Shown here piece by piece: positions 1-64,000 of a DNA stretch of 64,000 bases. Made by a program: the position numbers and the translations under genes. The stretch lies in contig OY762721.1 in the NCBI GenBank assembly GCA_963666345.1, positions 2,112,001 to 2,176,000 on the forward strand. The letters run 5' to 3'. The notes below the pieces were generated by a model. It had not been told where the DNA came from. It worked only from the letters and a program-made list of their open reading frames with translations, and ran no database searches. Numbering within the stretch: position 1 is the first letter of the stretch; every line of letters starts with the position of its first letter. The stretch is from Desulfatiglandales bacterium (lineage in GTDB: Bacteria; Desulfobacterota; DSM-4660; Desulfatiglandales; Desulfatiglandaceae).

Positions 1-27
1 CCTCCGGTCCCTTACTGAAATGATTTC

Positions 28-43
28 AGCAAAAACCGTGCCT
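28..43 (-). promoter_or_regulatory. sigma54 (-24/-12) promoter for a gene left of the window
   Basis: Minus strand reads AGGCACGGTTTTTGCT, matching TGGCAC-N5-TTGC; GGAGG lies downstream at 1-5; IHF-like ATTCAAAGTGTTA at 85-97. Confidence 0.7.
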
Positions 44-245
44 CAAAGATAACAGACATGGCCGTATCGACAAATTACAATAAAATTCAAAGTGTTACCA
101 GCAAAACACAAAAAGGCTGGCCTGTTCGACCTGGTCGATTTATCTGTAAATTAAATTGTCAATCGTAAAGTTTTTTAACAGTCTAAAAATCATTTCCCTG
201 GCCGCAAGATCCCTGATATGGTAGCAAAAAAATTAACTCAATGAT

Positions 246-1649
246 ATGGATAAAAACATGAAAATAGGCAAGGGGCAGACAGTAGAACTCGAGATAGAAG
301 CATTGGCCTTCGGAGGCGAGGGGATCGCACGAATAGACCGGTTTGTCGTATTTGTAAAAGGCGCCGTTCCGGGAGACATCGTCAGGGCAACCATTTTCAA
401 GAAAAGAAAGGCCTATGCCCAAGCCAGGATGGAAGAAATCATCTCCCCTTCAAGTGACAGGACAGAACCGCCCTGCCCGTACAGCGGCTACTGCGGAGGC
501 TGCCAGCTTCAGCATGTCAAATATGACAGGCAACTTTTCTATAAAAGGAATCATGTCATAGAGGCATTTTCACATATCGCGGACATAAAGGACGTACTGG
601 TGAGGGAAGCAATGCCCTCCCAGCTCAAGATGGGATACAGAAACAAGATGGAATTTTCTTTTTCAGACAGGAGATGGTTCCTTCCCGGCGAGATGCACCG
701 GAAGGTGAACTCAGAGCCGTTCGCACTCGGTCTCCATGTGCCTGGAACATTTAACAAGGTTATTGACATTGATGCCTGTCTGCTCCAACAGGAAACGGGA
801 AACAGAATTCTCAGGAAGGTCAAGGAATACGCTAAAGAATCAGCAGAAGCGGCCTACGGCATAAAAAGCCATCAGGGGTTCTGGCGCTTCCTTATGATAC
901 GCAGCTCCAGGGCATTTGATGAATGGATGATAAATCTGGTTACATCCGAAGAAAAAACATCCCTTTTGATGCCGCTGGCGGAATCACTGATAGATTCCGA
1001 ACCCGACATCAAGACGGTTGTAAACAACATAACAAATAAAAAGGCCTCCGTTGCCGTTGGCGAAAGAGAGGTTGCGCTGTTTGGAAACGGGTATATAGAA
1101 GATATGATCGGAGCGCGTACCTTTCAGGTATCTGCGAATTCTTTTTTTCAGACAAATCCTCTTTCCGCTTGCCGGTTGTATGAAAAGGTAGTTGAGTTCG
1201 CAGCCCCTAAAGGTAATGAAAAGGTCCTAGACCTTTACAGCGGCACAGGCACCATTCCTATCTTCCTTTCCGACAGGGTCTCCTCTGTTACCGGAATCGA
1301 GATCAGTGAAAGCGCGGTGATGGATGCAAGAAAAAACTGCGTTCACAACGGGATAGACAACTGCAATTTTATCTGCGGAGACATAAGGAAGGTGCTTTCG
1401 GAATTGAAGGTTCCTCCTGACGTCATGGTCATAGACCCCCCCAGGGCAGGTATGCATAAAGACGTGCTCGGCAAAGTCATCGAAATGGCGCCTGAAAGGA
1501 TAGTCTACGTATCCTGCAATCCGGCCACCATGGCAAGAGACATATCCAGCATGATTTTCAGATATAAAGTTGAGGAAATACAGCCGGTGGACATGTTTCC
1601 GCACACATACCACATCGAGTCAGTGGCAAGACTTTCAATCCGCAGATAA
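246..1649 (+). CDS. rlmD: 23S rRNA (uracil-C5) methyltransferase RlmD/RumA
   Basis: N-terminal TRAM domain, CPYSGYCGGC Fe-S motif, SFFQTN, DLYSGTGT, DPPRAG, YVSCNP, DMFPHTYHIE. Confidence 0.93.
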   Translation: MDKNMKIGKGQTVELEIEALAFGGEGIARIDRFVVFVKGAVPGDIVRATIFKKRKAYAQARMEEIISPSSDRTEPPCPYSGYCGGCQLQHVKYDRQLFYKRNHVIEAFSHIADIKDVLVREAMPSQLKMGYRNKMEFSFSDRRWFLPGEMHRKVNSEPFALGLHVPGTFNKVIDIDACLLQQETGNRILRKVKEYAKESAEAAYGIKSHQGFWRFLMIRSSRAFDEWMINLVTSEEKTSLLMPLAESLIDSEPDIKTVVNNITNKKASVAVGEREVALFGNGYIEDMIGARTFQVSANSFFQTNPLSACRLYEKVVEFAAPKGNEKVLDLYSGTGTIPIFLSDRVSSVTGIEISESAVMDARKNCVHNGIDNCNFICGDIRKVLSELKVPPDVMVIDPPRAGMHKDVLGKVIEMAPERIVYVSCNPATMARDISSMIFRYKVEEIQPVDMFPHTYHIESVARLSIRR

Positions 1650-1665
1650 GGCGGTAAAAAATGAT

Positions 1666-1693
1666 TTGACAAAATCGATGCAAAGGATATACT
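1666..1693 (+). promoter_or_regulatory. sigma70 promoter
   Basis: TTGACA-16 bp-TATACT. Confidence 0.7.
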
Positions 1694-1963
1694 TCCTTGT
1701 CTATTATTAGACCTCGGGAGAGAGAAATCGTTCTTCCTAAGGATTTCGGTTTTCGGCAAAGGGGGTGATCATATTGTTCAGATTACATATGAAAAGATTC
1801 AGCGCTCAAGGACCGCTCAGGGTCTTGACGCAGTACCGCCCCATAGCCGTTGAGAGCCCCCGGTCCTTCTTTGGGAAGACGAGATAAGGAAACAATATGC
1901 CCGATTTGAGCTAAAAAGACATGGCATACTGAACAGGCCACGGCCTGATTTTGAAGGAACGGA

Positions 1964-1999
1964 AGGCATCTCAAAAGCTGTTTTTGAGGTGCTTTTTTT
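1964..1999 (+). terminator. intrinsic terminator just upstream of rpsU
   Basis: GCATCTCAAAA-loop-TTTTGAGGTGC hairpin followed by a T run. Confidence 0.65.
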
Positions 2000-2026
2000 A
2001 ATTTTAGGAACGAGGTAAAAAAAAAC

Positions 2027-2212
2027 ATGAAAGTAATTGTTCGTGACAATCAGATTGAAAAGGCCATAAAAGACCTTAAGAGAAAGCTTACCAAAGAAGG
2101 TTTTTTTTCGGAAATAAAGGAAAGACGCTTTTATGACAAACCGAGCGTAGCAAAGAAGAAAAAGCAGGCAAAAGCGGCAAAAAGGCGAAGAAAAAGGATG
2201 AGAAGGTTCTAA
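2027..2212 (+). CDS. rpsU: 30S ribosomal protein bS21
   Basis: V-RDNQIEKAI..LKRK, FYDKPS, basic C-terminus; GAGGT RBS. Confidence 0.93.
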   Translation: MKVIVRDNQIEKAIKDLKRKLTKEGFFSEIKERRFYDKPSVAKKKKQAKAAKRRRKRMRRF

Positions 2213-2250
2213 GGCCTTTCCTCTTATATTAGCCCCTCCCACTAACCTCA

Positions 2251-2284
2251 TCAGGCCCCTTCAATCCAAGGGGGCCTGAGTTTT
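2251..2284 (+). terminator. intrinsic terminator after rpsU
   Basis: TCAGGCCCCT-loop-GGGGGCCTGA followed by GTTTT. Confidence 0.7.
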
Positions 2285-2369
2285 CAAAAGCCTGGCAACA
2301 GCAGTTAAACAGTGCGTAAAGTGCTAACTTTTTTACCCGATTACCGGGAGTTCTAAAGGGGTTTTACCC

Positions 2370-2398
2370 TTGACAAAAAAAGGGTTTGCAGGTAAATA
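2370..2398 (+). promoter_or_regulatory. sigma70 promoter of the qrc operon
   Basis: TTGACA-17 bp-TAAATA. Confidence 0.55.
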
Positions 2399-2448
2399 CG
2401 CAACAACTGTCTGGCAGAGAAAGTATCAACCTTAATTACAAAAGCTAG

Positions 2449-3195
2449 ATGAGGCCGGTTACGATGAAAAATTCAAAAAATGCCTCTTTTGAATCTCTTA
2501 AGGAGGAATGGAGAGACTTCTTTTCCAAATATCTTCCCTCTTGGCTCGACATTGACCGATTGGCAGGAATATTTAAGGGAGGAGCCTTTTTCCTTGTTGG
2601 TTTGATCGGAGCACTGATAATCGGATGGTTTGTTTTCCCAATAGCACTATACTCCGAGCAGGAACAGCCGATGAATTTCAATCACGCCGTACATCTGGAC
2701 CCTGAGAAGGTGGATGGGATTGTCGGTGATTCAAAGGAAGACAAATGCCTCTTCTGTCACAGCTTCAGGGAAGACGGTTCATTTTCAGGTATTCCCAGGC
2801 TTGAAGACTGTATGATGTGCCACGATGACCCGGAATATCCATATGGACAATCAAAGGAAGAAAAGGCCTTTCTGGCAAATTTTGTTGCCGAGGAAAAGGA
2901 GATCCCATGGCTCTCTTATTACCGGCAACCTGACTGCGTCTATTTTTCTCACATTGCGCATGTAAAAATGGGTAAGCTGGAATGCCTGACCTGCCACGGT
3001 GACCACGGAACCCGGCAGAGGCTTCCCATGTATAAAGCCAACCGCCTGACAGGATACAGCATGAATATCTGGGGAAAACGCATCTCCGGTATGAAAGAAA
3101 ATACCTGGGATCGCATGAAGATGGATGACTGCGCCGAATGTCATACCCGGATGGGGCATGAAGAAAACAATGCCTGTTTTGTCTGCCACAAATAA
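2449..3195 (+). CDS. qrcA: membrane-anchored pentaheme cytochrome c, Qrc subunit A
   Basis: One TM helix and five CxxCH motifs (CLFCH, CMMCH, CLTCH, CAECH, CFVCH); first gene of a qrcABCD-like cluster. Confidence 0.88.
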   Translation: MRPVTMKNSKNASFESLKEEWRDFFSKYLPSWLDIDRLAGIFKGGAFFLVGLIGALIIGWFVFPIALYSEQEQPMNFNHAVHLDPEKVDGIVGDSKEDKCLFCHSFREDGSFSGIPRLEDCMMCHDDPEYPYGQSKEEKAFLANFVAEEKEIPWLSYYRQPDCVYFSHIAHVKMGKLECLTCHGDHGTRQRLPMYKANRLTGYSMNIWGKRISGMKENTWDRMKMDDCAECHTRMGHEENNACFVCHK

Positions 3196-3206
3196 GGGGA
3201 ACAACG

Positions 3207-5594
3207 ATGAAAATAGATAGAAGAAACTTCATTCAACTTATGGTGGGAGGTGTGGCAGGGCTTCACCTAACGCCTCTTCCCTGGAAACTGACCGACGACA
3301 TCGCTATCTGGACCCAGAACTGGCCATGGGTCCCTGTTCCTCACGCTGGAAGGTTCAATCACGCCAAAACGATCTGCAATCTCTGCCCTGGAGGCTGTGG
3401 AATTGAAGTCAGAAAGGTTGATTCCCGCGCGGTAAAGATAGAAGGTCGTACTGACTTTCCCGTTAATCCGGGTGGCCTGTGCCCTGTTGGCATGGGCGGA
3501 CTTCAGCTTCTGTACAACGAAAGTATAAGATTTCCCCATCCGATGAAGAGAGTGGGACCAAGAGGAGCGGGTAAATTTCAGAATATCACATGGGACGAGG
3601 CGCTTCAGACCCTTGCAGGGCATATGGCTCAACTGAGAAGTGAGGGCGGGGCCGAAAGGCTTGCTGCTGTCGACGGAAATCCTCGGCACTCGACCATGGC
3701 CCTTATGGTGGCTCGCCTGTTAGAGGCCCTTGGCAGCCCCAATTACCTTAGGATTCCTACCTCGGAAGATACCAACCGGATTGCCGCCCATCTGATGATG
3801 GGAAGCGATTGGCCCGTATCATATGATCTTGAAAACTCCGACTTTGTTCTCAGCTTCGGATGTGGCCTCCTTGAGGGTTGGGGAGCACCCGGAAGGGTCC
3901 TCAATGCCTGGGGCATCTGGAGATCTCAATCAAACAACAATGCAAAAATAGTCCAGATCGAATCAAGGGCATCCAACACGGCATCAAAGGCGGACCGCTG
4001 GATAGCTCCCATACCAGGCACGGAAACGGCTCTTGCGCTCGGCATGGCACATGTAATCGTCAAGGAAGGACTTTACAGCAGAAAATTCGTGGATGACATG
4101 TCAACCGGGTTTTATGACTCATCTGGCAAGGGATTCAAGGAACTGGTTCTTTCGGAATACTCCCCCGCAAGGGTAAGCGACATAACAGGCTTAAATGCCA
4201 AGGAAATAACCGGGCTAGCCAGATCATTTGCAGGGGCAAAGGCCCCGGTGGCCCTGTGTGGAAAGGGAAAGGGCGCCCTTTCAGGAGATGTCTACGAATA
4301 CATGGCGATACTGGCCCTTAACGCACTGGTGGGAAATATCAACAAGCCTGGAGGGGTTATCGTAAATAATCCTCTGCCTCTTTCCCCGCTGCCCCCGGTA
4401 ACAAAGGATGACACCGCTCTTAACGGGTTAAAGAACAAGAGGCTTGACAGGGCGGGAACAAAGGAAAATCCCTTTACACCCAGTCTGATAAACAACCTGG
4501 CGGAGGCTGTTTTAGGCAGCAAAAATTCACCGGTTGACACCTTGCTGGTTTTTTCCGCAAATCCCGGCTACACCCTTCCTGATGGAGGCGCATTTAAAAA
4601 GGCATTGGAAAAGATCCCCTATATAGTGAGCTTTTCCCCTTACAGGGACGAAACATCTTCAATGGCGGATCTCATACTTCCTGATCATACGTATCTTGAA
4701 AAAAGAGACGATTTCATCTGGCAATCGGCACTCCAGTATCCGATGTACGCCATTTCTTCCCCGGCTGTCAAACCGGTCTATGACACCAGAAATACGGGAG
4801 ACGTAATAATAGAGCTGGCAAGGCTCATCGGTGGCACGGTTGCCGACTCCTTTGACTGGAAACAATACGAAGAGGTACTCGCATATCGGGCCAAGGGGCT
4901 TGCCGATAAAGGCGGGCGGGTAAGTTACAAGGACTCTGATCCTGCCTGGAACTGGCAAAAGACCGGTTCAGGCTCACCTTTTAAATCTTTTGAAGCTATG
5001 TGGAAAAAGGCAAAAGAGTCCGGGTTCTGGTTTAAGCCCCTTGGAGACGAAATTACGAAAGGCAGGCCGGTTTTCAAGACTCCTTCATCAAAATTCGAAT
5101 TCTTAAGCTCCAGACTTGCAAAACAACTTGATCAAAGAAAAAGGGGTGCCGCTCTTCCCCATTATGAAGAGGCACTGCCGGGAAAAAAGGGCGAGGAATA
5201 CCCGTTGAGATTACTCCCCTACGAGATGCTGAACCTGGCAAGCGGCTGGATCGTAACCCCGCCCTTCCTTACCAAGACATTACTTGATACCCAGCTTAAA
5301 AAAGACGAATCCTTTGTCGAGATTAACCCTGAGACGGCCGCCAGGTTCAAGCTGAGACAGGATGACAGGGCCAAGCTCACCACCCCTGCCGGAAAGGCCG
5401 TAGTCAGGGTCAACCTTTTCGAAGGGGCCATGCCGGGCGTTGTTTACATGCCCCTAGGAATGGGTCACAGCGCCTATGACGAATTCATGAAAAATAAAGG
5501 GGTCAATGCAAACGAACTGATAGCCCCCGGCAAGGACCCCGTAAGCGGTTATCCGGTCTGGTGGAACACACCTGTAAAAATAAAAAAGGCTTAG
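3207..5594 (+). CDS. qrcB: Tat-exported molybdopterin-oxidoreductase-family Qrc subunit B
   Basis: DRRNF twin-arginine signal, CNLCPGGC..C, ADLILP, C-terminal molybdopterin-dinucleotide-binding-like domain. Confidence 0.87.
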   Translation: MKIDRRNFIQLMVGGVAGLHLTPLPWKLTDDIAIWTQNWPWVPVPHAGRFNHAKTICNLCPGGCGIEVRKVDSRAVKIEGRTDFPVNPGGLCPVGMGGLQLLYNESIRFPHPMKRVGPRGAGKFQNITWDEALQTLAGHMAQLRSEGGAERLAAVDGNPRHSTMALMVARLLEALGSPNYLRIPTSEDTNRIAAHLMMGSDWPVSYDLENSDFVLSFGCGLLEGWGAPGRVLNAWGIWRSQSNNNAKIVQIESRASNTASKADRWIAPIPGTETALALGMAHVIVKEGLYSRKFVDDMSTGFYDSSGKGFKELVLSEYSPARVSDITGLNAKEITGLARSFAGAKAPVALCGKGKGALSGDVYEYMAILALNALVGNINKPGGVIVNNPLPLSPLPPVTKDDTALNGLKNKRLDRAGTKENPFTPSLINNLAEAVLGSKNSPVDTLLVFSANPGYTLPDGGAFKKALEKIPYIVSFSPYRDETSSMADLILPDHTYLEKRDDFIWQSALQYPMYAISSPAVKPVYDTRNTGDVIIELARLIGGTVADSFDWKQYEEVLAYRAKGLADKGGRVSYKDSDPAWNWQKTGSGSPFKSFEAMWKKAKESGFWFKPLGDEITKGRPVFKTPSSKFEFLSSRLAKQLDQRKRGAALPHYEEALPGKKGEEYPLRLLPYEMLNLASGWIVTPPFLTKTLLDTQLKKDESFVEINPETAARFKLRQDDRAKLTTPAGKAVVRVNLFEGAMPGVVYMPLGMGHSAYDEFMKNKGVNANELIAPGKDPVSGYPVWWNTPVKIKKA

Positions 5595-5608
5595 ACACGA
5601 GGTAGATC

Positions 5609-6397
5609 ATGAAAGAAAAACCTGGCCACGACAACAGCTACGGCATGGTTATTGACTTGGATAAATGCACCGGCTGTGGAACATGCATGGTTGCCTGTGC
5701 GGCTGAAAACAATCTTTCCGTAAGGCCTGATGAATCGGACAAGCAGCGCAGCATTACCTGGATGCGTCTTTATAAGATCACCAATGGTAAAAAATTCCCG
5801 GATACCGAGGTCTGCTATTTCCCAAGACCCTGCATGCAGTGCTCTCACCACACGCCCTGTGTCAGTGTATGCCCGGCCACAGCCACAAAAATCGACTATC
5901 ACACAGGTATTGTAAGCCAGATATATACACGTTGCATAGGGTGCAGATACTGCATTGCGGCCTGCCCTTATCATGCCAGGACCTTTAACTGGTGGGACGG
6001 CTATTTTCCAAAGGAAAAGGGTATGGACAGATATCTCTCGCCCGAGGTGTCGCCCAGGATGAGAGGAGTGGTGGAAAAATGCACATTCTGTCATCACCGT
6101 CTGATGAGGGCACATAACAAGGCCTATTCGCAAGGGCGCAGAGAACTGAGAGAAGATGAATATATCACGGCCTGCGCCGAGGCATGTCCGGTCCAGGCAA
6201 TAACGTTCGGAGATCTTGATAACCCTGAGCACAAGGTGTCCAAATTGAGCAAAAGCCCCAGGGCCTTCAGATTGCTTGAAAGGCTTGGAACCGAACCAAA
6301 GGTATATTACCTCTCCTCAAAGGACTGGGTAAGAAAGATGGGTGACAATTACCTGCCGGGAGAATACAAACCCATACATCATGTAAAGGCGGGCTAG
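5609..6397 (+). CDS. qrcC: NrfC/DmsB-type Fe-S subunit QrcC
   Basis: IDLDKCTGCGTC, CMQC..PCVSVCP, CIGCRYCIAACPY, EKCTFC, ACAEACP. Confidence 0.88.
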   Translation: MKEKPGHDNSYGMVIDLDKCTGCGTCMVACAAENNLSVRPDESDKQRSITWMRLYKITNGKKFPDTEVCYFPRPCMQCSHHTPCVSVCPATATKIDYHTGIVSQIYTRCIGCRYCIAACPYHARTFNWWDGYFPKEKGMDRYLSPEVSPRMRGVVEKCTFCHHRLMRAHNKAYSQGRRELREDEYITACAEACPVQAITFGDLDNPEHKVSKLSKSPRAFRLLERLGTEPKVYYLSSKDWVRKMGDNYLPGEYKPIHHVKAG

Positions 6398-6431
6398 ATA
6401 TGGACAGGATCATTCAGGAGGGAAAAAGATA

Positions 6432-7670
6432 ATGGACTCGGCACTGTTTCCTGAAAAGGTTAAAAGATGTTCACCAAAGGTGTTTCTCATATGGACCCTG
6501 CCATGGCTCGCGCTCCTTGCATGGGGAGGCATATCTGCTGCGCTTTGTCTCTTAAAGGGCCTCAACCAGACCAACATGAGCGACTATTTTGCGTTCGCCC
6601 TCTGGATAGTCTTTGACCTGGCGATTATTGCACTGGGTGCAGGGGCCTTCTTCACAGGATTTCTCACCTACATAATCGGTAAAAAGGAATTGAAAGACAT
6701 AATCAACGCTGCCGTAATTATCGGTTTTATCTGCTATTCCGGCGCAGTGGCCATGCTCGGTATTGATATAGGCCAGCCGATTCGAGGGTGGTTCATCTTC
6801 TGGCATGTCAATGTCCACTCAATGCTTGCCGAGGTGTCATTTTGTATCACATGCTACCTGGCGGTTCTGGCCATAGAATACATCCCTCTGATCCTTGAAA
6901 ACAGGCAGATAAGCAGGGTGAAAGGACTCAGGCTCGCAGGTCACAACCTGCACGGTATAATGGCCGTGTTTGCCGGAACAGGAACCTTTCTCTCGTTTTT
7001 TCACCAAGGCTCCCTCGGTGGTCTCTACGGCGTAATGTACGCAAGACCCTTTGCCTTCAGGGAAGGATTTTATGTCTGGCCCTGGACCTTTTTCCTGTTT
7101 ATCCTCTCCGCAATAGCTGCCGGCCCATGCTTTACCATACTCTGCACCAAGCTTGCCCAGAAGATTACCAAGAAAAAACTGGTGCCTGAAAAGGCCTTTC
7201 AAACCCTTGCAAAGATTTCAGGCTGGCTGCTCGGTCTTTACATGGTTCTCAAGATCGCCGATAACCTCGGCTGGATGTACGGGGTTGTTCCGAAAGCGGG
7301 ACTCACCTTCATGGATTTCTACAAACAAGGGCCTTACGGAGTATGGCTCATAGTCTTTGAAATAATCATATGCGGCATCGTTCCCGCCGTCATCCTGCTC
7401 ACGCCTAAGGCCAGGAAACAGGAAGGATGGCTTATAAGCGCCTGCCTGTTAAACTGCGCAGGCATTGTCCTGAACCGTTTTGTCTTTACCATAGTCACCC
7501 TGGCTGTCCCGGTAATGCCCTTTGATAAATTTTTCAGTTACCTGCCTACCTGGCAGGAATGGGGCATTTCCCTCGCAGTCATAGGATACGGTTTTCTGCT
7601 TTTTTCACTTTCATACAGATATTTGCCCGTATTCCCTAAGGAAACGGAGTTGAATTCGGCTGGCGAATAG
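6432..7670 (+). CDS. qrcD: NrfD/PsrC-family membrane subunit QrcD
   Basis: Many TM helices, DIGQPIR, HQGSLGG, RYLPVF. Confidence 0.88.
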   Translation: MDSALFPEKVKRCSPKVFLIWTLPWLALLAWGGISAALCLLKGLNQTNMSDYFAFALWIVFDLAIIALGAGAFFTGFLTYIIGKKELKDIINAAVIIGFICYSGAVAMLGIDIGQPIRGWFIFWHVNVHSMLAEVSFCITCYLAVLAIEYIPLILENRQISRVKGLRLAGHNLHGIMAVFAGTGTFLSFFHQGSLGGLYGVMYARPFAFREGFYVWPWTFFLFILSAIAAGPCFTILCTKLAQKITKKKLVPEKAFQTLAKISGWLLGLYMVLKIADNLGWMYGVVPKAGLTFMDFYKQGPYGVWLIVFEIIICGIVPAVILLTPKARKQEGWLISACLLNCAGIVLNRFVFTIVTLAVPVMPFDKFFSYLPTWQEWGISLAVIGYGFLLFSLSYRYLPVFPKETELNSAGE

Positions 7671-7764
7671 TTGATGAACAACGCTCAAAAGATGATGCAA
7701 GATTCTTCTGAATAATGTCTTTTGATGATTTGTTTCTGATGCATTAGTAAATGGTCAAGATTGT

Positions 7765-7832
7765 GACGGCAAAGTAAAAAGTTCTTTCTCCTGTCAACGC
7801 AGAGGAAAAGCCTGACTTTTTACAAAAACGTC
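7765..7832. repeat. short inverted-repeat (MITE/REP-like) element
   Basis: GACG..GTAAAAAGT ... ACTTTTTAC..CGTC terminal inverted repeats, similar to the ends of the element at 31361-31554. Confidence 0.6.
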
Positions 7833-7852
7833 CCCATTAAGGAGAAAGGCTG

Positions 7853-8014
7853 ATGTTCCCCTTTATTTTTGAATGGCAATGGCAGGCAGACCATTATATA
7901 TTTCTTGGTCTTCTATATCTGGCTCTGATCATCATAGGAGGCGGGATAACGTTTGTGGGAATCAAAACCGTGCTCCAGATCATGGGTTTCATGAGAGAAA
8001 GGCATTTTCATTAA
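7853..8014 (+). CDS. 53-aa single-TM small membrane protein (not in the ORF track)
   Basis: AAGGAG RBS; translates to MFPFIFEWQWQADHYIFLGLLYLALIIIGGGITFVGIKTVLQIMGFMRERHFH. Confidence 0.8.
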   Translation: MFPFIFEWQWQADHYIFLGLLYLALIIIGGGITFVGIKTVLQIMGFMRERHFH

Positions 8015-8036
8015 AAAGATGCAGCCTCTCTTTCCC

Positions 8037-9653
8037 CTAGATTGACACTAAAGTGTCATGTCGGCGTGAATCTTCATCCTTATCGGGATAATCCAGGTTA
8101 TAGTGAAGGCCGCGGCTCTCCTTTCTAAGAGAGGCACAACTTATTATGAGTTCCGCCACCATGGCCAGATTTCTCAACTCCAGCAGATCACGGGTCACCA
8201 AAAAGTTCCAGTAATATTCCCTTATTTCCCCCTGAATCATTTTGATCCTCTGTTTTGCCCTGGCAAGCCGCTTATTGGTCCTTACGATACCCACGTAATT
8301 CCACATGAAACTCCGGATCTCATCCCAGTTATGTGATACGACTACCATTTCCTCACTGTCCGTGGCCCTTCCGGAGTCCCATTCAGGCGCATCAAAAGTC
8401 AGATCAACGCGTTCCCTGTCAAGTTGAACAGCAGATTTAACAGCGGCACGCCTGGCAAATACAAGGGCCTCAAGCAAGGAATTGCTTGCAAGGCGATTAG
8501 CCCCGTGAAGCCCGGTGCAGGCAACTTCGCCTATCGCATACAGATTTTTGAGGTTGGTGGCGCCATACTCGTCCGTAACCAGACCGCCGCACATATAGTG
8601 GGCCGCAGGAACCACCGGTATGGGCTCCTTTGTTATATCAACATGATATTTCAAGCAGGTACTGTGTATATGCGGAAATTTTTCCTTTATGAAATCCGAA
8701 GACATGTGGCTTAGGTCCAGATAAACACATTCATCTCCGCTTTTCTTAAGCTCCATGTCTATGGACCTGGCCACGATATCTCTCGTGGCCAGGTCCTTGA
8801 GAGGATGGTATCGCTCCATGAAACGATACCCTTTTCTGTCAAGCAGGATTCCCCCTTCACCTCTTACCGCCTCTGAAATCAAAAAATTCTTTGCAAGCGG
8901 GTGGTAGAGACAGGTCGGATGAAATTGCACAAACTCCATATTAGCCACCCTTGCCCCGGCCCTGTAGCCGATCGCCACTCCGTCGCCGGTAGCGATATCC
9001 GGGTTGCTCGTGTAACGGTAAACCTTTCCCGCACCCCCACTGGACAGAACCGTGATCTTTGAAAGAAAGGTAAGGACCTCTTCCGCTTTGGCGTCCAGCA
9101 CATAAGCCCCAAGGCAGGTCTGTCTTGTTTCGCTCGTGCCTATACCCCTTTTTATCATCCTTGAGGATGTAATGAGATCAATGGCCATATGATTTTCATA
9201 GATTGTTATGTTTTTATCCTCCTGTGCCCTTTCAAGGAGGATACGCTCCACTTCCCTTCCGGTAAGGTCTTTTGTATGCACAATTCTGCGCCTTGAGTGC
9301 CCCCCTTCCCTTCCAAGATCGAGACTGACCGGGCCATCTTTTCCCTGAAGCGTGAACGTGACTCCCAACTCAATAAGCTCCCTTATCCGGGCAGGACCCT
9401 CCTTAACGACCAGACTGACAATATTTTCTTTGCACAGCCCGTCACCCGACTCCAGAGTGTCCCGGATGTGGAGATCGAAACTGTCATCAGGGTCAAATAC
9501 AGATGCGATTCCTCCCTGGGCGTAGTTGGTTGAGCCCTCCATCATCTCTTTTTTCGTTACCACCGAGACGGTGCCCGATTTTGCCGCTTCGAGAGCGAAA
9601 CTAAGCCCGGCGATTCCACTTCCTATCACCAGATAATCGCTTTTGATATCCAT
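8037..9653 (-). CDS. nadB: L-aspartate oxidase
   Basis: GSGIAG, YAQGGIA, REGGHS, QFHPT, LISEAVRGEG, GLHGANRLASNSLLE. Confidence 0.95.
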   Translation of the reverse strand: MDIKSDYLVIGSGIAGLSFALEAAKSGTVSVVTKKEMMEGSTNYAQGGIASVFDPDDSFDLHIRDTLESGDGLCKENIVSLVVKEGPARIRELIELGVTFTLQGKDGPVSLDLGREGGHSRRRIVHTKDLTGREVERILLERAQEDKNITIYENHMAIDLITSSRMIKRGIGTSETRQTCLGAYVLDAKAEEVLTFLSKITVLSSGGAGKVYRYTSNPDIATGDGVAIGYRAGARVANMEFVQFHPTCLYHPLAKNFLISEAVRGEGGILLDRKGYRFMERYHPLKDLATRDIVARSIDMELKKSGDECVYLDLSHMSSDFIKEKFPHIHSTCLKYHVDITKEPIPVVPAAHYMCGGLVTDEYGATNLKNLYAIGEVACTGLHGANRLASNSLLEALVFARRAAVKSAVQLDRERVDLTFDAPEWDSGRATDSEEMVVVSHNWDEIRSFMWNYVGIVRTNKRLARAKQRIKMIQGEIREYYWNFLVTRDLLELRNLAMVAELIISCASLRKESRGLHYNLDYPDKDEDSRRHDTLVSI

Positions 9654-9766
9654 TTAACGTTCCTACCTCCATAAATTTATAAGATGAGCCGATTCTATTT
9701 GACAGGTCTCACCCCGGCTATTAGAGTTCTTTGACACAAAAAAACAAAAGGATTTTAGACATATCT

Positions 9767-10426
9767 ATGAAAAAGCTATCAGCCCTTATTTTTGACTGTG
9801 ACGGCGTAATGTTCGATTCAAAACAGGCCAACATAAATTACTACAATTACCTGCTGAGGCATTTTAATCTTCCTCCACTCGGCGAAGAAGACTTTGAATT
9901 TGTGCATTCACACACCTCTGATGAATGTGTGGCACACCTGTTCAGAAAAACCCTTCATGTTGACAAGGCTCTCGCTTACAAGGCGGAAATCTCCTATACC
10001 CCATTTATCAGGGAGATGATCATCGAGCCGGGGTTAATGGATCTTTTGATCTCACTGAAACACTTTTGCGCTCTGGCCGTTGCCACAAACAGAAGCGACA
10101 CGATCACAGAAGTATTAAAGACCTTCAAACTTGACGCCTGCTTCGATATTGTCGTGTCCTCCCTGGATGTACAAAACCCCAAACCCCACCCGGAACCGAT
10201 AATAAAGATCCTTGATTTTTTTGGGATCAAACCTGAAGAGGCGCTTTATATAGGAGACTCCGACGTAGACTCTCAGGTATGTCGGGCATCAGGCGTTTCC
10301 ATGATAGCCTACAGAAACAGGCGTATAGAGGCCCCCTTTTATGCGGACAGCATCCTGGATGTAAAAGGCATTCTCAAGGCCTTTGACATGATCATGCCGA
10401 AGACTTTAGCACACAGAGGCATATAA
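9767..10426 (+). CDS. HAD-family hydrolase (phosphoglycolate-phosphatase-like)
   Basis: FDCDGV motif I, KPHPEP, YIGDS; ATG at 9767 preferred over TTG at 9731. Confidence 0.85.
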   Translation: MKKLSALIFDCDGVMFDSKQANINYYNYLLRHFNLPPLGEEDFEFVHSHTSDECVAHLFRKTLHVDKALAYKAEISYTPFIREMIIEPGLMDLLISLKHFCALAVATNRSDTITEVLKTFKLDACFDIVVSSLDVQNPKPHPEPIIKILDFFGIKPEEALYIGDSDVDSQVCRASGVSMIAYRNRRIEAPFYADSILDVKGILKAFDMIMPKTLAHRGI

Positions 10427-10535
10427 AAAAAATACCCGTAGTTAGGATATTTTTTCTCCCTCAAAAGGGCAACCTAAAAAAGCTGGGCTTCCGCCTGCGC
10501 TTATAAACGGGAAACAACAGAGATGTCAATACTCA

Positions 10536-11462
10536 TCAAAGATATGACTCAAACTCCCTGGATATATACCAGCTGGGAACCGCAAAATTTATCGCACCGT
10601 AAGAACTGAGCCCCAGACTTACAACACCCACGAGCCTGCCGTTATTATCCACTACGGGGCCACCGCTGTTGCCCCCGATAATAGAGGCTGAAAACTGGAC
10701 CCAATCTCCTTTGTAGGGCGGTTTGATCTTGAGTTCTTTTTTGAAATCCTTTTCCAGAAACAGCCTGCTGAAATTCCCGCTTGTAACGGTTTCCTTGAAG
10801 GCAAGCAGAGGATTGCCTATCACAAATACCGTCTCCCCCCTTATAAGGGACCCCGGGTCTCTCAGTTCAAGAAAAGGGGTAGGCCTGTCTACCGCAACCT
10901 CGATAAGCGCAAGATCATGGTTTCGACTCCTTTTAACGATGCGCACGGAGCGTATTTTATCATCACCCGGAAGTTCAGCCTTCATACTGTAGGTAATGCC
11001 TTTCACCACATGTTTTGCCGTTATCGCCAAGCCTCTGTCGTTTATAAAGAAACCGGAACCGCCACCCCTGTTGTTTGAAAGTCGGAAGGTGCAGTTTATG
11101 GAGTGTTCGACAGGAGTTCTTGAGGGAAGAGGATCTAATTTCTCTTTTGACGGCTCCTTGAAACTTCTTTCCTCAACCTGCCCGCCCACATCTTCAGGGA
11201 CAGGCCTGTTACCTGAAAAATGGATCTTTCCTTCCTTGTCGGTCCATATGAAGGCCTTTCCGGCCTCTGAGTCGCAATCGGGGCCTATGACCACAAGGGA
11301 TGATAAACAGACAAAGATCAGGATCAGCAGAATTTGAAAGCAAAAAGCCCTCTTTATTGGTGCCCTGTTTTTTTCTGATTTTTTTTTGAAAAACCCGCTT
11401 AATTGGAAAGCTATGGACATTACTTTGATTGGCCTTTTACGGGTGAGACTGCCTTGGATCAC
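10536..11462 (-). CDS. trypsin-like serine protease with DUF4124-like N-terminal domain
   Basis: GSGFFI, TAKHVV, DLAL, GNSGGP triad motifs; WTDKEGKIHFS; start uncertain. Confidence 0.8.
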   Translation of the reverse strand: MIQGSLTRKRPIKVMSIAFQLSGFFKKKSEKNRAPIKRAFCFQILLILIFVCLSSLVVIGPDCDSEAGKAFIWTDKEGKIHFSGNRPVPEDVGGQVEERSFKEPSKEKLDPLPSRTPVEHSINCTFRLSNNRGGGSGFFINDRGLAITAKHVVKGITYSMKAELPGDDKIRSVRIVKRSRNHDLALIEVAVDRPTPFLELRDPGSLIRGETVFVIGNPLLAFKETVTSGNFSRLFLEKDFKKELKIKPPYKGDWVQFSASIIGGNSGGPVVDNNGRLVGVVSLGLSSYGAINFAVPSWYISREFESYL

Positions 11463-12223
11463 CTGATTTTTTCCATGAGGCGTCTTGCCTCTTCTGCATA
11501 TGGCCCTTTAGGATCACTTTCTATCGTCTTTTCAAGTTCTCTCTCTGCCGCCTCTACCCATCCCTTATCCATATAAATCCTCCCCAGATTCAAACGGGCC
11601 AGGGGGTAATCCGGGAAGTATTCAAGGGCCTTGTGATATGCGGTTATTGCATCTTCCCATCTGTCAGTTTTCTCGTATACAAGCCCAAGCTTTACATAAC
11701 AGGGCCCAAAGGAGGGCAATATTTCAAGGGCACGCCGGTAACTTTCCATTGCCTTTGGATATTCACCTTTTTTGTAATAGGCCCAGCCCATGTTATGATA
11801 GGCGAAATGAGGTGTCGTATACAGGATATTGGATGCCGCCCGTTTAAAACATGCTATGGCCTCGTCCCATCTTTGGAGCAGCAGGTATAATGTTCCAAGG
11901 TTGTTGCTTGCCTCGGAGAAATCGGGTCGGATTGACAGGGCCTTCTTAAATTGCAGTTCAGAGGAATCATATTCTCCGAGGAATCTGTATATAAGGGCTA
12001 TCTGATGATGTGCATCGGCATTATCAGGCTGCAGCTTAACTGACTCGAGCAGTTTTGCCAGACCCTCCCTTTGATTGCCCTGTGCCACAAGGGAGTTCCC
12101 CAGGTTTTCCAGGGCGTTAGCCCTTTTATTGGAATTAGCCTGATCTGTTACGCATGCGGCGGCAAAAAAGATCAGAAGGCATAAAAGCAAGGCCTTTTGA
12201 AGGGATATATAAATGAGATGCAT
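11459..12223 (-). CDS. TPR lipoprotein, PilF/PilW/Tgl-like pilotin
   Basis: Lipobox-like FAAAC, multiple TPRs, NILYTTPHFAYHN; directly follows pilQ. Confidence 0.75.
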   Translation of the reverse strand: MHLIYISLQKALLLCLLIFFAAACVTDQANSNKRANALENLGNSLVAQGNQREGLAKLLESVKLQPDNADAHHQIALIYRFLGEYDSSELQFKKALSIRPDFSEASNNLGTLYLLLQRWDEAIACFKRAASNILYTTPHFAYHNMGWAYYKKGEYPKAMESYRRALEILPSFGPCYVKLGLVYEKTDRWEDAITAYHKALEYFPDYPLARLNLGRIYMDKGWVEAAERELEKTIESDPKGPYAEEARRLMEKIR

Positions 12224-12234
12224 CTAAGAATTCC

Positions 12235-14595
12235 TTACTGCAATATCGTCCCTTCAATTACCTGAGGGGTGAGGAATATAAGCAGTTCGCTTTTTTCGCG
12301 TGTCTTTGTTTCAGCCTTAAACAGCCACCCCAGGACGGGAATATCTTTTGCCCACGGATATCCCGCCTCCGAGGTAACGATATCTTCCTTGAAGATCCCC
12401 CCGATAACAACGGTTTCACCATTTTTGACCATCAGCTTTGTCTCTATCTTCTTCTCCTGTTTCTCATTGACGCTTATGGCGGTATCATCCGTAACCTCTA
12501 CGGTCATGGTCACATGGGAATTATCCGCGCTTGTGGTGGGAGTAACCGTCAAAGACAGGGTGGCGGTAATCTCTTTCGTGTCTATCTGATCGGCTGTTAC
12601 AACGTCTTTATACAGGATGGTACCCCTGCTGATCGTTGCCTGCTGACCGTTCATGGTTATTACCTTTGGGGCGGAGATTATGTGGGCCTTGCCTTCGGTC
12701 TCGGCAAGCGCAAGGGATGCGTCCAGGGATATGGCTCCCAGTCCGCTGCTGGTAAGCCTGGCAAAGGAGATACCGATATTTGGAGTCCATGTGGCCGGGC
12801 TGTTGGATGAGAGGCTCCCGCCATAAAGCAGGTCATTAGGATTGGCAAAACCTGTAGCTGCGGTAACTCCCCAGTTCTGGGCCTGATCACCTCTACGCAG
12901 CCCTTCTATTGCATTCCACTGGACCCCCAGGTCCCGGCTGAAGCTGGAGGTGGCATCCACGATGCGCGCCTGAATCATGACCTGCTTTTCAGGCACATCA
13001 AGCTTTGCCACCATTTCCTTGACCTTGTCGATTTTGGACCTTACACCGTTCAGGATAATGGTGTTTGTTCCTGAATCATAGGTAAGGTAAAGATCGGCCT
13101 TTGCGACCTCAGTCTTTTTCCCCTCTTCCTCACCTTTTGCCACGACCTTTTCAGCCGCACCTTCAAGCTCCAAAATACCGGGCTTAGGCGGATCAGCATC
13201 CTTGTCACCCACAAGCATCCTGAAAATATCTTCAACCTTCCTGTTCTTTATGACGATGTATTCAACAACCTTGGGCTGAAAGACCTCTTCTATCTGCTTC
13301 TGTGCCAAAAGCGATTTTGCTCTCTCTCTCTCCTTTATCTCCATATCGATCAGCTTGGCCTTTGGAACCACCCACATGACATTGCCTTCAATAGTGTAAG
13401 TAAGATCATTTGGTTTTAACACCATTTCAAGTGCCTGGTCCCACGGCACATCATCAAGTTTCAGAGAGATCTTGCCTTCGACATCGCTTCCCCATACGAT
13501 ATTCATTCCTATGGCTTCGGCTATAAGCTTGAGGATGTTCCTGATATCGGTGTCGATAAAGTCAAAGCTCATCCTCATGCCGGCATAATCCTTGGAAAGG
13601 ACATCGTACCTGCGTGCGCTCGATTCATTTTCACCCTCATTCTCATTTGTTCCCTTACTTTTAGGGTGATTAAGATCCAGTCTGGCCGGACCCTTTGAGG
13701 ACGCACCGAAATCTATCTTCAACTCCCTTCCTTCCTGGGAAATATGGTAAGGCACAAGCTCCCTTAGGGATATATCCACTAAAACGGTTTTATCTAACAC
13801 AGACGAAGAGGCCTTTATGCCCTTTACAGCCCCTTCAAAGTATTTGGAATCCATCCTCCTTTTAAGTAAGTCTGGGATAGTCGCATCTTTGATCAAAACC
13901 AGCAGGTGCTGTCCCTCTTTCATCTTGGTGCTGTAATCCAGTTTTTTGCTGGAGGTTATGGTAGCCCTTGATCTGCTTTTTTCAAGAGGGGCAAAGTCAA
14001 TACCAAGGATCTGGTTCAGAGCAGAAGAGCCCGGCTTGAAAAAGGTCCTTGATTTCTGCTCCGGAACATTCGTCGTCTTACGATAGGAGGCTGGTTCCCC
14101 GGCAGTCTGTTTTTCCGTAACCTTTGCGGATATCTTTTCAGCAGTGAAGAGATCAAGCACTATTTCGGCGCCCTGAGAATCAATTGAGTAATCGCAATTG
14201 CTGCTTGAAAGACCCAGCTCAATCCTGGTTGATGCCAGATCACCCGCACGCTCTTTTAACTTCAGGGACTTTACTATCGGGACATTATCAACAAATGTCT
14301 GCCTTTCCAGATTCGGTGCCGGCAATCCCTCTATATCAATAAACAGGCGTGGCGGTTTGTCCATTTTGAACAGCGCATAACGGGTCTTGGAAGAAGTAAG
14401 GATAGTTATCCTTGCACCATCTCCCTTTTTTATCACCTGGATTGCTTTTACAGTGGCCGAAAGATTCAGCTCTTTTTGATCCACTCTCTCTGCGGCTGTC
14501 TGGGTGGACACACAACCATAGACAAAGAGGCTGCACAATATAGCCGATATCATGCAGAAAGATGCTCTACCCATCCCGCCTTCAAATTTATTCAT
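12235..14595 (-). CDS. pilQ: type IV pilus secretin PilQ
   Basis: AMIN-like domains, MSFDFIDTDIRNIL, DDVPWDQAL, QVMIQARIV, GETVVIGGIF, ELLIFLTP; start moved to the ATG after GGAG. Confidence 0.92.
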   Translation of the reverse strand: MNKFEGGMGRASFCMISAILCSLFVYGCVSTQTAAERVDQKELNLSATVKAIQVIKKGDGARITILTSSKTRYALFKMDKPPRLFIDIEGLPAPNLERQTFVDNVPIVKSLKLKERAGDLASTRIELGLSSSNCDYSIDSQGAEIVLDLFTAEKISAKVTEKQTAGEPASYRKTTNVPEQKSRTFFKPGSSALNQILGIDFAPLEKSRSRATITSSKKLDYSTKMKEGQHLLVLIKDATIPDLLKRRMDSKYFEGAVKGIKASSSVLDKTVLVDISLRELVPYHISQEGRELKIDFGASSKGPARLDLNHPKSKGTNENEGENESSARRYDVLSKDYAGMRMSFDFIDTDIRNILKLIAEAIGMNIVWGSDVEGKISLKLDDVPWDQALEMVLKPNDLTYTIEGNVMWVVPKAKLIDMEIKERERAKSLLAQKQIEEVFQPKVVEYIVIKNRKVEDIFRMLVGDKDADPPKPGILELEGAAEKVVAKGEEEGKKTEVAKADLYLTYDSGTNTIILNGVRSKIDKVKEMVAKLDVPEKQVMIQARIVDATSSFSRDLGVQWNAIEGLRRGDQAQNWGVTAATGFANPNDLLYGGSLSSNSPATWTPNIGISFARLTSSGLGAISLDASLALAETEGKAHIISAPKVITMNGQQATISRGTILYKDVVTADQIDTKEITATLSLTVTPTTSADNSHVTMTVEVTDDTAISVNEKQEKKIETKLMVKNGETVVIGGIFKEDIVTSEAGYPWAKDIPVLGWLFKAETKTREKSELLIFLTPQVIEGTILQ

Positions 14596-14662
14596 GGAAT
14601 TCTCCCCTTCAGTGGAACCTTTCCCTAAACTCTTTCTCTTTGCTTTATAACTATCTTCAAAA

Positions 14663-15967
14663 TCAAAACTCCTGATAATCCTCAAGGACGGACTCAATTA
14701 TCTTTCGTCTCAACGGCCCTTCATCCTCCGACAGATCAAGCCTTCTAACAAATATAGCGGGATCGTCCCTATGATATACATAGTTTACAACAAACACATT
14801 CATGCCCGGGTTAACCCTAAATCGAAATTCGCGGATGTAATCAGGTTTAGAGGTTATGCTTCCATACAGGCGCTGTGCCACTGGTTTAAATGTGGCTACA
14901 GCGGTATGAAAACCAACGGGAAGCTTCATGCTCCAGTTATCTTCAGCCATAAAAAAACTCCAGCTTTTTCCACTCTCCTCAGGGGCTATCTGCAAGCCCC
15001 TACCCCGATCACCCCATAGGTACTTAAATCTTAAATTGGGACCGTTTCTCTTTGCGAGCTGATAAAAATCGCTCCTTTTGGGCACGGTGTAGCATTCAAG
15101 CTCGGTAGCTTTTCCGCCCGCCGTCTTTATCATAAGAGAAAAGCTTTTTATAACGTAATTAAGCCCCATGAAATCATCCTGTCCCTTTACCCTGCTCTCC
15201 ATGACCCGGCCGTAGCGCAGATTTTTACTAAGCTCTTCAGAGTCTTTGCCTTTCCTGTAAATTATAATTCCATCCCTTGCTACCCACCAGGGATTTAGAT
15301 CGTCACTCATAGGCTGAGTCAGAAAAAAGACATCTCCCGTATTAATGGTTTCGGAAACAGGAGCGGTGGAGGACTTATCCTTGCCTAATACGACCTGCTT
15401 AAAATAGGCATATCCGGATTCAGTCAAATCGGGAGCCCAGTAAAGATGAGGCATATCGGTAAAAATGGGCTCCACTCTTTCATGATACTCATAAGGCTTT
15501 GACAGACCCCAGACGTTTACTTCCCAGACAATCTGAGAAGGCTCGGAAGAGATTATCTTTCCGAATATATATACGTCCGCCTTGAGCTCCGCGGTTATAC
15601 CCGCCCGCAAGGCAGGCAGCTTTCCAAAAAGATCGGCGGAAACGATGCTGTTCTCAAGTGATTTTTTCCGAGGCACTATTTCAAACTGTGAATTTCTTCC
15701 AAGGGCAGCCCTTAGACTGTCTGAAATATAGCGGGAGGCGACGATTATATTGCCCGCATCGTCGGTAAAATCAAAAAGAGCTACCTTGATTCGGTCCTTA
15801 TCCTCCTGGTCGAAATAGTAGGAAGACAGAGTCTTCATCAGGGATTGGGAGAAGCTTTTTATTCCATCGCCTTCATTTGAATGATCTATGCTTTTTTCAA
15901 GGGCCTGAGCATTAAAGGCGACGGCAAAAAAGCAAATAAAAAAGATTGCCCTGATCAGCCTTTTCAT
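14663..15967 (-). CDS. exported hypothetical protein with FlgO/CsgG-like N-terminal segment
   Basis: Signal peptide (AQA), VALFDFTD..SRYISDSL..DVYIFGKI; AGGAG RBS. Confidence 0.7.
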   Translation of the reverse strand: MKRLIRAIFFICFFAVAFNAQALEKSIDHSNEGDGIKSFSQSLMKTLSSYYFDQEDKDRIKVALFDFTDDAGNIIVASRYISDSLRAALGRNSQFEIVPRKKSLENSIVSADLFGKLPALRAGITAELKADVYIFGKIISSEPSQIVWEVNVWGLSKPYEYHERVEPIFTDMPHLYWAPDLTESGYAYFKQVVLGKDKSSTAPVSETINTGDVFFLTQPMSDDLNPWWVARDGIIIYRKGKDSEELSKNLRYGRVMESRVKGQDDFMGLNYVIKSFSLMIKTAGGKATELECYTVPKRSDFYQLAKRNGPNLRFKYLWGDRGRGLQIAPEESGKSWSFFMAEDNWSMKLPVGFHTAVATFKPVAQRLYGSITSKPDYIREFRFRVNPGMNVFVVNYVYHRDDPAIFVRRLDLSEDEGPLRRKIIESVLEDYQEF

Positions 15968-16028
15968 AAATTTCTCCTAATCAGTATTTGCTATTGGACT
16001 CTTAATGAGTGCCGATAAGAAAAGATCC

Positions 16029-16616
16029 TCACTCGTAATACTGTGAGGCCATTTCCATATCAATAAATTTATATTTAATATTCCCGTCTTTATCTAAATA
16101 TGGTTCCTTTATGACAACTTTTCTCGCATATTCCTTACCATAGGGGGTTTTTTTTGTTTCCCTTATTATATCCTCCACGGTTCCGCCGTTCCCACCTATG
16201 AAAGTTCCCTTCTTGACAACGTAGCCGATCCCTTTAGGATCTCTCACCATGGCCCATGACTCTTTTGGTCCCTTAATAATAGCGGTAAGTTCCAGCTGGG
16301 AAAGTTCAAGCTTCTGAAGTTCCGTCCTTGCTTCCTTAAGAGACTTAAGTCGGTTGAGGGCTGCAAGCTTTTTGCTCCTTTTTTCCTCAAGTTCCTTTAG
16401 GATTTCCTTTCTCTTGACCAGAAAAGAGGCAAAGGGATCTGCCTTATCTTTTGCATCGTAGACATATTCGGTACTTTCTTCAGGATTGTCCTGATACTTT
16501 TTTTCTCCCGCCGCTTTATTAATTGCATCGGCCGCCGCCATGGATAAACCGGCAGAAAGGAAAAGACAAACCGCCGCAACCAGAATGAAAAAACTTATAG
16601 TTCCCTTTTTCAGCAT
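16029..16616 (-). CDS. pilP: type IV pilus assembly protein PilP
   Basis: YDAKDKADPF, LQKLELSQLELTAII, AMVRDPKG.GYVVKKG..IG. Confidence 0.85.
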   Translation of the reverse strand: MLKKGTISFFILVAAVCLFLSAGLSMAAADAINKAAGEKKYQDNPEESTEYVYDAKDKADPFASFLVKRKEILKELEEKRSKKLAALNRLKSLKEARTELQKLELSQLELTAIIKGPKESWAMVRDPKGIGYVVKKGTFIGGNGGTVEDIIRETKKTPYGKEYARKVVIKEPYLDKDGNIKYKFIDMEMASQYYE

Positions 16617-16617
16617 C

Positions 16618-17235
16618 CTATTTTTTCTTCTTCTTCTTTTTTTTAGACTTTTCTTTTTCTTCATCGGCCTTGCTCTTGAACCTGTAGGTGACAGCGGTAC
16701 ATCTCGTCTTCAGATCGGTTGAAAGTTCCTTTTCAGGCTTCATTGAGACATCCAGTATATTGACAATCCTTTCCATCCTTCCCACTTTACTGAAAAAGGT
16801 GGCCACATTATGGTAATTCCCGTTGACCTCAATGGCCACAGGTATCTCAATGTAGAAATCCTGGGACTGTTCTTTCTGCGGGCTGAAAAGCTGAAACTCC
16901 AAATCGGATTCTCTTCCCAGCTGGCTGACCGTTCCGAGCAGACTGGGGATCTCCCTTTCGTTAGGCAACAGCTTCAGTGCCTCTCTAAACTGGGCATCCA
17001 CCATGGCCTGCTCCTTCTCGAACTTTGCAAGATTTTTTGCCCTTTTCTTAGCAACCACGAGCCGTTGCTTGAGATGGGAGATATCATCAGTAATGCTTGA
17101 AATTTCTCCTGTCTTGGGCAGATAAACAAAATAGACAAAAAGAGCGGCCAACACGAATATTGTCAGCAGAAATACCAATATCCTGTAAGATTTCTTTATT
17201 CTTTCAATTTTTTCAAAAAAGGTGCCTTCAGGCAT
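16618..17235 (-). CDS. pilO: type IV pilus assembly protein PilO
   Basis: TM plus coiled coil, LLPNEREIPSLL, FYIEIPV, GNYHNVATF, RIVNI. Confidence 0.9.
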   Translation of the reverse strand: MPEGTFFEKIERIKKSYRILVFLLTIFVLAALFVYFVYLPKTGEISSITDDISHLKQRLVVAKKRAKNLAKFEKEQAMVDAQFREALKLLPNEREIPSLLGTVSQLGRESDLEFQLFSPQKEQSQDFYIEIPVAIEVNGNYHNVATFFSKVGRMERIVNILDVSMKPEKELSTDLKTRCTAVTYRFKSKADEEKEKSKKKKKKKK

Positions 17236-17256
17236 TAATTTTATCCCTTTCGCCTA

Positions 17257-17859
17257 TTAACCCTTTCCTTTTTTCTTATTATCCTTTACGACCTTTTCTT
17301 CAGGTTCTTTATGGGAATAGGTCTTACAGCTCAAAACAAAATCGGTAACGTCCATCTCAAATTGCGTCAGGTTCTTGAGCTTTGTGCTTTTTAGATCGAC
17401 AGACGTTATGGTCTCAGCCTTTTCAAGTTTTGTCATAAACAGGGCGACCGTCTTGTTATCGATCGCGGCACCTGCGATAGTCAAAATTCCCTTTTTCTCA
17501 ACTATTGACTCAAGCCATAATCTGTCTTTGGGAACGGCAGCGGATATTTCATCAAGCAACCTTACCGGGCCCGTCTTTTTCTTCTCGAGCCCCTTTATAA
17601 CTTTCAGCTTTTCCTGAGCCTCTTTGATCTTCCGCTGTATCTCTTTTATTCTTTCGGTCGTCTTTGCATATTTTCTGAGCTCACCCTGAATCCGAGATTG
17701 CTCCGCCTGTAAAGCCGAAATTCTATTATTGAGGCTTAAATAGGCATAACCCATAAGGGCAATAAAAAAGATAATGGAGAGTAGAAATATACTCACCTGC
17801 CTGCGTATGTTCTCTCTTTTTTTTGCTGCCCTAAAGGGGAGTAGATTTATTTTTATCAT
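17257..17859 (-). CDS. pilN: type IV pilus assembly protein PilN
   Basis: IKINLLP N-terminus, TM, coiled coil, VP..LWL. Confidence 0.9.
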   Translation of the reverse strand: MIKINLLPFRAAKKRENIRRQVSIFLLSIIFFIALMGYAYLSLNNRISALQAEQSRIQGELRKYAKTTERIKEIQRKIKEAQEKLKVIKGLEKKKTGPVRLLDEISAAVPKDRLWLESIVEKKGILTIAGAAIDNKTVALFMTKLEKAETITSVDLKSTKLKNLTQFEMDVTDFVLSCKTYSHKEPEEKVVKDNKKKGKG

Positions 17860-18953
17860 TTGTCGCCAATGCTTCTCAGCGCCAAGCCGACCGCAACTGC
17901 TGCCTGAGGCGCCATATATGAAAGGTAATCGGCATCAAAGTGCTTTTCGTTTGCAATAAGATTAGCAAAAGGGTTCAATTCGGTTACAGGGATATCCGTC
18001 TCAAGCTGAAGATATTTCTGGAACCCGGGGATCCTACAGGCTCCCCCGCATACGAGGACCTTTTCTATGCTCTCATCCGGATAGGTGCTGGCCACAAAAT
18101 CAAGTGCCCTTTTTATCTCCTGAACCCAGTCCGACACAACAGACTTGAAGATCTCCTCCAACTCATCTTTGTCACGGTCGACATTTGACCCGCCAAGCTT
18201 GATATTTTCCGCCTCTTCGAAGCTCACCTTGTATTTGGAAACGATAGCTTCAGTTATCTGGGAACCTCCGTATGAAGAATCTCTGGTAAAAAGAGACACG
18301 CCGTTCCTTACGACATTTATACCCAACTCCTCGGCACCTATATTTACAATCGCGTAGGCACCCTCCGGTTCGGCATCTTCCGTGCTTATTTCAAACGCAT
18401 TCTGCAATGCAAAGGCATCGACATCAAGCACGCCGGGGCTTAACCCTGCCGAATCAAGCAGGTTTGCGTAGTCATCGATGATATCCTTTTTGGCGGCCAC
18501 CAGCATCACTTCCATCTGCTCGGAGGCCTGTTTTTCATCACTCCCCGACTTGTTTTCAGCGCCCTCCTCAAATGAAGGCAGGATATCAAAATCCAGATTC
18601 ACCTCGTTTATATCAAAAGGGATGTACTGTTCCGCCTCTTCGTGGATAGTACTTTCAAGTTCAGATTCTTCACGGCTGCTCAACACTATCTTCTTTACAA
18701 TTACCGAGTACCCGGAAATAGAAGTGGACACGTTCCTGTTTTTGATTTTAAGGTTTTCAAACAGGTTCTTTAAGGCAGAAGAGACAACATCTATCTCCTT
18801 GATGGATCCCTCGACAATAGCATCGGGAGGCAGTCCTATTATTCCAAAATTCTTAAGGACCCTCCCCTTTTTGCTGTGATCGATCTCAACGAGTTTTATT
18901 GAGTGAGATCCTATGTCAAGACCTATCAGCTGATTTTTTTTCGGAATAGACAT
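17856..18953 (-). CDS. pilM: type IV pilus assembly protein PilM
   Basis: IGLDIGSHSIKLVE, EAEQYIPF, LDVDAFAL, AVAVGLALR. Confidence 0.93.
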   Translation of the reverse strand: MSIPKKNQLIGLDIGSHSIKLVEIDHSKKGRVLKNFGIIGLPPDAIVEGSIKEIDVVSSALKNLFENLKIKNRNVSTSISGYSVIVKKIVLSSREESELESTIHEEAEQYIPFDINEVNLDFDILPSFEEGAENKSGSDEKQASEQMEVMLVAAKKDIIDDYANLLDSAGLSPGVLDVDAFALQNAFEISTEDAEPEGAYAIVNIGAEELGINVVRNGVSLFTRDSSYGGSQITEAIVSKYKVSFEEAENIKLGGSNVDRDKDELEEIFKSVVSDWVQEIKRALDFVASTYPDESIEKVLVCGGACRIPGFQKYLQLETDIPVTELNPFANLIANEKHFDADYLSYMAPQAAVAVGLALRSIGDK

Positions 18954-18967
18954 GATAATCAGATATT

Positions 18968-19168
18968 CTAGGCCTCTGGGAAAACCTTTTCCTTGAGAGA
19001 AAGATCATAACCCAGGGCAAGAATAATTTTTCTCCTTGTCTCCATTCTGCAGTTCTTTCCGCTCTCTACCCGGTCAATAGTAAGAGGTGAAACGCCGGCC
19101 TTTCTCGCAAGCTCGGCCTTACTCATCAACTGACCCTCTCTTATTGATTTTACAGAATTACGCCCCAC
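18968..19168 (-). CDS. small XRE-family HTH protein heading the pil operon
   Basis: MSKAELARKAGVSPLTIDRVESG helix-turn-helix; GGAGG RBS before GTG. Confidence 0.85.
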   Translation of the reverse strand: MGRNSVKSIREGQLMSKAELARKAGVSPLTIDRVESGKNCRMETRRKIILALGYDLSLKEKVFPEA

Positions 19169-19301
19169 GTTGTCCTCCAGTTATTGATGTCTCTTATTGA
19201 ATATTCAAAACCATACTATAATGATATTTTTTGTATCTTAGAGCATATTGGGCCATCTTTGTCAATTGCTTTTTTATAATTTAAGCTAATTGGATATAAA
19301 T

Positions 19302-19349
19302 TATATATATATAGTAGCAACAAGATAGTATCCACACAATATATTGTAT
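19302..19349. promoter_or_regulatory. tandem NrdR-box-like palindromes
   Basis: ACACAATATATTGTAT (19334-19349) plus a degenerate copy with core ATATATATAG 32 bp upstream. Confidence 0.45.
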
Positions 19350-19579
19350 CTTTAAAAACCGATATAAGACATCATGGGAAAGCAAGGCTCAAAATCACAA
19401 AAAAAATCAGATCCCTATTCAGGCAAATCAACCCAGGCGTGGAAAGGACCGGGATATTCAAAAATCCTTTTTTGAGCAGATGCGACCCTGTCGGTCAAAA
19501 TAGGGAAAAAGGTTAAAAATACCTTTACAAAATCGGGTAGGAAAGATTAAATTCCGTGAGAAATTTCTAGGAGGCCTCC

Positions 19580-20200
19580 TTGAACGTTAATCTAAGAGGG
19601 AAAAAACAAAAGAAAAAAAGTGTGTTTCGGGAATATGCCGAAGCCGCCGTAATTGCCATCATACTGGCCCTTTTCATAAGGACTTTTGTTGTTCAGGCAT
19701 TCAAGATACCTTCCGGATCAATGGAGCCGACGCTTCTGATCGGAGACCATATACTTGTCAACAAATTCATTTACGGCATTAAGATGCCGTTTACGAGAAT
19801 CGGCCTGATACCCATCTCAGAGCCTGACAGGGACGACGTCATCGTATTCATATATCCGGTGGATCCCGGCAAGGACTTTATAAAAAGGGTTATAGGACTG
19901 CCCGGTGACCGCATAGAGATAATAGAAAAAAGGATATTCATAAACGGCAAACCTTATGACGACAGGTATGGGTCATACACGGAGATATCAGGCAAGGAAG
20001 GAGGCATATCACTTGAAAAGGCCCATTTCGGGCCTGTCATCGTCCCTGAAAAACACCTCTTTGTAATGGGTGACAACCGCAACCATAGCTACGACAGCAG
20101 ATTCTGGGGGTTTGTACCCCAAAAATCGGTAAAGGGAAAGGCGTTCATAATCTACTGGTCATGGCCTCACTGGAAACGCTTTTTACACCTAATCCATTGA
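19580..20200 (+). CDS. lepB: signal peptidase I
   Basis: IPSGSMEPTL, FIKRVIGLPGD, GDNRNHSYDSRFWG; AGGAGG before TTG. Confidence 0.95.
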   Translation: MNVNLRGKKQKKKSVFREYAEAAVIAIILALFIRTFVVQAFKIPSGSMEPTLLIGDHILVNKFIYGIKMPFTRIGLIPISEPDRDDVIVFIYPVDPGKDFIKRVIGLPGDRIEIIEKRIFINGKPYDDRYGSYTEISGKEGGISLEKAHFGPVIVPEKHLFVMGDNRNHSYDSRFWGFVPQKSVKGKAFIIYWSWPHWKRFLHLIH

Positions 20201-20635
20201 CAGTGAACTCTTCTGCATTTCAAGGCCCCTCATAATAGTGCACTTCACTTGTCTGCTTATCTCAAGTTTTCCGATATCCTTTACCGGGACAAGCATTACT
20301 TCGCTTGCATCTGAGCCGGCCGAAGGACTTCCGGACAAAAGCCTTCCCCAGTAGTCGACAATCACGTAATGGTATAGTATTCGGTCCTCACTGGAACGCA
20401 CGATTCGATCAAATGCATCTATAATACCACCTACTTCAACCTCAACCGACGCCTCTTCCAACAGTTCCCTTCTTATGGCGTCCAAAAGGGTCTCACCAAG
20501 CTCCACAACCCCCCCGGGAAGGCTCCACTGCCCCTTTGAAGGCTCATTTAGCCTCCTTGCCAATAAAACGGCATCACCGGCAAATATAACACCCCCCACA
20601 CCTACAAAGGGGCGATCAGGATATTCTCTGTTCAT
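20189..20635 (-). CDS. NUDIX hydrolase
   Basis: Nudix box PGGVVELGETLLDAIRRELLEEAS. Confidence 0.9.
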   Translation of the reverse strand: MNREYPDRPFVGVGGVIFAGDAVLLARRLNEPSKGQWSLPGGVVELGETLLDAIRRELLEEASVEVEVGGIIDAFDRIVRSSEDRILYHYVIVDYWGRLLSGSPSAGSDASEVMLVPVKDIGKLEISRQVKCTIMRGLEMQKSSLSMD

Positions 20636-20782
20636 TTATCAATCTTTCTGGAAACAATCCTTACACCTTGTAAAACATGCTGACAGCAGCATCTTCATCA
20701 TCAACCTGCACAGATATTCCCCCATATCGAGATTAAATCGGCTTATCAGCATGTTAATAAGACTTTTGAGAGATGCAACCTG

Positions 20783-20799
20783 TTGGTACACTAATTGCT
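20783..20799 (+). promoter_or_regulatory. putative sigma54 promoter
   Basis: TTGGTACACTAATTGCT with correct GG/GC spacing. Confidence 0.45.
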
Positions 20800-21103
20800 A
20801 TGTTAAGTAAAGTATCAGGATACGGTACCGCTCTTTGAAAACAGGTGGCCCTGTCTATATGCCCCGTAAATTGGAAACCTACTTAAACGACAGAAAGATC
20901 ACTCGCCCTCCAAGCTCTCTTTTCTGGAGCAGATCAAAAGGATCATTTGCAGCAACCTTTCTGCCGTGCTCAGTCACAAGCCGGACAGAAAGGCTTTTCA
21001 ACATACCCCGCTCGAAGATGATCTCTCTTCACAATCCATTTGCAAGCCGCTGATAATGCCTGCTTTTACAGCTATTAATTATAGTTATCAAACGATACAA
21101 AAC

Positions 21104-21238
21104 GGGTATTCCGATTGGATAAAGATGCCAGGTGCTCACTCGAAAATCACGCTGTTTTGGCTCAATCTTGAGTCACCTGCTCCACACCCATGTTGACACC
21201 TCTTATGAACCTGGCATCTTTATCCAATCGGAATACCC
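21104..21238. mobile_element. 135-bp MITE-like element with perfect 30-bp terminal inverted repeats
   Basis: GGGTATTCCGATTGGATAAAGATGCCAGGT (21104-21133) and its exact reverse complement (21209-21238); no transposase. Confidence 0.7.
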
Positions 21239-21354
21239 TAAGACCACCTCTTTTTAACCTGCCCCAGTACTAGGCCGAAAGAGGATCATATAAAAAAACA
21301 TAATTCATGCTTAAAAGTCTATACAAAAACAGGATAATACCCTTCTATAAGGAC

Positions 21355-21384
21355 TTGACAAACTTCAGATTAATCGACTAAACT
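21355..21384 (+). promoter_or_regulatory. sigma70 promoter of por
   Basis: TTGACA-18 bp-TAAACT. Confidence 0.55.
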
Positions 21385-21451
21385 TACGATTTTTTACAAA
21401 ATGTGGAACAGGTTTTGTAAGTCAAAATCCGAAATCGGGCAAAACAGGTGA

Positions 21452-25138
<3,687 letters not shown>

Positions 25139-25154
25139 CCTGTTTTAAGTATAA

Positions 25155-25193
25155 AAAAACCCATGGCCGGTCTTTGGCCGGCCATGGGTTTTT
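25155..25193. terminator. bidirectional terminator between por and surE
   Basis: AAAAACCCATGGCCGG-loop-CCGGCCATGGGTTTTT. Confidence 0.85.
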
Positions 25194-25243
25194 CATTATG
25201 TACACACCGGTTCTCACCTGATCCTACTTCCAAGTTTCTTTAC

Positions 25244-26020
25244 TCATATCCCCCAGTCAAACCCCCCCGACACCGATATGTCCTTCATTTTCTCAAGTTC
25301 TTTGTAACAGGTAAGATCATAGTGTACAGGGGTAATAGTAATCCATTTTTCTCGGAGATCTGCAAAATCGGTCCCGGATGATTCTTCCGGCGTAAATCCC
25401 TCCCCTGCAAGCCAGTAATAGATATTTCCCCTGGGATCCATTCTGCGCTCGAAACGTTCTTCAAATCTTACAGTACCCTGCCTTACAATACTGACTCCTC
25501 TTATTTTTTCAGGTGGCAAGGCCGGGATATTGACATTGAGCGCCGTACCGCCGCTCAATCCAACTTCGAGAACAAATCGAACAATCTGTCTGCTGAAAAA
25601 GGAGGCGAAAGTGAAATCAGGCTTTATCCTGCTGTTTAGCGATATTGCCGCAGACGGGACTCCCAGAAAAGCCCCTTCGGTTGCCGCGGATACCGTACCG
25701 GAGTATAGCACATTAACGCCCACGTTTGCCCCCGGATTTATTCCGGAAAGTATTATATCGGGGGGTTGCTCCATTAGTTCCTGCACCGCTATCTTCACAC
25801 AGTCGGCAGGTGTGCCTTTAACGGCGTATCCGAAAAAGGTTCCATTCTTGTAGATTTCCCGAACGCGTAAGGGAGATGAAAGCGTTATTGCGTGACCTAC
25901 GGCACTCATTTCAGAATCCGGAGCAACCACGTATATTTCATGATCCTGTATCAGAGCCCTGTGAAGTGCCAAGAGTCCCTGAGCATAAATCCCGTCATCA
26001 TTGGTAATCAGTATTCTCAT
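25244..26020 (-). CDS. surE: 5'/3'-nucleotidase SurE
   Basis: MRILITNDDG, GTPADCV, SGINPGAN, YSGTVSAA; start moved to 26020. Confidence 0.95.
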   Translation of the reverse strand: MRILITNDDGIYAQGLLALHRALIQDHEIYVVAPDSEMSAVGHAITLSSPLRVREIYKNGTFFGYAVKGTPADCVKIAVQELMEQPPDIILSGINPGANVGVNVLYSGTVSAATEGAFLGVPSAAISLNSRIKPDFTFASFFSRQIVRFVLEVGLSGGTALNVNIPALPPEKIRGVSIVRQGTVRFEERFERRMDPRGNIYYWLAGEGFTPEESSGTDFADLREKWITITPVHYDLTCYKELEKMKDISVSGGFDWGI

Positions 26021-26473
26021 CTTTTCTCTCGATTGGACCGCCTTTAACCAGTATCGCGGCCGCCGAAAAAGATTTAACCGGCGCTTCGCTTGTCTCCCTG
26101 CGAAATCCCGGATAACAAAACCCCGATGACCTAAAAACATAAAGCGCAAGGGCCTATATCAGTTCTTGAAGGCGGATAAGGTAAAGCCCATTTTGTTTGC
26201 CTCCGGTCTTGATCTGCTGTATATTAGATATTTTATTAAAAGGTAATATCCAGCCAGCTTTTTACTGTTATTCTACTAATTGCTGGCCGAACAAAAGTCA
26301 AATCTTATTGAATAGGGCATGCTCGGTCGGCTTGTTTGCGGTTTGAGGTGGTGTTGCCCGGTTGTCCTGCCGGAAGGTTTTTTAAAGTTTTTTGCTGCAC
26401 AAAATGATTTTGTTCGGCAGGCGCTTTAACGTCACCTTTACGACCATTTTTCCCGAAATCCGAGACTCGGCAT

Positions 26474-27751
26474 ATGGCTGAAAATAACAGCGGAAAAGAT
26501 TCGAAGCACAGGCTTTTGGAACTTATCCTGAGATTCGGTACGATTCTAAACTCCTCTTTGAATATTGAGGACGTTCTGAATTTTGCCATGCAGTGGGCGG
26601 AGGATTTTATTGAAGCGGAGGCGAGCACCGTCTATGAACTCGATGAACAGAAAGACGAACTGTTTATTCGAGTTGCCAGGGGAGAAAAGCAAAAGTCGAT
26701 AAAGAAAATAAAGCTGCACCCCCACCAGGGCATAGCAGGACATGTGGTAAAAACCGGAGAGGCCATGATCGTGCAGGATGTGACCAAGGAAAGGCTGTTT
26801 GATCCAAGATACGATGAAATAACGGGATTCAAGACAAGATGCATGATATGTGTGCCCCTCAAAGTAAGGAGCAGGGTACTCGGGGCGCTCCAGGTTCTCA
26901 ATAAGAAAGGCACAAAAAAATTCACCTATGACGACGTTCGACTTTTGACCAACATGTCACAGCAGATTGCCGTGGCCATGGAAAATGCAAATTTATACAG
27001 GCGGCTTGAAGAGAAGTTTGAATTCACCGCTTTGGAATTAAAGGACACACAGGAAAAACTGATCCGCACTGAGCGTCTTGCCGCCATGGGCAATCTGGTG
27101 CAGGGGGTGGCACACGAAATACGAAACCCTGTGACTACTATCGGAGGATTTGCTCTGAGAATCAAAAAGGACGAAGACAATGATAAAAAGGTAAGGCAGT
27201 ATGCGGATATAATTCTCAAGGCCTCGCAGAGGCTTGAAAACGTGGTTGGACAGATAGGGCAGTTCGTCAATCTATTATCCTCCAACGCATCACAGAAAAC
27301 TGACATAAAAGAACTGGTCACAGACACCTTGAAGGATTTTATATCCAGGGCCGAAAAACTGGGCATATCCGTAAAGACCCGGTTTGATGACGGGTTGCCT
27401 CCCATAGTTATAGACTATCTCCAAATCAAAACCGCTATTTCCAATATTTTAGGAAACGCAGTAGAATCGATGCCCGAAGGAGGATCTCTCATAATCGGCC
27501 TTGAGCAGCAGGCGAATAAATTCCTTGTGACGATAGAAGATACAGGTCATGGAATCCCCAAGGAAGACCTGAACTCGGTTTACGATCCTTTTTTTACTTC
27601 AAAGACAAGGGGAGCCGGACTGGGTCTGACGATGGTGTATCAAGTTGTAATGAATCACAAAGGCGAAATTGATATACAAAGCCGGATCGGAAAAGGGACA
27701 AAGGTAACAATCAGACTGCCACTTAATCCATTAGAAACGCCTAAACATTGA
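26474..27751 (+). CDS. cytoplasmic GAF-domain sensor histidine kinase
   Basis: GAF domain, VAHEIRNP H-box, NAVES, DTGHGI, PFFTSK, GAGLGL. Confidence 0.9.
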   Translation: MAENNSGKDSKHRLLELILRFGTILNSSLNIEDVLNFAMQWAEDFIEAEASTVYELDEQKDELFIRVARGEKQKSIKKIKLHPHQGIAGHVVKTGEAMIVQDVTKERLFDPRYDEITGFKTRCMICVPLKVRSRVLGALQVLNKKGTKKFTYDDVRLLTNMSQQIAVAMENANLYRRLEEKFEFTALELKDTQEKLIRTERLAAMGNLVQGVAHEIRNPVTTIGGFALRIKKDEDNDKKVRQYADIILKASQRLENVVGQIGQFVNLLSSNASQKTDIKELVTDTLKDFISRAEKLGISVKTRFDDGLPPIVIDYLQIKTAISNILGNAVESMPEGGSLIIGLEQQANKFLVTIEDTGHGIPKEDLNSVYDPFFTSKTRGAGLGLTMVYQVVMNHKGEIDIQSRIGKGTKVTIRLPLNPLETPKH

Positions 27752-27794
27752 TCAGAAACAAACTGAAAAGGAAATAACATATCTGGAGAAACGT

Positions 27795-28676
27795 ATGGAA
27801 AAAGAGAAAACAGGTCGGTCATGGCTGTGGATATTGATAGTATTGATCGCAGCCGGTCTCCTCGGATACTACTTCTTTATGAATAGAGACAGTGACAAGG
27901 AGGAAGTGGGGGCTGAAAAGATCGAGGAAACATCACCTAAAAAGGATGACTCCTTGCCGGAGGAATTGGAACAGGTTCAAAAACCTCCTGAAAAGGAAAT
28001 CACCATGATAGACACACGCCAGGAGGAAGATGCATGCGTCCGGATCGGCAGGGAGATATCTGATTTTTTCCAATACCTCGATAAAACGAGCTATGTCCTG
28101 CGCATGGATCCTGATGCAGACACCCTTTCCAGGTTCACGGATATGATAAAAAGGCTTTCTCTACAACCACCTGTGCCTGCCGGCGAAAGGATAGACCCCA
28201 GGATTCTCATTGAAAACATTTATCACTTTTACCACGCACTGAATCTTGAAGACATCCATTTTATAAAGGAAGTCCTGGGTAATGAATCGGATACCATAGA
28301 ATTGAATCTTCACATGTTTTACGGATGGTTGAAGGCACGTGAAAAATGCCCGGACATGGCGGTCCCGCTACCTTCAAAAAAGACCCTCTATCTATATGCC
28401 GGATTTTTTATCAACACAACCGGTGGAAGGGCCTATCTGTTCAGGAGATCACCGGGAATCAGGCTCCTGACAACCTACTACTGTCTATGCATTGTGCATG
28501 ATGCCGACAAGGCAGGGTTCAACACATACGGGATTGATATGGCACCCTATATATCCTCTTTAAGGGATGAGATCATCAGATATCCGGATCTTCAATTTCA
28601 GAAGGATTATATCTCGAACCTGAATGAAATGGCCCGGTACTACCTCGACAAGAGGCAGGGTTTGCCCGCCAACTAA
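27795..28676 (+). CDS. membrane-anchored hypothetical protein
   Basis: GGAG RBS, N-terminal TM, acidic linker, 293-aa ORF. Confidence 0.75.
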   Translation: MEKEKTGRSWLWILIVLIAAGLLGYYFFMNRDSDKEEVGAEKIEETSPKKDDSLPEELEQVQKPPEKEITMIDTRQEEDACVRIGREISDFFQYLDKTSYVLRMDPDADTLSRFTDMIKRLSLQPPVPAGERIDPRILIENIYHFYHALNLEDIHFIKEVLGNESDTIELNLHMFYGWLKAREKCPDMAVPLPSKKTLYLYAGFFINTTGGRAYLFRRSPGIRLLTTYYCLCIVHDADKAGFNTYGIDMAPYISSLRDEIIRYPDLQFQKDYISNLNEMARYYLDKRQGLPAN

Positions 28677-28698
28677 TCGGAAAGACCGGGATTCACTT

Positions 28699-29058
28699 TT
28701 ACCACTGCCCCTCTACATCCGCCGCGGTTGAAAGAGGAAGCGCTCCCTTCAAATAATTTTCCACTGCTTCTCTTATGGTGCCGGAGGCATTATTAGCGAC
28801 TCCTATTTTGGCCGCATTAAGGGCCTTAAATGCATTCGGCCCGCAGTGCCCGGTTAGAAGAACCTGCGCCCCCGCCTCGCTTATGGAGCGTGCGGCCTGG
28901 ATGCCTGCGCCTTTAAGGGCATTGGCGTTTTCCTTGTTGTCCAGCACCTCGTAGCCAAAGTTCTCGGAATCCACTAAAATTATAAAAGAGGCCCTTCCGA
29001 ATTTTGGGTCTACAGACGATTCAAGACCGGTGCCTGAAGCGGTTACGGCTATTTTCAT
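28699..29058 (-). CDS. NifB/NifX-family protein (Orange-protein-like)
   Basis: MKIAVTA, VDPKFGRA, GAGIQAA, LTGHCGPNAF. Confidence 0.85.
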   Translation of the reverse strand: MKIAVTASGTGLESSVDPKFGRASFIILVDSENFGYEVLDNKENANALKGAGIQAARSISEAGAQVLLTGHCGPNAFKALNAAKIGVANNASGTIREAVENYLKGALPLSTAADVEGQW

Positions 29059-29513
29059 TTGCTACCTCCTGTCGCTTCATTGACCGAAGACTTGCCCATC
29101 TTCTCCATATATTCTTCGACGGCCTTGTGAAGGGTTTTGAGGGCTAATCTGGCACAATGCACCTTTTGGTCGGGAAGTTTTTCAAGTTCCCTGTATAGAG
29201 AATCCAGATCCAGTTTGCGTGCCTCTTCAAGTTTCATTCCCTTTGCTATTGAGATCAGAGCGGAACCTGAAGCAACGGCACCCGGGCACCCCAGCACCTG
29301 TATCTTTGCGTCCTCTATCTTTTCATCCTTTATACTGAGACTTATCTTCATTGTATCCCCGCAAGGCCCTATAAGATCGGTTATCTGGTCCGCCTGCGCA
29401 AGGACTCCAACACTTTCCTGGTTTTTCAGATACTCTATCGCCTTGTCTGAATAGCCAGACTCTGAAAGCATCCTGCATATATCATCATTGATCTCTTTCG
29501 CATCCATTTTCAT
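29055..29513 (-). CDS. NifU/IscU N-terminal-like Fe-S scaffold
   Basis: GPCGDTM, GCPGAVAS, KVHCARLA. Confidence 0.85.
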   Translation of the reverse strand: MKMDAKEINDDICRMLSESGYSDKAIEYLKNQESVGVLAQADQITDLIGPCGDTMKISLSIKDEKIEDAKIQVLGCPGAVASGSALISIAKGMKLEEARKLDLDSLYRELEKLPDQKVHCARLALKTLHKAVEEYMEKMGKSSVNEATGGSK

Positions 29514-29589
29514 GCACCTTTCGCCCCATTATTGCGCTTGCCTGAAAACACACTGTTTGATAATGAGATGACAGTTTAGAAATAGAGAG

Positions 29590-29979
29590 TTATTGAGCTC
29601 CTCCGCCTCCGCAGACCTGGTTATCTTCGATAACGGGGAGTTTGCCGGAGATCAAATCTTCTACCACAGGCCGAATTTCAGGCCTTTCAACATCATAATA
29701 TACGTCTATACCCGCCTGTTTGAAACCCATGAGCGGCCTCATACCGATTCCTCCCACGATAAGCGCGTTGACATTGTTTTGGGCCAGAAGATTTACGGGA
29801 ACCATGCAGCCACCCTGCACATGATCCTGATTCATCAATGTTGAAACTGATTTAATCTCGCCTTCCTCCACATCTACAAATGTAAACACGTCACAATGTC
29901 CGAAATGTCCTGCTCGTTGTCCGTCAAGACCGCCCGATCCGATGGACGGGATAGCGATTCTTCCATCTTGCATTTTCAT
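29590..29979 (-). CDS. NifB/NifX-family protein
   Basis: RIAIPS, HFGHCD, GGC..PV, VGGIGMRP. Confidence 0.85.
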   Translation of the reverse strand: MKMQDGRIAIPSIGSGGLDGQRAGHFGHCDVFTFVDVEEGEIKSVSTLMNQDHVQGGCMVPVNLLAQNNVNALIVGGIGMRPLMGFKQAGIDVYYDVERPEIRPVVEDLISGKLPVIEDNQVCGGGGAQ

Positions 29980-29998
29980 CCCTCCTATTGATTACTAG

Positions 29999-30829
29999 CT
30001 ATACCTCAATTGCCTTAAGTATCTTGGCATATGCCTTGTTGATTTCGAGATCCTTATCTTCTAAAAGTTCAATAAGCCTGCCCTTGTCACCCATCTCCAC
30101 CATCCTCGGGTCAATGGGTATTTCCCCTAAGAGCTCGACTCCGGTCTTCTCCGATACCCTCTTCCCTCCACCTTTTCCAAAGATGGGCACGCTCTGTCCA
30201 CAATGTGGACATATAAAACCGCTCATGTTTTCTACAAGACCCAGGATTTTCATCTCTACCTGCTTGCAAAAATTTATAGACTTTCGCACATCGGCAAGGC
30301 TTATTTCCTGTGGAGTTGTAACCACAAGCGCCTCTGCATCAGGTATTGTCTGGGCCACGGTAAGCGGTTCGTCCCCCGTACCGGGAGGAGAATCTACCAG
30401 AAGGTAATCAAGCTCTCCCCACTCTATGTCGGAGATAAACTGTCTTATGGCGCTTATCTTTAAAGGCCCCCTCCAGATAACTGCCGAATCTTTGTCTCCC
30501 AGTACCATTTCAATAGACACTATACCAAGATTTTCTGAAAGCATATAAGGCCTTACTGATCCATCTTCAGATGCCTGAAACCCCCCGTCAACACCTAAAA
30601 GCCGCGGGATACTCGGTCCGTGAAGGTCAACATCCAGGAGCCCGACTTTTTTCCCGCTGCTACTCAAAAGAAGGGCAAGATAGGCTGCGACACTGCTTTT
30701 TCCGACCCCTCCCTTTCCGCTCATCACTAATATTTTTCTTCCGATCTTGCACAGCTTGTTTTCTATCATCTTGTCCTGCTGTGCTCTTTCGATATCGCCC
30801 GGTGTATCTGCCATAAAATTATTCCCCAT
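29999..30829 (-). CDS. mrp: Mrp/NBP35 (ApbC) Fe-S carrier ATPase
   Basis: SGKGGVGKS, DVDLHGPS, WRGP, DSPPGTGD, ENMS..CPHC. Confidence 0.92.
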   Translation of the reverse strand: MGNNFMADTPGDIERAQQDKMIENKLCKIGRKILVMSGKGGVGKSSVAAYLALLLSSSGKKVGLLDVDLHGPSIPRLLGVDGGFQASEDGSVRPYMLSENLGIVSIEMVLGDKDSAVIWRGPLKISAIRQFISDIEWGELDYLLVDSPPGTGDEPLTVAQTIPDAEALVVTTPQEISLADVRKSINFCKQVEMKILGLVENMSGFICPHCGQSVPIFGKGGGKRVSEKTGVELLGEIPIDPRMVEMGDKGRLIELLEDKDLEINKAYAKILKAIEV

Positions 30830-31360
30830 AGTTATTTTTTGTATTTCATTTATAAAGGCGGCACTCTTAAAAGGAGATCAGTTTTTTGTTTCCTGATGCA
30901 GTTTGTAGCCTGGACCGGCCCTTTAGAAAAACCTCAAGTACAACCGGAAAAATCTAAGCATTATAAGTATATTGTCAAGTTACGGAAAGGTTTTCCGAAG
31001 TAAACGGCATAGGATGTTATCCGGTAACTTTTTACGATAAATAGGCGGACAGGCCTGAGCCGGAATTCGGCCGAATGTTTATCTCCCGTGCGCTGAAAAG
31101 TTTGAAGAATTCCCGATTCATAAATACCGGATCTGATAAAAACGATTAAAGGATCCCGGGCCCACAGCACCGGGTATTGGTTTACCCCTGAAAGCGACCT
31201 GGTCGGTATGCCGGGATTTGAATTCCTATTAATTAAGGCAGCGTCATATTTTCCCGCCCGGATCAGAGAACCGGATTTTCCATAATGTAATAAAGGGGAA
31301 CCCTCCCACACTAATTCAGGAAGATCCCCCTCTGAAGTTCTCAGACATTCTTTATTAAAC

Positions 31361-31554
31361 TTGAAGGTTTCGGAAAAAGTCCAGCTGCCGTTCGAGGGCC
31401 TCATGGGCCTGAGCCAAACCGAAAGGCTGTATTATGCTTCATCTTTCGTCATTGAGGCGTACAGTAAGTACGCCTCATTCCCAAAGACTTGCAAACCTAG
31501 CATTTGAACCTTTTACTTTATCGTCTCAATTCCGGCTTTTTACGAATCCATTAA
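31361..31554. mobile_element. MITE-like element abutting the acsE stop codon
   Basis: Imperfect TIRs TTGAAGGTTTCGGAAAAAGTC / GGCTTTTTACGAATCCATTAA; internal hairpin TGAGGCGTAC-AGTAA-GTACGCCTCA. Confidence 0.6.
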
Positions 31555-32453
31555 ATTTCAAGCCATGAATCAGAATAAAGGGACTGTCCCAAAATTACCT
31601 TGGCCGTTTTGACATAATCTGCAAGTTTCCAAGGGCCGTTCGGTTCATCGGATAATGAATTCTCATCCACCGCCTCACCGTCCATTATCTTGTGCACCAG
31701 TTCCACGATATCGGGCCTCTCACCCCTTGCTATCTTGAAAAGTTCCCTGTCATAAGCATCTGCGATGCAGGTAATCATGCCCTTCCTTTCAAGCATAATC
31801 ATATATGTCTGGTTCAGTATCGGCCTTAGATTATCGGGCGGTCCATTAGACACGTTTGAGAGTCCGCATGTTGATTTTGCTCCCGGCGCTATATCCTGGA
31901 GCATCTCCTGGAATGCGAGAAGGCTCATAAGCTGTGGCTGCTGTATATTTACCGGGGTAACAATACCGTCAAAGTAAAGATCCTCGTTGGGTACTCCGGC
32001 CTCATTTGCAGCATAGCCAAGCTCCACGGCAAGCGCGGCCCTTTCATTTTCATCCCTTGGCAGTCCTTCCGGTCCCCACATAAGGGCCACCATCGCCGCC
32101 TTGTATTTTACCGCCAAAGGAATCATCTTTTCGTATCTCTCAGGCCTTACCATGATCGAATTAATTATCGCCTTTCCCCTGTGAGCAGCAAGTCCGGCCT
32201 CCATAGCCTCTATGTTCGAAGTATCAAGAACAAGGGACGGGGTATCCCCGATCTCCTCTTGAACCGTCTTTACAACGAACTCCATCAACTCCGGCCCGCC
32301 TTTTCTGGCGGGGCCCAGATTGATGTCTATCCAGTCCATTCCCATCTCTTTCTGACGCTTGGCCTCTTCGACAATGGGACGGGGATCTTTTTCCTTGAAG
32401 GCCTTGCCTATGACCTTGTTTATCACATTTAAATTTTCTCCAATCAGTAGCAT
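31551..32453 (-). CDS. acsE: methyl-THF:corrinoid Fe-S protein methyltransferase
   Basis: LIGENLN, DINLG, LDTSN, INSI, GLSNVS pterin-binding barrel; last gene of the acs operon. Confidence 0.88.
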   Translation of the reverse strand: MLLIGENLNVINKVIGKAFKEKDPRPIVEEAKRQKEMGMDWIDINLGPARKGGPELMEFVVKTVQEEIGDTPSLVLDTSNIEAMEAGLAAHRGKAIINSIMVRPERYEKMIPLAVKYKAAMVALMWGPEGLPRDENERAALAVELGYAANEAGVPNEDLYFDGIVTPVNIQQPQLMSLLAFQEMLQDIAPGAKSTCGLSNVSNGPPDNLRPILNQTYMIMLERKGMITCIADAYDRELFKIARGERPDIVELVHKIMDGEAVDENSLSDEPNGPWKLADYVKTAKVILGQSLYSDSWLEI

Positions 32454-32484
32454 GGGCTGTCTCCATCTAGTGTTATTATTTTTT

Positions 32485-32645
32485 GGTTCTTCTCCAACTA
32501 GGTTGCAAAAGAGGTTTCAAGGACCCAGGGGGTCAAGGGTTAGAGGATTTAAAATACTTATAATTTATCAGCACTTCACTTCAACACTTGAATCCCCGGC
32601 CCCTTGAACCCCGTCGGTTTTCACCTGTTAAACTGGAAAAGATCT
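32485..32645. repeat. inverted element built from degenerate 8-mer tandem repeats
   Basis: Left arm GGTTTCAA GGACCCAG GGGGTCAA pairs with right arm TTGAATCC CCGGCCCC TTGAACCC; outer ends GGTTCTTCTCCA / TGGAAAAGATCT. Confidence 0.55.
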
Positions 32646-32803
32646 CCTTGTTCAGTCTCCTGTTTAAGATCCACAAAACAGGAGACTCGATCCGGATCAT
32701 TCCCTAAAGGCCTTGATTATCAAAAGGGCCTTGTTATTACAAAAAAACAGGCATCCTATATTCATCATGGCCGAGCAGGAATCGCCGCATGACGTTAGGC
32801 ATA

Positions 32804-34150
32804 TCAGGCTGAAAACTCCTTCAGAAACTTGGGAAGCAGAGAGGCGTCCCTTGGCCCGATAATGATCTCCCAGTCGGGCAGTTCTTCCTCCATCTCACCA
32901 CTTATGGAGGCGGCGTACCCAGGGATGATTACCTTCCTGTGAGATATCTTATCAGCTATCCCGCTCTTTTTGACGAACATGCCTACGGCATCCCCGGAGA
33001 ATTTCCCCGCCGCCCAGGCGGTCATAACTGAAAGGCCCTCTGTGTCCATTATAAGAAGCCAGCTTGGAACCCTGCTTCCTTCCACTTCACCGCTTACTAT
33101 AAAATATGTAAGAGAGAAATTGGTAGTTACAATAACGGGAGATTTCTCATCGGGCGTTCCAATTTCATATATCCCCTCAGTAACGGTCATAGGCCTTTGA
33201 GGGTCAGTGAAAATGTTGAGCCTCTCCAGCAGGACCGGAAAGAGATTCTCTCCCTTGAAATCCGACATTATTATAATGCCTGCATACTTGGCCACCAACA
33301 TTGAGGCGATGACGGTCTCCATGTCCAGGTTGTCCGCCATTTCACAGGGAAAGGTGATCGTCGGAAACCCGAGAGAACGGTTTCCGTCCTTAAGGGGGGC
33401 CCTTCTTAGGGCCACCTGATCCTCAAATAACTTCTTCGGCTCTCTTGATCCGGTATCGAGAACAAGATCTTTCAACCCCATGCCGGTCAGCTTGTCGCTG
33501 AGTTCTATTATTTCAGCCACACTCTCGGCTTTGACAGCCAGCGGCAGGTCGGTTTCCTTTGCAAGCGCCCCCATGTCATCGGCGTTTTCCTTGGTAGCCG
33601 CGTAAAGTAAAGGCCTTTTAAAGGCACACCCCTTTAACGCCTCCTTGAGCACCTCCACCTTATCGCTCATTAGCACAAGGCCGAATTCACTCTCTTCTGC
33701 GATCTTCTTTGCGGCAGCGGCAAAGGCCTCCCCGTCTCCTGTCACATCCTTTAAGGCCACCAGTTCAGGTCTCAGATTGACTCCCACCCTTTCGTACTGA
33801 AAGGCATTCCACTCCTTGAGCTTTCTGTCAAGGGCATCAGGGTCGATGTCGGAGCCCACCATGGCACCGATGCCTGTGGGATTGTAAAATGTCTTCTCGT
33901 GCCTGTACATGACGGTTTCCCCGCCAACCTTGAATGCCCTCGGTCCGGCACCGATTGCAACCGGCCTTATGGGAGGAGCCGAGGCCTCTGCAAGTTTTTC
34001 TCTTGCATCGTCTGATACGTAAGGGCATGCGTCCAGCTCCGCCTTTCCGGAAGCAAGGTTCATCGCAAAGGCCAGGCAGGTAGGGACACCACATTCGCCG
34101 CAGTTTGTCTTGGGCAACATCTTAAATATTTGAATTCCAGTAAGTCCCAT
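32804..34150 (-). CDS. acsC: corrinoid Fe-S protein large subunit
   Basis: LPKTNCGECGVPTCLAFA, IFTDPQRP, TTNFSLTYF, TAWAAGKF. Confidence 0.95.
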   Translation of the reverse strand: MGLTGIQIFKMLPKTNCGECGVPTCLAFAMNLASGKAELDACPYVSDDAREKLAEASAPPIRPVAIGAGPRAFKVGGETVMYRHEKTFYNPTGIGAMVGSDIDPDALDRKLKEWNAFQYERVGVNLRPELVALKDVTGDGEAFAAAAKKIAEESEFGLVLMSDKVEVLKEALKGCAFKRPLLYAATKENADDMGALAKETDLPLAVKAESVAEIIELSDKLTGMGLKDLVLDTGSREPKKLFEDQVALRRAPLKDGNRSLGFPTITFPCEMADNLDMETVIASMLVAKYAGIIIMSDFKGENLFPVLLERLNIFTDPQRPMTVTEGIYEIGTPDEKSPVIVTTNFSLTYFIVSGEVEGSRVPSWLLIMDTEGLSVMTAWAAGKFSGDAVGMFVKKSGIADKISHRKVIIPGYAASISGEMEEELPDWEIIIGPRDASLLPKFLKEFSA

Positions 34151-34183
34151 TTTTCACTCCTGAATACGTTGTATTATTGTTCA

Positions 34184-36400
34184 CTACCCCACGATCGGAT
34201 CCATTTTCAAGGCGGGGTGATCCTTCTCCTGCAGGAAAGCCAGAACGCTCTCCTCATCCGTACCTACCGTCTCATCTGCTATCCTGTCTATCAGGTCAGG
34301 CATACCCAGTTCCTCACCACGCTTGATGAGTCTTTCCTTTATCTCTTCCTTTAAAGATGTGGGCATCCATACCATCCTGAGCAGGCCGCCGTCGCCGGTA
34401 AGGAACTTTCGCTGCGTAACATTAAACTTGGAATGACCGACAAAACCGGGTGACTGCTGGCCGCCGCCCATGACTCCCGCAAGGGTGGTAAACTTCATAC
34501 CGCAGGGTGTCTCACCGGTATAATCCCTGTTAACCGTCATGACGCCGTTACACATCGGCAGCATGGATGCAATACACTCGCAGCAGCCGCATGTGGTCAT
34601 CGGATCCTGAACCATGCTGTAGAAATTGACATTTGAAACGCTCTGTCTCGACGCCTTGAACACGAATTCATTTACCCCTTCAAAAGAACCCAGCTCCTGA
34701 TCGAGGACAGTGCCCTTTTCCACCGGCTGATTAGGTCCGGTGGGGTTTATCTGATTAGAGGCCTTGCAGTCCATCCAGTTATATGCGCCGCACAGTCCCG
34801 TCCTTTCCGGGCTTACTACGCAGACATGGTTGGGGGCAAAGGACTGGCAGAGAGTGCAGGAATAAAAGATATCCACACTCTCATCGGTCATCTTCTCGAC
34901 CCTTTCATCTCTTGTCTTATACTCGCCCTTGGCCCTTTTTGTCAGAGCCGCCACGTCTTCTTTCTTGGTGTAAAGGGTGACCTGGACCTTATCAAGGATA
35001 CTGCCGAAGTCCTGGTGCAGCTTCGCATGAAGGATCGTACCGAGATCCTTAAGAGTAAAACCCTTTTCAATGGCATTGTCGCTGACCCTTATCCAGGAGA
35101 TGTCCCTCTGTCCTATATGCATTATATACTGGGCGTAATTGATCAGGTGGTGAATCTGTCTTTCAAGGATAGGTTCGAAGTCCACCTGCATCTCCCTTCC
35201 CGCCACCTGCACATATATGCCGAGGGGAAGGGTGTCGCCTTTCTTTATGTCCGTAACATCAGGACCTACGACCTCGACCTTGCCGTCTTCTATCTCGTTC
35301 ATCTCGGCCATCTTGCAAAGTTCGGTGCATTGGGTCTTGCTTCCACCCATCTCCGTGTAGAGATCGTCCTTTCTGACACGCTCACCTTCGAATGCGGGCC
35401 CATAGGCAAGAGGTATGTCTATCTCAGATATGGTGACCTTGAGCCCCCTGATCTCTATGGATTTCTGGGTCATCTCCTCATGCCCGACATTGGCCACCAC
35501 ATGCTCATAGGTGCATATACCGGTGGGAAGGATCTCAGGGATATCTGTATCCGCGATGGTGGGGAATCCCCAGTTAACCGCCCCGGCGGCATTTGCAGCC
35601 CACTCGGCGTTAACGTCTCCAAGGGCGTTTACAAAGGCGAAGATACGATTTTTCTGGTATTGAAGCATCTTCTTATAGTCTCCCGGCTCTATTCCGCCGA
35701 AGGACATGCCGGCACGGTTTGCAAAACCGAGAGCAAACACTGCAGCGGAGATATCAGGGCCGAACGGAACCAGACGAGTGTTCCAGCCGATCTGGACCCC
35801 TTCCTCCATCAACTGCTCGGCAAAAGTGGTGCCGGTCTGATTGGCCGCCATAAAAACGTAAATACTTTTTTTCTGATATTCCTCGGCAATGAGCTTTGCA
35901 GTGGCTGCATCGGGAGCAGCCCCTACAACAGCTGCAAACCCGGGAGCGGTGCCGTCCACGAACTCAACACCCCTTTTTCTCATAATGGCATCGTCGGCAG
36001 CTCCGAGCCAGATTCTGCCGTTTTCAACATCCGGATCTTCAACCTCGGGTTGGTAGAAATCGGGATCTTCCACATACCTGATCGCCTCCACGATCTCTTC
36101 GGCGAAAATCGCCGCCATGCCCGCGTCCAGTAAAGGCCCCAGATAAGGCAGGTTGCAGTCGTTCTTGATATGAGGCGGCAGGAGTGCCCTGGCAAACTCA
36201 AGAGGTTTTTTGGCTGAATCCAGATCCGTCACTTTTATCCCGGTCAAAGAGTAAATGATCGGCAGATAATATGCGGTATTGGGAAACTCCAGTTTCTGAG
36301 CTCCTCCGAATTTCTCCAGGGCCATTCTATATTTGCCCTCTGCCTTGGCAACGATATTATAACCACCCTGGATTGCTGCAAATGCTACCAGCTTTGACAT
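34184..36400 (-). CDS. acsB: acetyl-CoA synthase
   Basis: FPNTAYYLP, SCTLCQSFAP.HVC..PER.GLCGA, PMTTCGCCEC A-cluster ligands. Confidence 0.96.
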   Translation of the reverse strand: MSKLVAFAAIQGGYNIVAKAEGKYRMALEKFGGAQKLEFPNTAYYLPIIYSLTGIKVTDLDSAKKPLEFARALLPPHIKNDCNLPYLGPLLDAGMAAIFAEEIVEAIRYVEDPDFYQPEVEDPDVENGRIWLGAADDAIMRKRGVEFVDGTAPGFAAVVGAAPDAATAKLIAEEYQKKSIYVFMAANQTGTTFAEQLMEEGVQIGWNTRLVPFGPDISAAVFALGFANRAGMSFGGIEPGDYKKMLQYQKNRIFAFVNALGDVNAEWAANAAGAVNWGFPTIADTDIPEILPTGICTYEHVVANVGHEEMTQKSIEIRGLKVTISEIDIPLAYGPAFEGERVRKDDLYTEMGGSKTQCTELCKMAEMNEIEDGKVEVVGPDVTDIKKGDTLPLGIYVQVAGREMQVDFEPILERQIHHLINYAQYIMHIGQRDISWIRVSDNAIEKGFTLKDLGTILHAKLHQDFGSILDKVQVTLYTKKEDVAALTKRAKGEYKTRDERVEKMTDESVDIFYSCTLCQSFAPNHVCVVSPERTGLCGAYNWMDCKASNQINPTGPNQPVEKGTVLDQELGSFEGVNEFVFKASRQSVSNVNFYSMVQDPMTTCGCCECIASMLPMCNGVMTVNRDYTGETPCGMKFTTLAGVMGGGQQSPGFVGHSKFNVTQRKFLTGDGGLLRMVWMPTSLKEEIKERLIKRGEELGMPDLIDRIADETVGTDEESVLAFLQEKDHPALKMDPIVG

Positions 36401-36460
36401 AGTCCATTTCCTCCCTTCTTAAGAGGTATTATTCGTTTGTCCACATTATTTCTTCACCAA

Positions 36461-38506
36461 CTAGGCTGCTTCAAGATCCCGCCTGTCGGACATATCCATA
36501 AGGACCCTTTCACGCGCCTTATCTATACCGAGTGCCTTACGTTTTTTGTCGATATGGGCTATCATCTTCTGGGCGTGTTTGATAGGATCCACTTCCAGAT
36601 CCCACATGCCGCCGTAGATATCCTCCAGTTCCTTGTATAGATAGTTTTCAAATACCGGTGAGCCGCTTACAGGCATGGTTACTCCAAAGACCGTGTAAAC
36701 ACCCGCTGTTACGAAATAATGTCCGATACTTATCGCCTTTTCGCTCATCCATTCAGGCGCGGAGCCTGCTACCGGCAGCTCGCTTATGTCATTTCCAAGG
36801 CCGCCCGCCTTGACCACTTCGGTTGCGGCCATAAGGATCCGGCTGTTGTCGACGCACGAGCCCATATGAAGAACAGGAGGAATTCCAACCGTTTCACAGA
36901 CCTCAGCCAGCCCCGGCCCGCAGTAGACCTTTGCCGACTCCGGAGTCAGCAGCCCGGCCTTTGCGCACGCAATGGCATTACAGCCGGTTGTAAGGACTAT
37001 TACATCGTTTCTGATAAGTTCCTTTACAACGGCCACATGACCCGCATCGAGCGAGGTGCGTGCATTGTTGCAACCCACGACCCCGGCTATGCCCCTAATC
37101 CTGCCGTTGATAATGTTTTCATTGAGTGGGGTATATGAGCCCCGGAATGTCCCGCCCAAATGATAGTTTATGGCCTCATAACTGAACCCGGCAACAAGAT
37201 CCGACTGGTTGTCCGGAATCATTACTTCCTTTTCTCTATTGGGGAAATTGTCTATAGCGGTTTTGACTATCTTTTTCGCGTCTTCAAATGCGCTGTGCTC
37301 GTCAAATTCTATATGTATGGTGTCTCCGGAGGCTATCTTGGCCCTGGGATTGGTGGTAATCACCTTTGTGTGAAAACACTGGGCGACACTTGCTATATTC
37401 TCCATGATGCACTGAACATCGACTACCATTGCGTCCACGGCGCCGGTTATAATTGCAAGCTCCTGTTGCAGAAAATCGCCGCACAGGGGAATTCCATGGC
37501 GCATAAGAAGCTCGTTTGCAGTACAGCAGATCCCGCTCAGTTGAATTCCCTTGGCCCCGTTCGACTTTGAGAGTTCAATCATTTCAGGCAGCTCGGCAGC
37601 CTGAACGATCATTTCGCTCAAAAGCGGCTCATGCCCGTGAATGACTATGTTGACATGGTCCTCTTTGAGCACGGCCAGGTTGGCCTTGCTTTTGACCGGA
37701 TACGGGCACCCGAAAAGCACATCCTGCAGGTCGGTGGCTATCATGGAACCACCCCAGCCATCACCTATGGCCGCCCTTGAGCACTGTGCCAATATATTCT
37801 CATAATCCTGGTCCACACCTATGTGGGTGCGGTGCATGATCTCCACTATCTCGCGGTCGATTCCTCTGGGAACCACGCCCAGTTTCTGCCATAACTCGTA
37901 ACGAGGCTTGGGTGCCCTCTTTGCGGTGCAGACAGCCCCCTGCTGCTGACCCCATTGTCCGAGAGCCCTCTCCCCCACTTCCACGGCGATTTCATCAATA
38001 TCCCGGTCAAGCATCTGCCCGTCTTCACCTTCAACCTTGATTTCGACACCGAAATCAGGGGCGATCTCAAGAAGCTTCTTGGTATCCTTGATACGGTAGT
38101 CTTGAGTTTCCTTTCTGGCGGCTGCAAGAAAGGTCTCTGCCACACCCCTTCCATGGTCGGAATGTGCGGCCGCTCCCCCGGCTACCATGCGGGCAAAGTT
38201 CCTGGCGCAAATCGTCTCCGGTGTCGCACCGCACAGGCCCTTTCTCGTGTCTTCACCTTCTATGCCCCCTTTGGGCAAAGGAAGCCGGCATGGACCCTGT
38301 GAACAATTTTTGCAGCATGTTCCCTGTGCCCCGATGTTACAAGCTTTCATGCTCTGGGCACGGTCGAAGATTGTCTCGATTTCCATCTCCCTTGATCTTT
38401 CAATCATTTTCATGCATGCCGGATCAATGGTAAGATCCTCGGGCCTAGGTACCGCCTTCTGCTTTTTCTTAGTTGCCACATCCTTTTTTACTTCTTCTGT
38501 TGCCAT
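36461..38506 (-). CDS. cooS: Ni-CO dehydrogenase catalytic subunit (CooS/AcsA)
   Basis: CCKNCSQGPC, AAHSDH, HGHEP, GICCTANE, VDVQC, GCNN, HMGSCVDNSR, EWMSEKA. Confidence 0.96.
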   Translation of the reverse strand: MATEEVKKDVATKKKQKAVPRPEDLTIDPACMKMIERSREMEIETIFDRAQSMKACNIGAQGTCCKNCSQGPCRLPLPKGGIEGEDTRKGLCGATPETICARNFARMVAGGAAAHSDHGRGVAETFLAAARKETQDYRIKDTKKLLEIAPDFGVEIKVEGEDGQMLDRDIDEIAVEVGERALGQWGQQQGAVCTAKRAPKPRYELWQKLGVVPRGIDREIVEIMHRTHIGVDQDYENILAQCSRAAIGDGWGGSMIATDLQDVLFGCPYPVKSKANLAVLKEDHVNIVIHGHEPLLSEMIVQAAELPEMIELSKSNGAKGIQLSGICCTANELLMRHGIPLCGDFLQQELAIITGAVDAMVVDVQCIMENIASVAQCFHTKVITTNPRAKIASGDTIHIEFDEHSAFEDAKKIVKTAIDNFPNREKEVMIPDNQSDLVAGFSYEAINYHLGGTFRGSYTPLNENIINGRIRGIAGVVGCNNARTSLDAGHVAVVKELIRNDVIVLTTGCNAIACAKAGLLTPESAKVYCGPGLAEVCETVGIPPVLHMGSCVDNSRILMAATEVVKAGGLGNDISELPVAGSAPEWMSEKAISIGHYFVTAGVYTVFGVTMPVSGSPVFENYLYKELEDIYGGMWDLEVDPIKHAQKMIAHIDKKRKALGIDKARERVLMDMSDRRDLEAA

Positions 38507-38574
38507 CGGTGAGGTTCCTCCTCTCCTGTTTCGTTATTGACAGTTCTTGATTTTGCTCTCCCTACCCACTTATC

Positions 38575-40161
38575 TCAGGCTCTCTTGTGTATACGATTGA
38601 GATCTTGAGTCAATCTCTCCACAAGACCTAGTTGTACCCCTGCAGGGGTCTTTTTTATATCAGATTTCCCGGCAGCTTCTCTTTCGGCCTCAAGTTTCTC
38701 TCGTTCAATGCTTCTCTTAAGTCTGAGTGCCTGTAAATCCTCAAGTTCTTTTGCCTTTGCTTCTGCCTTGGCCTCTTCCGCCGCCTTTTTCGCGGCTTCT
38801 TCCTCGGCCTTCGCCCTGGCCTCCTGCTCGGCCTTTTTCGCGGCTTCCGCCTCAGCCTTTGCCCTGGCCTCTTCTGCCGCCTTTTTCGCGGCTTCTTCCT
38901 CGGCCTTCGCCCTGGCCTCCTGCTCGGCCTTTTTATCGGCTTCCACCTCAGCCTTGGGCTTTACCTCTTCTGCCTTTAACTCAGGTTCCGGTTTTAACTC
39001 TTTTTCAGGTTCTTTCTTAGGCTCTGCTTTCTTCTTAGGCTCGGCCTTTACTTCCTTTTTCTCTGCCTTTGGAGCCGCCTTTTTTTCAGCCTTTGCCTCC
39101 TTTTTGGCCTCTTCAAACTCAAGCACAGGCTCAGGCGAGACAGCCAGAAGGTCTATTTCCACTTGCTCCATGTTCTTTGAAATGCCGGCAACGCCGGTGG
39201 CCATTCCCCCGTTTATCATCAGTTCGATGAACGAACGCGTCAGCCTGACCGTTTCAGGATGTCTCAAAATGACTACGTCTGATCCACCAAGAAGATATGC
39301 CGTCGCTGCCGTCGCCTCCATAAGTATTGGGCGTCTTTCGGCATCCCCGAGCGTGGGGGCGTCCTGTTCGGACTGACCGGCTTCTTTGCACTTCCAAACC
39401 TCGTTTCCTACATTATTTATCATAGGTATCTGGAGTTTATCGTCTTCCTGAGTCAAAGCGGCCATTCTGATACGTTCCATTACCGAGTAGCTGTATTCCA
39501 TTCCGTATCCGAGGCCACCCGTGGTAGGATCTATGAGGATTTTCTCCTGCTTTACACCTAGATTTCCGAGAAGTATATTCAACTGTTTGGCTAGATTCAC
39601 GTCTATGGGGGAGCTTGCCACAATAACATGCCCGTAACCAAGTGCACTAGCCCCTATCCCCTTGTGATTGGCTTCCTCTACCGGTCCTAAACCGACATTC
39701 ATTCCCTCACACAATTCAGAAATCTTCTTTAGGACATCTTCATCTTTCTGATTATTTGCGGTTCCCCATACCACCAGGGGTACGTCAACGGCGTCTGCAA
39801 CCTCTTTTGCCGTTTTCGCCGCCTCCTCCGCACTTTTATCCATACCGTTCGGATCCGTACCCTTCAACTGCAGAACTATAAGATCCGCGCCATATTCCTC
39901 CACACACTTTTTCGCCCATTCTGAGGGGGAGGAAATAACATCCTTAAACGGCTCTATGGCAGCTTGAGGCCATTCCTGTGAAGGATCATAGTCCCAAATC
40001 TCCATGGCTATTTTAGGCGGATTTGGTGAAGACCCCTCAAAAAGATGAAACGCATAGGAGTCTGATCCTCCGACCGTAACCGCGGCACTTCCGCTTCCGA
40101 CCGTAGTAGTCCCTATTTTTCCTGAATAGGGTTGTTTCGGGATTTCAAAGGCCAATTTCAT
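38575..40161 (-). CDS. acsD: corrinoid Fe-S protein small subunit with long Ala/Glu/Lys-rich C-terminal extension
   Basis: FHLFEG, SPIDVNLAKQLN, DPTTGGLGYGMEYSYSVMERIR, LRHP. Confidence 0.92.
   Translation of the reverse strand: MKLAFEIPKQPYSGKIGTTTVGSGSAAVTVGGSDSYAFHLFEGSSPNPPKIAMEIWDYDPSQEWPQAAIEPFKDVISSPSEWAKKCVEEYGADLIVLQLKGTDPNGMDKSAEEAAKTAKEVADAVDVPLVVWGTANNQKDEDVLKKISELCEGMNVGLGPVEEANHKGIGASALGYGHVIVASSPIDVNLAKQLNILLGNLGVKQEKILIDPTTGGLGYGMEYSYSVMERIRMAALTQEDDKLQIPMINNVGNEVWKCKEAGQSEQDAPTLGDAERRPILMEATAATAYLLGGSDVVILRHPETVRLTRSFIELMINGGMATGVAGISKNMEQVEIDLLAVSPEPVLEFEEAKKEAKAEKKAAPKAEKKEVKAEPKKKAEPKKEPEKELKPEPELKAEEVKPKAEVEADKKAEQEARAKAEEEAAKKAAEEARAKAEAEAAKKAEQEARAKAEEEAAKKAAEEAKAEAKAKELEDLQALRLKRSIEREKLEAEREAAGKSDIKKTPAGVQLGLVERLTQDLNRIHKRA
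38765..38945. repeat. coding tandem repeat (48-nt units, 96-nt higher-order period)
   Basis: 38780-38838 is identical to 38876-38934; encodes KKAEQEARAKAEEEAA / KKAAEEARAKAEAEAA. Confidence 0.9.
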
Positions 40162-40847
40162 TACCTCCTTTTTATGAATTTAACCGTGAGATTGAAAAAG
40201 ATTTTCCTGTCGGTTCTCAAAATTTTAGAATACATAAACCGGCGTACTTCAAAAAAACAGGTTTTAATAAAAACCCCGCCCTCTTCTCTTTCAAACACGC
40301 AAAGACTCCGAGTTCAACCGGAAAAGACTTTAGAGGTTATCCTTGAACTTCACTTTTAAAGATATTCGATATCAGCAGCCGGCTACCGGCAAAAGAGATA
40401 AAGACTTCTTGCTCTGAAACCTTAAGAAGACGACCACCGCATCCAAAACTCTTCCTTTTTCGGATGGACGCTGCTTAAAATATGATTCAAAAGATCATAT
40501 CAAGGTAAAGGATTCCTTAAAAACAGGGATCTAAAAAGCTTATATAAAGACAGACGCACGACTGTTTATCAACTTAAAAATAAATAAAATATAGGAAACG
40601 GTATTATTTGATTTGCTAAAAAGAGGAAAGATCGGTTTAAGAGATTTTATTGCGAAGACCATAAGATTTAAACCTTTTAGCACTTATACCTCCTATCGTG
40701 GGTAGCCCCTCGATCGGGGTAACTGGTTTTAATATGTTCACTGCATCCATCTCCCTCGCTCTCGACAAAATTCTGAAAGGAGTTTCAGGAGCTCTCTAAG
40801 GTAGACTTAAAAATGATAAACTAAATGGCCGCCTTTTTCCGTCAGGT

Positions 40848-40877
40848 AACATAAAAAAAAGGGCAAATTATTGTCAA
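40848..40877 (-). promoter_or_regulatory. putative sigma70 promoter of the acs operon
   Basis: Minus strand TTGACA-18 bp-TATGTT. Confidence 0.45.
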
Positions 40878-40917
40878 GTAAATTCTAAAGTAATTTCAGG
40901 CAGTTTAAATTAGTTTA

Positions 40918-40964
40918 TTCCTATATATTGTATTAAATACTATTTTATGTACAAGATATAGATA
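40918..40964. promoter_or_regulatory. tandem NrdR-box-like sites
   Basis: Cores CTATATATTG (40921-40930) and CAAGATATAG (40952-40961), 31 bp apart. Confidence 0.5.
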
Positions 40965-41714
40965 TTAACGTCCAAGTATACCACGAAAAATAGAGTTCGC
41001 GGCAACAACCGCTGTGCTTTTTTCTCCCAACTGAGAGGTAGGTTTTCCCTCGAGATCATAATCGAAAACTACCGGGTCCTCAGGAATAATTCCCATCAAC
41101 TCTAAATTATATTTTTTTACCGCCTCTTCTATACGTGCCCTCTCCCCATCTTTTACCCTGTTTACGATCAAGGACTTACGTATGATATTAAGCTTCAGCT
41201 CCTCGGTCAACTCAACAATACGAGCCGCCGCCTGGATTCCCCTGATTGATGAGTCGGACACCACAATCAGATCATCGATATTGTCAGTCGTTAATCTACT
41301 GATATGTTCCATTCCCGCCTCATTATCCGTTACTACCATCTCATAATTCTTGATTAATTTCTCCAGATACATAGTAAGTAATGAATTTGCGGCACAATAG
41401 CAACCGGCGCCCTCCGGCCTTCCCATGACGATCAGGTCAAAACCGCTCGATTCGATCACCGCCTCCTGTAATTTCATTTCCATAAACACGTCTTTAGTCA
41501 TTCCGCTGGAAACACCCTTCTTCATCTCCTCCCTGGCATCGCCCAAGGTTTCACTGATCTCCAGGCCCAGCACCTCGTTAAGATTTGAATTTGCATCCGC
41601 ATCAACTGCCAAAACGGGTGTTCTACCTTCAGAAACCAGATACCTTATCAAAAAACCGGCCACAGTTGTTTTACCCGTTCCCCCCTTGCCGGCCAAGGCT
41701 ATAGAATAGCTCAT
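40965..41714 (-). CDS. cooC: CooC/AcsF nickel-insertion ATPase
   Basis: GKGGTGKTT, DADANSNL, GRPEGAGCYC, DNEAGMEHISR. Confidence 0.92.
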   Translation of the reverse strand: MSYSIALAGKGGTGKTTVAGFLIRYLVSEGRTPVLAVDADANSNLNEVLGLEISETLGDAREEMKKGVSSGMTKDVFMEMKLQEAVIESSGFDLIVMGRPEGAGCYCAANSLLTMYLEKLIKNYEMVVTDNEAGMEHISRLTTDNIDDLIVVSDSSIRGIQAAARIVELTEELKLNIIRKSLIVNRVKDGERARIEEAVKKYNLELMGIIPEDPVVFDYDLEGKPTSQLGEKSTAVVAANSIFRGILGR

Positions 41715-41817
41715 TTTCTCCTCCTGAACATATAGATTTTGGTTGCTATTTTTAAAGAATTTTTCTAGAATTTAAAGAACTTAAAACATTTCAGGGCTTA
41801 ACATATACACAACAATT

Positions 41818-43119
41818 ATGCCAACAAAGAATGATACATGGAAGATCATAACTAAACAGTTAAAGCGAGAGATTCCTCAATCGGAATTCAACACCTGGTT
41901 TTCCAACACAAGCATAAAAGAACTGGACACAAGCCTGGTTGTAATAGAAGTCCCGAATAAATTTGTCGCCAGATGGCTTAACGACCATTACCTTATTAAA
42001 ATAAGGACATGCTTTAAGGACTACCTAAAATATCCGCCTGAAATAAATTTTTGTTATGAGGGTCAAGAAAAATCTCCCGCACCCGGATCGGGCGGTAAAG
42101 ACGACAGGACCTTTTCCCATCTTGTTAATCCCAACATGCGTTTTGACAATTTTATTGTCTCAAACAGCAACAGATTTGCCTACTTTTCAGCCATGGAAGT
42201 AGTAAAAAATCCGGCAACTCTCTATAATCCATTATATGTTTTCAGTAAATTGAGTTTAGGTAAAACCCATTTACTAAATGCGGTTGTGAACCATTTGGCT
42301 GAAATAGATCCTTTTAAAAAGGTGAAATACGTTTCTTTCGAAAGATATTATACGGACCTTTCAATAGCAAAAAAAAATAACGCCCTGGACGAATTCAGGC
42401 GGGGATACTTTGACCTTGATTTTTTTCTTATCGACGATATAGACCACATAAGCGGTAGGGATAAATCCCAAGAAGAGCTGATAAACCTTTTCAATTATTT
42501 TTACAAGCTTAATAAACAGATTATCATAAGCGGGAAGACCTCTCCCGGACAAATAGTAAATCTCATGCCCCATTTCAGATCAAGACTGGAATGGGGTCTT
42601 CTTACTGAGATAGAAATACCGGATCTTGAAATGAAAACAGAATTTTTGAGGCAGAAAATGAAGGATGAGGACTTATACCTGCCGGAAGACGTTATTTTTT
42701 TTCTGTCAAACAGCACAAACGAGCTGAAGGGTATTAGTAATTACATCGTAACTCTAAAGACCTACGCCTCGCTCTACCAACATGAGATAGATATATCAAC
42801 CGTTAAATCAATTATAAAAAACAAACCCCCAAACAGGATCACCATCAAAGATATCCAAAAGGCCACTGCCGAATATTTTAATATCTCGCTGAGTGATCTT
42901 CTATCAGATAAAAAAAATAGGAAATTTTCGTATCCGAGACAGATTGCCGTCTACCTGTCGAGAAAACTAACTAAACTTTCTTATAAAGGTATAGGCCGAT
43001 CCTTTGGCAATAAGGATCATTCAACCATAATTTATGCTGTAAACCGGATAGATTCATCAAAAAACAACAACCAAAGTATTTTAAATGACATAAATAGGAT
43101 ACAAAACTTTTTCTCGTAG
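41818..43119 (+). CDS. dnaA: DnaA paralog 1 (dnaN-linked; degenerate AAA+ motifs)
   Basis: FNTWF, VPNKF, FDNFIV..SNRFA, YNPLY, LGKTHLL, LIDDI, RSRLEWGL, PRQIAVYL, DHSTIIYA. Confidence 0.9.
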   Translation: MPTKNDTWKIITKQLKREIPQSEFNTWFSNTSIKELDTSLVVIEVPNKFVARWLNDHYLIKIRTCFKDYLKYPPEINFCYEGQEKSPAPGSGGKDDRTFSHLVNPNMRFDNFIVSNSNRFAYFSAMEVVKNPATLYNPLYVFSKLSLGKTHLLNAVVNHLAEIDPFKKVKYVSFERYYTDLSIAKKNNALDEFRRGYFDLDFFLIDDIDHISGRDKSQEELINLFNYFYKLNKQIIISGKTSPGQIVNLMPHFRSRLEWGLLTEIEIPDLEMKTEFLRQKMKDEDLYLPEDVIFFLSNSTNELKGISNYIVTLKTYASLYQHEIDISTVKSIIKNKPPNRITIKDIQKATAEYFNISLSDLLSDKKNRKFSYPRQIAVYLSRKLTKLSYKGIGRSFGNKDHSTIIYAVNRIDSSKNNNQSILNDINRIQNFFS

Positions 43120-43249
43120 TTAACTCCCATCACTGAGCATGCCGAAGGGTGGGACTGAAAAGAACAAAGGAACTCAAGTAAAGACAATGGATCCCGCAGA
43201 TATTGGATGAAAGGAGAATTTCGGTCTTGAACCGGGCTGACCAAAATTT

Positions 43250-43475
43250 TATTAGGACAGATGTGGAATTTTTTTTAATAACTTTTTTATTAATGATCAA
43301 AGAACGGTAAATTGGAAAGTTATTCCACTTCAGTGTTTGAATATTCAAAACCAACCGGGAATTCAATTAATAACTCTTTTAGTATTTACAACAAAATACC
43401 CGGGTAATATACAAATCAACACAGACTTTTATTATTATTATATTTATAAAAGATAAAATAATATTAAACAGATGT
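43250..43475. other. probable oriC (dnaA-dnaN intergenic region)
   Basis: Degenerate boxes (TGTGGAATT 43262-43270, TATTCCACT 43321-43329, TCAACACAG about 43416), then (TTA)n trio-like tract and AT-rich DUE about 43427-43468; canonical position. Confidence 0.6.
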
Positions 43476-43503
43476 TAGAAAACAGATTGGAGCGGAGGCA
43501 AAA

Positions 43504-44619
43504 ATGGAAATAAAAATTGATAGAGAAATCTTTTTAAAAAGTATCTCCAGATTTCAAAGTATAATAGAGAAAAGAAGTAACATGCCTATTCTTTCAACTA
43601 TCCTTCTGACTGCAACTGATTCTGTTGTGCGTATTTCCGCAACTGATCTTGAAATCGGATTTCAGCAGATACTTGAAGCTGAAATTATTGGTGAAGGCAG
43701 TATAACGGTATCAGGCAGGAAGCTTTTCGAAATTCTGAAAGAAAGCAGGGCGAAAATATTTCATATAAAAGAAAAAGAAAACAACTGGGTTTTTCTTTCC
43801 GATGACGTTGCACAATTTAATCTGTCCTGCCTTCCTGCAGACGAATACCCTACCTTTGTTGAACCGATGGATGTAAATATGGTTGAAATAGAAGGAAATA
43901 TCCTCAGCGAAATGATCAATAAAACAATATATGCCGTGACAATGGAGGATGCAGGATTTAAGCTTTCGGGAATATTTACTGAAAAGACTGAATTTGAAGG
44001 GAATTCTTTTTTAAGGATGGTTGCAACCGACGGTCACAGGTTATCTTTGATTGATAAAACATTTTCTAATATTGATAAACTGGAATTAGGATCAGGCGTT
44101 GTTATTCCTAAGAAGGGAATGTCGGAAATTAATAAACTTGCCTCAGACGGCGGCACTGTTATGCTAGGTTTCAAGGATAAAAACTGTGTTGTTAAAAAAG
44201 ATAATACCCTCCTGATAATTAGGCTGCTTGAAACAAAATTTCCGGATTATCATGCCGTAATACCGAAAGATTCTAAATTCAAGATAGATGTAGACAGGGT
44301 ACTTATAAACGATGCCATGAGAAAAATGCTTATACTTAGCAATGAGCGGTATCGGGCGGTAAAAATTATATTGGATAAGGATCTAATGGAGTTGTTTTCA
44401 ACAAATCCTGATCTGGGAGAGGCTCATGAAAGCATCCAGGTAAAGTATAACGATGAACGAATGGAAATAGGTTTCAATCCCAGATATTTTATCGACACTC
44501 TCCAGGCTATGGAAAGTGATCTGATAAGTTTGAGCTTTTTAGACAGTCTCAAACCTTGCGTGATAAGAGGTCAAGTAGATGAAGGTTTTGTGGGGCTTAT
44601 GATGCCTATGAGGTTATAG
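43504..44619 (+). CDS. dnaN: DNA polymerase III beta clamp
   Basis: MPILS, ATDLEI, VATDGHRL, FPDY, IGFNPRY, MMPMRL. Confidence 0.96.
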   Translation: MEIKIDREIFLKSISRFQSIIEKRSNMPILSTILLTATDSVVRISATDLEIGFQQILEAEIIGEGSITVSGRKLFEILKESRAKIFHIKEKENNWVFLSDDVAQFNLSCLPADEYPTFVEPMDVNMVEIEGNILSEMINKTIYAVTMEDAGFKLSGIFTEKTEFEGNSFLRMVATDGHRLSLIDKTFSNIDKLELGSGVVIPKKGMSEINKLASDGGTVMLGFKDKNCVVKKDNTLLIIRLLETKFPDYHAVIPKDSKFKIDVDRVLINDAMRKMLILSNERYRAVKIILDKDLMELFSTNPDLGEAHESIQVKYNDERMEIGFNPRYFIDTLQAMESDLISLSFLDSLKPCVIRGQVDEGFVGLMMPMRL

Positions 44620-47082
<2,463 letters not shown>

Positions 47083-47112
47083 AAAAACAAGAAATTGGTC
47101 TGGAGAATTTTG

Positions 47113-49533
47113 ATGATTAGCGATTTTAAAATTGATTCCGTAAATATAGAAGATGAAATGAAGAAGTCCTATCTTGAATACTCAATGAGTGTCATTGTAG
47201 GAAGAGCACTGCCCGATGTAAGAGACGGTCTGAAGCCTGTTCATAGAAGAGTCTTATATGGAATGCATGAGTTGAAAAATTTTTATAACAGGCCTTTCAA
47301 GAAGTCTGCAAGGGTGGTGGGTGACGTTATAGGTAAATATCATCCTCATGGAGATGCGGCTGTTTATGACACCATAGCCAGAATGGCACAGGATTTCTCT
47401 ATGAGATATACCATCGTGGACGGTCAGGGGAACTTCGGATCCGTAGATGGAGACCCCCCTGCTGCTATGCGTTATACCGAAGTAAGAATGACTAAGCTGG
47501 CTCAGGAATTTTTGAGTGACATAGAAAAGGAAACCGTAGACTTCAGGCCGAACTATGATGAATCTCTAAGTGAACCGGTTATTCTACCGACCAGGGTACC
47601 AAACCTGCTTGTGAACGGCTCTTCCGGAATAGCCGTCGGAATGGCTACGAATATTCCGCCTCATAATCTTGGGGAAATTTGCCGGGCCGTTATCAAGATG
47701 ATAGATGATCCGGATGTAACTTTAAAGGAATTGATGGGAATGGTGCCGGGGCCCGATTTTCCTACGGCAGGTTTCATATTGGGGAAAAGAGGGATACAGG
47801 AAGCGTATAAAACGGGAAGAGGTATAATAAAAATAAGGGCCCGAGCATTTGTTGAAAAGTTAGCTCATAACAAGGAGAGAATTGTTGTATCGGAGATCCC
47901 CTACCAGGTTAACAAGGCAAAACTTCTTGAAAAGATAGCCGAACTTGTAAGGGATAAGAAAATTGAAGGAATTTCAGATATCAGGGATGAATCCGACCGA
48001 GACGGAATGAGAATTGTTGTAGATGTGAAGCGTGAAGGAAAGGCCCTTGTGATTCTAAACAGACTCTATAAGTACACGCAGATGGAGACATCTCTGGGAA
48101 TTATTCTGCTGGCCATTGCCAACAACAGACCTGAGGTTTTGACGCTTAAAAAAATAATCAAATATTTCATAAGCCACAGGCGTGAGATAATAATTCGGAG
48201 AACAATTTATGATTTGAAAAAGGCCGAAGAGCGCGCGCATATACTGGAAGGGCTTAAAAAGGCTTTAGATTTTCTCGATGATATAATTGAACTAATTCGA
48301 TCTTCTACAGATCCAGGAGAAGCAAAGGCAAGACTCATCAGGGAATTTGAATTTTCCGAAATACAGGCGCAGGCGATACTTGACATGCGTCTTCAGCGAT
48401 TAACCGGACTGGAAAGGGAAAAGATAAATGCCGAGTACCAGGATCTCATAAAAAGCATCTCAAAATTAAAGGCTATCTTGGGTAGTCAGGCTATGGTTTC
48501 GGAGATCATAAAGGGCGAAATGAAGGAAATTGAATCAAAACATGGAAATGAGAGAAGGACAGAAATACTTGAGGATGCTGATGAATTAGAATTAGAGGAT
48601 CTTATCGCCAATGAGGATATGGTGGTTACAATAAGCCACGAAGGATATATCAAACGAAATCCGATAAGCCTTTATCGTGCACAGAGAAGAGGAGGTAAGG
48701 GATTAACCGGGGTAAAGACCAAGGCCGAAGATTTCGTGGAACTGCTGTTTGTGGCCTCCTCCCATGATTATCTTATGTTTTTCACAAATAAGGGAAGGGT
48801 GTACTGGAAAAAGGTCCATGAAGTACCGGAGGGCAGTCGGATGGCCCGTGGAAAGGCCATTGTGAATCTTCTTGATCTCCAGAAGGGAGAAAAGGTCGCA
48901 ACGACGCTTGCCGTGAAGAACTTCGAGGAAGGAAAATACGTGGTAATGGCCACAAAGAACGGGATTGTAAAGAAAACTGAACTGAAATCCTATAGTCATC
49001 CCAGGATCACCGGGATTTTAGGAATAAAGATACGAGAAGATGATGAACTTATTGCCGTTCGTGTTACAAGCGGGGAACAGGATATTTTTCTGACGACGCA
49101 AATGGGTAAATCGCTTAGATTCAATGAATCACAGCTTCGAAGTATGGGCCGGGTCGCCTCCGGAAACATAGGGATAAGACTCGGAAAAAGGGATGCGGTG
49201 GTCGGAATGGAAGTCCTTGAGGAGGGAGCTACCATCCTTACTGTAACGGAAAACGGTTTTGGAAAGAGAACTAAGACCGAGGAATATAGGTGCCAGGCAA
49301 GGGGTGGAAAGGGAATATTTACAATTAAGACCAGCCAAAGAAATGGACTGGTAGTATCCTCATACCGGGTAACAGATCAAGACGAATTAATGATAATAAC
49401 AGGTCATGGAAAGATTATTCGCTTGAGGGTGGGGGATATATCGATAATTGGAAGAAATACGCAGGGAGTTACGCTTATCAACCTGGAGGAGGGAGAAAAG
49501 GTTGTGGGTGTGGCAAAGCTGATGGATGATTAG
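47113..49533 (+). CDS. gyrA: DNA gyrase subunit A
   Basis: [33 protein letters not shown] GyrA box. Confidence 0.97.
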
Positions 49534-49558
49534 AGACCTGAAGTAAGAGAAGAATGTT

Positions 49559-50578
49559 ATGAATGAAAATAGACGGAATATCGCTGTTATAGGAGCGGGC
49601 AGTTGGGGAACCGCTCTTGGAAATCTGCTGGCGGAGAAGGGGTTTAATGTCGATCTGTGGGTAAGGGAGGATGATGTTTTTCATCAGATACGCAAAGAGA
49701 GGGAAAACAAGGTGTTTCTGCCCGGTATAAGGCTCTCAGATGGTTTAAATGCGGTAAATAGCTATGAGGAGGCCCTACTGGGTAAAGAACTTGTTTTGAT
49801 TGTGGTTCCTTCTCATGTTTTCAGAAAGGTATTGAGGGAAATGAAGCCGTATGTGAACAACGGGATGTCCCTTATCACTGCGACAAAAGGTATTGAAAAC
49901 GAATCGCTTGAAGTAATGTCCGGTGTTGCATCAGCTATTTTGGGTAATGAGTATCTGGAGAAGTTTTCATGTCTGTCAGGACCAAGCTTTGCAAAAGAGG
50001 TGGTAAGAAGGTTGCCCACCGCCGTTACTATAGCATGCAGGGATGCAAAGCATGCCAAGCGAATGCAGGAGGTTTTCTACACTGAACATTTCCGTGTGTA
50101 TGTAAGTGACGATATCATGGGTGTGCAGCTTGGTGGCGCATTGAAAAATGTTGTAGCTATCGCGGCCGGGGCTTCAGACGGTCTTAGATTCGGGTATAAT
50201 GCCAGAGCGGCACTGATAACAAGGGGGTTGGCGGAAATATCCAGGCTGGGTGTGTCAATGGGGGCTAATCCGCTTACGTTTGCAGGATTGGCAGGAATGG
50301 GTGATCTTGTGCTTACATGTACCGGGGATCTCAGCAGAAACCGGAGCGTGGGGATAAAGATCGGTGAAGGCATGTCAATTGAAGAGATCACCGGAAGGAT
50401 GAAAATGGTTGCAGAGGGAGTAAAAACTACAAAATCTGCATTTGAACTGGGCAGAAAAATGGGAGTGGATATGCCGATAATAAATCAGGTTTACAATATA
50501 ATCTATGAGAAGAAAAAACCTGAAAAGGCTGTAAGAGATCTGATGAAGAGAAAATTGAAGGCGGAGATTGAGTCTTGA
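49559..50578 (+). CDS. gpsA: NAD(P)H-dependent glycerol-3-phosphate dehydrogenase
   Basis: GAGSWGTA, TKGIE, SGPSFA, GALKN, GDLVLTC..SRN. Confidence 0.95.
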   Translation: MNENRRNIAVIGAGSWGTALGNLLAEKGFNVDLWVREDDVFHQIRKERENKVFLPGIRLSDGLNAVNSYEEALLGKELVLIVVPSHVFRKVLREMKPYVNNGMSLITATKGIENESLEVMSGVASAILGNEYLEKFSCLSGPSFAKEVVRRLPTAVTIACRDAKHAKRMQEVFYTEHFRVYVSDDIMGVQLGGALKNVVAIAAGASDGLRFGYNARAALITRGLAEISRLGVSMGANPLTFAGLAGMGDLVLTCTGDLSRNRSVGIKIGEGMSIEEITGRMKMVAEGVKTTKSAFELGRKMGVDMPIINQVYNIIYEKKKPEKAVRDLMKRKLKAEIES

Positions 50579-50648
50579 TGAGATTTTAATAGGGCTGTTC
50601 ATGATTCAGGTTTGAATAAAATAGGAATAACAGGTACAGAGGAATTAT

Positions 50649-50840
50649 ATGGCAGCCATAAAACCAAAAGGGGAAAAGATCCGGCAGGCGGTAAAATGGA
50701 TATCGGATAAGCTGAAATCGGGACAAAACGATACTGTGTTGACCCTGGTGACAGAGGCCTCATTAAAGTATAACCTTTCACCCAGGGAAGAGGACTATCT
50801 TCTGAGTTTTTATAAGAAGAATACTAATGATGAAAAATAA
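50649..50840 (+). CDS. small hypothetical protein (63 aa)
   Basis: GAGG RBS, amphipathic helical sequence, fills the gpsA-dnaA2 gap. Confidence 0.7.
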   Translation: MAAIKPKGEKIRQAVKWISDKLKSGQNDTVLTLVTEASLKYNLSPREEDYLLSFYKKNTNDEK

Positions 50841-50929
50841 TTACGCAAGGAAATTAGGCGCTTATATTAGACTTGGGGCTGTTTTTCAAGGAGAATGAAA
50901 TAACTAGATTTTCAATGAAGCAAGGGAAA

Positions 50930-52276
50930 TCAATTTCTGGAATTATGAAGCCTTTTACTTAAAAACTGAACCTGCCTTCTTGTCTTCTCATCTTTTTTCA
51001 TATTAGCTTCGATTAGTTCTGAAGCGTATAACACAGTGGAATGACTGCGATTAATAGTTGCGCCTATTTCTTCAAGGGTCTCGTCCGTATACCTTCTGGA
51101 TAGGTAGGCACAGATATTTCTCGGTAATACGTATATCTTTTTGCGGGATTTGGAGCTGACCATTTCAGGGTCAATGTTGTAGTATTTTGAAACCAGCTGT
51201 TTGACATCCTGGCTGGATATAGAGGCCTCTGAAGTTACCAGGCAGTCTACGACTTCCTTGGCAAGGTCGAGATCTATTTTTACATTAAGAAGGGCGGATT
51301 TGGCACTGAGGGAATTAAGGGCACTTTCCATTTGGCGGACATCCCTTGTAAGTCTGCCGGCAATGAAGTGGATTATCTCGTCGGCGAGATTCAGGTTCTT
51401 TTCAAAGGCCTTTTCAGATAATATCTTTACCCTTGTTTCATAATCGGGGTTATCTATGGTGCTGACCAGGCCGCATGTAAGCCTTGATGAGAGCTCTTTT
51501 GACATGCGGGGGATATCCTTTGGGGGAAGAGAACTGGTGAAGATTAATTTTTTATTGTCATTGCAAAGGGCATCAAGGGTATATCCCAGTTCCACCTGAG
51601 TTTTTTCTTTTCCGCTCAGAAAATGGATCTCTTCCAAAAGCAGTACATCACAGGAACGCCGATACCTGTTTTTGAATTCATCGATGCGGTTGTTTCTGAT
51701 AGAAGAAATCATTTCGTTGGTGAAATCCTCTGCAGTTATGTAGAAAACCTTGGCCTTTGGGTTGATGTGCATGATTTTGTTACCCACGGCCTGAGAAAGA
51801 TGGGTCTTCCCCAGTCCGGTTTTGGCCAGCATTAGCAGGGTATTGTAATGCCGGGATTGGCTGCGGGCAAGCTCCTGGGAGGCTGAATAGGCGAATTCAT
51901 TTGACGGTCCGACTATAAATCGGTCAAAGGTGAAGCCCTTGTTGAAGAATTTGAAGCTGGAGCCTGAAGTCTTAAAATTGGGGAGAGTAAGTTGCTTTGG
52001 GCCTTTGGAGTCGGAAGGGTTGGGATTTGATTTGATTTTACGATCTACATCGAAGCACAGATCCAAATGTCGATTGGTTGTGGAATTTAATTTATCCAGG
52101 ATAAGTTCATAATAATTCTGCTTGACCCAGTTGCAGGAAAATTTATTCGGAAATCCAAGAGTTAATGTATTGCCGTCATTAGATACAAAAGATATCGGTC
52201 GTATCCAGAGTGAGAAGGTGTTTTTCGGGATTTCATTGCTAAGCTGGTTCTTTATCTCCTCCCAACAGACCTTCAT
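50930..52276 (-). CDS. dnaA: DnaA paralog 2 (with QLTLP clamp-binding-like motif)
   Basis: FSLWI, FPNKF, FTFDRFIVGPSNEFA, TGLGKTHL, SGKEKTQ, SSRL..GL, DVRQMES, RSHSTVLYA. Confidence 0.9.
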   Translation of the reverse strand: MKVCWEEIKNQLSNEIPKNTFSLWIRPISFVSNDGNTLTLGFPNKFSCNWVKQNYYELILDKLNSTTNRHLDLCFDVDRKIKSNPNPSDSKGPKQLTLPNFKTSGSSFKFFNKGFTFDRFIVGPSNEFAYSASQELARSQSRHYNTLLMLAKTGLGKTHLSQAVGNKIMHINPKAKVFYITAEDFTNEMISSIRNNRIDEFKNRYRRSCDVLLLEEIHFLSGKEKTQVELGYTLDALCNDNKKLIFTSSLPPKDIPRMSKELSSRLTCGLVSTIDNPDYETRVKILSEKAFEKNLNLADEIIHFIAGRLTRDVRQMESALNSLSAKSALLNVKIDLDLAKEVVDCLVTSEASISSQDVKQLVSKYYNIDPEMVSSKSRKKIYVLPRNICAYLSRRYTDETLEEIGATINRSHSTVLYASELIEANMKKDEKTRRQVQFLSKRLHNSRN

Positions 52277-52827
52277 CTATTTCTCCCGGTTTTTAACAGA
52301 ATTAACGTTTATGTTGAAAAGTGAATTGAAATGAATCAAACAGGATGTTAATCGTATTTATACGAATGGGTGTTTAGATGTCAAAGCTCGTTGATGAGAG
52401 GCAAAAGTTATGTGAGATACTCTTTTTGACATAAGGTAACGTATTCGGCTCACAAGGGAAATCGGCAGTGTCGGTGTAAGTCACCGAGAAGGTGACGTTT
52501 TTTAGAATATAAAATTGGACCAAAAAACAATTACTTAAGCAAAAGAGCTGCGTTGTTTAAAAAAATATCCACATTGGAGATCATTAAAATACTACGATTT
52601 ACGCAGTTTTTTAATGATATTCATTTTCTTATAGGGGATATTTTGGATAATAAAATGATAGTGATATATGGTGAAAGTTAGGAAAGAAAATTGCATGAGC
52701 TGTAACTTATTTATATTGCAAGGTAAAAATAGAATAAAAAGAGCCTGCTGCCGGAGGTTAACTCTATTTTAAAAATTATATTAAAAAACAAAGAGGTGCA
52801 TTTTCTGTAAATGGGGGAAAATTGCTG

Positions 52828-53754
52828 ATGAACAAGAAAAGGATAGTTGTAATTGCGGGAGGTTGGTCTAAAGAAAGGGAGATTTCTCTTGATAGCGGTA
52901 GGGCTGTGTACGATGCCATCGATAGAAATCGTTACGATGTAATGATGTGCGACCCGTTGAATGGGCTTGAAAGGATAATGGAAGGTAGGGATTCCATTGG
53001 ACTTGCCTTTGTGTTGCTTCATGGGCGGAGCGGTGAGGACGGATCGATGCAAGGGTTTCTTGAGACTTTGGGGATTCCCTACGTCGGGTCGGGGGTTCTT
53101 GCAAGTGCGATGGCAATGAACAAACATAAGGCAAAACAGATATTCAGGGCTAACGATATTAAGGTCGCCGATGACATTTTAGTGAGAAAAGATGAACAGG
53201 TAACTGCTTGTAATATATTTAAAATGCTTGGTGAAACGGTCGTAACAAAGCCCGTAACTGAAGGATCAAGCATCGGCATGTCTATCTGTAGAAGCGAAGA
53301 AGAGTTTGACAGGGGATTTGAGATGGCCGCGGGACACGGAAGTGAGGTTATGATCGAATCGTACATAAAGGGAAGAGAGGTGACATGCTGTATCCTTGGA
53401 AATTCAAAACTTGAAGCCCTGCCTATAGTGGAGATTGCACCTGGAGAAGGGCACCTCTTCTTTGACTACGAGGCAAAATACACCAGCGGAGTCGCGGCGG
53501 AAATCTGCCCGGCCCGGATTGATGAAAAAATTGCTGAAGGGGTGAAAAAAATTGCTCGAAAAGCTCATGTAGCGCTTTGCTGCAAGGTGTGGAGCAGGAC
53601 AGACATGATTATTAGGGGAGATGATATTTTTGTGCTTGAGACAAATACGATCCCTGGAATGACTACCAACAGCCTGTTTCCGCTCGCTGCTAGAACGGGG
53701 GGTGTGCCATTTCCTCAACTCGTTGAAATACTTATTGAATTATCAATAGAATAA
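52828..53754 (+). CDS. ddl: D-alanine--D-alanine ligase
   Basis: GGWSKEREISL, LHGRSGEDG, EGSSIG, FDYEAKY, ETNTIPGMT. Confidence 0.95.
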   Translation: MNKKRIVVIAGGWSKEREISLDSGRAVYDAIDRNRYDVMMCDPLNGLERIMEGRDSIGLAFVLLHGRSGEDGSMQGFLETLGIPYVGSGVLASAMAMNKHKAKQIFRANDIKVADDILVRKDEQVTACNIFKMLGETVVTKPVTEGSSIGMSICRSEEEFDRGFEMAAGHGSEVMIESYIKGREVTCCILGNSKLEALPIVEIAPGEGHLFFDYEAKYTSGVAAEICPARIDEKIAEGVKKIARKAHVALCCKVWSRTDMIIRGDDIFVLETNTIPGMTTNSLFPLAARTGGVPFPQLVEILIELSIE

Positions 53755-53839
53755 GTGGGGTGTTTGGCCGAAGAATAGTGCCCCATGCCGTATGCTTCCG
53801 TGATGTTTTTTTCTGCCGGGCGGTGTGAAGAAAACGGGA

Positions 53840-53855
53840 TGTTTCACGTGAAACA
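53840..53855. promoter_or_regulatory. parS: parS centromere site
   Basis: Perfect palindrome TGTTTCACGTGAAACA upstream of parA. Confidence 0.95.
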
Positions 53856-54088
53856 TTGTTTTGCCTTTTCAAAGCATAAGTATTGTGCTATCAACTTCTC
53901 AAACTGCCGGATCGAATAAAGCATGGTCGCTCCGGTCAAAGGCGGGTAAGGCTTTGCCCTTTAACGGTTTGCAATCATGGAGTGTCCTTTTTATGTATGC
54001 GGCCCCTGTTTCTTTTTTTGTAAAAGCGGCACACGGATAATGTGATGACAATCTCTTCTTGTACTAACAGCGGGGTTCAGGGCATCTG

Positions 54089-54856
54089 ATGGCAAAGGTA
54101 ATCTCTATTTCTAATCAAAAGGGAGGGGTAGGCAAGACTACCACCGCCATAAATCTCTCGGCATCTCTTGCTGCGGCCGAAAAATCGTGTCTGCTTATTG
54201 ACTGCGATCCTCAAGGCAACGCCACCACCGGCCTGGGCATTGACAGATCCGGAATAAAGGCGGGGCTCTATGATCTTTTATTGGGAGGGCTGTCTCTGAG
54301 TGATGTTCTTTTGGACACGGCCCTTTCAGGCTTGCATCTCATAGCTGCAACCTCGGATCTGGTAGGAGCCGAGGTTGAAATGTCTTCGCTAAGGGATAAA
54401 GAGTTTTTACTTAAAAGGCACCTGATCAAATATGAGAATGAATTTGATTACGTATTTATCGACTGCCCGCCATCTCTGGGGTTTTTGACGGTGAATGCCA
54501 TGACAGCGGCCGGTTCAGTGATTGTGCCTCTGCAATGTGAATATTATGCCCTGGAGGGGCTTTCCCAGTTGCTGAGAACGATAAAGGCACTGAAACACTC
54601 GCTTAATCCGGGTTTGCGGCTTTCAGGAATTCTGCTCACCATGTATGATCAGCGTAACAATCTTTCAAAACAGGTAGCTGAAGAGGTACGGAATCATTTC
54701 AAGTCGACCGTTTTCAATACTGTTGTCCCTCGCAATGTAAGGTTGAGCGAGGCGCCCAGCCATGGCAAACCGATATTGCTTTATGATATACGTTCAACCG
54801 GCGCTCAAAGTTACCTGGAACTGGCAAAAGAGTTAATATGCAGGGAAATAGGATAA
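54089..54856 (+). CDS. parA: chromosome partitioning ATPase ParA/Soj
   Basis: NQKGGVGKTT, DPQGNAT, IDCPPSLG, QCEYYALEG, PRNVRLSEAPSHG. Confidence 0.96.
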   Translation: MAKVISISNQKGGVGKTTTAINLSASLAAAEKSCLLIDCDPQGNATTGLGIDRSGIKAGLYDLLLGGLSLSDVLLDTALSGLHLIAATSDLVGAEVEMSSLRDKEFLLKRHLIKYENEFDYVFIDCPPSLGFLTVNAMTAAGSVIVPLQCEYYALEGLSQLLRTIKALKHSLNPGLRLSGILLTMYDQRNNLSKQVAEEVRNHFKSTVFNTVVPRNVRLSEAPSHGKPILLYDIRSTGAQSYLELAKELICREIG

Positions 54857-54857
54857 G

Positions 54858-55706
54858 ATGAAAAAAAGGAAGGCGTTAGGCAAGGGGCTTTCTGCTATAA
54901 TACCTGAAGCGGAAGGTTTCGAGGAAAAGACGGGACAGTTTTTTCTTTGCCCCATAGAGCTTATCGAACCAAATCCCGATCAGCCCAGGAAGGATTTTTC
55001 TGAACCTGAGCTTCAGGAGATGGTAAATTCGGTGAAGGAAAAGGGTGTTATTACCCCGCTGCTTGTCAGTAGAAAAGATAATATATACCAGCTTATTGCC
55101 GGAGAGAGAAGGTGGCGCGCAGCCCAGCGGGGAGGGCTCGATCGCGTCCCGGTTATAGTGAAAGAGGCGAGTCCGACAGAGGTCTTGGAGCTTGCACTTA
55201 TCGAGAATATTCACAGAAAAGATCTTAATCCGATCGAGGAGGCCCTGGCTTTTAAAAAACTTATTACTGACGCGGGTATTACCCAGGATGAGTTGGCAAA
55301 ACGCATCGGTAAAGAGCGATCCACCGTTACGAACATCATGAGGCTTCTCAGCCTGCCCTTGTCAATGCAGGAAGATGTGATAAACGGACGGCTGTCCATG
55401 GGGCATGCAAGGGTGCTGGCAGGATTAAAGAGCAGCGAGGAACGGATCAGTCTCAGGGATGAAATAATCAACAGGGACCTGTCCGTAAGGCAGGCGGAAT
55501 CGCTGGCAAAAAAAGCGAAGTCCGGTAGTCCCAAAGGGGGTAAACCCGATTCAGAAAAGGATTATTATTTTAGATCTCTGGCGGATAATCTCAAGAGATC
55601 TCTGGGAACCAAAGTGGAAATAAGGAGAAACGGCAAAAGGGGGCGGATAGTCGTGCACTATTATTCCGATGATGAGCTGGACAGGTTGCTTGAGCTTCTA
55701 TGTTGA
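54858..55706 (+). CDS. parB: chromosome partitioning protein ParB/Spo0J
   Basis: LGKGLSA, PNPDQPRK, IAGERRWRA, ALIEN, HTH, MGHAR. Confidence 0.96.
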   Translation: MKKRKALGKGLSAIIPEAEGFEEKTGQFFLCPIELIEPNPDQPRKDFSEPELQEMVNSVKEKGVITPLLVSRKDNIYQLIAGERRWRAAQRGGLDRVPVIVKEASPTEVLELALIENIHRKDLNPIEEALAFKKLITDAGITQDELAKRIGKERSTVTNIMRLLSLPLSMQEDVINGRLSMGHARVLAGLKSSEERISLRDEIINRDLSVRQAESLAKKAKSGSPKGGKPDSEKDYYFRSLADNLKRSLGTKVEIRRNGKRGRIVVHYYSDDELDRLLELLC

Positions 55707-56317
55707 TCCTTTCCGCTCCTCCATCTTCTCTCTTTACCCTGCACTATTCTGACAAGGTTGTCCCTGTGCCTTAAACAAATCAGGAAACTGATTGCGGCGG
55801 GTACAATCAACGCCTTAAAGGGCACGCCGGTTGCCGCCAGAATAAAAGGCATTGCACAAGCTGATATCAATGACGCTAGGGAAATGATATCCCATATATA
55901 TACTGCAGATATGAAACAGAGCACGGCAAATGCAGCGCCAAGAGGTGATATCCCCAGATATACTCCGAGGGCAGTTGCTACGCCTTTTCCACCCCTGAAG
56001 CCCAAAAACAGTGAGAACTGGTGCCCCAGGAGGCTTGCCAGGCCTATAAGAGACAGGTCAAGACACAGTTCCTGAAAGTTAAGGGTGGCAAGACTACGGT
56101 ACAGCAAAATGGGTAAGAATCCCTTCAACAGGTCGACCGTGAGAGTCAAAACACCCCATTTGAGGCCGACTTCCCTCGCGACATTTGTAGCTCCGATGTT
56201 TTTGCTGCCCCTTGTGGTAATATCAATTCGGGCAACCTTCGCCGCAATTATTTTTCCAAACGGTACGGATCCCAGTATATATGCTGCTGAAATGTATAAT
56301 AGAAGTTGTGAATTCAT
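55661..56317 (-). CDS. plsY: glycerol-3-phosphate acyltransferase PlsY
   Basis: YILGSVPFG, GSKNIGATN, DLLKG, GGKGVAT, RHRDNL. Confidence 0.94.
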   Translation of the reverse strand: MNSQLLLYISAAYILGSVPFGKIIAAKVARIDITTRGSKNIGATNVAREVGLKWGVLTLTVDLLKGFLPILLYRSLATLNFQELCLDLSLIGLASLLGHQFSLFLGFRGGKGVATALGVYLGISPLGAAFAVLCFISAVYIWDIISLASLISACAMPFILAATGVPFKALIVPAAISFLICLRHRDNLVRIVQGKERRWRSGKDQHRSSSNLSSSSSE

Positions 56318-56427
56318 TATGATTCCTTTAAAGGCACGCGGATGTTTTCCCGCGGGTCATTGATAATATAGTCACTTGGCTTTTTGTAGTAGTTACTATA
56401 TCTTAAAGTACATGCTTTATCATTCGT

Positions 56428-56880
56428 ATGCAACGACATTTTAATCGGGGGCATGTTTTGAAACTCATGGTAATGGATGGCCACGGTGGTGGAATAGGCG
56501 CAGCGATTATTAAAGGCTTGAGAGAGTCCATTGGTAACAATATTGAGCTCCTTGCCGTAGGCACAAACTCTATCGCAACATCAAGGATGATGAAAGCCGG
56601 TGCCAACAGGGGAGCAACAGGGCAAAACGCCGTTGTGTGGACAAGCCGTAGGGTAGGCATAATAATGGGGCCTATAGCGATCCTTATGGCAAATTCAATG
56701 ATGGGTGAAATGACGGAGTCAATGGCCTGCGCCATAAGCTCAAGCCAAGCCGTTAAAATCCTGTTGCCACTTTCTCTGGAAAGAATCAATATCGTCGGAG
56801 TTAAGGGAGAGCCGCTCCCCCACCTTGTAGATCAGGCCGTAGCCGTAGTTTCAGATCTTATGAAGGATCTTGATGCCTGA
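56428..56880 (+). CDS. DUF3842-like protein
   Basis: VMDGHGGGIG, AVGTNSIAT..M.KAGA..GATGQNA; start probably about 56458. Confidence 0.75.
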   Translation: MQRHFNRGHVLKLMVMDGHGGGIGAAIIKGLRESIGNNIELLAVGTNSIATSRMMKAGANRGATGQNAVVWTSRRVGIIMGPIAILMANSMMGEMTESMACAISSSQAVKILLPLSLERINIVGVKGEPLPHLVDQAVAVVSDLMKDLDA

Positions 56881-57083
56881 ACAGGTCTAATATCGCCCTA
56901 TATGCTGTTTAATCCTTTACGGACATCCTGAATATGAAAGCCAGGTTGGAAGTGCCGCTTACTTAACGGATTGCCAAAAAGGGCTGTAATGGGCGAACGT
57001 GGCTGAGTGGAGTTGACTTGTTCCATACCTTAAACCTTCAGGGGATAAAACCGTTCGGCTGGAGATTCTACGTGCCTTTTATC

Positions 57084-57914
57084 TCAATGGCAGGTGTATC
57101 GCCTTGTGATTTCAAGATAAAAGGCCCCCTCTTCTATCTTACCCCGCTTCAGGCATCCTTTTGAGTATATATTGCATTTGGCTTCCAGTTCTTCATAGGC
57201 GCATTCGAACTGTTTATGATCCAGTTTCCCGCTTTCCAATACCTTTACAAGCGCCCTTATCCTATAAAGGTCGATCCCGATATAGCGACCTGAGAGCTGA
57301 TCGGCCGCCCCTCCTCGCTTGATCACAAGCCTTTTGGGTATCAGGTGTACAGGGTACCTGCATGAAATCCTGAGCCACAGATCATAGTCTTCACAGGCCA
57401 GAAGTTCCTCATCAAACAGGCCTAACTCATTTATGAGATCCCTTTTAAGCATAACCGCGGAAGGGCTTACAAGGCATAGAGCGAGAGAGTGTTCGAAAAT
57501 TTCCCCGGACCTCTTTCTATGCTTTTTCATCGGATTTACTCGGACCCCGTTTCTGATCCAGACCTCTTCGGTCTGGCATATCTTGGCGTCAGGATTGGCA
57601 CTGAAAAAGTTGAGCTGCTCTTCAAGCTTTCGGGGAAGCCATAGATCGTCGGAGTCCAGAAATGATATGTAAGGGGCGCCGGCTGCCAGAATGCCCGTAT
57701 TTCTGGCAGCCGAAACGCCCTGATTAAAGGGGTGTCTGATGTATATAATATCGCCGATCAACGGGTCAAGAGCCTCCCTGGTCCCGTCGGTTGAGCCGTC
57801 ATCTACCACTATTATTTCATTTTCGTTCCGGGTCTGGGACAGTACTGATGAAATAGCCTTTATAGTATTTTCAGGTCTATTATATGTGGGTATGATCACA
57901 CTTACTTGATTCAT
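57084..57914 (-). CDS. family 2 glycosyltransferase
   Basis: VSVIIPTYNR, VVDDGSTD, FLDSDD, EDYDLWLR; start moved to 57914, overlapping the ispH stop. Confidence 0.9.
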   Translation of the reverse strand: MNQVSVIIPTYNRPENTIKAISSVLSQTRNENEIIVVDDGSTDGTREALDPLIGDIIYIRHPFNQGVSAARNTGILAAGAPYISFLDSDDLWLPRKLEEQLNFFSANPDAKICQTEEVWIRNGVRVNPMKKHRKRSGEIFEHSLALCLVSPSAVMLKRDLINELGLFDEELLACEDYDLWLRISCRYPVHLIPKRLVIKRGGAADQLSGRYIGIDLYRIRALVKVLESGKLDHKQFECAYEELEAKCNIYSKGCLKRGKIEEGAFYLEITRRYTCH

Positions 57915-59644
57915 CGAAAAAACCGCCAGATAAGGGCAATAATACCTGAAAAGATGAAATTCGCTTCGATAAGCGCCTCTAACGCGTTTCCGGGATAAAT
58001 CCAATGCCTCTCATAGGCAAGAAGACATGTCGACAAAGTAATGATAGGAAGCAGCATAACATAGGAAAAGCGACCCACAAGGCCTGTTAACGGGCCGAGG
58101 GCAAGGGTCATGGCGGTCAGTATGAGGATTATCTTCAGCAGTCGTAGTGTCTTTTCCTCGCCAAGAGTAACCGGAAGGGTTTCAGTGCCCACTATTAGAT
58201 CCCCCTGGGCCTGAAATATATCAAAGAGGGCGGATCTAACATAACTAATTAAAAAGACTACGAATATAGAGAGTAACATCGCATTCCATCGAATACTTTC
58301 GGACTCCAGGAAAGGCAGCACCGATATTACAGCGGTCCATGCAATGGCCTCCGAGAGGCTTCTTGAACCGGGTATATCCTTGATCTTCACATATCTATAT
58401 TTGCCTCTGAATCTGATAGGAAACAGGGGCATGCTGTAAAGGGCACCGAGCAGGGTCAAGCCGGCAATGGCCAGAAAGGTACTAATTCCGATATGGAAGG
58501 ATACGAAAAGGGCTATCAAAATAGAGACGGTAGCCGAGATTATAAGAGGGTTTCTGTATTTTTCCAGATAAAATGCCTTTTCGGGATCATTGTAAGCACT
58601 GGCTCCCTTGTCCAGAAAATGATTAAGTACATGCATGGCGTGTATATATAGAAACGAGAGCAGTGAAAAGGCGATCAGGGGCGGCCGGGAAAAAAGAATC
58701 GATGCGGCCAGGGTTAAACCGAAGGCGCCCGAGGCGACCAGGAAATTGCTCAAGAGAAGAAATTTGCAGACCTCCTTAAAGGTGAGGGAAAAGCTGCCCC
58801 TTGTCCTTCCTTTTATTCCTTCTATTTCCTTGACAACATTGTTTATCATCCAGTTCGGGGTGGATGCGCCGGCTGTAACCCCGATCTTCTCCATAGCGGA
58901 AAGCTCCTGCCTTTTCAGATCTTTTTCAGTTTCCACATGAAATGTCGGCAGGCCCACCTCTCTTGACAGCTCAGCCAAGCGTTGGGTATTTCCGCTGTGA
59001 TATCCTCCTACGACAACCATGGCATCGACATTCTGCGCTATGGAACGGACTTCTTCCTGGCGTTGCTGGGTCGCATCGCAGATTGTGTTGAATACGAGAA
59101 GATCAGGAAATCGGGTCTTTAGGGCGTGTATGATTTCGTCGTATTTTTTTGCATTCTGAGTTGTCTGAGCCACGACAAAGGGGTGATCGATCCGTGGAAG
59201 CCCGGATACCTCATCAATATCGCGTATGACGTTAGCAGGAGTCTCGCTGTAACCCATAAGACCAATAACCTCGGCATGATCCGGGTCTCCCACTATAATT
59301 GCGGAATGCCCCTTTCTTGTGTAGGATCTTATTATTGCCTGTACTTTTGCGACCCTGGGGCAGGTTGCATCAACTAACCTGAGCCCCATGTTTCTTATTT
59401 TTTTTCTTGATTGAGGAGGAATACCGTGAGCCCTTATCACTATGGTGCCTGATTTCAATTCCCCAAGGTTAGTGAGGGAGTGTACGCCCTTTGATGACAA
59501 TAGGTCCATTACCTGTCTATTGTGTATAAGCGGACCGTAGGTGTAGATGGGGCCGTCGTCCTTGTTGGCTTCGGTAAGCACGATTTCCATTGCCCGCCTG
59601 ACACCCATGCAGAAGCCCGCGTTTCTGGCCAGTTTTACTTTCAA
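57911..59644 (-). CDS. ispH: IspH (HMBPP reductase) fused to a UbiA-like membrane domain
   Basis: AGFCMGV, LIHN, DATCP, AQTT, NTICDAT, SGNT, TAGASTP; C-terminal multi-TM domain with GD..G..TLPV.LG. Confidence 0.9.
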   Translation of the reverse strand: MKVKLARNAGFCMGVRRAMEIVLTEANKDDGPIYTYGPLIHNRQVMDLLSSKGVHSLTNLGELKSGTIVIRAHGIPPQSRKKIRNMGLRLVDATCPRVAKVQAIIRSYTRKGHSAIIVGDPDHAEVIGLMGYSETPANVIRDIDEVSGLPRIDHPFVVAQTTQNAKKYDEIIHALKTRFPDLLVFNTICDATQQRQEEVRSIAQNVDAMVVVGGYHSGNTQRLAELSREVGLPTFHVETEKDLKRQELSAMEKIGVTAGASTPNWMINNVVKEIEGIKGRTRGSFSLTFKEVCKFLLLSNFLVASGAFGLTLAASILFSRPPLIAFSLLSFLYIHAMHVLNHFLDKGASAYNDPEKAFYLEKYRNPLIISATVSILIALFVSFHIGISTFLAIAGLTLLGALYSMPLFPIRFRGKYRYVKIKDIPGSRSLSEAIAWTAVISVLPFLESESIRWNAMLLSIFVVFLISYVRSALFDIFQAQGDLIVGTETLPVTLGEEKTLRLLKIILILTAMTLALGPLTGLVGRFSYVMLLPIITLSTCLLAYERHWIYPGNALEALIEANFIFSGIIALIWRFFR

Positions 59645-59650
59645 GTTCCT

Positions 59651-60619
59651 TTAACCCTCCAGTTTCGAAAAATATTGTTTTACGGCGCTCATCATATCTT
59701 CAAAATTCTGAATGCCCGTGAAGGTGCCCCTGAATCGGCAGCTATCAGGTAATCCTTTTGTATACCATAAAAGCAGGCCCCTCATCGCCCTTGCCGCCCT
59801 TTCCTCCCCCATGAACCGGCACAAAAGCCTGAAATGCTCCTCTATCAATGCCCTTCTTTCGGCTATTTCAGGATATGTCACTGGAATGCCACGGTTCTTG
59901 AGGGATATCTGCCTGAATATCCATGGATTTTCGACAGCCCCTCTGCCTATCATAACCCCGTCGCATCCGGTCTTCGCTCTCATATCAAATGCCAGTGAAA
60001 AGTCAAATACATCACCGTTTCCAATTACAGGGACATCAACCGTCTCTTTAAGTACTTTTATAAGGTTCCAGTCAGCCTTGCCGGAAAAACCCTGAGAAAC
60101 CGATCTGGGATGGAGTGTAATGGCATCTACCCCACAATCCTCCATTATCTGCGCCAGCCGTACGGCGGAATTATCATCTTTTGACCAGCCGGCCCGCATC
60201 TTGACGGTGAGAGGGATCTTGCAGGCCTTTCTTACCGCCAGCAATATATCTCTCACCGCAAACGGATCCCGCATAAGCGCACCTCCCGACCCGGTCTTAA
60301 GGACCTTTCTGGCCGGACATCCCATGTTGATGTCGATAACATGAGCGCCCGAGGCCTCGGTGATTTTGGCCGCTTCAGCCATGATTTCCGGTTTGGAACC
60401 GAATAGCTGAACTGACAGGGGGGTTTCCGCAGGATCAGTTTTGAGGTAATTCAAGGTCTTTTTATGAGCCCTTGTCAGCCCGGCTGCGCTGACCATTTCG
60501 CTTGTTACCAGACCTGCGCCCATTTTTCTGACTATGACACGGAATGGAAGATTTGTTATGCCGGCCATAGGAGCCATGACGGCCCAGCTGTCGAGATTCA
60601 GTTTGCCTATCGAAAGCAT
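59651..60619 (-). CDS. dusB: tRNA-dihydrouridine synthase B
   Basis: APMAGIT, QLFGS, DINMGCP, VKMR, GNGDV, MIGRG. Confidence 0.9.
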   Translation of the reverse strand: MLSIGKLNLDSWAVMAPMAGITNLPFRVIVRKMGAGLVTSEMVSAAGLTRAHKKTLNYLKTDPAETPLSVQLFGSKPEIMAEAAKITEASGAHVIDINMGCPARKVLKTGSGGALMRDPFAVRDILLAVRKACKIPLTVKMRAGWSKDDNSAVRLAQIMEDCGVDAITLHPRSVSQGFSGKADWNLIKVLKETVDVPVIGNGDVFDFSLAFDMRAKTGCDGVMIGRGAVENPWIFRQISLKNRGIPVTYPEIAERRALIEEHFRLLCRFMGEERAARAMRGLLLWYTKGLPDSCRFRGTFTGIQNFEDMMSAVKQYFSKLEG

Positions 60620-60734
60620 AAGAAATTATCAAAAAAATTTGAATTTTTTAGTTGCACGATTGTCCTACAGGGCCTGAAAAGATTCATCAAAAAGAGATTA
60701 AAACCGGTAGGAAAATATAGCCGCCTTGATAATT

Positions 60735-61412
60735 TTAACAAGGAGCATCAGCATGAACAGTAAGACTCTGTCCGGAATTCCTTTTGGAGATAAGAGCACT
60801 TACCGGGCAGGCCTTTATACATTCAAGACATCCCGCGCATGGCAGATCAGTCACCTCTTCTTCACCGTAAAAGGAAACGACCGTGTTCAATCCCCTTCCT
60901 GCAAAGGCAAGAAAGGATTTTCCCTGCGCCATCCGGCAGGCATGAATGCATCTGCCGCATAAGACGCAACGGCTGGAGATATATTCAAGTACAGGGTGGT
61001 TTTCATCCGTTTCGCCCTCTTTTATATGATGCTCCAGGTTCTTCTGTTTGAGGCCCACCTTTAAAAAGGCCGCCATCTTCTGAAGCGGGCAGTTTTTGTT
61101 GGAAGGGCAGGATCTGCAATCGACATTGTGATCGGAAAGAAGAAGCCTGAGGGCGGAACGCTGAAGCCTTCTGACTGCAGGAGAATCGGTTTTTACAACC
61201 ATCCCGTCTTTTACCCTTGTGGTACAGGAGGTAACCGGGCCCTGAATTCCCTCAATTTCAACAAAACAGAGCCTGCAGGAGGCAGGTGGAAATTCAAGCC
61301 CTTCAACATAACAGAGATTCGGTATATAGATATCATTTTGAAGACAGGTCAAAAGGAGGTTGCTTTCCTCATTCGCCTCAATTTGCCTATCGTCTACAAG
61401 CAGTCTGGCCAT
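60735..61412 (-). CDS. HoxU/NuoG-N-terminal-like Fe-S subunit
   Basis: IPNLC, SCRLC.VE, HNVDC..C.....C, CVLCGRC, CAGCLEC..CPV; no catalytic domain. Confidence 0.85.
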   Translation of the reverse strand: MARLLVDDRQIEANEESNLLLTCLQNDIYIPNLCYVEGLEFPPASCRLCFVEIEGIQGPVTSCTTRVKDGMVVKTDSPAVRRLQRSALRLLLSDHNVDCRSCPSNKNCPLQKMAAFLKVGLKQKNLEHHIKEGETDENHPVLEYISSRCVLCGRCIHACRMAQGKSFLAFAGRGLNTVVSFYGEEEVTDLPCAGCLECIKACPVSALISKRNSGQSLTVHADAPC

Positions 61413-61490
61413 GTATACACCCTGTATTTAGTTATAGAAATCAGCTCCCTTTGAGCGGGGCCTGTTTTATCTTATTGTAACATATTGTTT

Positions 61491-63431
61491 TCATGACATT
61501 TTTTCAGGTCTTTCAATAACCGGCACAAGATGAGCAGGGGAGACCCGTTTTACCGCATTATATTCTTCAGGGCATGCGGCCACACATTCTCCGCATTTAA
61601 CACACAAGATCTGATCGACGCCCTTTTTCCTTTCCTTGGTCGTAAAGATGGCTTCAACCGGACAGCTTCCCACGCAGGCATCACATCCTCTTGCACAAAG
61701 ATCCAGATCAATGTAATAGGCTGTCAGTGCCCTGCAATTTCCAGCAGGACAGCGCCTTTCTCTCACATGAGCCTCATATTCATCCTTGAAATATCTTAGC
61801 GTGGTTAGCACCGGATTCGGAGCTGTCCTACCCAGGCCGCAGAGAGAGCCTTCCTTTATTTCCCGGCTCAGTTCTTCAAGCTGAACCAGATCCTCCTCTT
61901 TTCCCTCACCTTTTGTAACCCTTTCAAGGATTGAGAGGAGCTGATATGTGCCGATCCTGCAGAAGGTACACTTGCCGCATGATTCCTTTTGCGTAAAATC
62001 GAGGAAATATCTGGATACGTCCACTACGCAGGAATCCTCATCCATTACGACCATGCCGCCTGAACCCATCATCGCCCCGGCATGGGAAAGGGAGTCAAAA
62101 TCGATAGGTGTATCAAGAAATTCTTCAGGCAGGCAACCGCCCGAGGGTCCGCCGATCTGGACGGCCTTGAAACCCTTTCGGTGGGGTATTCCACCGCAGA
62201 CATCGAAAATGAGATCGCGCAGTGTGACACCCATCGGAATCTCTACCAGGCCCGGGTGGATTACATTACCCACCACCGAGAATATGGCCGTGCCAGGGCT
62301 GCTGTCTGTTCCAATCTGTCTAAACCAGTCCGCACCATTTTCCAAAATTGCGGGAACGGTGGCGAAGGTCTTTACGTTGTTTATAACCGTAGGCATTCCC
62401 ATAAGCCCCTTTTCAACCGGGTAAGGCGGCCTGATACTGGGCATGCCCCTTCTTCCCTCAATTGATCGCATAAGGGCGGTTTCCTCTCCGCAGACAAAAG
62501 CCCCTGAACCCTGAAAAAGTTCGATTTCCAGGTCAAAACTGCTTCCTAAAATGCCTTTGCCTAAAATGCCGAGCTCCTTTGCCTGTCCAATTGCATTTGC
62601 AACCATTTTTACCGCAAGCGGGTATTCGGCCCTGACATAGACGATCGCCTTTTTTGCCCCAATTGCGTATGCGCCTAATGCAATTCCTTCGATGACCTGA
62701 TGAGGGTTACTCTCAAGGATGGTCCTGTCCATGTAGGCACCTGGGTCTCCTTCATCCGCATTACAGATAATAAATCTTTCCTTGCCCGGGGCATTAGCCG
62801 CGATTTCCCATTTTTTGGCGGTAGGAAAACCTGCCCCCCCCCTTCCCCTCAGACCGGATTCTTTTACTTCTTCAATCACCTGTTCCCGGTCTTTGCCGAT
62901 CGTGTCGGCAAAAGAGGCATAACCACCTTCAGCTATGTATTCATAGATATTTTCAGGATCGATTCGCCCGCATTTTTCCATCACGATCCTTTTTTCCAGG
63001 TTGAACCTGGGAAAATCCATGACAGAGGGTATCAAATCGTTTTCAACCAGGGCCCCTAGTACATGCTCAAAGAGCGGGTCGCCATCTTTGAGAAATGATT
63101 TGACCAGCATATTGGCCTTGCCCGGAGTCACATTATGGTAAAAGATAGGGGGGAAGCCGGATTCGCAATGATCTATGATTACGACAGGTTCTGCATAGCA
63201 ATGCCCCACGCAGCCTACCTGATGTATCCTGGCATCCACTCCCTGTTCAGCCAAGGAGTCCTCAAATGCCTTCTTTGTTTCAAGCGCTCCGGAGGCTATA
63301 CCGCAGGTAGCCATGCCGATATCGATCCTTATCTTTGATTCAGCCTTAGAGGCATTTACCCTCTTTTCAGCTTCATCCAGGATCTCCCTGAATTTTTCTT
63401 TCACCTCGTTTTCCGTATCATTTTGGCTCAT
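61491..63431 (-). CDS. NuoF/HoxF/HydB-like FMN- and NADH-binding subunit
   Basis: SGLRGRGGAGFP, NADEGDPGA, GAFVCGEETAL, ESCGKCTFC; N-terminal [2Fe-2S] and C-terminal ferredoxin domains. Confidence 0.92.
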   Translation of the reverse strand: MSQNDTENEVKEKFREILDEAEKRVNASKAESKIRIDIGMATCGIASGALETKKAFEDSLAEQGVDARIHQVGCVGHCYAEPVVIIDHCESGFPPIFYHNVTPGKANMLVKSFLKDGDPLFEHVLGALVENDLIPSVMDFPRFNLEKRIVMEKCGRIDPENIYEYIAEGGYASFADTIGKDREQVIEEVKESGLRGRGGAGFPTAKKWEIAANAPGKERFIICNADEGDPGAYMDRTILESNPHQVIEGIALGAYAIGAKKAIVYVRAEYPLAVKMVANAIGQAKELGILGKGILGSSFDLEIELFQGSGAFVCGEETALMRSIEGRRGMPSIRPPYPVEKGLMGMPTVINNVKTFATVPAILENGADWFRQIGTDSSPGTAIFSVVGNVIHPGLVEIPMGVTLRDLIFDVCGGIPHRKGFKAVQIGGPSGGCLPEEFLDTPIDFDSLSHAGAMMGSGGMVVMDEDSCVVDVSRYFLDFTQKESCGKCTFCRIGTYQLLSILERVTKGEGKEEDLVQLEELSREIKEGSLCGLGRTAPNPVLTTLRYFKDEYEAHVRERRCPAGNCRALTAYYIDLDLCARGCDACVGSCPVEAIFTTKERKKGVDQILCVKCGECVAACPEEYNAVKRVSPAHLVPVIERPEKMS

Positions 63432-63948
63432 TTTGCCGGTCTTCTCTTTCCTTTTTTTCCTTTTCTATTTCATAACCGAGTAGGATTCCTTCAACCTTAC
63501 TGGGGGCCATATTACCATGCACTGTTTCATCGACAATGGCAACCGGGGCAAGGGCACAGCAGCCTACGCAGGCGACCCGTTCAATGCTGAACTCACGGTC
63601 TTCAGTTGTCTCTCCATCCCTTATGTCCAGTTTTCTTTCAAAGTTTTCAAGGATAATGTCTCCCCCCTTCACATGGCAGGCGGTACCGAGACAAACCTTT
63701 ATGGGATGTTTACCCGGCGGATTAAAGCGGAACTGATTGTAAAAGGTTGCTACCCCGTAAACCTCGCAGGTCTGCAAATCAAAATGGACTGCAGCCATGT
63801 TAAAGGCAAAGGGAGGTAGATAGGAGTGTGTTTTCTGAATGGTCTGAAGAAGGGGGATAAGGCTTCCTCTTTCATTATCAAAAGATGCGATTATTTGACT
63901 AATATCATCCCTTATTTTTTCCTCATCCCATTGCTGCTCCTCATCCAT
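63418..63948 (-). CDS. NuoE/HoxE/HydC-like [2Fe-2S] subunit
   Basis: LIPLLQ, VATFY, VCLGTACHVKG, CVGCCALAP; GGAGG RBS. Confidence 0.92.
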   Translation of the reverse strand: MDEEQQWDEEKIRDDISQIIASFDNERGSLIPLLQTIQKTHSYLPPFAFNMAAVHFDLQTCEVYGVATFYNQFRFNPPGKHPIKVCLGTACHVKGGDIILENFERKLDIRDGETTEDREFSIERVACVGCCALAPVAIVDETVHGNMAPSKVEGILLGYEIEKEKKEREDRQNEPK

Positions 63949-64000
63949 TTGAGCCTCCTCTGTTTTCGCTTTATTGTTCGATTCGCCGAAAGTGCACCTT

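Follow-up and report, generated by a model that had tools for sequence, protein, structure and literature searches.

Two old DnaA lineages at one Desulfatiglandales locus, one a candidate main initiator and the other a putative auxiliary DnaA

Introduction

What does a bacterium do with two complete copies of DnaA, a protein that is usually regarded as one universal initiator whose nucleotide-switch residues hardly vary? The question is raised by a 64,000-nucleotide stretch of a Desulfatiglandales chromosome (hereafter the window), which belongs to a sulfate-reducer-type genome assembled as a single contig of 4.16 Mb. An initial annotation, made from the sequence by eye, described two convergent DnaA paralogs with different departures from the canonical AAA+ motifs, and proposed that, because neither copy is canonical, the two might cooperate as a hetero-oligomer or as an initiator/regulator pair. 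It also mentioned duplicated dnaA genes in Chlamydiae and in some sulfate reducers. A preprint states that two complete dnaA genes occur occasionally in Desulfovibrionia and Chlamydiales genomes (bioRxiv 10.1101/2025.08.05.668638), and it is on the strength of that statement of two complete genes that those systems resemble the present one. Our literature search found no paper on two DnaA clades, on their reciprocal loss or on the motif pattern described below.

Results

Two intact dnaA genes converge around dnaN-gyrB-gyrA-gpsA

The dnaN-linked gene is referred to here as dnaA1 (its product P1) and the ddl-linked gene as dnaA2 (its product P2). The locus contains the following features, given in window coordinates with the evidence for each.

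38575..40161, - strand: cdhD, CO dehydrogenase/acetyl-CoA synthase delta subunit (Pfam CdhD, 1.5e-43)
40965..41714, - strand: CooC/MinD-type P-loop ATPase, divergent from dnaA1 (Pfam CbiA, AAA_31 and NifH-family matches)
41818..43119, + strand: dnaA paralog 1 (P1, P0001), 433 aa (ORF, Pfam, TIGR00362, trees, residue tables)
43120..43503, no strand: dnaA1-dnaN intergenic region, candidate oriC/unwinding region (32% G+C, GC-skew minimum)
43504..44619, + strand: dnaN, beta sliding clamp (three Pfam DNA_pol3_beta domains)
44650..47082, + strand: gyrB (Pfam DNA_gyraseB, Toprim, HATPase_c)
47095..49533, + strand: gyrA (Pfam DNA_topoisoIV, DNA_gyraseA_C)
49559..50578, + strand: gpsA, convergent with dnaA2 (Pfam NAD_Gly3P_dh_N, NAD_Gly3P_dh_C)
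50930..52276, - strand: dnaA paralog 2 (P2, P0002), 448 aa (ORF, Pfam, TIGR00362, trees, residues)
52277..52821, no strand: dnaA2-ddl intergenic region (TTGACA-type hexamers, terminator-like hairpin)
52822..53754, + strand: ddl, divergent from dnaA2 (Pfam Dala_Dala_lig_N, Dala_Dala_lig_C)
54089..55706, + strand: parA-parB partition genes, downstream of ddl (Pfam AAA_31/CbiA; ParB_N/HTH_ParB/ParB_C)

The NCBIfam matches of the product of 40965..41714 are MinD-like, weak and below cut-off, and 'cooC-like' is a label taken from context.

Both P1 and P2 carry the Pfam domains DnaA_N, Bac_DnaA and Bac_DnaA_C, and so have an intact four-domain architecture. Both exceed the cut-off of 343.9 bits for TIGR00362, the NCBIfam DnaA equivalog (392.2 bits for P1 and 421.7 bits for P2), and both align end to end with a canonical DnaA, the 446-aa chain of PDB 8btg (275 and 300 bits). 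Reading frames, Pfam and TIGR00362 therefore agree with the original description of two full-length, convergent DnaAs with domains I to IV around this gene block. The paralogs are 28% identical to each other and form an ancient pair rather than the product of a recent duplication.

Hda (HdaA) is a short, AAA+-only DnaA paralog whose role depends on its arginine finger rather than on initiator activity of its own. P1 and P2 differ from it in being full length, with domains I and IV, and at 97.3 and 88.6 bits they do not reach the cut-off of the Hda model (TIGR03420, 194.8 bits). The initial annotation had allowed for a third, canonical dnaA or an hda elsewhere in the genome, and a profile search of the single contig found neither. 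The remaining weak matches in the DnaA search were 15 identical 247-aa frames (26.6 bits each); because DnaA cross-matches IstB models, they are read as copies of a putative IS21-type helper ATPase. An Rfam search of 40-56 kb (E up to 1) gave no match at gathering score, and an AsdA match inside dnaA2 (29.8 bits versus 52) was set aside as probable dnaA coding similarity.

The two proteins depart from canonical DnaA at different AAA+ residues

Read in E. coli K-12 DnaA numbering, both paralogs share with that protein the Walker A lysine, the arginine finger R285, and R407 and H434 of domain IV. The Walker A motif of P1 is SKLSLGKT, which lacks the GG of the P-loop and whose front part is hypervariable among P1 orthologues. 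Its Walker B is DD (D235-D236), as in 30 of 31 orthologues, the other having DN. P1 has K at the sensor-I position D269 and H at the box VII position R281, and V211 and R227 are absent. The initial annotation held that P1 has no sensor-II arginine; the arginine is indeed absent, with the nuance that a lysine occupies position 334 in P1 (HMMER alignment to PDB 8btg, with which the MAFFT column agrees) and in 28 of 31 P1-type sequences. The list of lost or loosened positions in P1 thus comprises G172, G173, G175, E204, V211, R227, D269 and R281, together with R334K, and that of retained positions K178, D235, D236, R285, R407, D433 and H434. Domain IV retains D-H-S (D433-H434-T/S435).

P2 has the Walker A motif AKTGLGKT, which is conserved within its clade, and a Walker B of EE in place of D235/D236, position 235 being mostly E across the clade. 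S stands at D269 and E at R281, and the sensor-II residue R334 is present and is invariant in the clade, which also keeps E204, V/I211, R227 and R285. Domain IV of P2 has S-H-S, with D433 replaced by S and a one-residue deletion before R-S-H-S-T. The GK[TS] of Walker A is invariant in P1-type and P2-type groups alike, and R285 is found in P1, in P2, in 31/31 P1-type sequences and in every one of the 46 P2-type sequences tabulated from the order. Among the phylum's canonical sole DnaAs, 42/42 have D269 and 41/42 have R281. With the nuance at position 334, the motif calls made by eye for both proteins stand, including a DNA-binding signature in each.

The functional meaning given to E204, V211, R227, D269, R281 and R334 comes from work on E. 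coli DnaA. The residues that the clade of P2 keeps are used there for hydrolysing ATP, for binding single strands and for contacts within the oligomer, and the two lineages differ at exactly the positions that govern nucleotide affinity and hydrolysis in that species.

P2 belongs to an old lineage that often stands alone

P2 falls in a second DnaA clade of old standing ('clade B'), which is widespread in the phylum and has members in each sampled family of the order. This clade comprises 42 rows in a first tree (SH-aLRT 99), among them the sole DnaAs of many other families, and 27 rows in a second, mixture-model tree (support 99), both trees being 'quick' searches with SH-aLRT support only. 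Clade-B genes diverge from ddl in all loci examined, making ddl the conserved neighbour of this clade. Four sister families within the order (f2-f5) have one DnaA in 20/20 sampled genomes, of P2 type in all those fetched. Outside the order, the P2 profile gives the stronger match, with a margin of 20 or more orders of E-value, in 53 of the 144 matched genomes of the phylum sample, about a third. The EE Walker B and the absent sensor-I aspartate are clade-wide features, not decay. The argument that the paralogs cooperate because neither is canonical consequently fails for P2, whose deviations are shared throughout its clade and whose relatives are the sole DnaA of the sister families.

The P1 group (9 rows, support 100) has a stem 0.99 long and, in the mixture-model tree, lies within the dnaN-linked canonical DnaAs (support 94); neither tree resolves the branching of the backbone among the dnaN-linked lineages. 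P1 descends from the canonical dnaA-dnaN lineage, but the branch leading to its group is long and its AAA+ core is relaxed. Family f19 of the phylum sample likewise has one dnaN-linked and one clade-B DnaA, but its dnaN-linked copy retains every canonical residue, whereas in the present order the dnaN-linked P1 has the relaxed core. A contig search with the P1 alignment was unselective, returning DnaAs of many phyla, and only one of 80 loci looked P1-like (L156, 42% identity).

Every P1 locus with a long enough flank has cdhD, the conserved left flank, and cooC reading away from dnaA, followed by dnaA, dnaN and gyrB in the opposite direction. The full convergent dnaA1/dnaA2 layout is also present in two other genomes (G015 and G018), and whenever both paralogs lie on one contig they are linked, convergent and 8-35 kb apart. 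In one genome of a sister family (G030), cdhD-cooC and dnaN-gyrB-gyrA are kept and the slot between them is empty, so P1 has been cleanly deleted there.

These distributions bear on the possibility of an obligate split-function initiator, in which the two proteins must co-assemble and each supplies functions that the other lacks. The complementary motifs (DD without the sensor-II arginine in P1, EE with it in P2), the arginine finger in both proteins and their constant linkage would all fit such an arrangement. However, clade-B proteins with the same motifs serve alone in the four sister families, as they do in many families besides, and the P1 slot is empty in G030, which together argue that P2 needs no P1. 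An obligate hetero-oligomer, the stronger reading of the initial annotation, is therefore unlikely; a softer version, in which an initiator is joined by an auxiliary or regulatory partner, fits P1 because its AAA+ core is relaxed and its domains I and IV are constrained, as detailed below.

P1 is maintained by selection with a relaxed AAA+ core

Across seven genome pairs, dN/dS is 0.07-0.22 for P1 and 0.06-0.26 for P2. Both genes are under purifying selection, and neither copy is decaying neutrally. Sixteen genomes carry both genes, and among them the AAA+ core has a pairwise identity of 0.40 in P1 and of 0.68 in P2; canonical DnaAs reach 0.67 between families. In the same 16 genomes P1 and P2 have similar values outside the core, 0.37 vs 0.42 in domain I and 0.48 vs 0.53 in domain IV. 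The AAA+ core of P1 is thus specifically relaxed, and its domains I and IV stay constrained.

That P1 is a decaying relic heading for loss would agree with its disappearance from four sister families, with its faster evolution (in genus g9 its dN is about three times that of P2) and with the loss of several catalytic-site residues. This explanation is nevertheless very improbable given that all 31 P1 genes examined in two families have uninterrupted frames of near full length, that their dN/dS is low, and that K178 and R285 are invariant and DD nearly so, with domains I and IV conserved.

Genomes that seem to have P1 without P2 bear on another explanation. Five metagenome-assembled genomes (MAGs) of the host family gave no P2 match. 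In four of them the contigs break off directly behind gpsA or within about 860 bp upstream of ddl, and in two congeners (G056 and G017) the P2 gene is cut by contig ends. For this reason we rejected these P1-only MAGs as cases of P2 loss. All four single- or two-contig genomes of the host family in the sample (G000, G063, G067 and G078) have both paralogs or more. Possible exceptions to the assembly-break explanation are G007 (95% complete) and G044 (98% complete), also of the host family, which have gpsA-birA where dnaA2 is expected; no P2-type gene was found in either MAG, and their P1 proteins have the same relaxed motifs as other P1s. If P2 is truly absent from these two, then P1 alone can initiate, but the case is insecure because the other P1-only MAGs reflect assembly breaks inside dnaA2.

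The two proteins might accordingly be redundant initiators, either of which fires the single origin, with the pair retained because it adds robustness or allows control by condition, perhaps through different nucleotide-switch properties. Somewhere in the phylum each lineage serves as the only DnaA, purifying selection acts on both genes, and domain I, the Walker A lysine, the arginine finger and domain IV are kept in both; G007 and G044 would be further support. Set against this are the four single- or two-contig assemblies with both paralogs, the insecurity of those two MAGs, and a P1 core that is under much weaker constraint than the core of any sole canonical DnaA and varies at E204, V211 and R227. 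We regard redundancy as possible but doubtful.

A single skew minimum lies at dnaA1-dnaN

The genome-wide cumulative GC skew has a single, sharp minimum near 42-43.2 kb of the window, at dnaA1 or the dnaA1-dnaN spacer. From 43 to 53 kb the skew is strongly positive, including across dnaA2 on the - strand. The dnaA1-dnaN spacer contains TAATAATAATAA on the - strand (43431-43442). In the dnaA2-ddl spacer there are back-to-back TTGACA-type hexamers at about 52381-52432 and a terminator-like hairpin at 52480-52505 on the + strand, and 25 of 27 orthologous dnaA2-ddl spacers contain TTTGACA or its complement.

Matches to the DnaA box TTATCCACA with at most one mismatch number 22 in the window, versus 14.7 expected, and no E. 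coli-type cluster was found there at dnaA1 or dnaA2. Perfect boxes number 48 genome-wide and none in the window, and the densest 800-bp windows of a genome-wide scan hold four matches, none of them near the locus. No box-like motif emerged among repeated 9-mers in a de novo search of four spacers, or from 7-9-mer enrichment over 29 and 27 orthologous spacers.

One might also suppose that there are two origins, the dnaA1-dnaN and dnaA2-ddl spacers each being served by its own paralog. Each spacer is AT-rich (32% G+C), and a distance of 153 kb in G108 and of 226 kb in G125, both of them P2-only genomes on a single contig, separates the one dnaA from dnaN, so that origin function may travel with dnaA2; the skew over 400 kb around dnaN and dnaA in G108 is noisy and monotonic. 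In the present genome the one sharp minimum and the positive skew through dnaA2 speak against a second origin, as do trio-like runs, which occur in 7/29 dnaA1-dnaN spacers versus 0/27 dnaA2-ddl spacers. Two origins are quite improbable.

Discussion

The reading that we favor, with a probability of roughly 0.55, is that P2 is the main initiator and P1 an auxiliary DNA-binding DnaA. P2 would be the main ATP-driven initiator of the host because clade B keeps the residues for hydrolysis, single-strand binding and oligomer contact. P1, whose AAA+ core has been released from normal constraint in this order, still sits at the origin as judged by GC skew, and would most likely bind DnaA boxes there as an auxiliary protein, at oriC and dnaN or close to them. 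Its part could be that of a non-hydrolysing anchor, of a co-assembling subunit or of a regulator. By analogy, the arginine-finger-dependent role of Hda is of the kind that P1 could have; we noted no clamp-binding motif in P1 when reading it by eye. Given its deletion in sister families, P1 would be of use to the cell without being indispensable.

Three observations count against P2 as the main initiator. The dnaN-adjacent site at the skew minimum is the usual place of the working initiator, and it is P1, not P2, that adjoins dnaN there. G007 and G044 have P1 but no detectable P2. Finally, the search for a cluster of DnaA boxes came up empty for both proteins.

More tentatively, the wider history may be that an undescribed second initiator lineage in Desulfobacterota/Thermodesulfobacteriota, marked by an E-E Walker B, by the absence of the sensor-I aspartate and of R281, and by an altered domain-IV signature, has repeatedly replaced the dnaN-linked DnaA. 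In this order the displaced copy might have become an ATPase-relaxed origin subunit that works with the new initiator, either as an anchor or as an arginine-finger-donating regulator. If true, the DnaA orisome would here be a natural case of labour divided between two proteins.

For the phylum, the locus is a caution for origin prediction and for MAG annotation, because contig ends often run through dnaA2. It is a place where two old DnaA lineages coexist, lineages that replace each other by reciprocal loss, and as such a test of which DnaA residues initiation cannot do without. It may also offer a natural pairing of an initiator with a full-length, DnaA-derived accessory factor in bacteria without Hda.

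Two complete dnaA genes in convergent arrangement

The genome that contains the window (bases 2,112,001-2,176,000) is assembled as a single contig of 4.16 Mb and carries two full-length dnaA genes, one linked to dnaN (dnaA1, encoding P1) and one linked to ddl (dnaA2, encoding P2). The initial annotation had described this layout correctly, and both reading frames, their domains and the intervening genes are confirmed as follows.

41818-43119, + strand: dnaA1, 433 aa, with DnaA_N, DnaA AAA+ and C-terminal DnaA helix-turn-helix domains
50930-52276, - strand: dnaA2, 448 aa, with the same three domains
between dnaA1 and dnaA2, all + strand: dnaN, gyrB, gyrA, gpsA
left of dnaA1, - strand: a CooC/MinD-type ATPase gene and cdhD
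right of dnaA2: ddl, parA, parB

Both proteins exceed the NCBIfam DnaA equivalog cut-off of 343.9 bits (P1, 392.2 bits; P2, 421.7 bits) and share only 28% identity. A third canonical dnaA, or an hda gene, had been considered earlier; searching the complete genome with profiles revealed neither a third DnaA nor Hda. The remaining matches to DnaA models are weak (26.6 bits), involve the AAA+ part, and come from 15 identical 247-aa frames (loci L003-L008, for example), which we tentatively take to be helper ATPase copies of a multicopy IS21-type element, reflecting cross-matching between DnaA and IstB models. In the gap between gpsA and dnaA2 is a 63-codon ORF (50649-50840, + strand) for which Pfam gave no match at E values up to 0.1. 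G+C content is 0.36-0.40 over cooC-dnaA1-dnaN-gyrB (window 40000-48000), compared with 0.45-0.52 in most of the window.

The DnaA frames of 40 relatives from the same order split cleanly by score into P1 and P2 types. The P1-type neighborhood is constant among these relatives, with cdhD and cooC on one strand and dnaA, dnaN and gyrB running away from them on the other, and P2-type genes are always divergent from ddl and, where visible, convergent on gpsA. The complete convergent arrangement is also present on single contigs of two other genomes (G015 and G018), and coordinates place P1- and P2-type genes of further genomes in convergent orientation 8-35 kb apart.

The two genes belong to different DnaA lineages

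We built profiles from 20 P1-type proteins (A1) and 34 P2-type proteins (A2). Profile A1 scores 400-475 bits against most sole DnaAs of other families in the phylum, but only 335 bits against the P2 protein of the window. Profile A2 selects other genomes. Judged by best E-value per genome, 53 of 144 genomes that lie outside the order and have a match favor A2, with an advantage over A1 of 20 or more orders of magnitude; two more genomes outside the order match neither profile. Among 40 additional loci fetched across the phylum, P2-like genes never adjoin dnaN and sometimes adjoin ddl, whereas the others adjoin dnaN.

A maximum-likelihood tree of 110 of the 148 aligned rows (LG+G4, quick search, random subsampling within the order) places P2 in a 42-row clade (SH-aLRT 99) together with DnaAs from 16 other families, in which they are the sole or the second copy, and P1 in a 15-row clade (support 98) among dnaN-linked lineages. 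A second maximum-likelihood tree (55 rows, LG+C20+F+G4), which omits several rows that were long or odd (L144, L134, L061, L060, L135, L062 and L063), recovers the second lineage, here termed clade B, with 27 rows (support 99). Nine rows make up its P1 clade (support 100), whose stem measures 0.99 changes per site and which falls within a 22-row group that includes 13 canonical dnaN-linked DnaAs (support 94, not starred). Both trees, which are quick searches without bootstraps, without resolution along the backbone and rooted on E. coli alone, agree on the placement of P1 and P2. From the profile scores, the loci and the two trees, we conclude that P1 is a descendant of the canonical dnaA-dnaN gene, and P2 a member of the old second lineage, clade B.

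Residue patterns by lineage

Alignment with E. coli K-12 DnaA and 147 DnaA frames from relatives upheld every residue call that had been made by eye. P1 has the P-loop S-K-L-S-L-G-K-T, a Walker B of D-D, Lys at the position of D269 (sensor I), His at that of R281, and Arg at R285 (the arginine finger). One nuance is that its sensor-II Arg (R334) has become Lys, a pairing also given by the HMMER alignment to PDB 8btg. P2 has the P-loop A-K-T-G-L-G-K-T, a Walker B of E-E, Ser at D269 and Glu at R281, retains R285 and R334, and carries S-H-S in place of D433-H434-T435, preceded by a one-residue deletion.

In the phylum, sole DnaAs of the canonical kind hardly vary at G172, G173, G175, E204, V/I211, R227, D235, D236, D269, R281, R285 and R334. 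Clade B proteins, whether sole or not, retain E204, V/I211, R227, R285 and R334, carry Glu at position 235 (mostly E-E) and lack D269 and R281. Because the sole DnaAs of clade B have the same residues, the apparent degeneracies of P2 are clade characters of proteins that serve alone. The proposal that neither copy is canonical stands insofar as both depart from the reference, but the departures of P2 are common to the sole DnaAs of its clade.

P1-type proteins (n=31) retain K178, D235, D236 (30/31), R285, R407 and H434, and are variable or changed at G172, G173, G175, E204, V211 (mostly Ser or Thr), R227, D269 and R281. The R334 position is Lys in 28 of 31, and D269 survives in 9 of 12 sequences from family f6 and in none of 19 from f1, the family of the window. 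The dnaN-linked copies that accompany clade B members in families f19 and f71 have fully canonical residues, and that of G260 (f73) is degenerate in a manner similar to the P1 type.

Distribution and loss of each copy

Copy types in the 39 genomes with fetched full-length copies
f1 (family of the window), 23 genomes: both 13; P1 only 4; P2 only 6
f6, 4 genomes: both 3; P1 only 0; P2 only 1
f2, f3, f4 and f5, 12 genomes: both 0; P1 only 0; P2 only 12

A class-level sample likewise has exactly one DnaA match in 20 of 20 genomes of f2 (3), f3 (11), f4 (5) and f5 (1). Both lineages occur together in genomes of f1, f6, f19, f71 and f73, and many families have a single lineage of either kind.

P1 has been cleanly deleted in a sister family. 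In G030 (f2; L251, G030:C16:14000-25000), cdhD and cooC still diverge from dnaN-gyrB-gyrA, and about 190 bp occupy the slot of the canonical dnaA. The two f3 genomes assembled as single contigs have one dnaA each, of the P2 type, at distances of 153 and 226 kb from dnaN.

The case for loss of P2 is weaker. No P2 match was obtained in five f1 MAGs (94-99% complete), but in four of these, contigs end just past gpsA or 80-860 bp upstream of ddl, and dnaA2 is cut by contig ends in congeners (G017; G056, with a duplicated 5' segment). The only contiguous gpsA-birA-ddl stretch without dnaA2 is that of G007 (birA by TIGR00121); in G044, gpsA-birA is followed by the contig end. The P1 proteins of G007 and G044 have the same relaxed motifs as all other P1-type proteins.

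Several additional DnaA-like frames were encountered. G078 has an extra P2-type copy broken over three frames (L278, G078:C1:1773914-1777852), 400 kb from the intact one, and two G056 contigs (L275 on C48, L279 on C4) start with the near-identical first 570 nt of dnaA2, with differing upstream sequence; such P2-type repeats may be the reason that MAG contigs frequently end inside dnaA2. Two MAGs of the family carry an extra, very canonical DnaA (L062, G070:C191, and L063, G114:C75; TIGR00362, 575 and 523 bits). L062 groups with E. coli and is probably on a contaminant contig; L063 has a long branch and could not be placed. Five ORFs of 265-340 aa (L258 and L260-L262 in G002; L259 in G007) match only P2 profile positions 347-446 (28-45 bits) and have an end like DnaA domain IV, the C-terminal DNA-binding part.

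Domain-specific relaxation under purifying selection

Mean pairwise identity by domain in 16 genomes carrying both genes, compared with canonical DnaAs between families
AAA+ core: P1 0.40; P2 0.68; canonical 0.67
Lid: P1 0.35; P2 0.54; canonical 0.52
Domain I: P1 0.37; P2 0.42; canonical 0.29
Domain IV: P1 0.48; P2 0.53; canonical 0.46

The relaxation of P1 is domain-specific. Purifying selection acts on both genes, as the dN/dS comparison suggested in the initial annotation bears out: Nei-Gojobori values across seven close genome pairs are 0.07-0.22 for P1 and 0.06-0.26 for P2, three of whose frames were taken stop-to-stop, which inflates their dN. In genus g9, the P1 dN is roughly threefold the P2 value.

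P2 has the sequence profile of a working initiator: all families sampled within the order have it, it suffices alone in many relatives, it is well conserved, and it retains the residues that in E. coli serve hydrolysis, single-strand binding and oligomer contact.

GC skew places the replication origin at dnaA1

Two observations stand against P2 as the main initiator: the classic origin position is held by P1, and P1 may be the sole DnaA of G007 and G044. Cumulative GC skew over the entire genome reaches its minimum at 2,154,000-2,155,000 (window 42-43.2 kb), which corresponds to dnaA1 and the dnaA1-dnaN spacer, and its maximum, at 135,000, is roughly opposite. Because the minimum is located there and skew is strongly positive throughout 43-53 kb, including dnaA2 on the - strand, the origin is assigned to the P1 locus rather than to the dnaA2-ddl spacer.

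The dnaA1-dnaN spacer has 32% G+C and contains TAATAATAATAA (43431-43442, - strand). TAA/TAG runs of at least three units presumably resemble the DnaA-trio element of B. subtilis. Of 29 orthologous dnaA1-dnaN spacers, 7 have such a run, all seven on that same strand just upstream of dnaN, compared with 0 of 27 dnaA2-ddl spacers. This is a weak excess over shuffled sequences, which gave a mean of 3.3 and a maximum of 8. Neither the locus nor the rest of the genome has a cluster of E. coli-type DnaA boxes, and none emerged from a de novo motif search.

About 100 nt upstream of dnaA2 are two back-to-back TTGACA-type hexamers (TGTCAAAG at ~52381 and TTTTTGACA at ~52424), which are present in 25 of 27 orthologous dnaA2-ddl spacers. 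The + strand stretch that follows ends in a terminator-like hairpin, GTCACCGAGAAGGTGAC, and a T run (52480-52505), and pieces of it (GGAAAtyGGC ... CCGAGAAG) recur in several relatives. This region (52378-52505), which has no Rfam match, may be a short divergent transcript.

Proposed roles of the two proteins

Two complete dnaA genes, as at the window locus, occasionally occur in Desulfovibrionia and Chlamydiales according to a preprint (10.1101/2025.08.05.668638). In the full-text literature, with subscription journals outside its coverage, we found no paper reporting that this phylum has two DnaA clades, that DnaA copies have been lost reciprocally, or that the dnaN-linked copy has a relaxed AAA+ core. 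We regard duplicated DnaA initiators as known already and the variant seen here as new.

By its sequence, P1 would still bind DnaA boxes, use domain I and offer an arginine finger and a P-loop lysine, but the canonical standard for its nucleotide switch and single-strand grip appears no longer enforced. Selection keeps P1 in dozens of genera of two families and four other families have deleted it, and thus it is useful yet dispensable. Most likely, P1 would act as an anchor near the origin or as a non-hydrolysing protomer that co-assembles, or else as a DnaA-box-binding regulator.

Follow-up and report, generated by a model that had tools for sequence, protein, structure and literature searches.

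To our knowledge, it is an open question in most phyla how the switching-off of DnaA is coupled to replication without Hda (or YabA). In Bacillus subtilis, YabA bridges DnaA and DnaN. Domain II of DnaA itself is usually treated as a passive spacer. For model organisms, this domain is described as variable, its motifs being little known, in a section of the review PMC5448010. In Hda and HdaA, Q-L-x-L-P belongs to a flexible segment shortly before a DnaA-type AAA+ domain with a box VII arginine, and the same arrangement is found in the DnaA described here. According to a passage of PMC5397184, the hook of E. coli Hda comprises 6-QLSLPL-11, of which Leu7, Leu9, Pro10 and Leu11 enter the clamp cleft, and QL[SP]LPL is named as the Hda hook consensus in a passage of PMC3836487; the hook of Caulobacter HdaA, with which the peptide was also compared, reads 4-QFKLPL-9.

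The linker peptide of P0001 and its conservation

The window, i.e., the whole stretch of 64,000 nucleotides analyzed, encodes on its minus strand a DnaA protein, P0001, with the following features:

50930..52276, minus strand: dnaA 'paralog 2', P0001, 448 aa, domains I-IV (open reading frame, Pfam and TIGR00362)
51974..51994, minus strand: QLTLPNF, clamp-binding-like linker peptide, DnaA residues 95-101 (translation, conservation and rarity)
51938..52045, minus strand: domain II linker, residues 78-113, predicted to be disordered (AlphaFold2 pLDDT)
51464..51943, minus strand: AAA+ ATPase domain, residues 112-271 (PF00308, E 3.9e-51; Walker A GLGKT, Walker B LLLEE)
51482-51484, minus strand: box VII arginine R265 (codon checked)
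51335..51337, minus strand: sensor II arginine R314 in DVRQMES (codon checked), aligning with K304 of paralog 1
51017..51211, minus strand: domain IV, DNA-binding helix-turn-helix, residues 356-420 (PF08299, E 6.9e-20)

Pfam assigned DnaA_N (PF11638) to residues 4-62, Bac_DnaA (PF00308) to residues 112-271 and Bac_DnaA_C (PF08299) to residues 356-420, giving the four-domain layout of DnaA, and the AlphaFold2 model consists of confident domains joined by a low-confidence linker. P0001 reached 421.7 bits with the DnaA equivalog model TIGR00362 (cut-off 343.9; model positions 1-437) and only 88.6 bits with the Hda model TIGR03420 (cut-off 194.8). Hda is a short single-domain protein of approximately 230-250 aa, whereas P0001 has 448 aa, including domains I and IV. 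Its best solved relative is the DnaA of B. subtilis (8BTG; E 3.4e-88 over residues 4-442). The DnaA ATPase motifs are kept, with G154, G156, K157, S264 and R265 invariant and R314 nearly invariant in the ortholog alignment (A2); Walker B is acidic, but with EE instead of DD. R314 was taken to be sensor II by motif position, and the names of the other ATPase motifs are assignments as well. Furthermore, no DnaA other than orthologs of P0001 was found in families f2-f5 of the order (13 genomes), and a P0001-type protein was the only DnaA found in two Desulfoluna genomes, including the complete genome of Desulfoluna limicola. P0001 is the ordinary DnaA of its lineage and presumably its replication initiator. 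The first-pass annotation had proposed a DnaA/Hda hybrid that keeps domain I and the DNA-binding domain IV; both domains were confirmed by the Pfam matches, but the hybrid status found no support in the two model scores and in the occurrence of P0001-type proteins as the only DnaA found in f2-f5 and Desulfoluna limicola.

Translation of 51974-51994 (minus strand) places QLTLPNF at residues 95-101 in the flexible domain II, between DnaA_N and Bac_DnaA, exactly as previously annotated, with a spacing of 20 residues to FTFDRF at the start of domain III. AlphaFold2 pLDDT values were below 50 at residues 80-94 and 99-107, and the means of the ten-residue blocks covering residues 81-110 were 37, 49 and 46, compared to 87 for the whole protein. 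In this model, for which DnaA was folded alone, residues 80-107 were of low confidence and docked on no domain. A linker of this kind would be expected to suit a motif that binds in trans, and it offers the exposed or flexible setting of clamp-binding motifs, being undocked and having pLDDT values below 50 on both sides of the peptide. The pattern QLxLPx[FLIMV] is rare, occurring three times in approximately 1.07 million residues (all open reading frames of at least 200 aa in this genome), and roughly 0.001 matches per 448-aa protein are expected by chance; with so few matches in the proteome, the motif is unlikely to be due to chance.

As in bacterial clamp motifs, Gln occupies position 1 and hydrophobic residues occupy positions 2 and 4 of the peptide. 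QLTLP equals the first five positions of QL[SP]LPL and is followed by N at position 6 and a hydrophobic residue at position 7 (F101), whereas in the QL[SD]LF pentapeptide and the QLxLxL hexapeptide the final hydrophobic residue stands at position 5 or 6. This is no peculiarity of P0001: position 6 was small or polar (N, G, S or H) and the final hydrophobic residue came at position 7 in 26/30 families and in 115 of the 116 motif-bearing close relatives. The usual heptapeptide form thus exceeds the clamp motifs described so far (penta- and hexapeptides) by one residue, and we know of no solved structure of such a heptapeptide clamp motif. The exact hexapeptide type (QLPLPL, QPSLPL or QPTLPL) was present at the same site in 4/30 motif-bearing families, and some families have P, Q, A or W at position 2. 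As read from the alignments, the general form is Q-[LM]-x-[LFI]-P-x-hydrophobic, placed approximately 20 aa N-terminal of the AAA+ domain.

The motif is a conserved island within an otherwise variable linker. Q95 was kept in all 30 genome orthologs and in all 120 nearest clusters; in the same two ortholog sets, L96 was kept in about 90% and L98 in 70-93%, with L98 and P99 lying within 70-97%. The motif columns carried 2.8-3.2 bits each versus 1.7 bits for the remaining linker, and across proteins only 35-45% identical overall, motif columns of 3-4.3 bits stood beside flanking linker columns that had drifted to 1-2 bits. Conservation of a QL(S/T)LP-like sequence in the variable linkers of orthologs had been set beforehand as a check, which was passed: Q-x-x-[LFIM]-P was found in 24/30 orthologs of the order and at 72/80 named loci, and the motif was present in 30/36 rows of the wider clade. 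Pro at position 5 or the whole motif is missing in the other rows of this clade (6/36), and the motif is, therefore, not indispensable.

The DnaA tree was calculated from 83 rows, comprising 36 of the clade containing P0001 (clade B; SH-aLRT 99), 31 of the other clade of the phylum, 8 of paralog 1 and 8 of the outgroup. While the motif occurred in 30 rows of clade B, it was detected in 0/31, 0/8 and 0/8 rows of the other groups, respectively; as a background, the loose pattern turns up 0.014 times per 36 aa. The motif is specific to this one large DnaA clade of the Thermodesulfobacteriota, the named members of which belong to the Desulfobacteria and Desulfobulbia, plus one labelled Syntrophaceae. 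Among the best 150 cluster representatives, it fades with distance (17/26, 12/26, 2/26, 0/29 and 1/28 by rank band).

Paralog 1, the sliding clamp and Hda-like proteins

Two further genes of the window, both located on the plus strand, bear on the function of the peptide:

41818..43119, plus strand: dnaA paralog 1, P0002, 433 aa (TIGR00362, 392.2 bits), directly upstream of dnaN-gyrB-gyrA and motif-less
43504..44619, plus strand: dnaN, beta sliding clamp, P0003, 371 aa (TIGR00663, 268.8 bits), with three clamp domains; proposed docking partner

Paralog 1 shares 28% identity with P0001. A distance of 8 kb separates the two full-length dnaA genes, which are located around the GC-skew minimum (window positions 40000-42000), paralog 1 being nearer to it. 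The order paralog 1-dnaN-gyrB-gyrA-...-P0001 is seen again on single contigs in three genomes (G015, G018 and G013). The absence of the motif from paralog 1, as previously noted, holds for the whole group, with 0/17 rows (paralog 1 and 16 orthologs) and 0/8 by pattern. In 15/17 paralog-1 orthologs, the sensor II Arg is replaced by Lys. Judged from these alignments, paralog 1 is a restricted and more degenerate copy of DnaA. Forcing it together with the P0001-type DnaA of the order cost 61 log-likelihood units (AU p = 0.04), a marginal result for a constrained group chosen after the tree had been seen; paralog 1 and clade B form one side of a branch with a support of only 70. Matches to the E. 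coli DnaA-box consensus TTATCCACA with at most one mismatch numbered 22 versus 14.7 expected, and no standout cluster appeared in the intergenic regions near either dnaA, so that oriC could be placed no closer than the GC-skew minimum.

The best solved relatives of P0003 are beta clamps, and its 30 orthologs share without exception TDGHRL 175-180, P247, N325 and MPM 367-369; together with its TIGR00663 score, these features make the DnaN of this genome a canonical clamp. In this genome, MutS and a polymerase of the Y family carry the standard clamp motif QLSLF. The earlier suggestion that P0001 is encoded near its putative partner was only partly upheld: dnaN does lie nearby in the window, 6.3 kb from P0001, but it adjoins paralog 1, and dnaN was found within 3 kb at 0/80 related loci, which makes the nearness incidental.

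No Hda was found in this genome, nor in the Desulfoluna genome searched. When relatives of the AAA+ part with the size of Hda were sought, only DnaA fragments were obtained (54 matches). In a survey of 201 genomes of this one phylum, a profile built from Hda-like proteins of the phylum itself matched in eight genomes with 297-361 bits, the next best match reaching 163 bits and the DnaAs of this genome less than 121 bits. All eight matches fell into three families (f29, f63 and f57) of the motif-less clade. These proteins begin with MIQLILPL, MIQLVMPL or MQLVFDF, located 11-12 aa ahead of the same AAA+ anchor. The complementary distribution of motif and Hda is weak evidence, since most motif-less families are also without an Hda-like gene and the two clades amount to one phylogenetic contrast. 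Descent of the phylum's Hda-like proteins from the motif-bearing clade was examined on a quick tree of the AAA+ part, which placed them in a clade of their own (97) joined to paralog 1 (99) and not to clade B. On this tree, the Hda-like proteins and paralog 1 are long branches, and no conclusion on the origin of Hda was drawn.

Possible functions of the peptide

The linker motif of P0001 is somewhat more probably than otherwise a built-in Hda-type clamp-binding peptide that ties the control of DnaA to loaded clamps, and its conservation suggests that the DnaA of these Hda-less bacteria may be switched off by touching the clamp directly. After the start of replication, with clamps loaded on DNA, the linker peptide would dock in the hydrophobic cleft of DnaN and hold DnaA at the loaded clamps, away from oriC. 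A clamp dimer has two clefts and would thus place the AAA+ domains of two DnaA molecules next to each other, so that R265, the box VII arginine, of one molecule could stimulate ATP hydrolysis by its neighbor. The outcome would be a RIDA-like, replication-coupled negative feedback where no separate Hda was found. This reading is favored by the conservation of the motif and its restriction to clade B, by its Hda-like sequence and placement, by the predicted disorder, by the distribution of Hda and by the ordinary clamp and clamp clients of this genome; against it stand the extra residue of the heptapeptide, the variable position 2, the losses within clade B, the weakness of the Hda distribution as evidence and the tree position of the Hda-like proteins.

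A wider proposal, which we put forward tentatively and regard as doubtful, extends this to an Hda-free RIDA in a large Thermodesulfobacteriota clade: loaded clamps would capture DnaA directly, and two DnaAs per clamp dimer would hydrolyze each other's ATP by means of their own arginine fingers. The hooks of Hda and of the DnaA linker would both go back to a single ancestral arrangement with a clamp hook before a DnaA-type AAA+ domain, and where a second, hook-less DnaA with Lys for Arg at sensor II exists, as here, one copy would be controlled by the clamp while the other escapes. In the open-access literature, no paper describing a clamp-binding motif in the DnaA linker was found.

Instead of the clamp, the peptide might dock another partner. 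Candidates include the replicative helicase, the helicase loader, an initiation regulator specific to the lineage, a protease adaptor and domain I of a second DnaA molecule; the resemblance to the hook of Hda would then be convergent or superficial. We consider this unlikely, also because we know of no alternative partner that reads such a motif. The common heptapeptide form does break the canonical hexapeptide spacing, position 2 is sometimes non-hydrophobic, and a transient part of domain II in DnaB recruitment in E. coli is suggested in a section of PMC5448010; however, the best conserved residues, Q1, L2, L4 and P5, are the positions of QL[SP]LPL (as described in passages of PMC5397184 and PMC3836487), the exact hexapeptide occupies the homologous place in some families, and the location just ahead of the AAA+ domain mirrors Hda. 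Far less credible is a peptide without any binding role, retained because the junction of domains II and III needs it for structure or folding, or through common descent alone. With all motif-bearing proteins in one clade, their distribution can be accounted for by one historical origin, and some members have lost the motif, but the flanks have drifted while the motif columns have not, and AlphaFold2 shows no packed structure for this stretch.

A reading along the lines of the first-pass annotation, but confined to this family, would be that, after paralog 1 had arrived beside dnaN, P0001 became a clamp-docked regulator inactivating the origin-linked paralog 1 in trans by its arginine finger, similar to Hda. 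The two full-length DnaA genes around the GC-skew minimum, the recurrent gene layout and the restriction of the motif to P0001, which keeps the box VII arginine, are in line with this idea. We nevertheless regard it as quite improbable: the P0001-type protein is the sole DnaA found in the 13 f2-f5 genomes and both Desulfoluna genomes, and the motif thus predates the second DnaA and needs none; moreover, P0001 has domains I and IV and scores as a DnaA and not as an Hda. Sensor II speaks against it as well. This arginine is required for RIDA-type hydrolysis in E. coli, and paralog 1, with Lys in most of its orthologs, would be a poor RIDA substrate. In Aquifex DnaA, the sensor II arginine touches the gamma-phosphate, as described in a passage of PMC5397184.

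Relation to known systems

In a large group comprising sulfate reducers and syntrophs, an Hda-like hook inside DnaA would be a simple, testable answer to the coupling problem. If the hook binds, the accepted clamp-binding consensus would widen to the heptapeptide QLxLPxΦ, the domain II motif would gain a regulatory role, and a view would open on how Hda could have arisen from a DnaA. Should it fail to bind the clamp, a strongly conserved partner site on an essential protein would still be indicated by the motif.

The canonical DnaA (B. subtilis, 8BTG; Aquifex, 1L8Q/2HCB; E. coli) is the same four-domain protein as P0001. The conserved positions of the DnaA motif correspond to residues of Hda that enter the clamp cleft. 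Compared to Hda, however, the hook-like peptide of P0001 is part of a complete DnaA that includes domains I and IV, the spacing from hook to AAA+ anchor is approximately 20 residues in motif-bearing DnaA versus 11-12 in the phylum's Hda-like proteins, and the DnaA motif usually has one extra residue ahead of the last hydrophobic position.

The clamp-binding motif of TrfA serves replisome assembly at the origin, which is a positive role; the linker motif of DnaA may likewise act positively. TrfA of plasmid RK2 is a replication initiator with a clamp-binding motif of its own (QLSLF, residues 134-138, according to a passage of PMC8034659), as P0001 would be, but it is a plasmid Rep protein unrelated to DnaA, and its motif is the canonical pentapeptide. 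The logic proposed here resembles that of YabA in Bacillus subtilis, where a physical link between DnaA and the sliding clamp lets ongoing replication hold back initiation (PMC4705661). YabA, however, is a separate small protein unrelated to DnaA, whereas the link in P0001 would be a peptide within DnaA.

Linker motif of P0001 and its conservation

Features of the window
50930..52276, minus strand: P0001, motif-bearing DnaA of 448 aa (ORF)
51974-51994, minus strand: QLTLPNF, residues 95-101 of P0001 (translation)
P0001 residues 4-62, 112-271 and 356-420: DnaA_N, DnaA AAA+ and DnaA C-terminal helix-turn-helix (Pfam)
41818..43119, plus strand: P0002, second full-length DnaA (paralog 1), 28% identical to P0001
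43504..44619: P0003, dnaN (beta clamp), directly after P0002
44650..47082 and 47095..49533: two large ORFs after dnaN, probable gyrB and gyrA as judged by gene order and sequence
32804-34150, minus strand: 448-aa ORF with a Cys-rich N-terminus; its sequence suggests a subunit of the corrinoid/CO-dehydrogenase-acetyl-CoA-synthase complex (Wood-Ljungdahl pathway)

According to the Pfam domain bounds, the heptapeptide QLTLPNF sits in the domain II linker of P0001, and the FTFDRF start of domain III follows 20 residues past the motif. The first-pass annotation had placed it there, ahead of the AAA+ domain, and had stated that domain I and the DNA-binding domain IV are retained; translation and the Pfam bounds bear out both statements. 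In the AlphaFold2 model (mean pLDDT 87, domains confident), residues 80-94 and 99-107 had pLDDT values below 50 and the stretch was docked nowhere, which fits a peptide recognised by another protein.

The pattern QLxLPx[FLIMV] occurred three times, including the P0001 site, in all ORFs of at least 200 aa of the own genome, G000 (~1.07 million residues, six frames), giving ~0.001 expected occurrences per P0001-sized protein. The other two heptapeptides are QLGLPSV (residue 109 of a 360-aa ORF at C1:1117980) and QLNLPDI (residue 282 of a minus-strand 543-aa ORF ending at C1:1418772). Q95 was invariant in 30/30 orthologs from same-order genomes and in 120/120 of the nearest 90% clusters, L96, L98, and P99 being conserved to ~90%, 70-93%, and 80-97%, respectively; the motif columns carried 2.8-3.2 bits of information, compared to a mean of 1.7 bits for the other linker columns. 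Conservation of QL(S/T)LP in the otherwise variable linker, proposed previously as a check, was confirmed with a looser pattern, Q-x-x-[LFIM]-P, sought in the 36 residues ahead of the AAA+ anchor. It was present in 24 of the 30 order orthologs, the remaining six retaining a degenerate Q[LM]x[LFIM] (e.g., QLMLLDV and QMYIDDR), and in 72 of 80 named loci (four degenerate, four not scorable), against a background of 0.014 per 36 residues elsewhere in DnaA proteins.

The phylum-wide reach of the motif was evaluated in 201 sampled genomes of a single phylum, each family being represented by one DnaA (60 families, with five more from the order; f14, f27, f30, and approximately 20 families whose match lay outside the best 150 matches listed were left out), the sampled genomes being MAGs, many of them fragmented. 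All trees were quick maximum-likelihood searches without a mixture model. In the resulting 83-row tree, the phylum's DnaA proteins fall into two starred clades, A and B. Clade B, which contains P0001 (SH-aLRT 99), comprises 36 rows, 30 of them with the loose pattern, three with Q[LM]x[LFIM] only, two with nothing, and one unscored; the pattern was found in none of the 31 rows of clade A, the eight rows of paralog 1, or the eight rows of the distant outgroup. Among the best 150 representatives at 50% identity, the motif was detected in 17/26, 12/26, 2/26, 0/29, and 1/28 proteins of successive rank bands. Named members of the motif clade include Desulforhopalus (class Desulfobulbia) and one cluster labelled Syntrophaceae. 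Most proteins have 20-21 residues between Q and the AAA+ anchor; two clade B families, L164 (f84) and L169 (f40), with the hooks QLILPTY and QPTLPLA, have 12-14, a spacing like that of Hda-like proteins.

P0001 as the ordinary DnaA and the restricted paralog

Both DnaA proteins exceeded the cut-off of the DnaA equivalog model TIGR00362 (343.9 bits; P0001 421.7, P0002 392.2), and both failed the Hda model (cut-off 194.8 bits), which favours paralog 1 over P0001 (97.3 vs 88.6 bits). The window lies on C1 (G000:C1:2112001-2176000), a single 4.16-Mb contig on which the cumulative GC skew is lowest at window 40000-42000, just upstream of P0002. Searched with the E. coli consensus, neither this interval nor the AT-rich spacers 43120-43503 and 52277-52821 (32% GC) showed a cluster of DnaA boxes; the region upstream of P0001 has two near-consensus boxes, at 52565 and 52642.

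With P0001 as query, matches were obtained in 40 of the 41 family and order genomes (all except G019), P0001-type matches (39-63% identical) being listed in 36. The full-length match was of the paralog-1 type alone in G001, G002, G007, and G017, and likewise in G166 from the phylum sample, the fifth such genome of family f1. All five are multi-contig MAGs, and in G002, G007, and G017 the contig ends ahead of the expected P0001-type site, so that the absence there carries no weight. The 13 genomes of f2-f5 gave one match each, always of the P0001 type, and among the 41 genomes the P0002 type was confined to f1 and part of f6. Named relatives belong to the Desulfatiglandales (NaphS2, Desulfatiglans, Desulfacyla) and Desulfobacterales (Desulfoluna, Desulfococcus, Desulfonema, Desulforapulum). 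On the complete chromosome of Desulfoluna limicola, the P0001-type gene occupies bases 13-1347, is the sole DnaA match, and encodes QLVIPNV at the same linker place; the Hda model matched nothing in that genome besides this DnaA. Furthermore, dnaN was found within 3 kb at none of 80 P0001-related loci. The distribution across genomes, the sole copy in D. limicola, and the lack of linkage to dnaN indicate that the ordinary DnaA of this lineage, inherited vertically, is P0001 and that paralog 1 is the restricted copy. The earlier proposal of a special DnaA/Hda hybrid is therefore not upheld for a protein that passes the DnaA cut-off, fails that for Hda, and is the sole DnaA type in f2-f5.

As previously noted for P0002, the motif is missing from paralog 1, including its 16 orthologs. 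In most of these 17 proteins (loci L230-L245 among them), the first P-loop glycine is replaced by S or C, and 15 have Lys at the position assigned to sensor II, where P0001 has Arg R314; the box VII arginine, GKT, and a Walker B of the DD form are retained. At the P-loop and sensor II, the origin-linked copy is thus more degenerate than P0001. In Aquifex DnaA, the sensor II arginine contacts the gamma-phosphate (PMC5397184). Paralog 1 scored 120.8 bits with a profile of the phylum's Hda-like proteins, again above P0001, and formed a separate starred clade with a long stem, joining clade B weakly (70). Its grouping with the order's P0001-type DnaA was marginally rejected (AU p = 0.04, for a group defined once the tree was known). 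In a quick AAA+-only tree, Hda-like proteins (L217-L224) and paralog-1 rows formed one starred group (15 rows, 99); since both are long branches, their joining may reflect attraction, not kinship.

Hda, the clamp, and a candidate docking peptide

Hda was not found in G000, where its model matched only both DnaA genes and a 247-aa ORF present in 15 copies. These copies (26.6 bits each on the DnaA model), scattered over the chromosome (e.g., C1:1976907, 2457109, 3921475), are presumably IS21-type IstB helper ATPases, suggesting that an insertion sequence has expanded. Short Hda-like ORFs (243-307 aa) were detected in eight of the 201 phylum genomes, belonging to f29 (G063, G100, G191), f63 (G131, G161), and f57 (G113, G174, G203); a profile built from them scored 297-361 bits for its own members and 163 bits for the next match. 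Their N-termini (MIQLILPL, MIQLVMPL, MIQTLLAL, MQLVFDF or MQQ[IVF]FDF; MQQQILDL in L219) place a clamp-hook-like start 11-12 residues ahead of the same AAA+ anchor. The three families all fall within clade A and their DnaA is without the linker motif, a pattern that fits one hook per system, on Hda or on DnaA, although it represents a single phylogenetic contrast and neither was seen in most clade A families. DnaA-related ORFs of 342-385 aa (G115:C5:59030-59734, G145:C402, G234:C203, G205:C79, and G080:C29 in f46; G108:C3 in f55), neither full DnaA nor Hda-sized, scored ~150-157 bits on the Hda-like profile and may represent a further DnaA-derived family.

As a beta clamp, P0003 is ordinary: it scores 268.8 bits on TIGR00663 and has three clamp domains, and its best solved relatives are clamps. 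Its residues TDGHRL 175-180, P247, N325, and MPM 367-369, invariant in 30 orthologs, presumably match those lining the E. coli clamp peptide cleft. QLSLF is present in the G000 MutS (824-828 of 865 residues) and in a Y-family polymerase ORF (289-293); this organism thus uses the canonical motif system.

The Hda hook is described as 6-QLSLPL-11, with Leu7, Leu9, Pro10, and Leu11 entering the clamp cleft (PMC5397184), and the consensus of Hda-type proteins as QL[SP]LPL, with QFKLPL in Caulobacter HdaA (PMC3836487). The best conserved positions of the linker motif (Q1, L2, L4, P5) coincide with this hook; unlike the hexapeptide, it has N/G/S/H at position 6 and a hydrophobic residue at position 7, and, if it is a clamp motif, it would thus represent a new variant with one more residue. 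Of the 30 families with the motif, 26 have the heptapeptide form and only four the hexapeptide type (QLPLPL, QPSLPL, QPTLPL); among close relatives with the motif, 115 of 116 have the heptapeptide form. No account of a DnaA linker carrying a clamp hook was found in open-access text, and one review notes how little is known of domain II motifs (PMC5448010).

Taken together, the sequence data support the view that the linker of a genuine DnaA carries a conserved short linear motif of the Hda-hook type; Hda was not found in the clade concerned. We slightly favour a reading in which this peptide would dock on DNA-loaded DnaN, tying inactivation or sequestration of DnaA to replication. The motif may also have a positive role, in which the clamp is brought to the origin, as is described for TrfA of plasmid RK2 (PMC8034659). 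The departure from the hexapeptide at positions 6 and 7 leaves some room for a partner other than the clamp, which we consider unlikely beside the shared Q1, L2, L4, and P5. Still less probable is the first-pass reading of P0001 as a trans-acting regulator confined to the two-DnaA family, given the sole P0001-type copies elsewhere; a linker peptide without any binding role is very improbable.

If P0001 docks on DnaN as favoured here, hydrolysis could be triggered by a DnaA-on-DnaA arginine finger, amounting to regulatory inactivation of DnaA (RIDA) without Hda. Alternatively, docked DnaA could be titrated away from oriC. In Bacillus, YabA is thought to titrate DnaA away from oriC, and this second option would follow the same logic.
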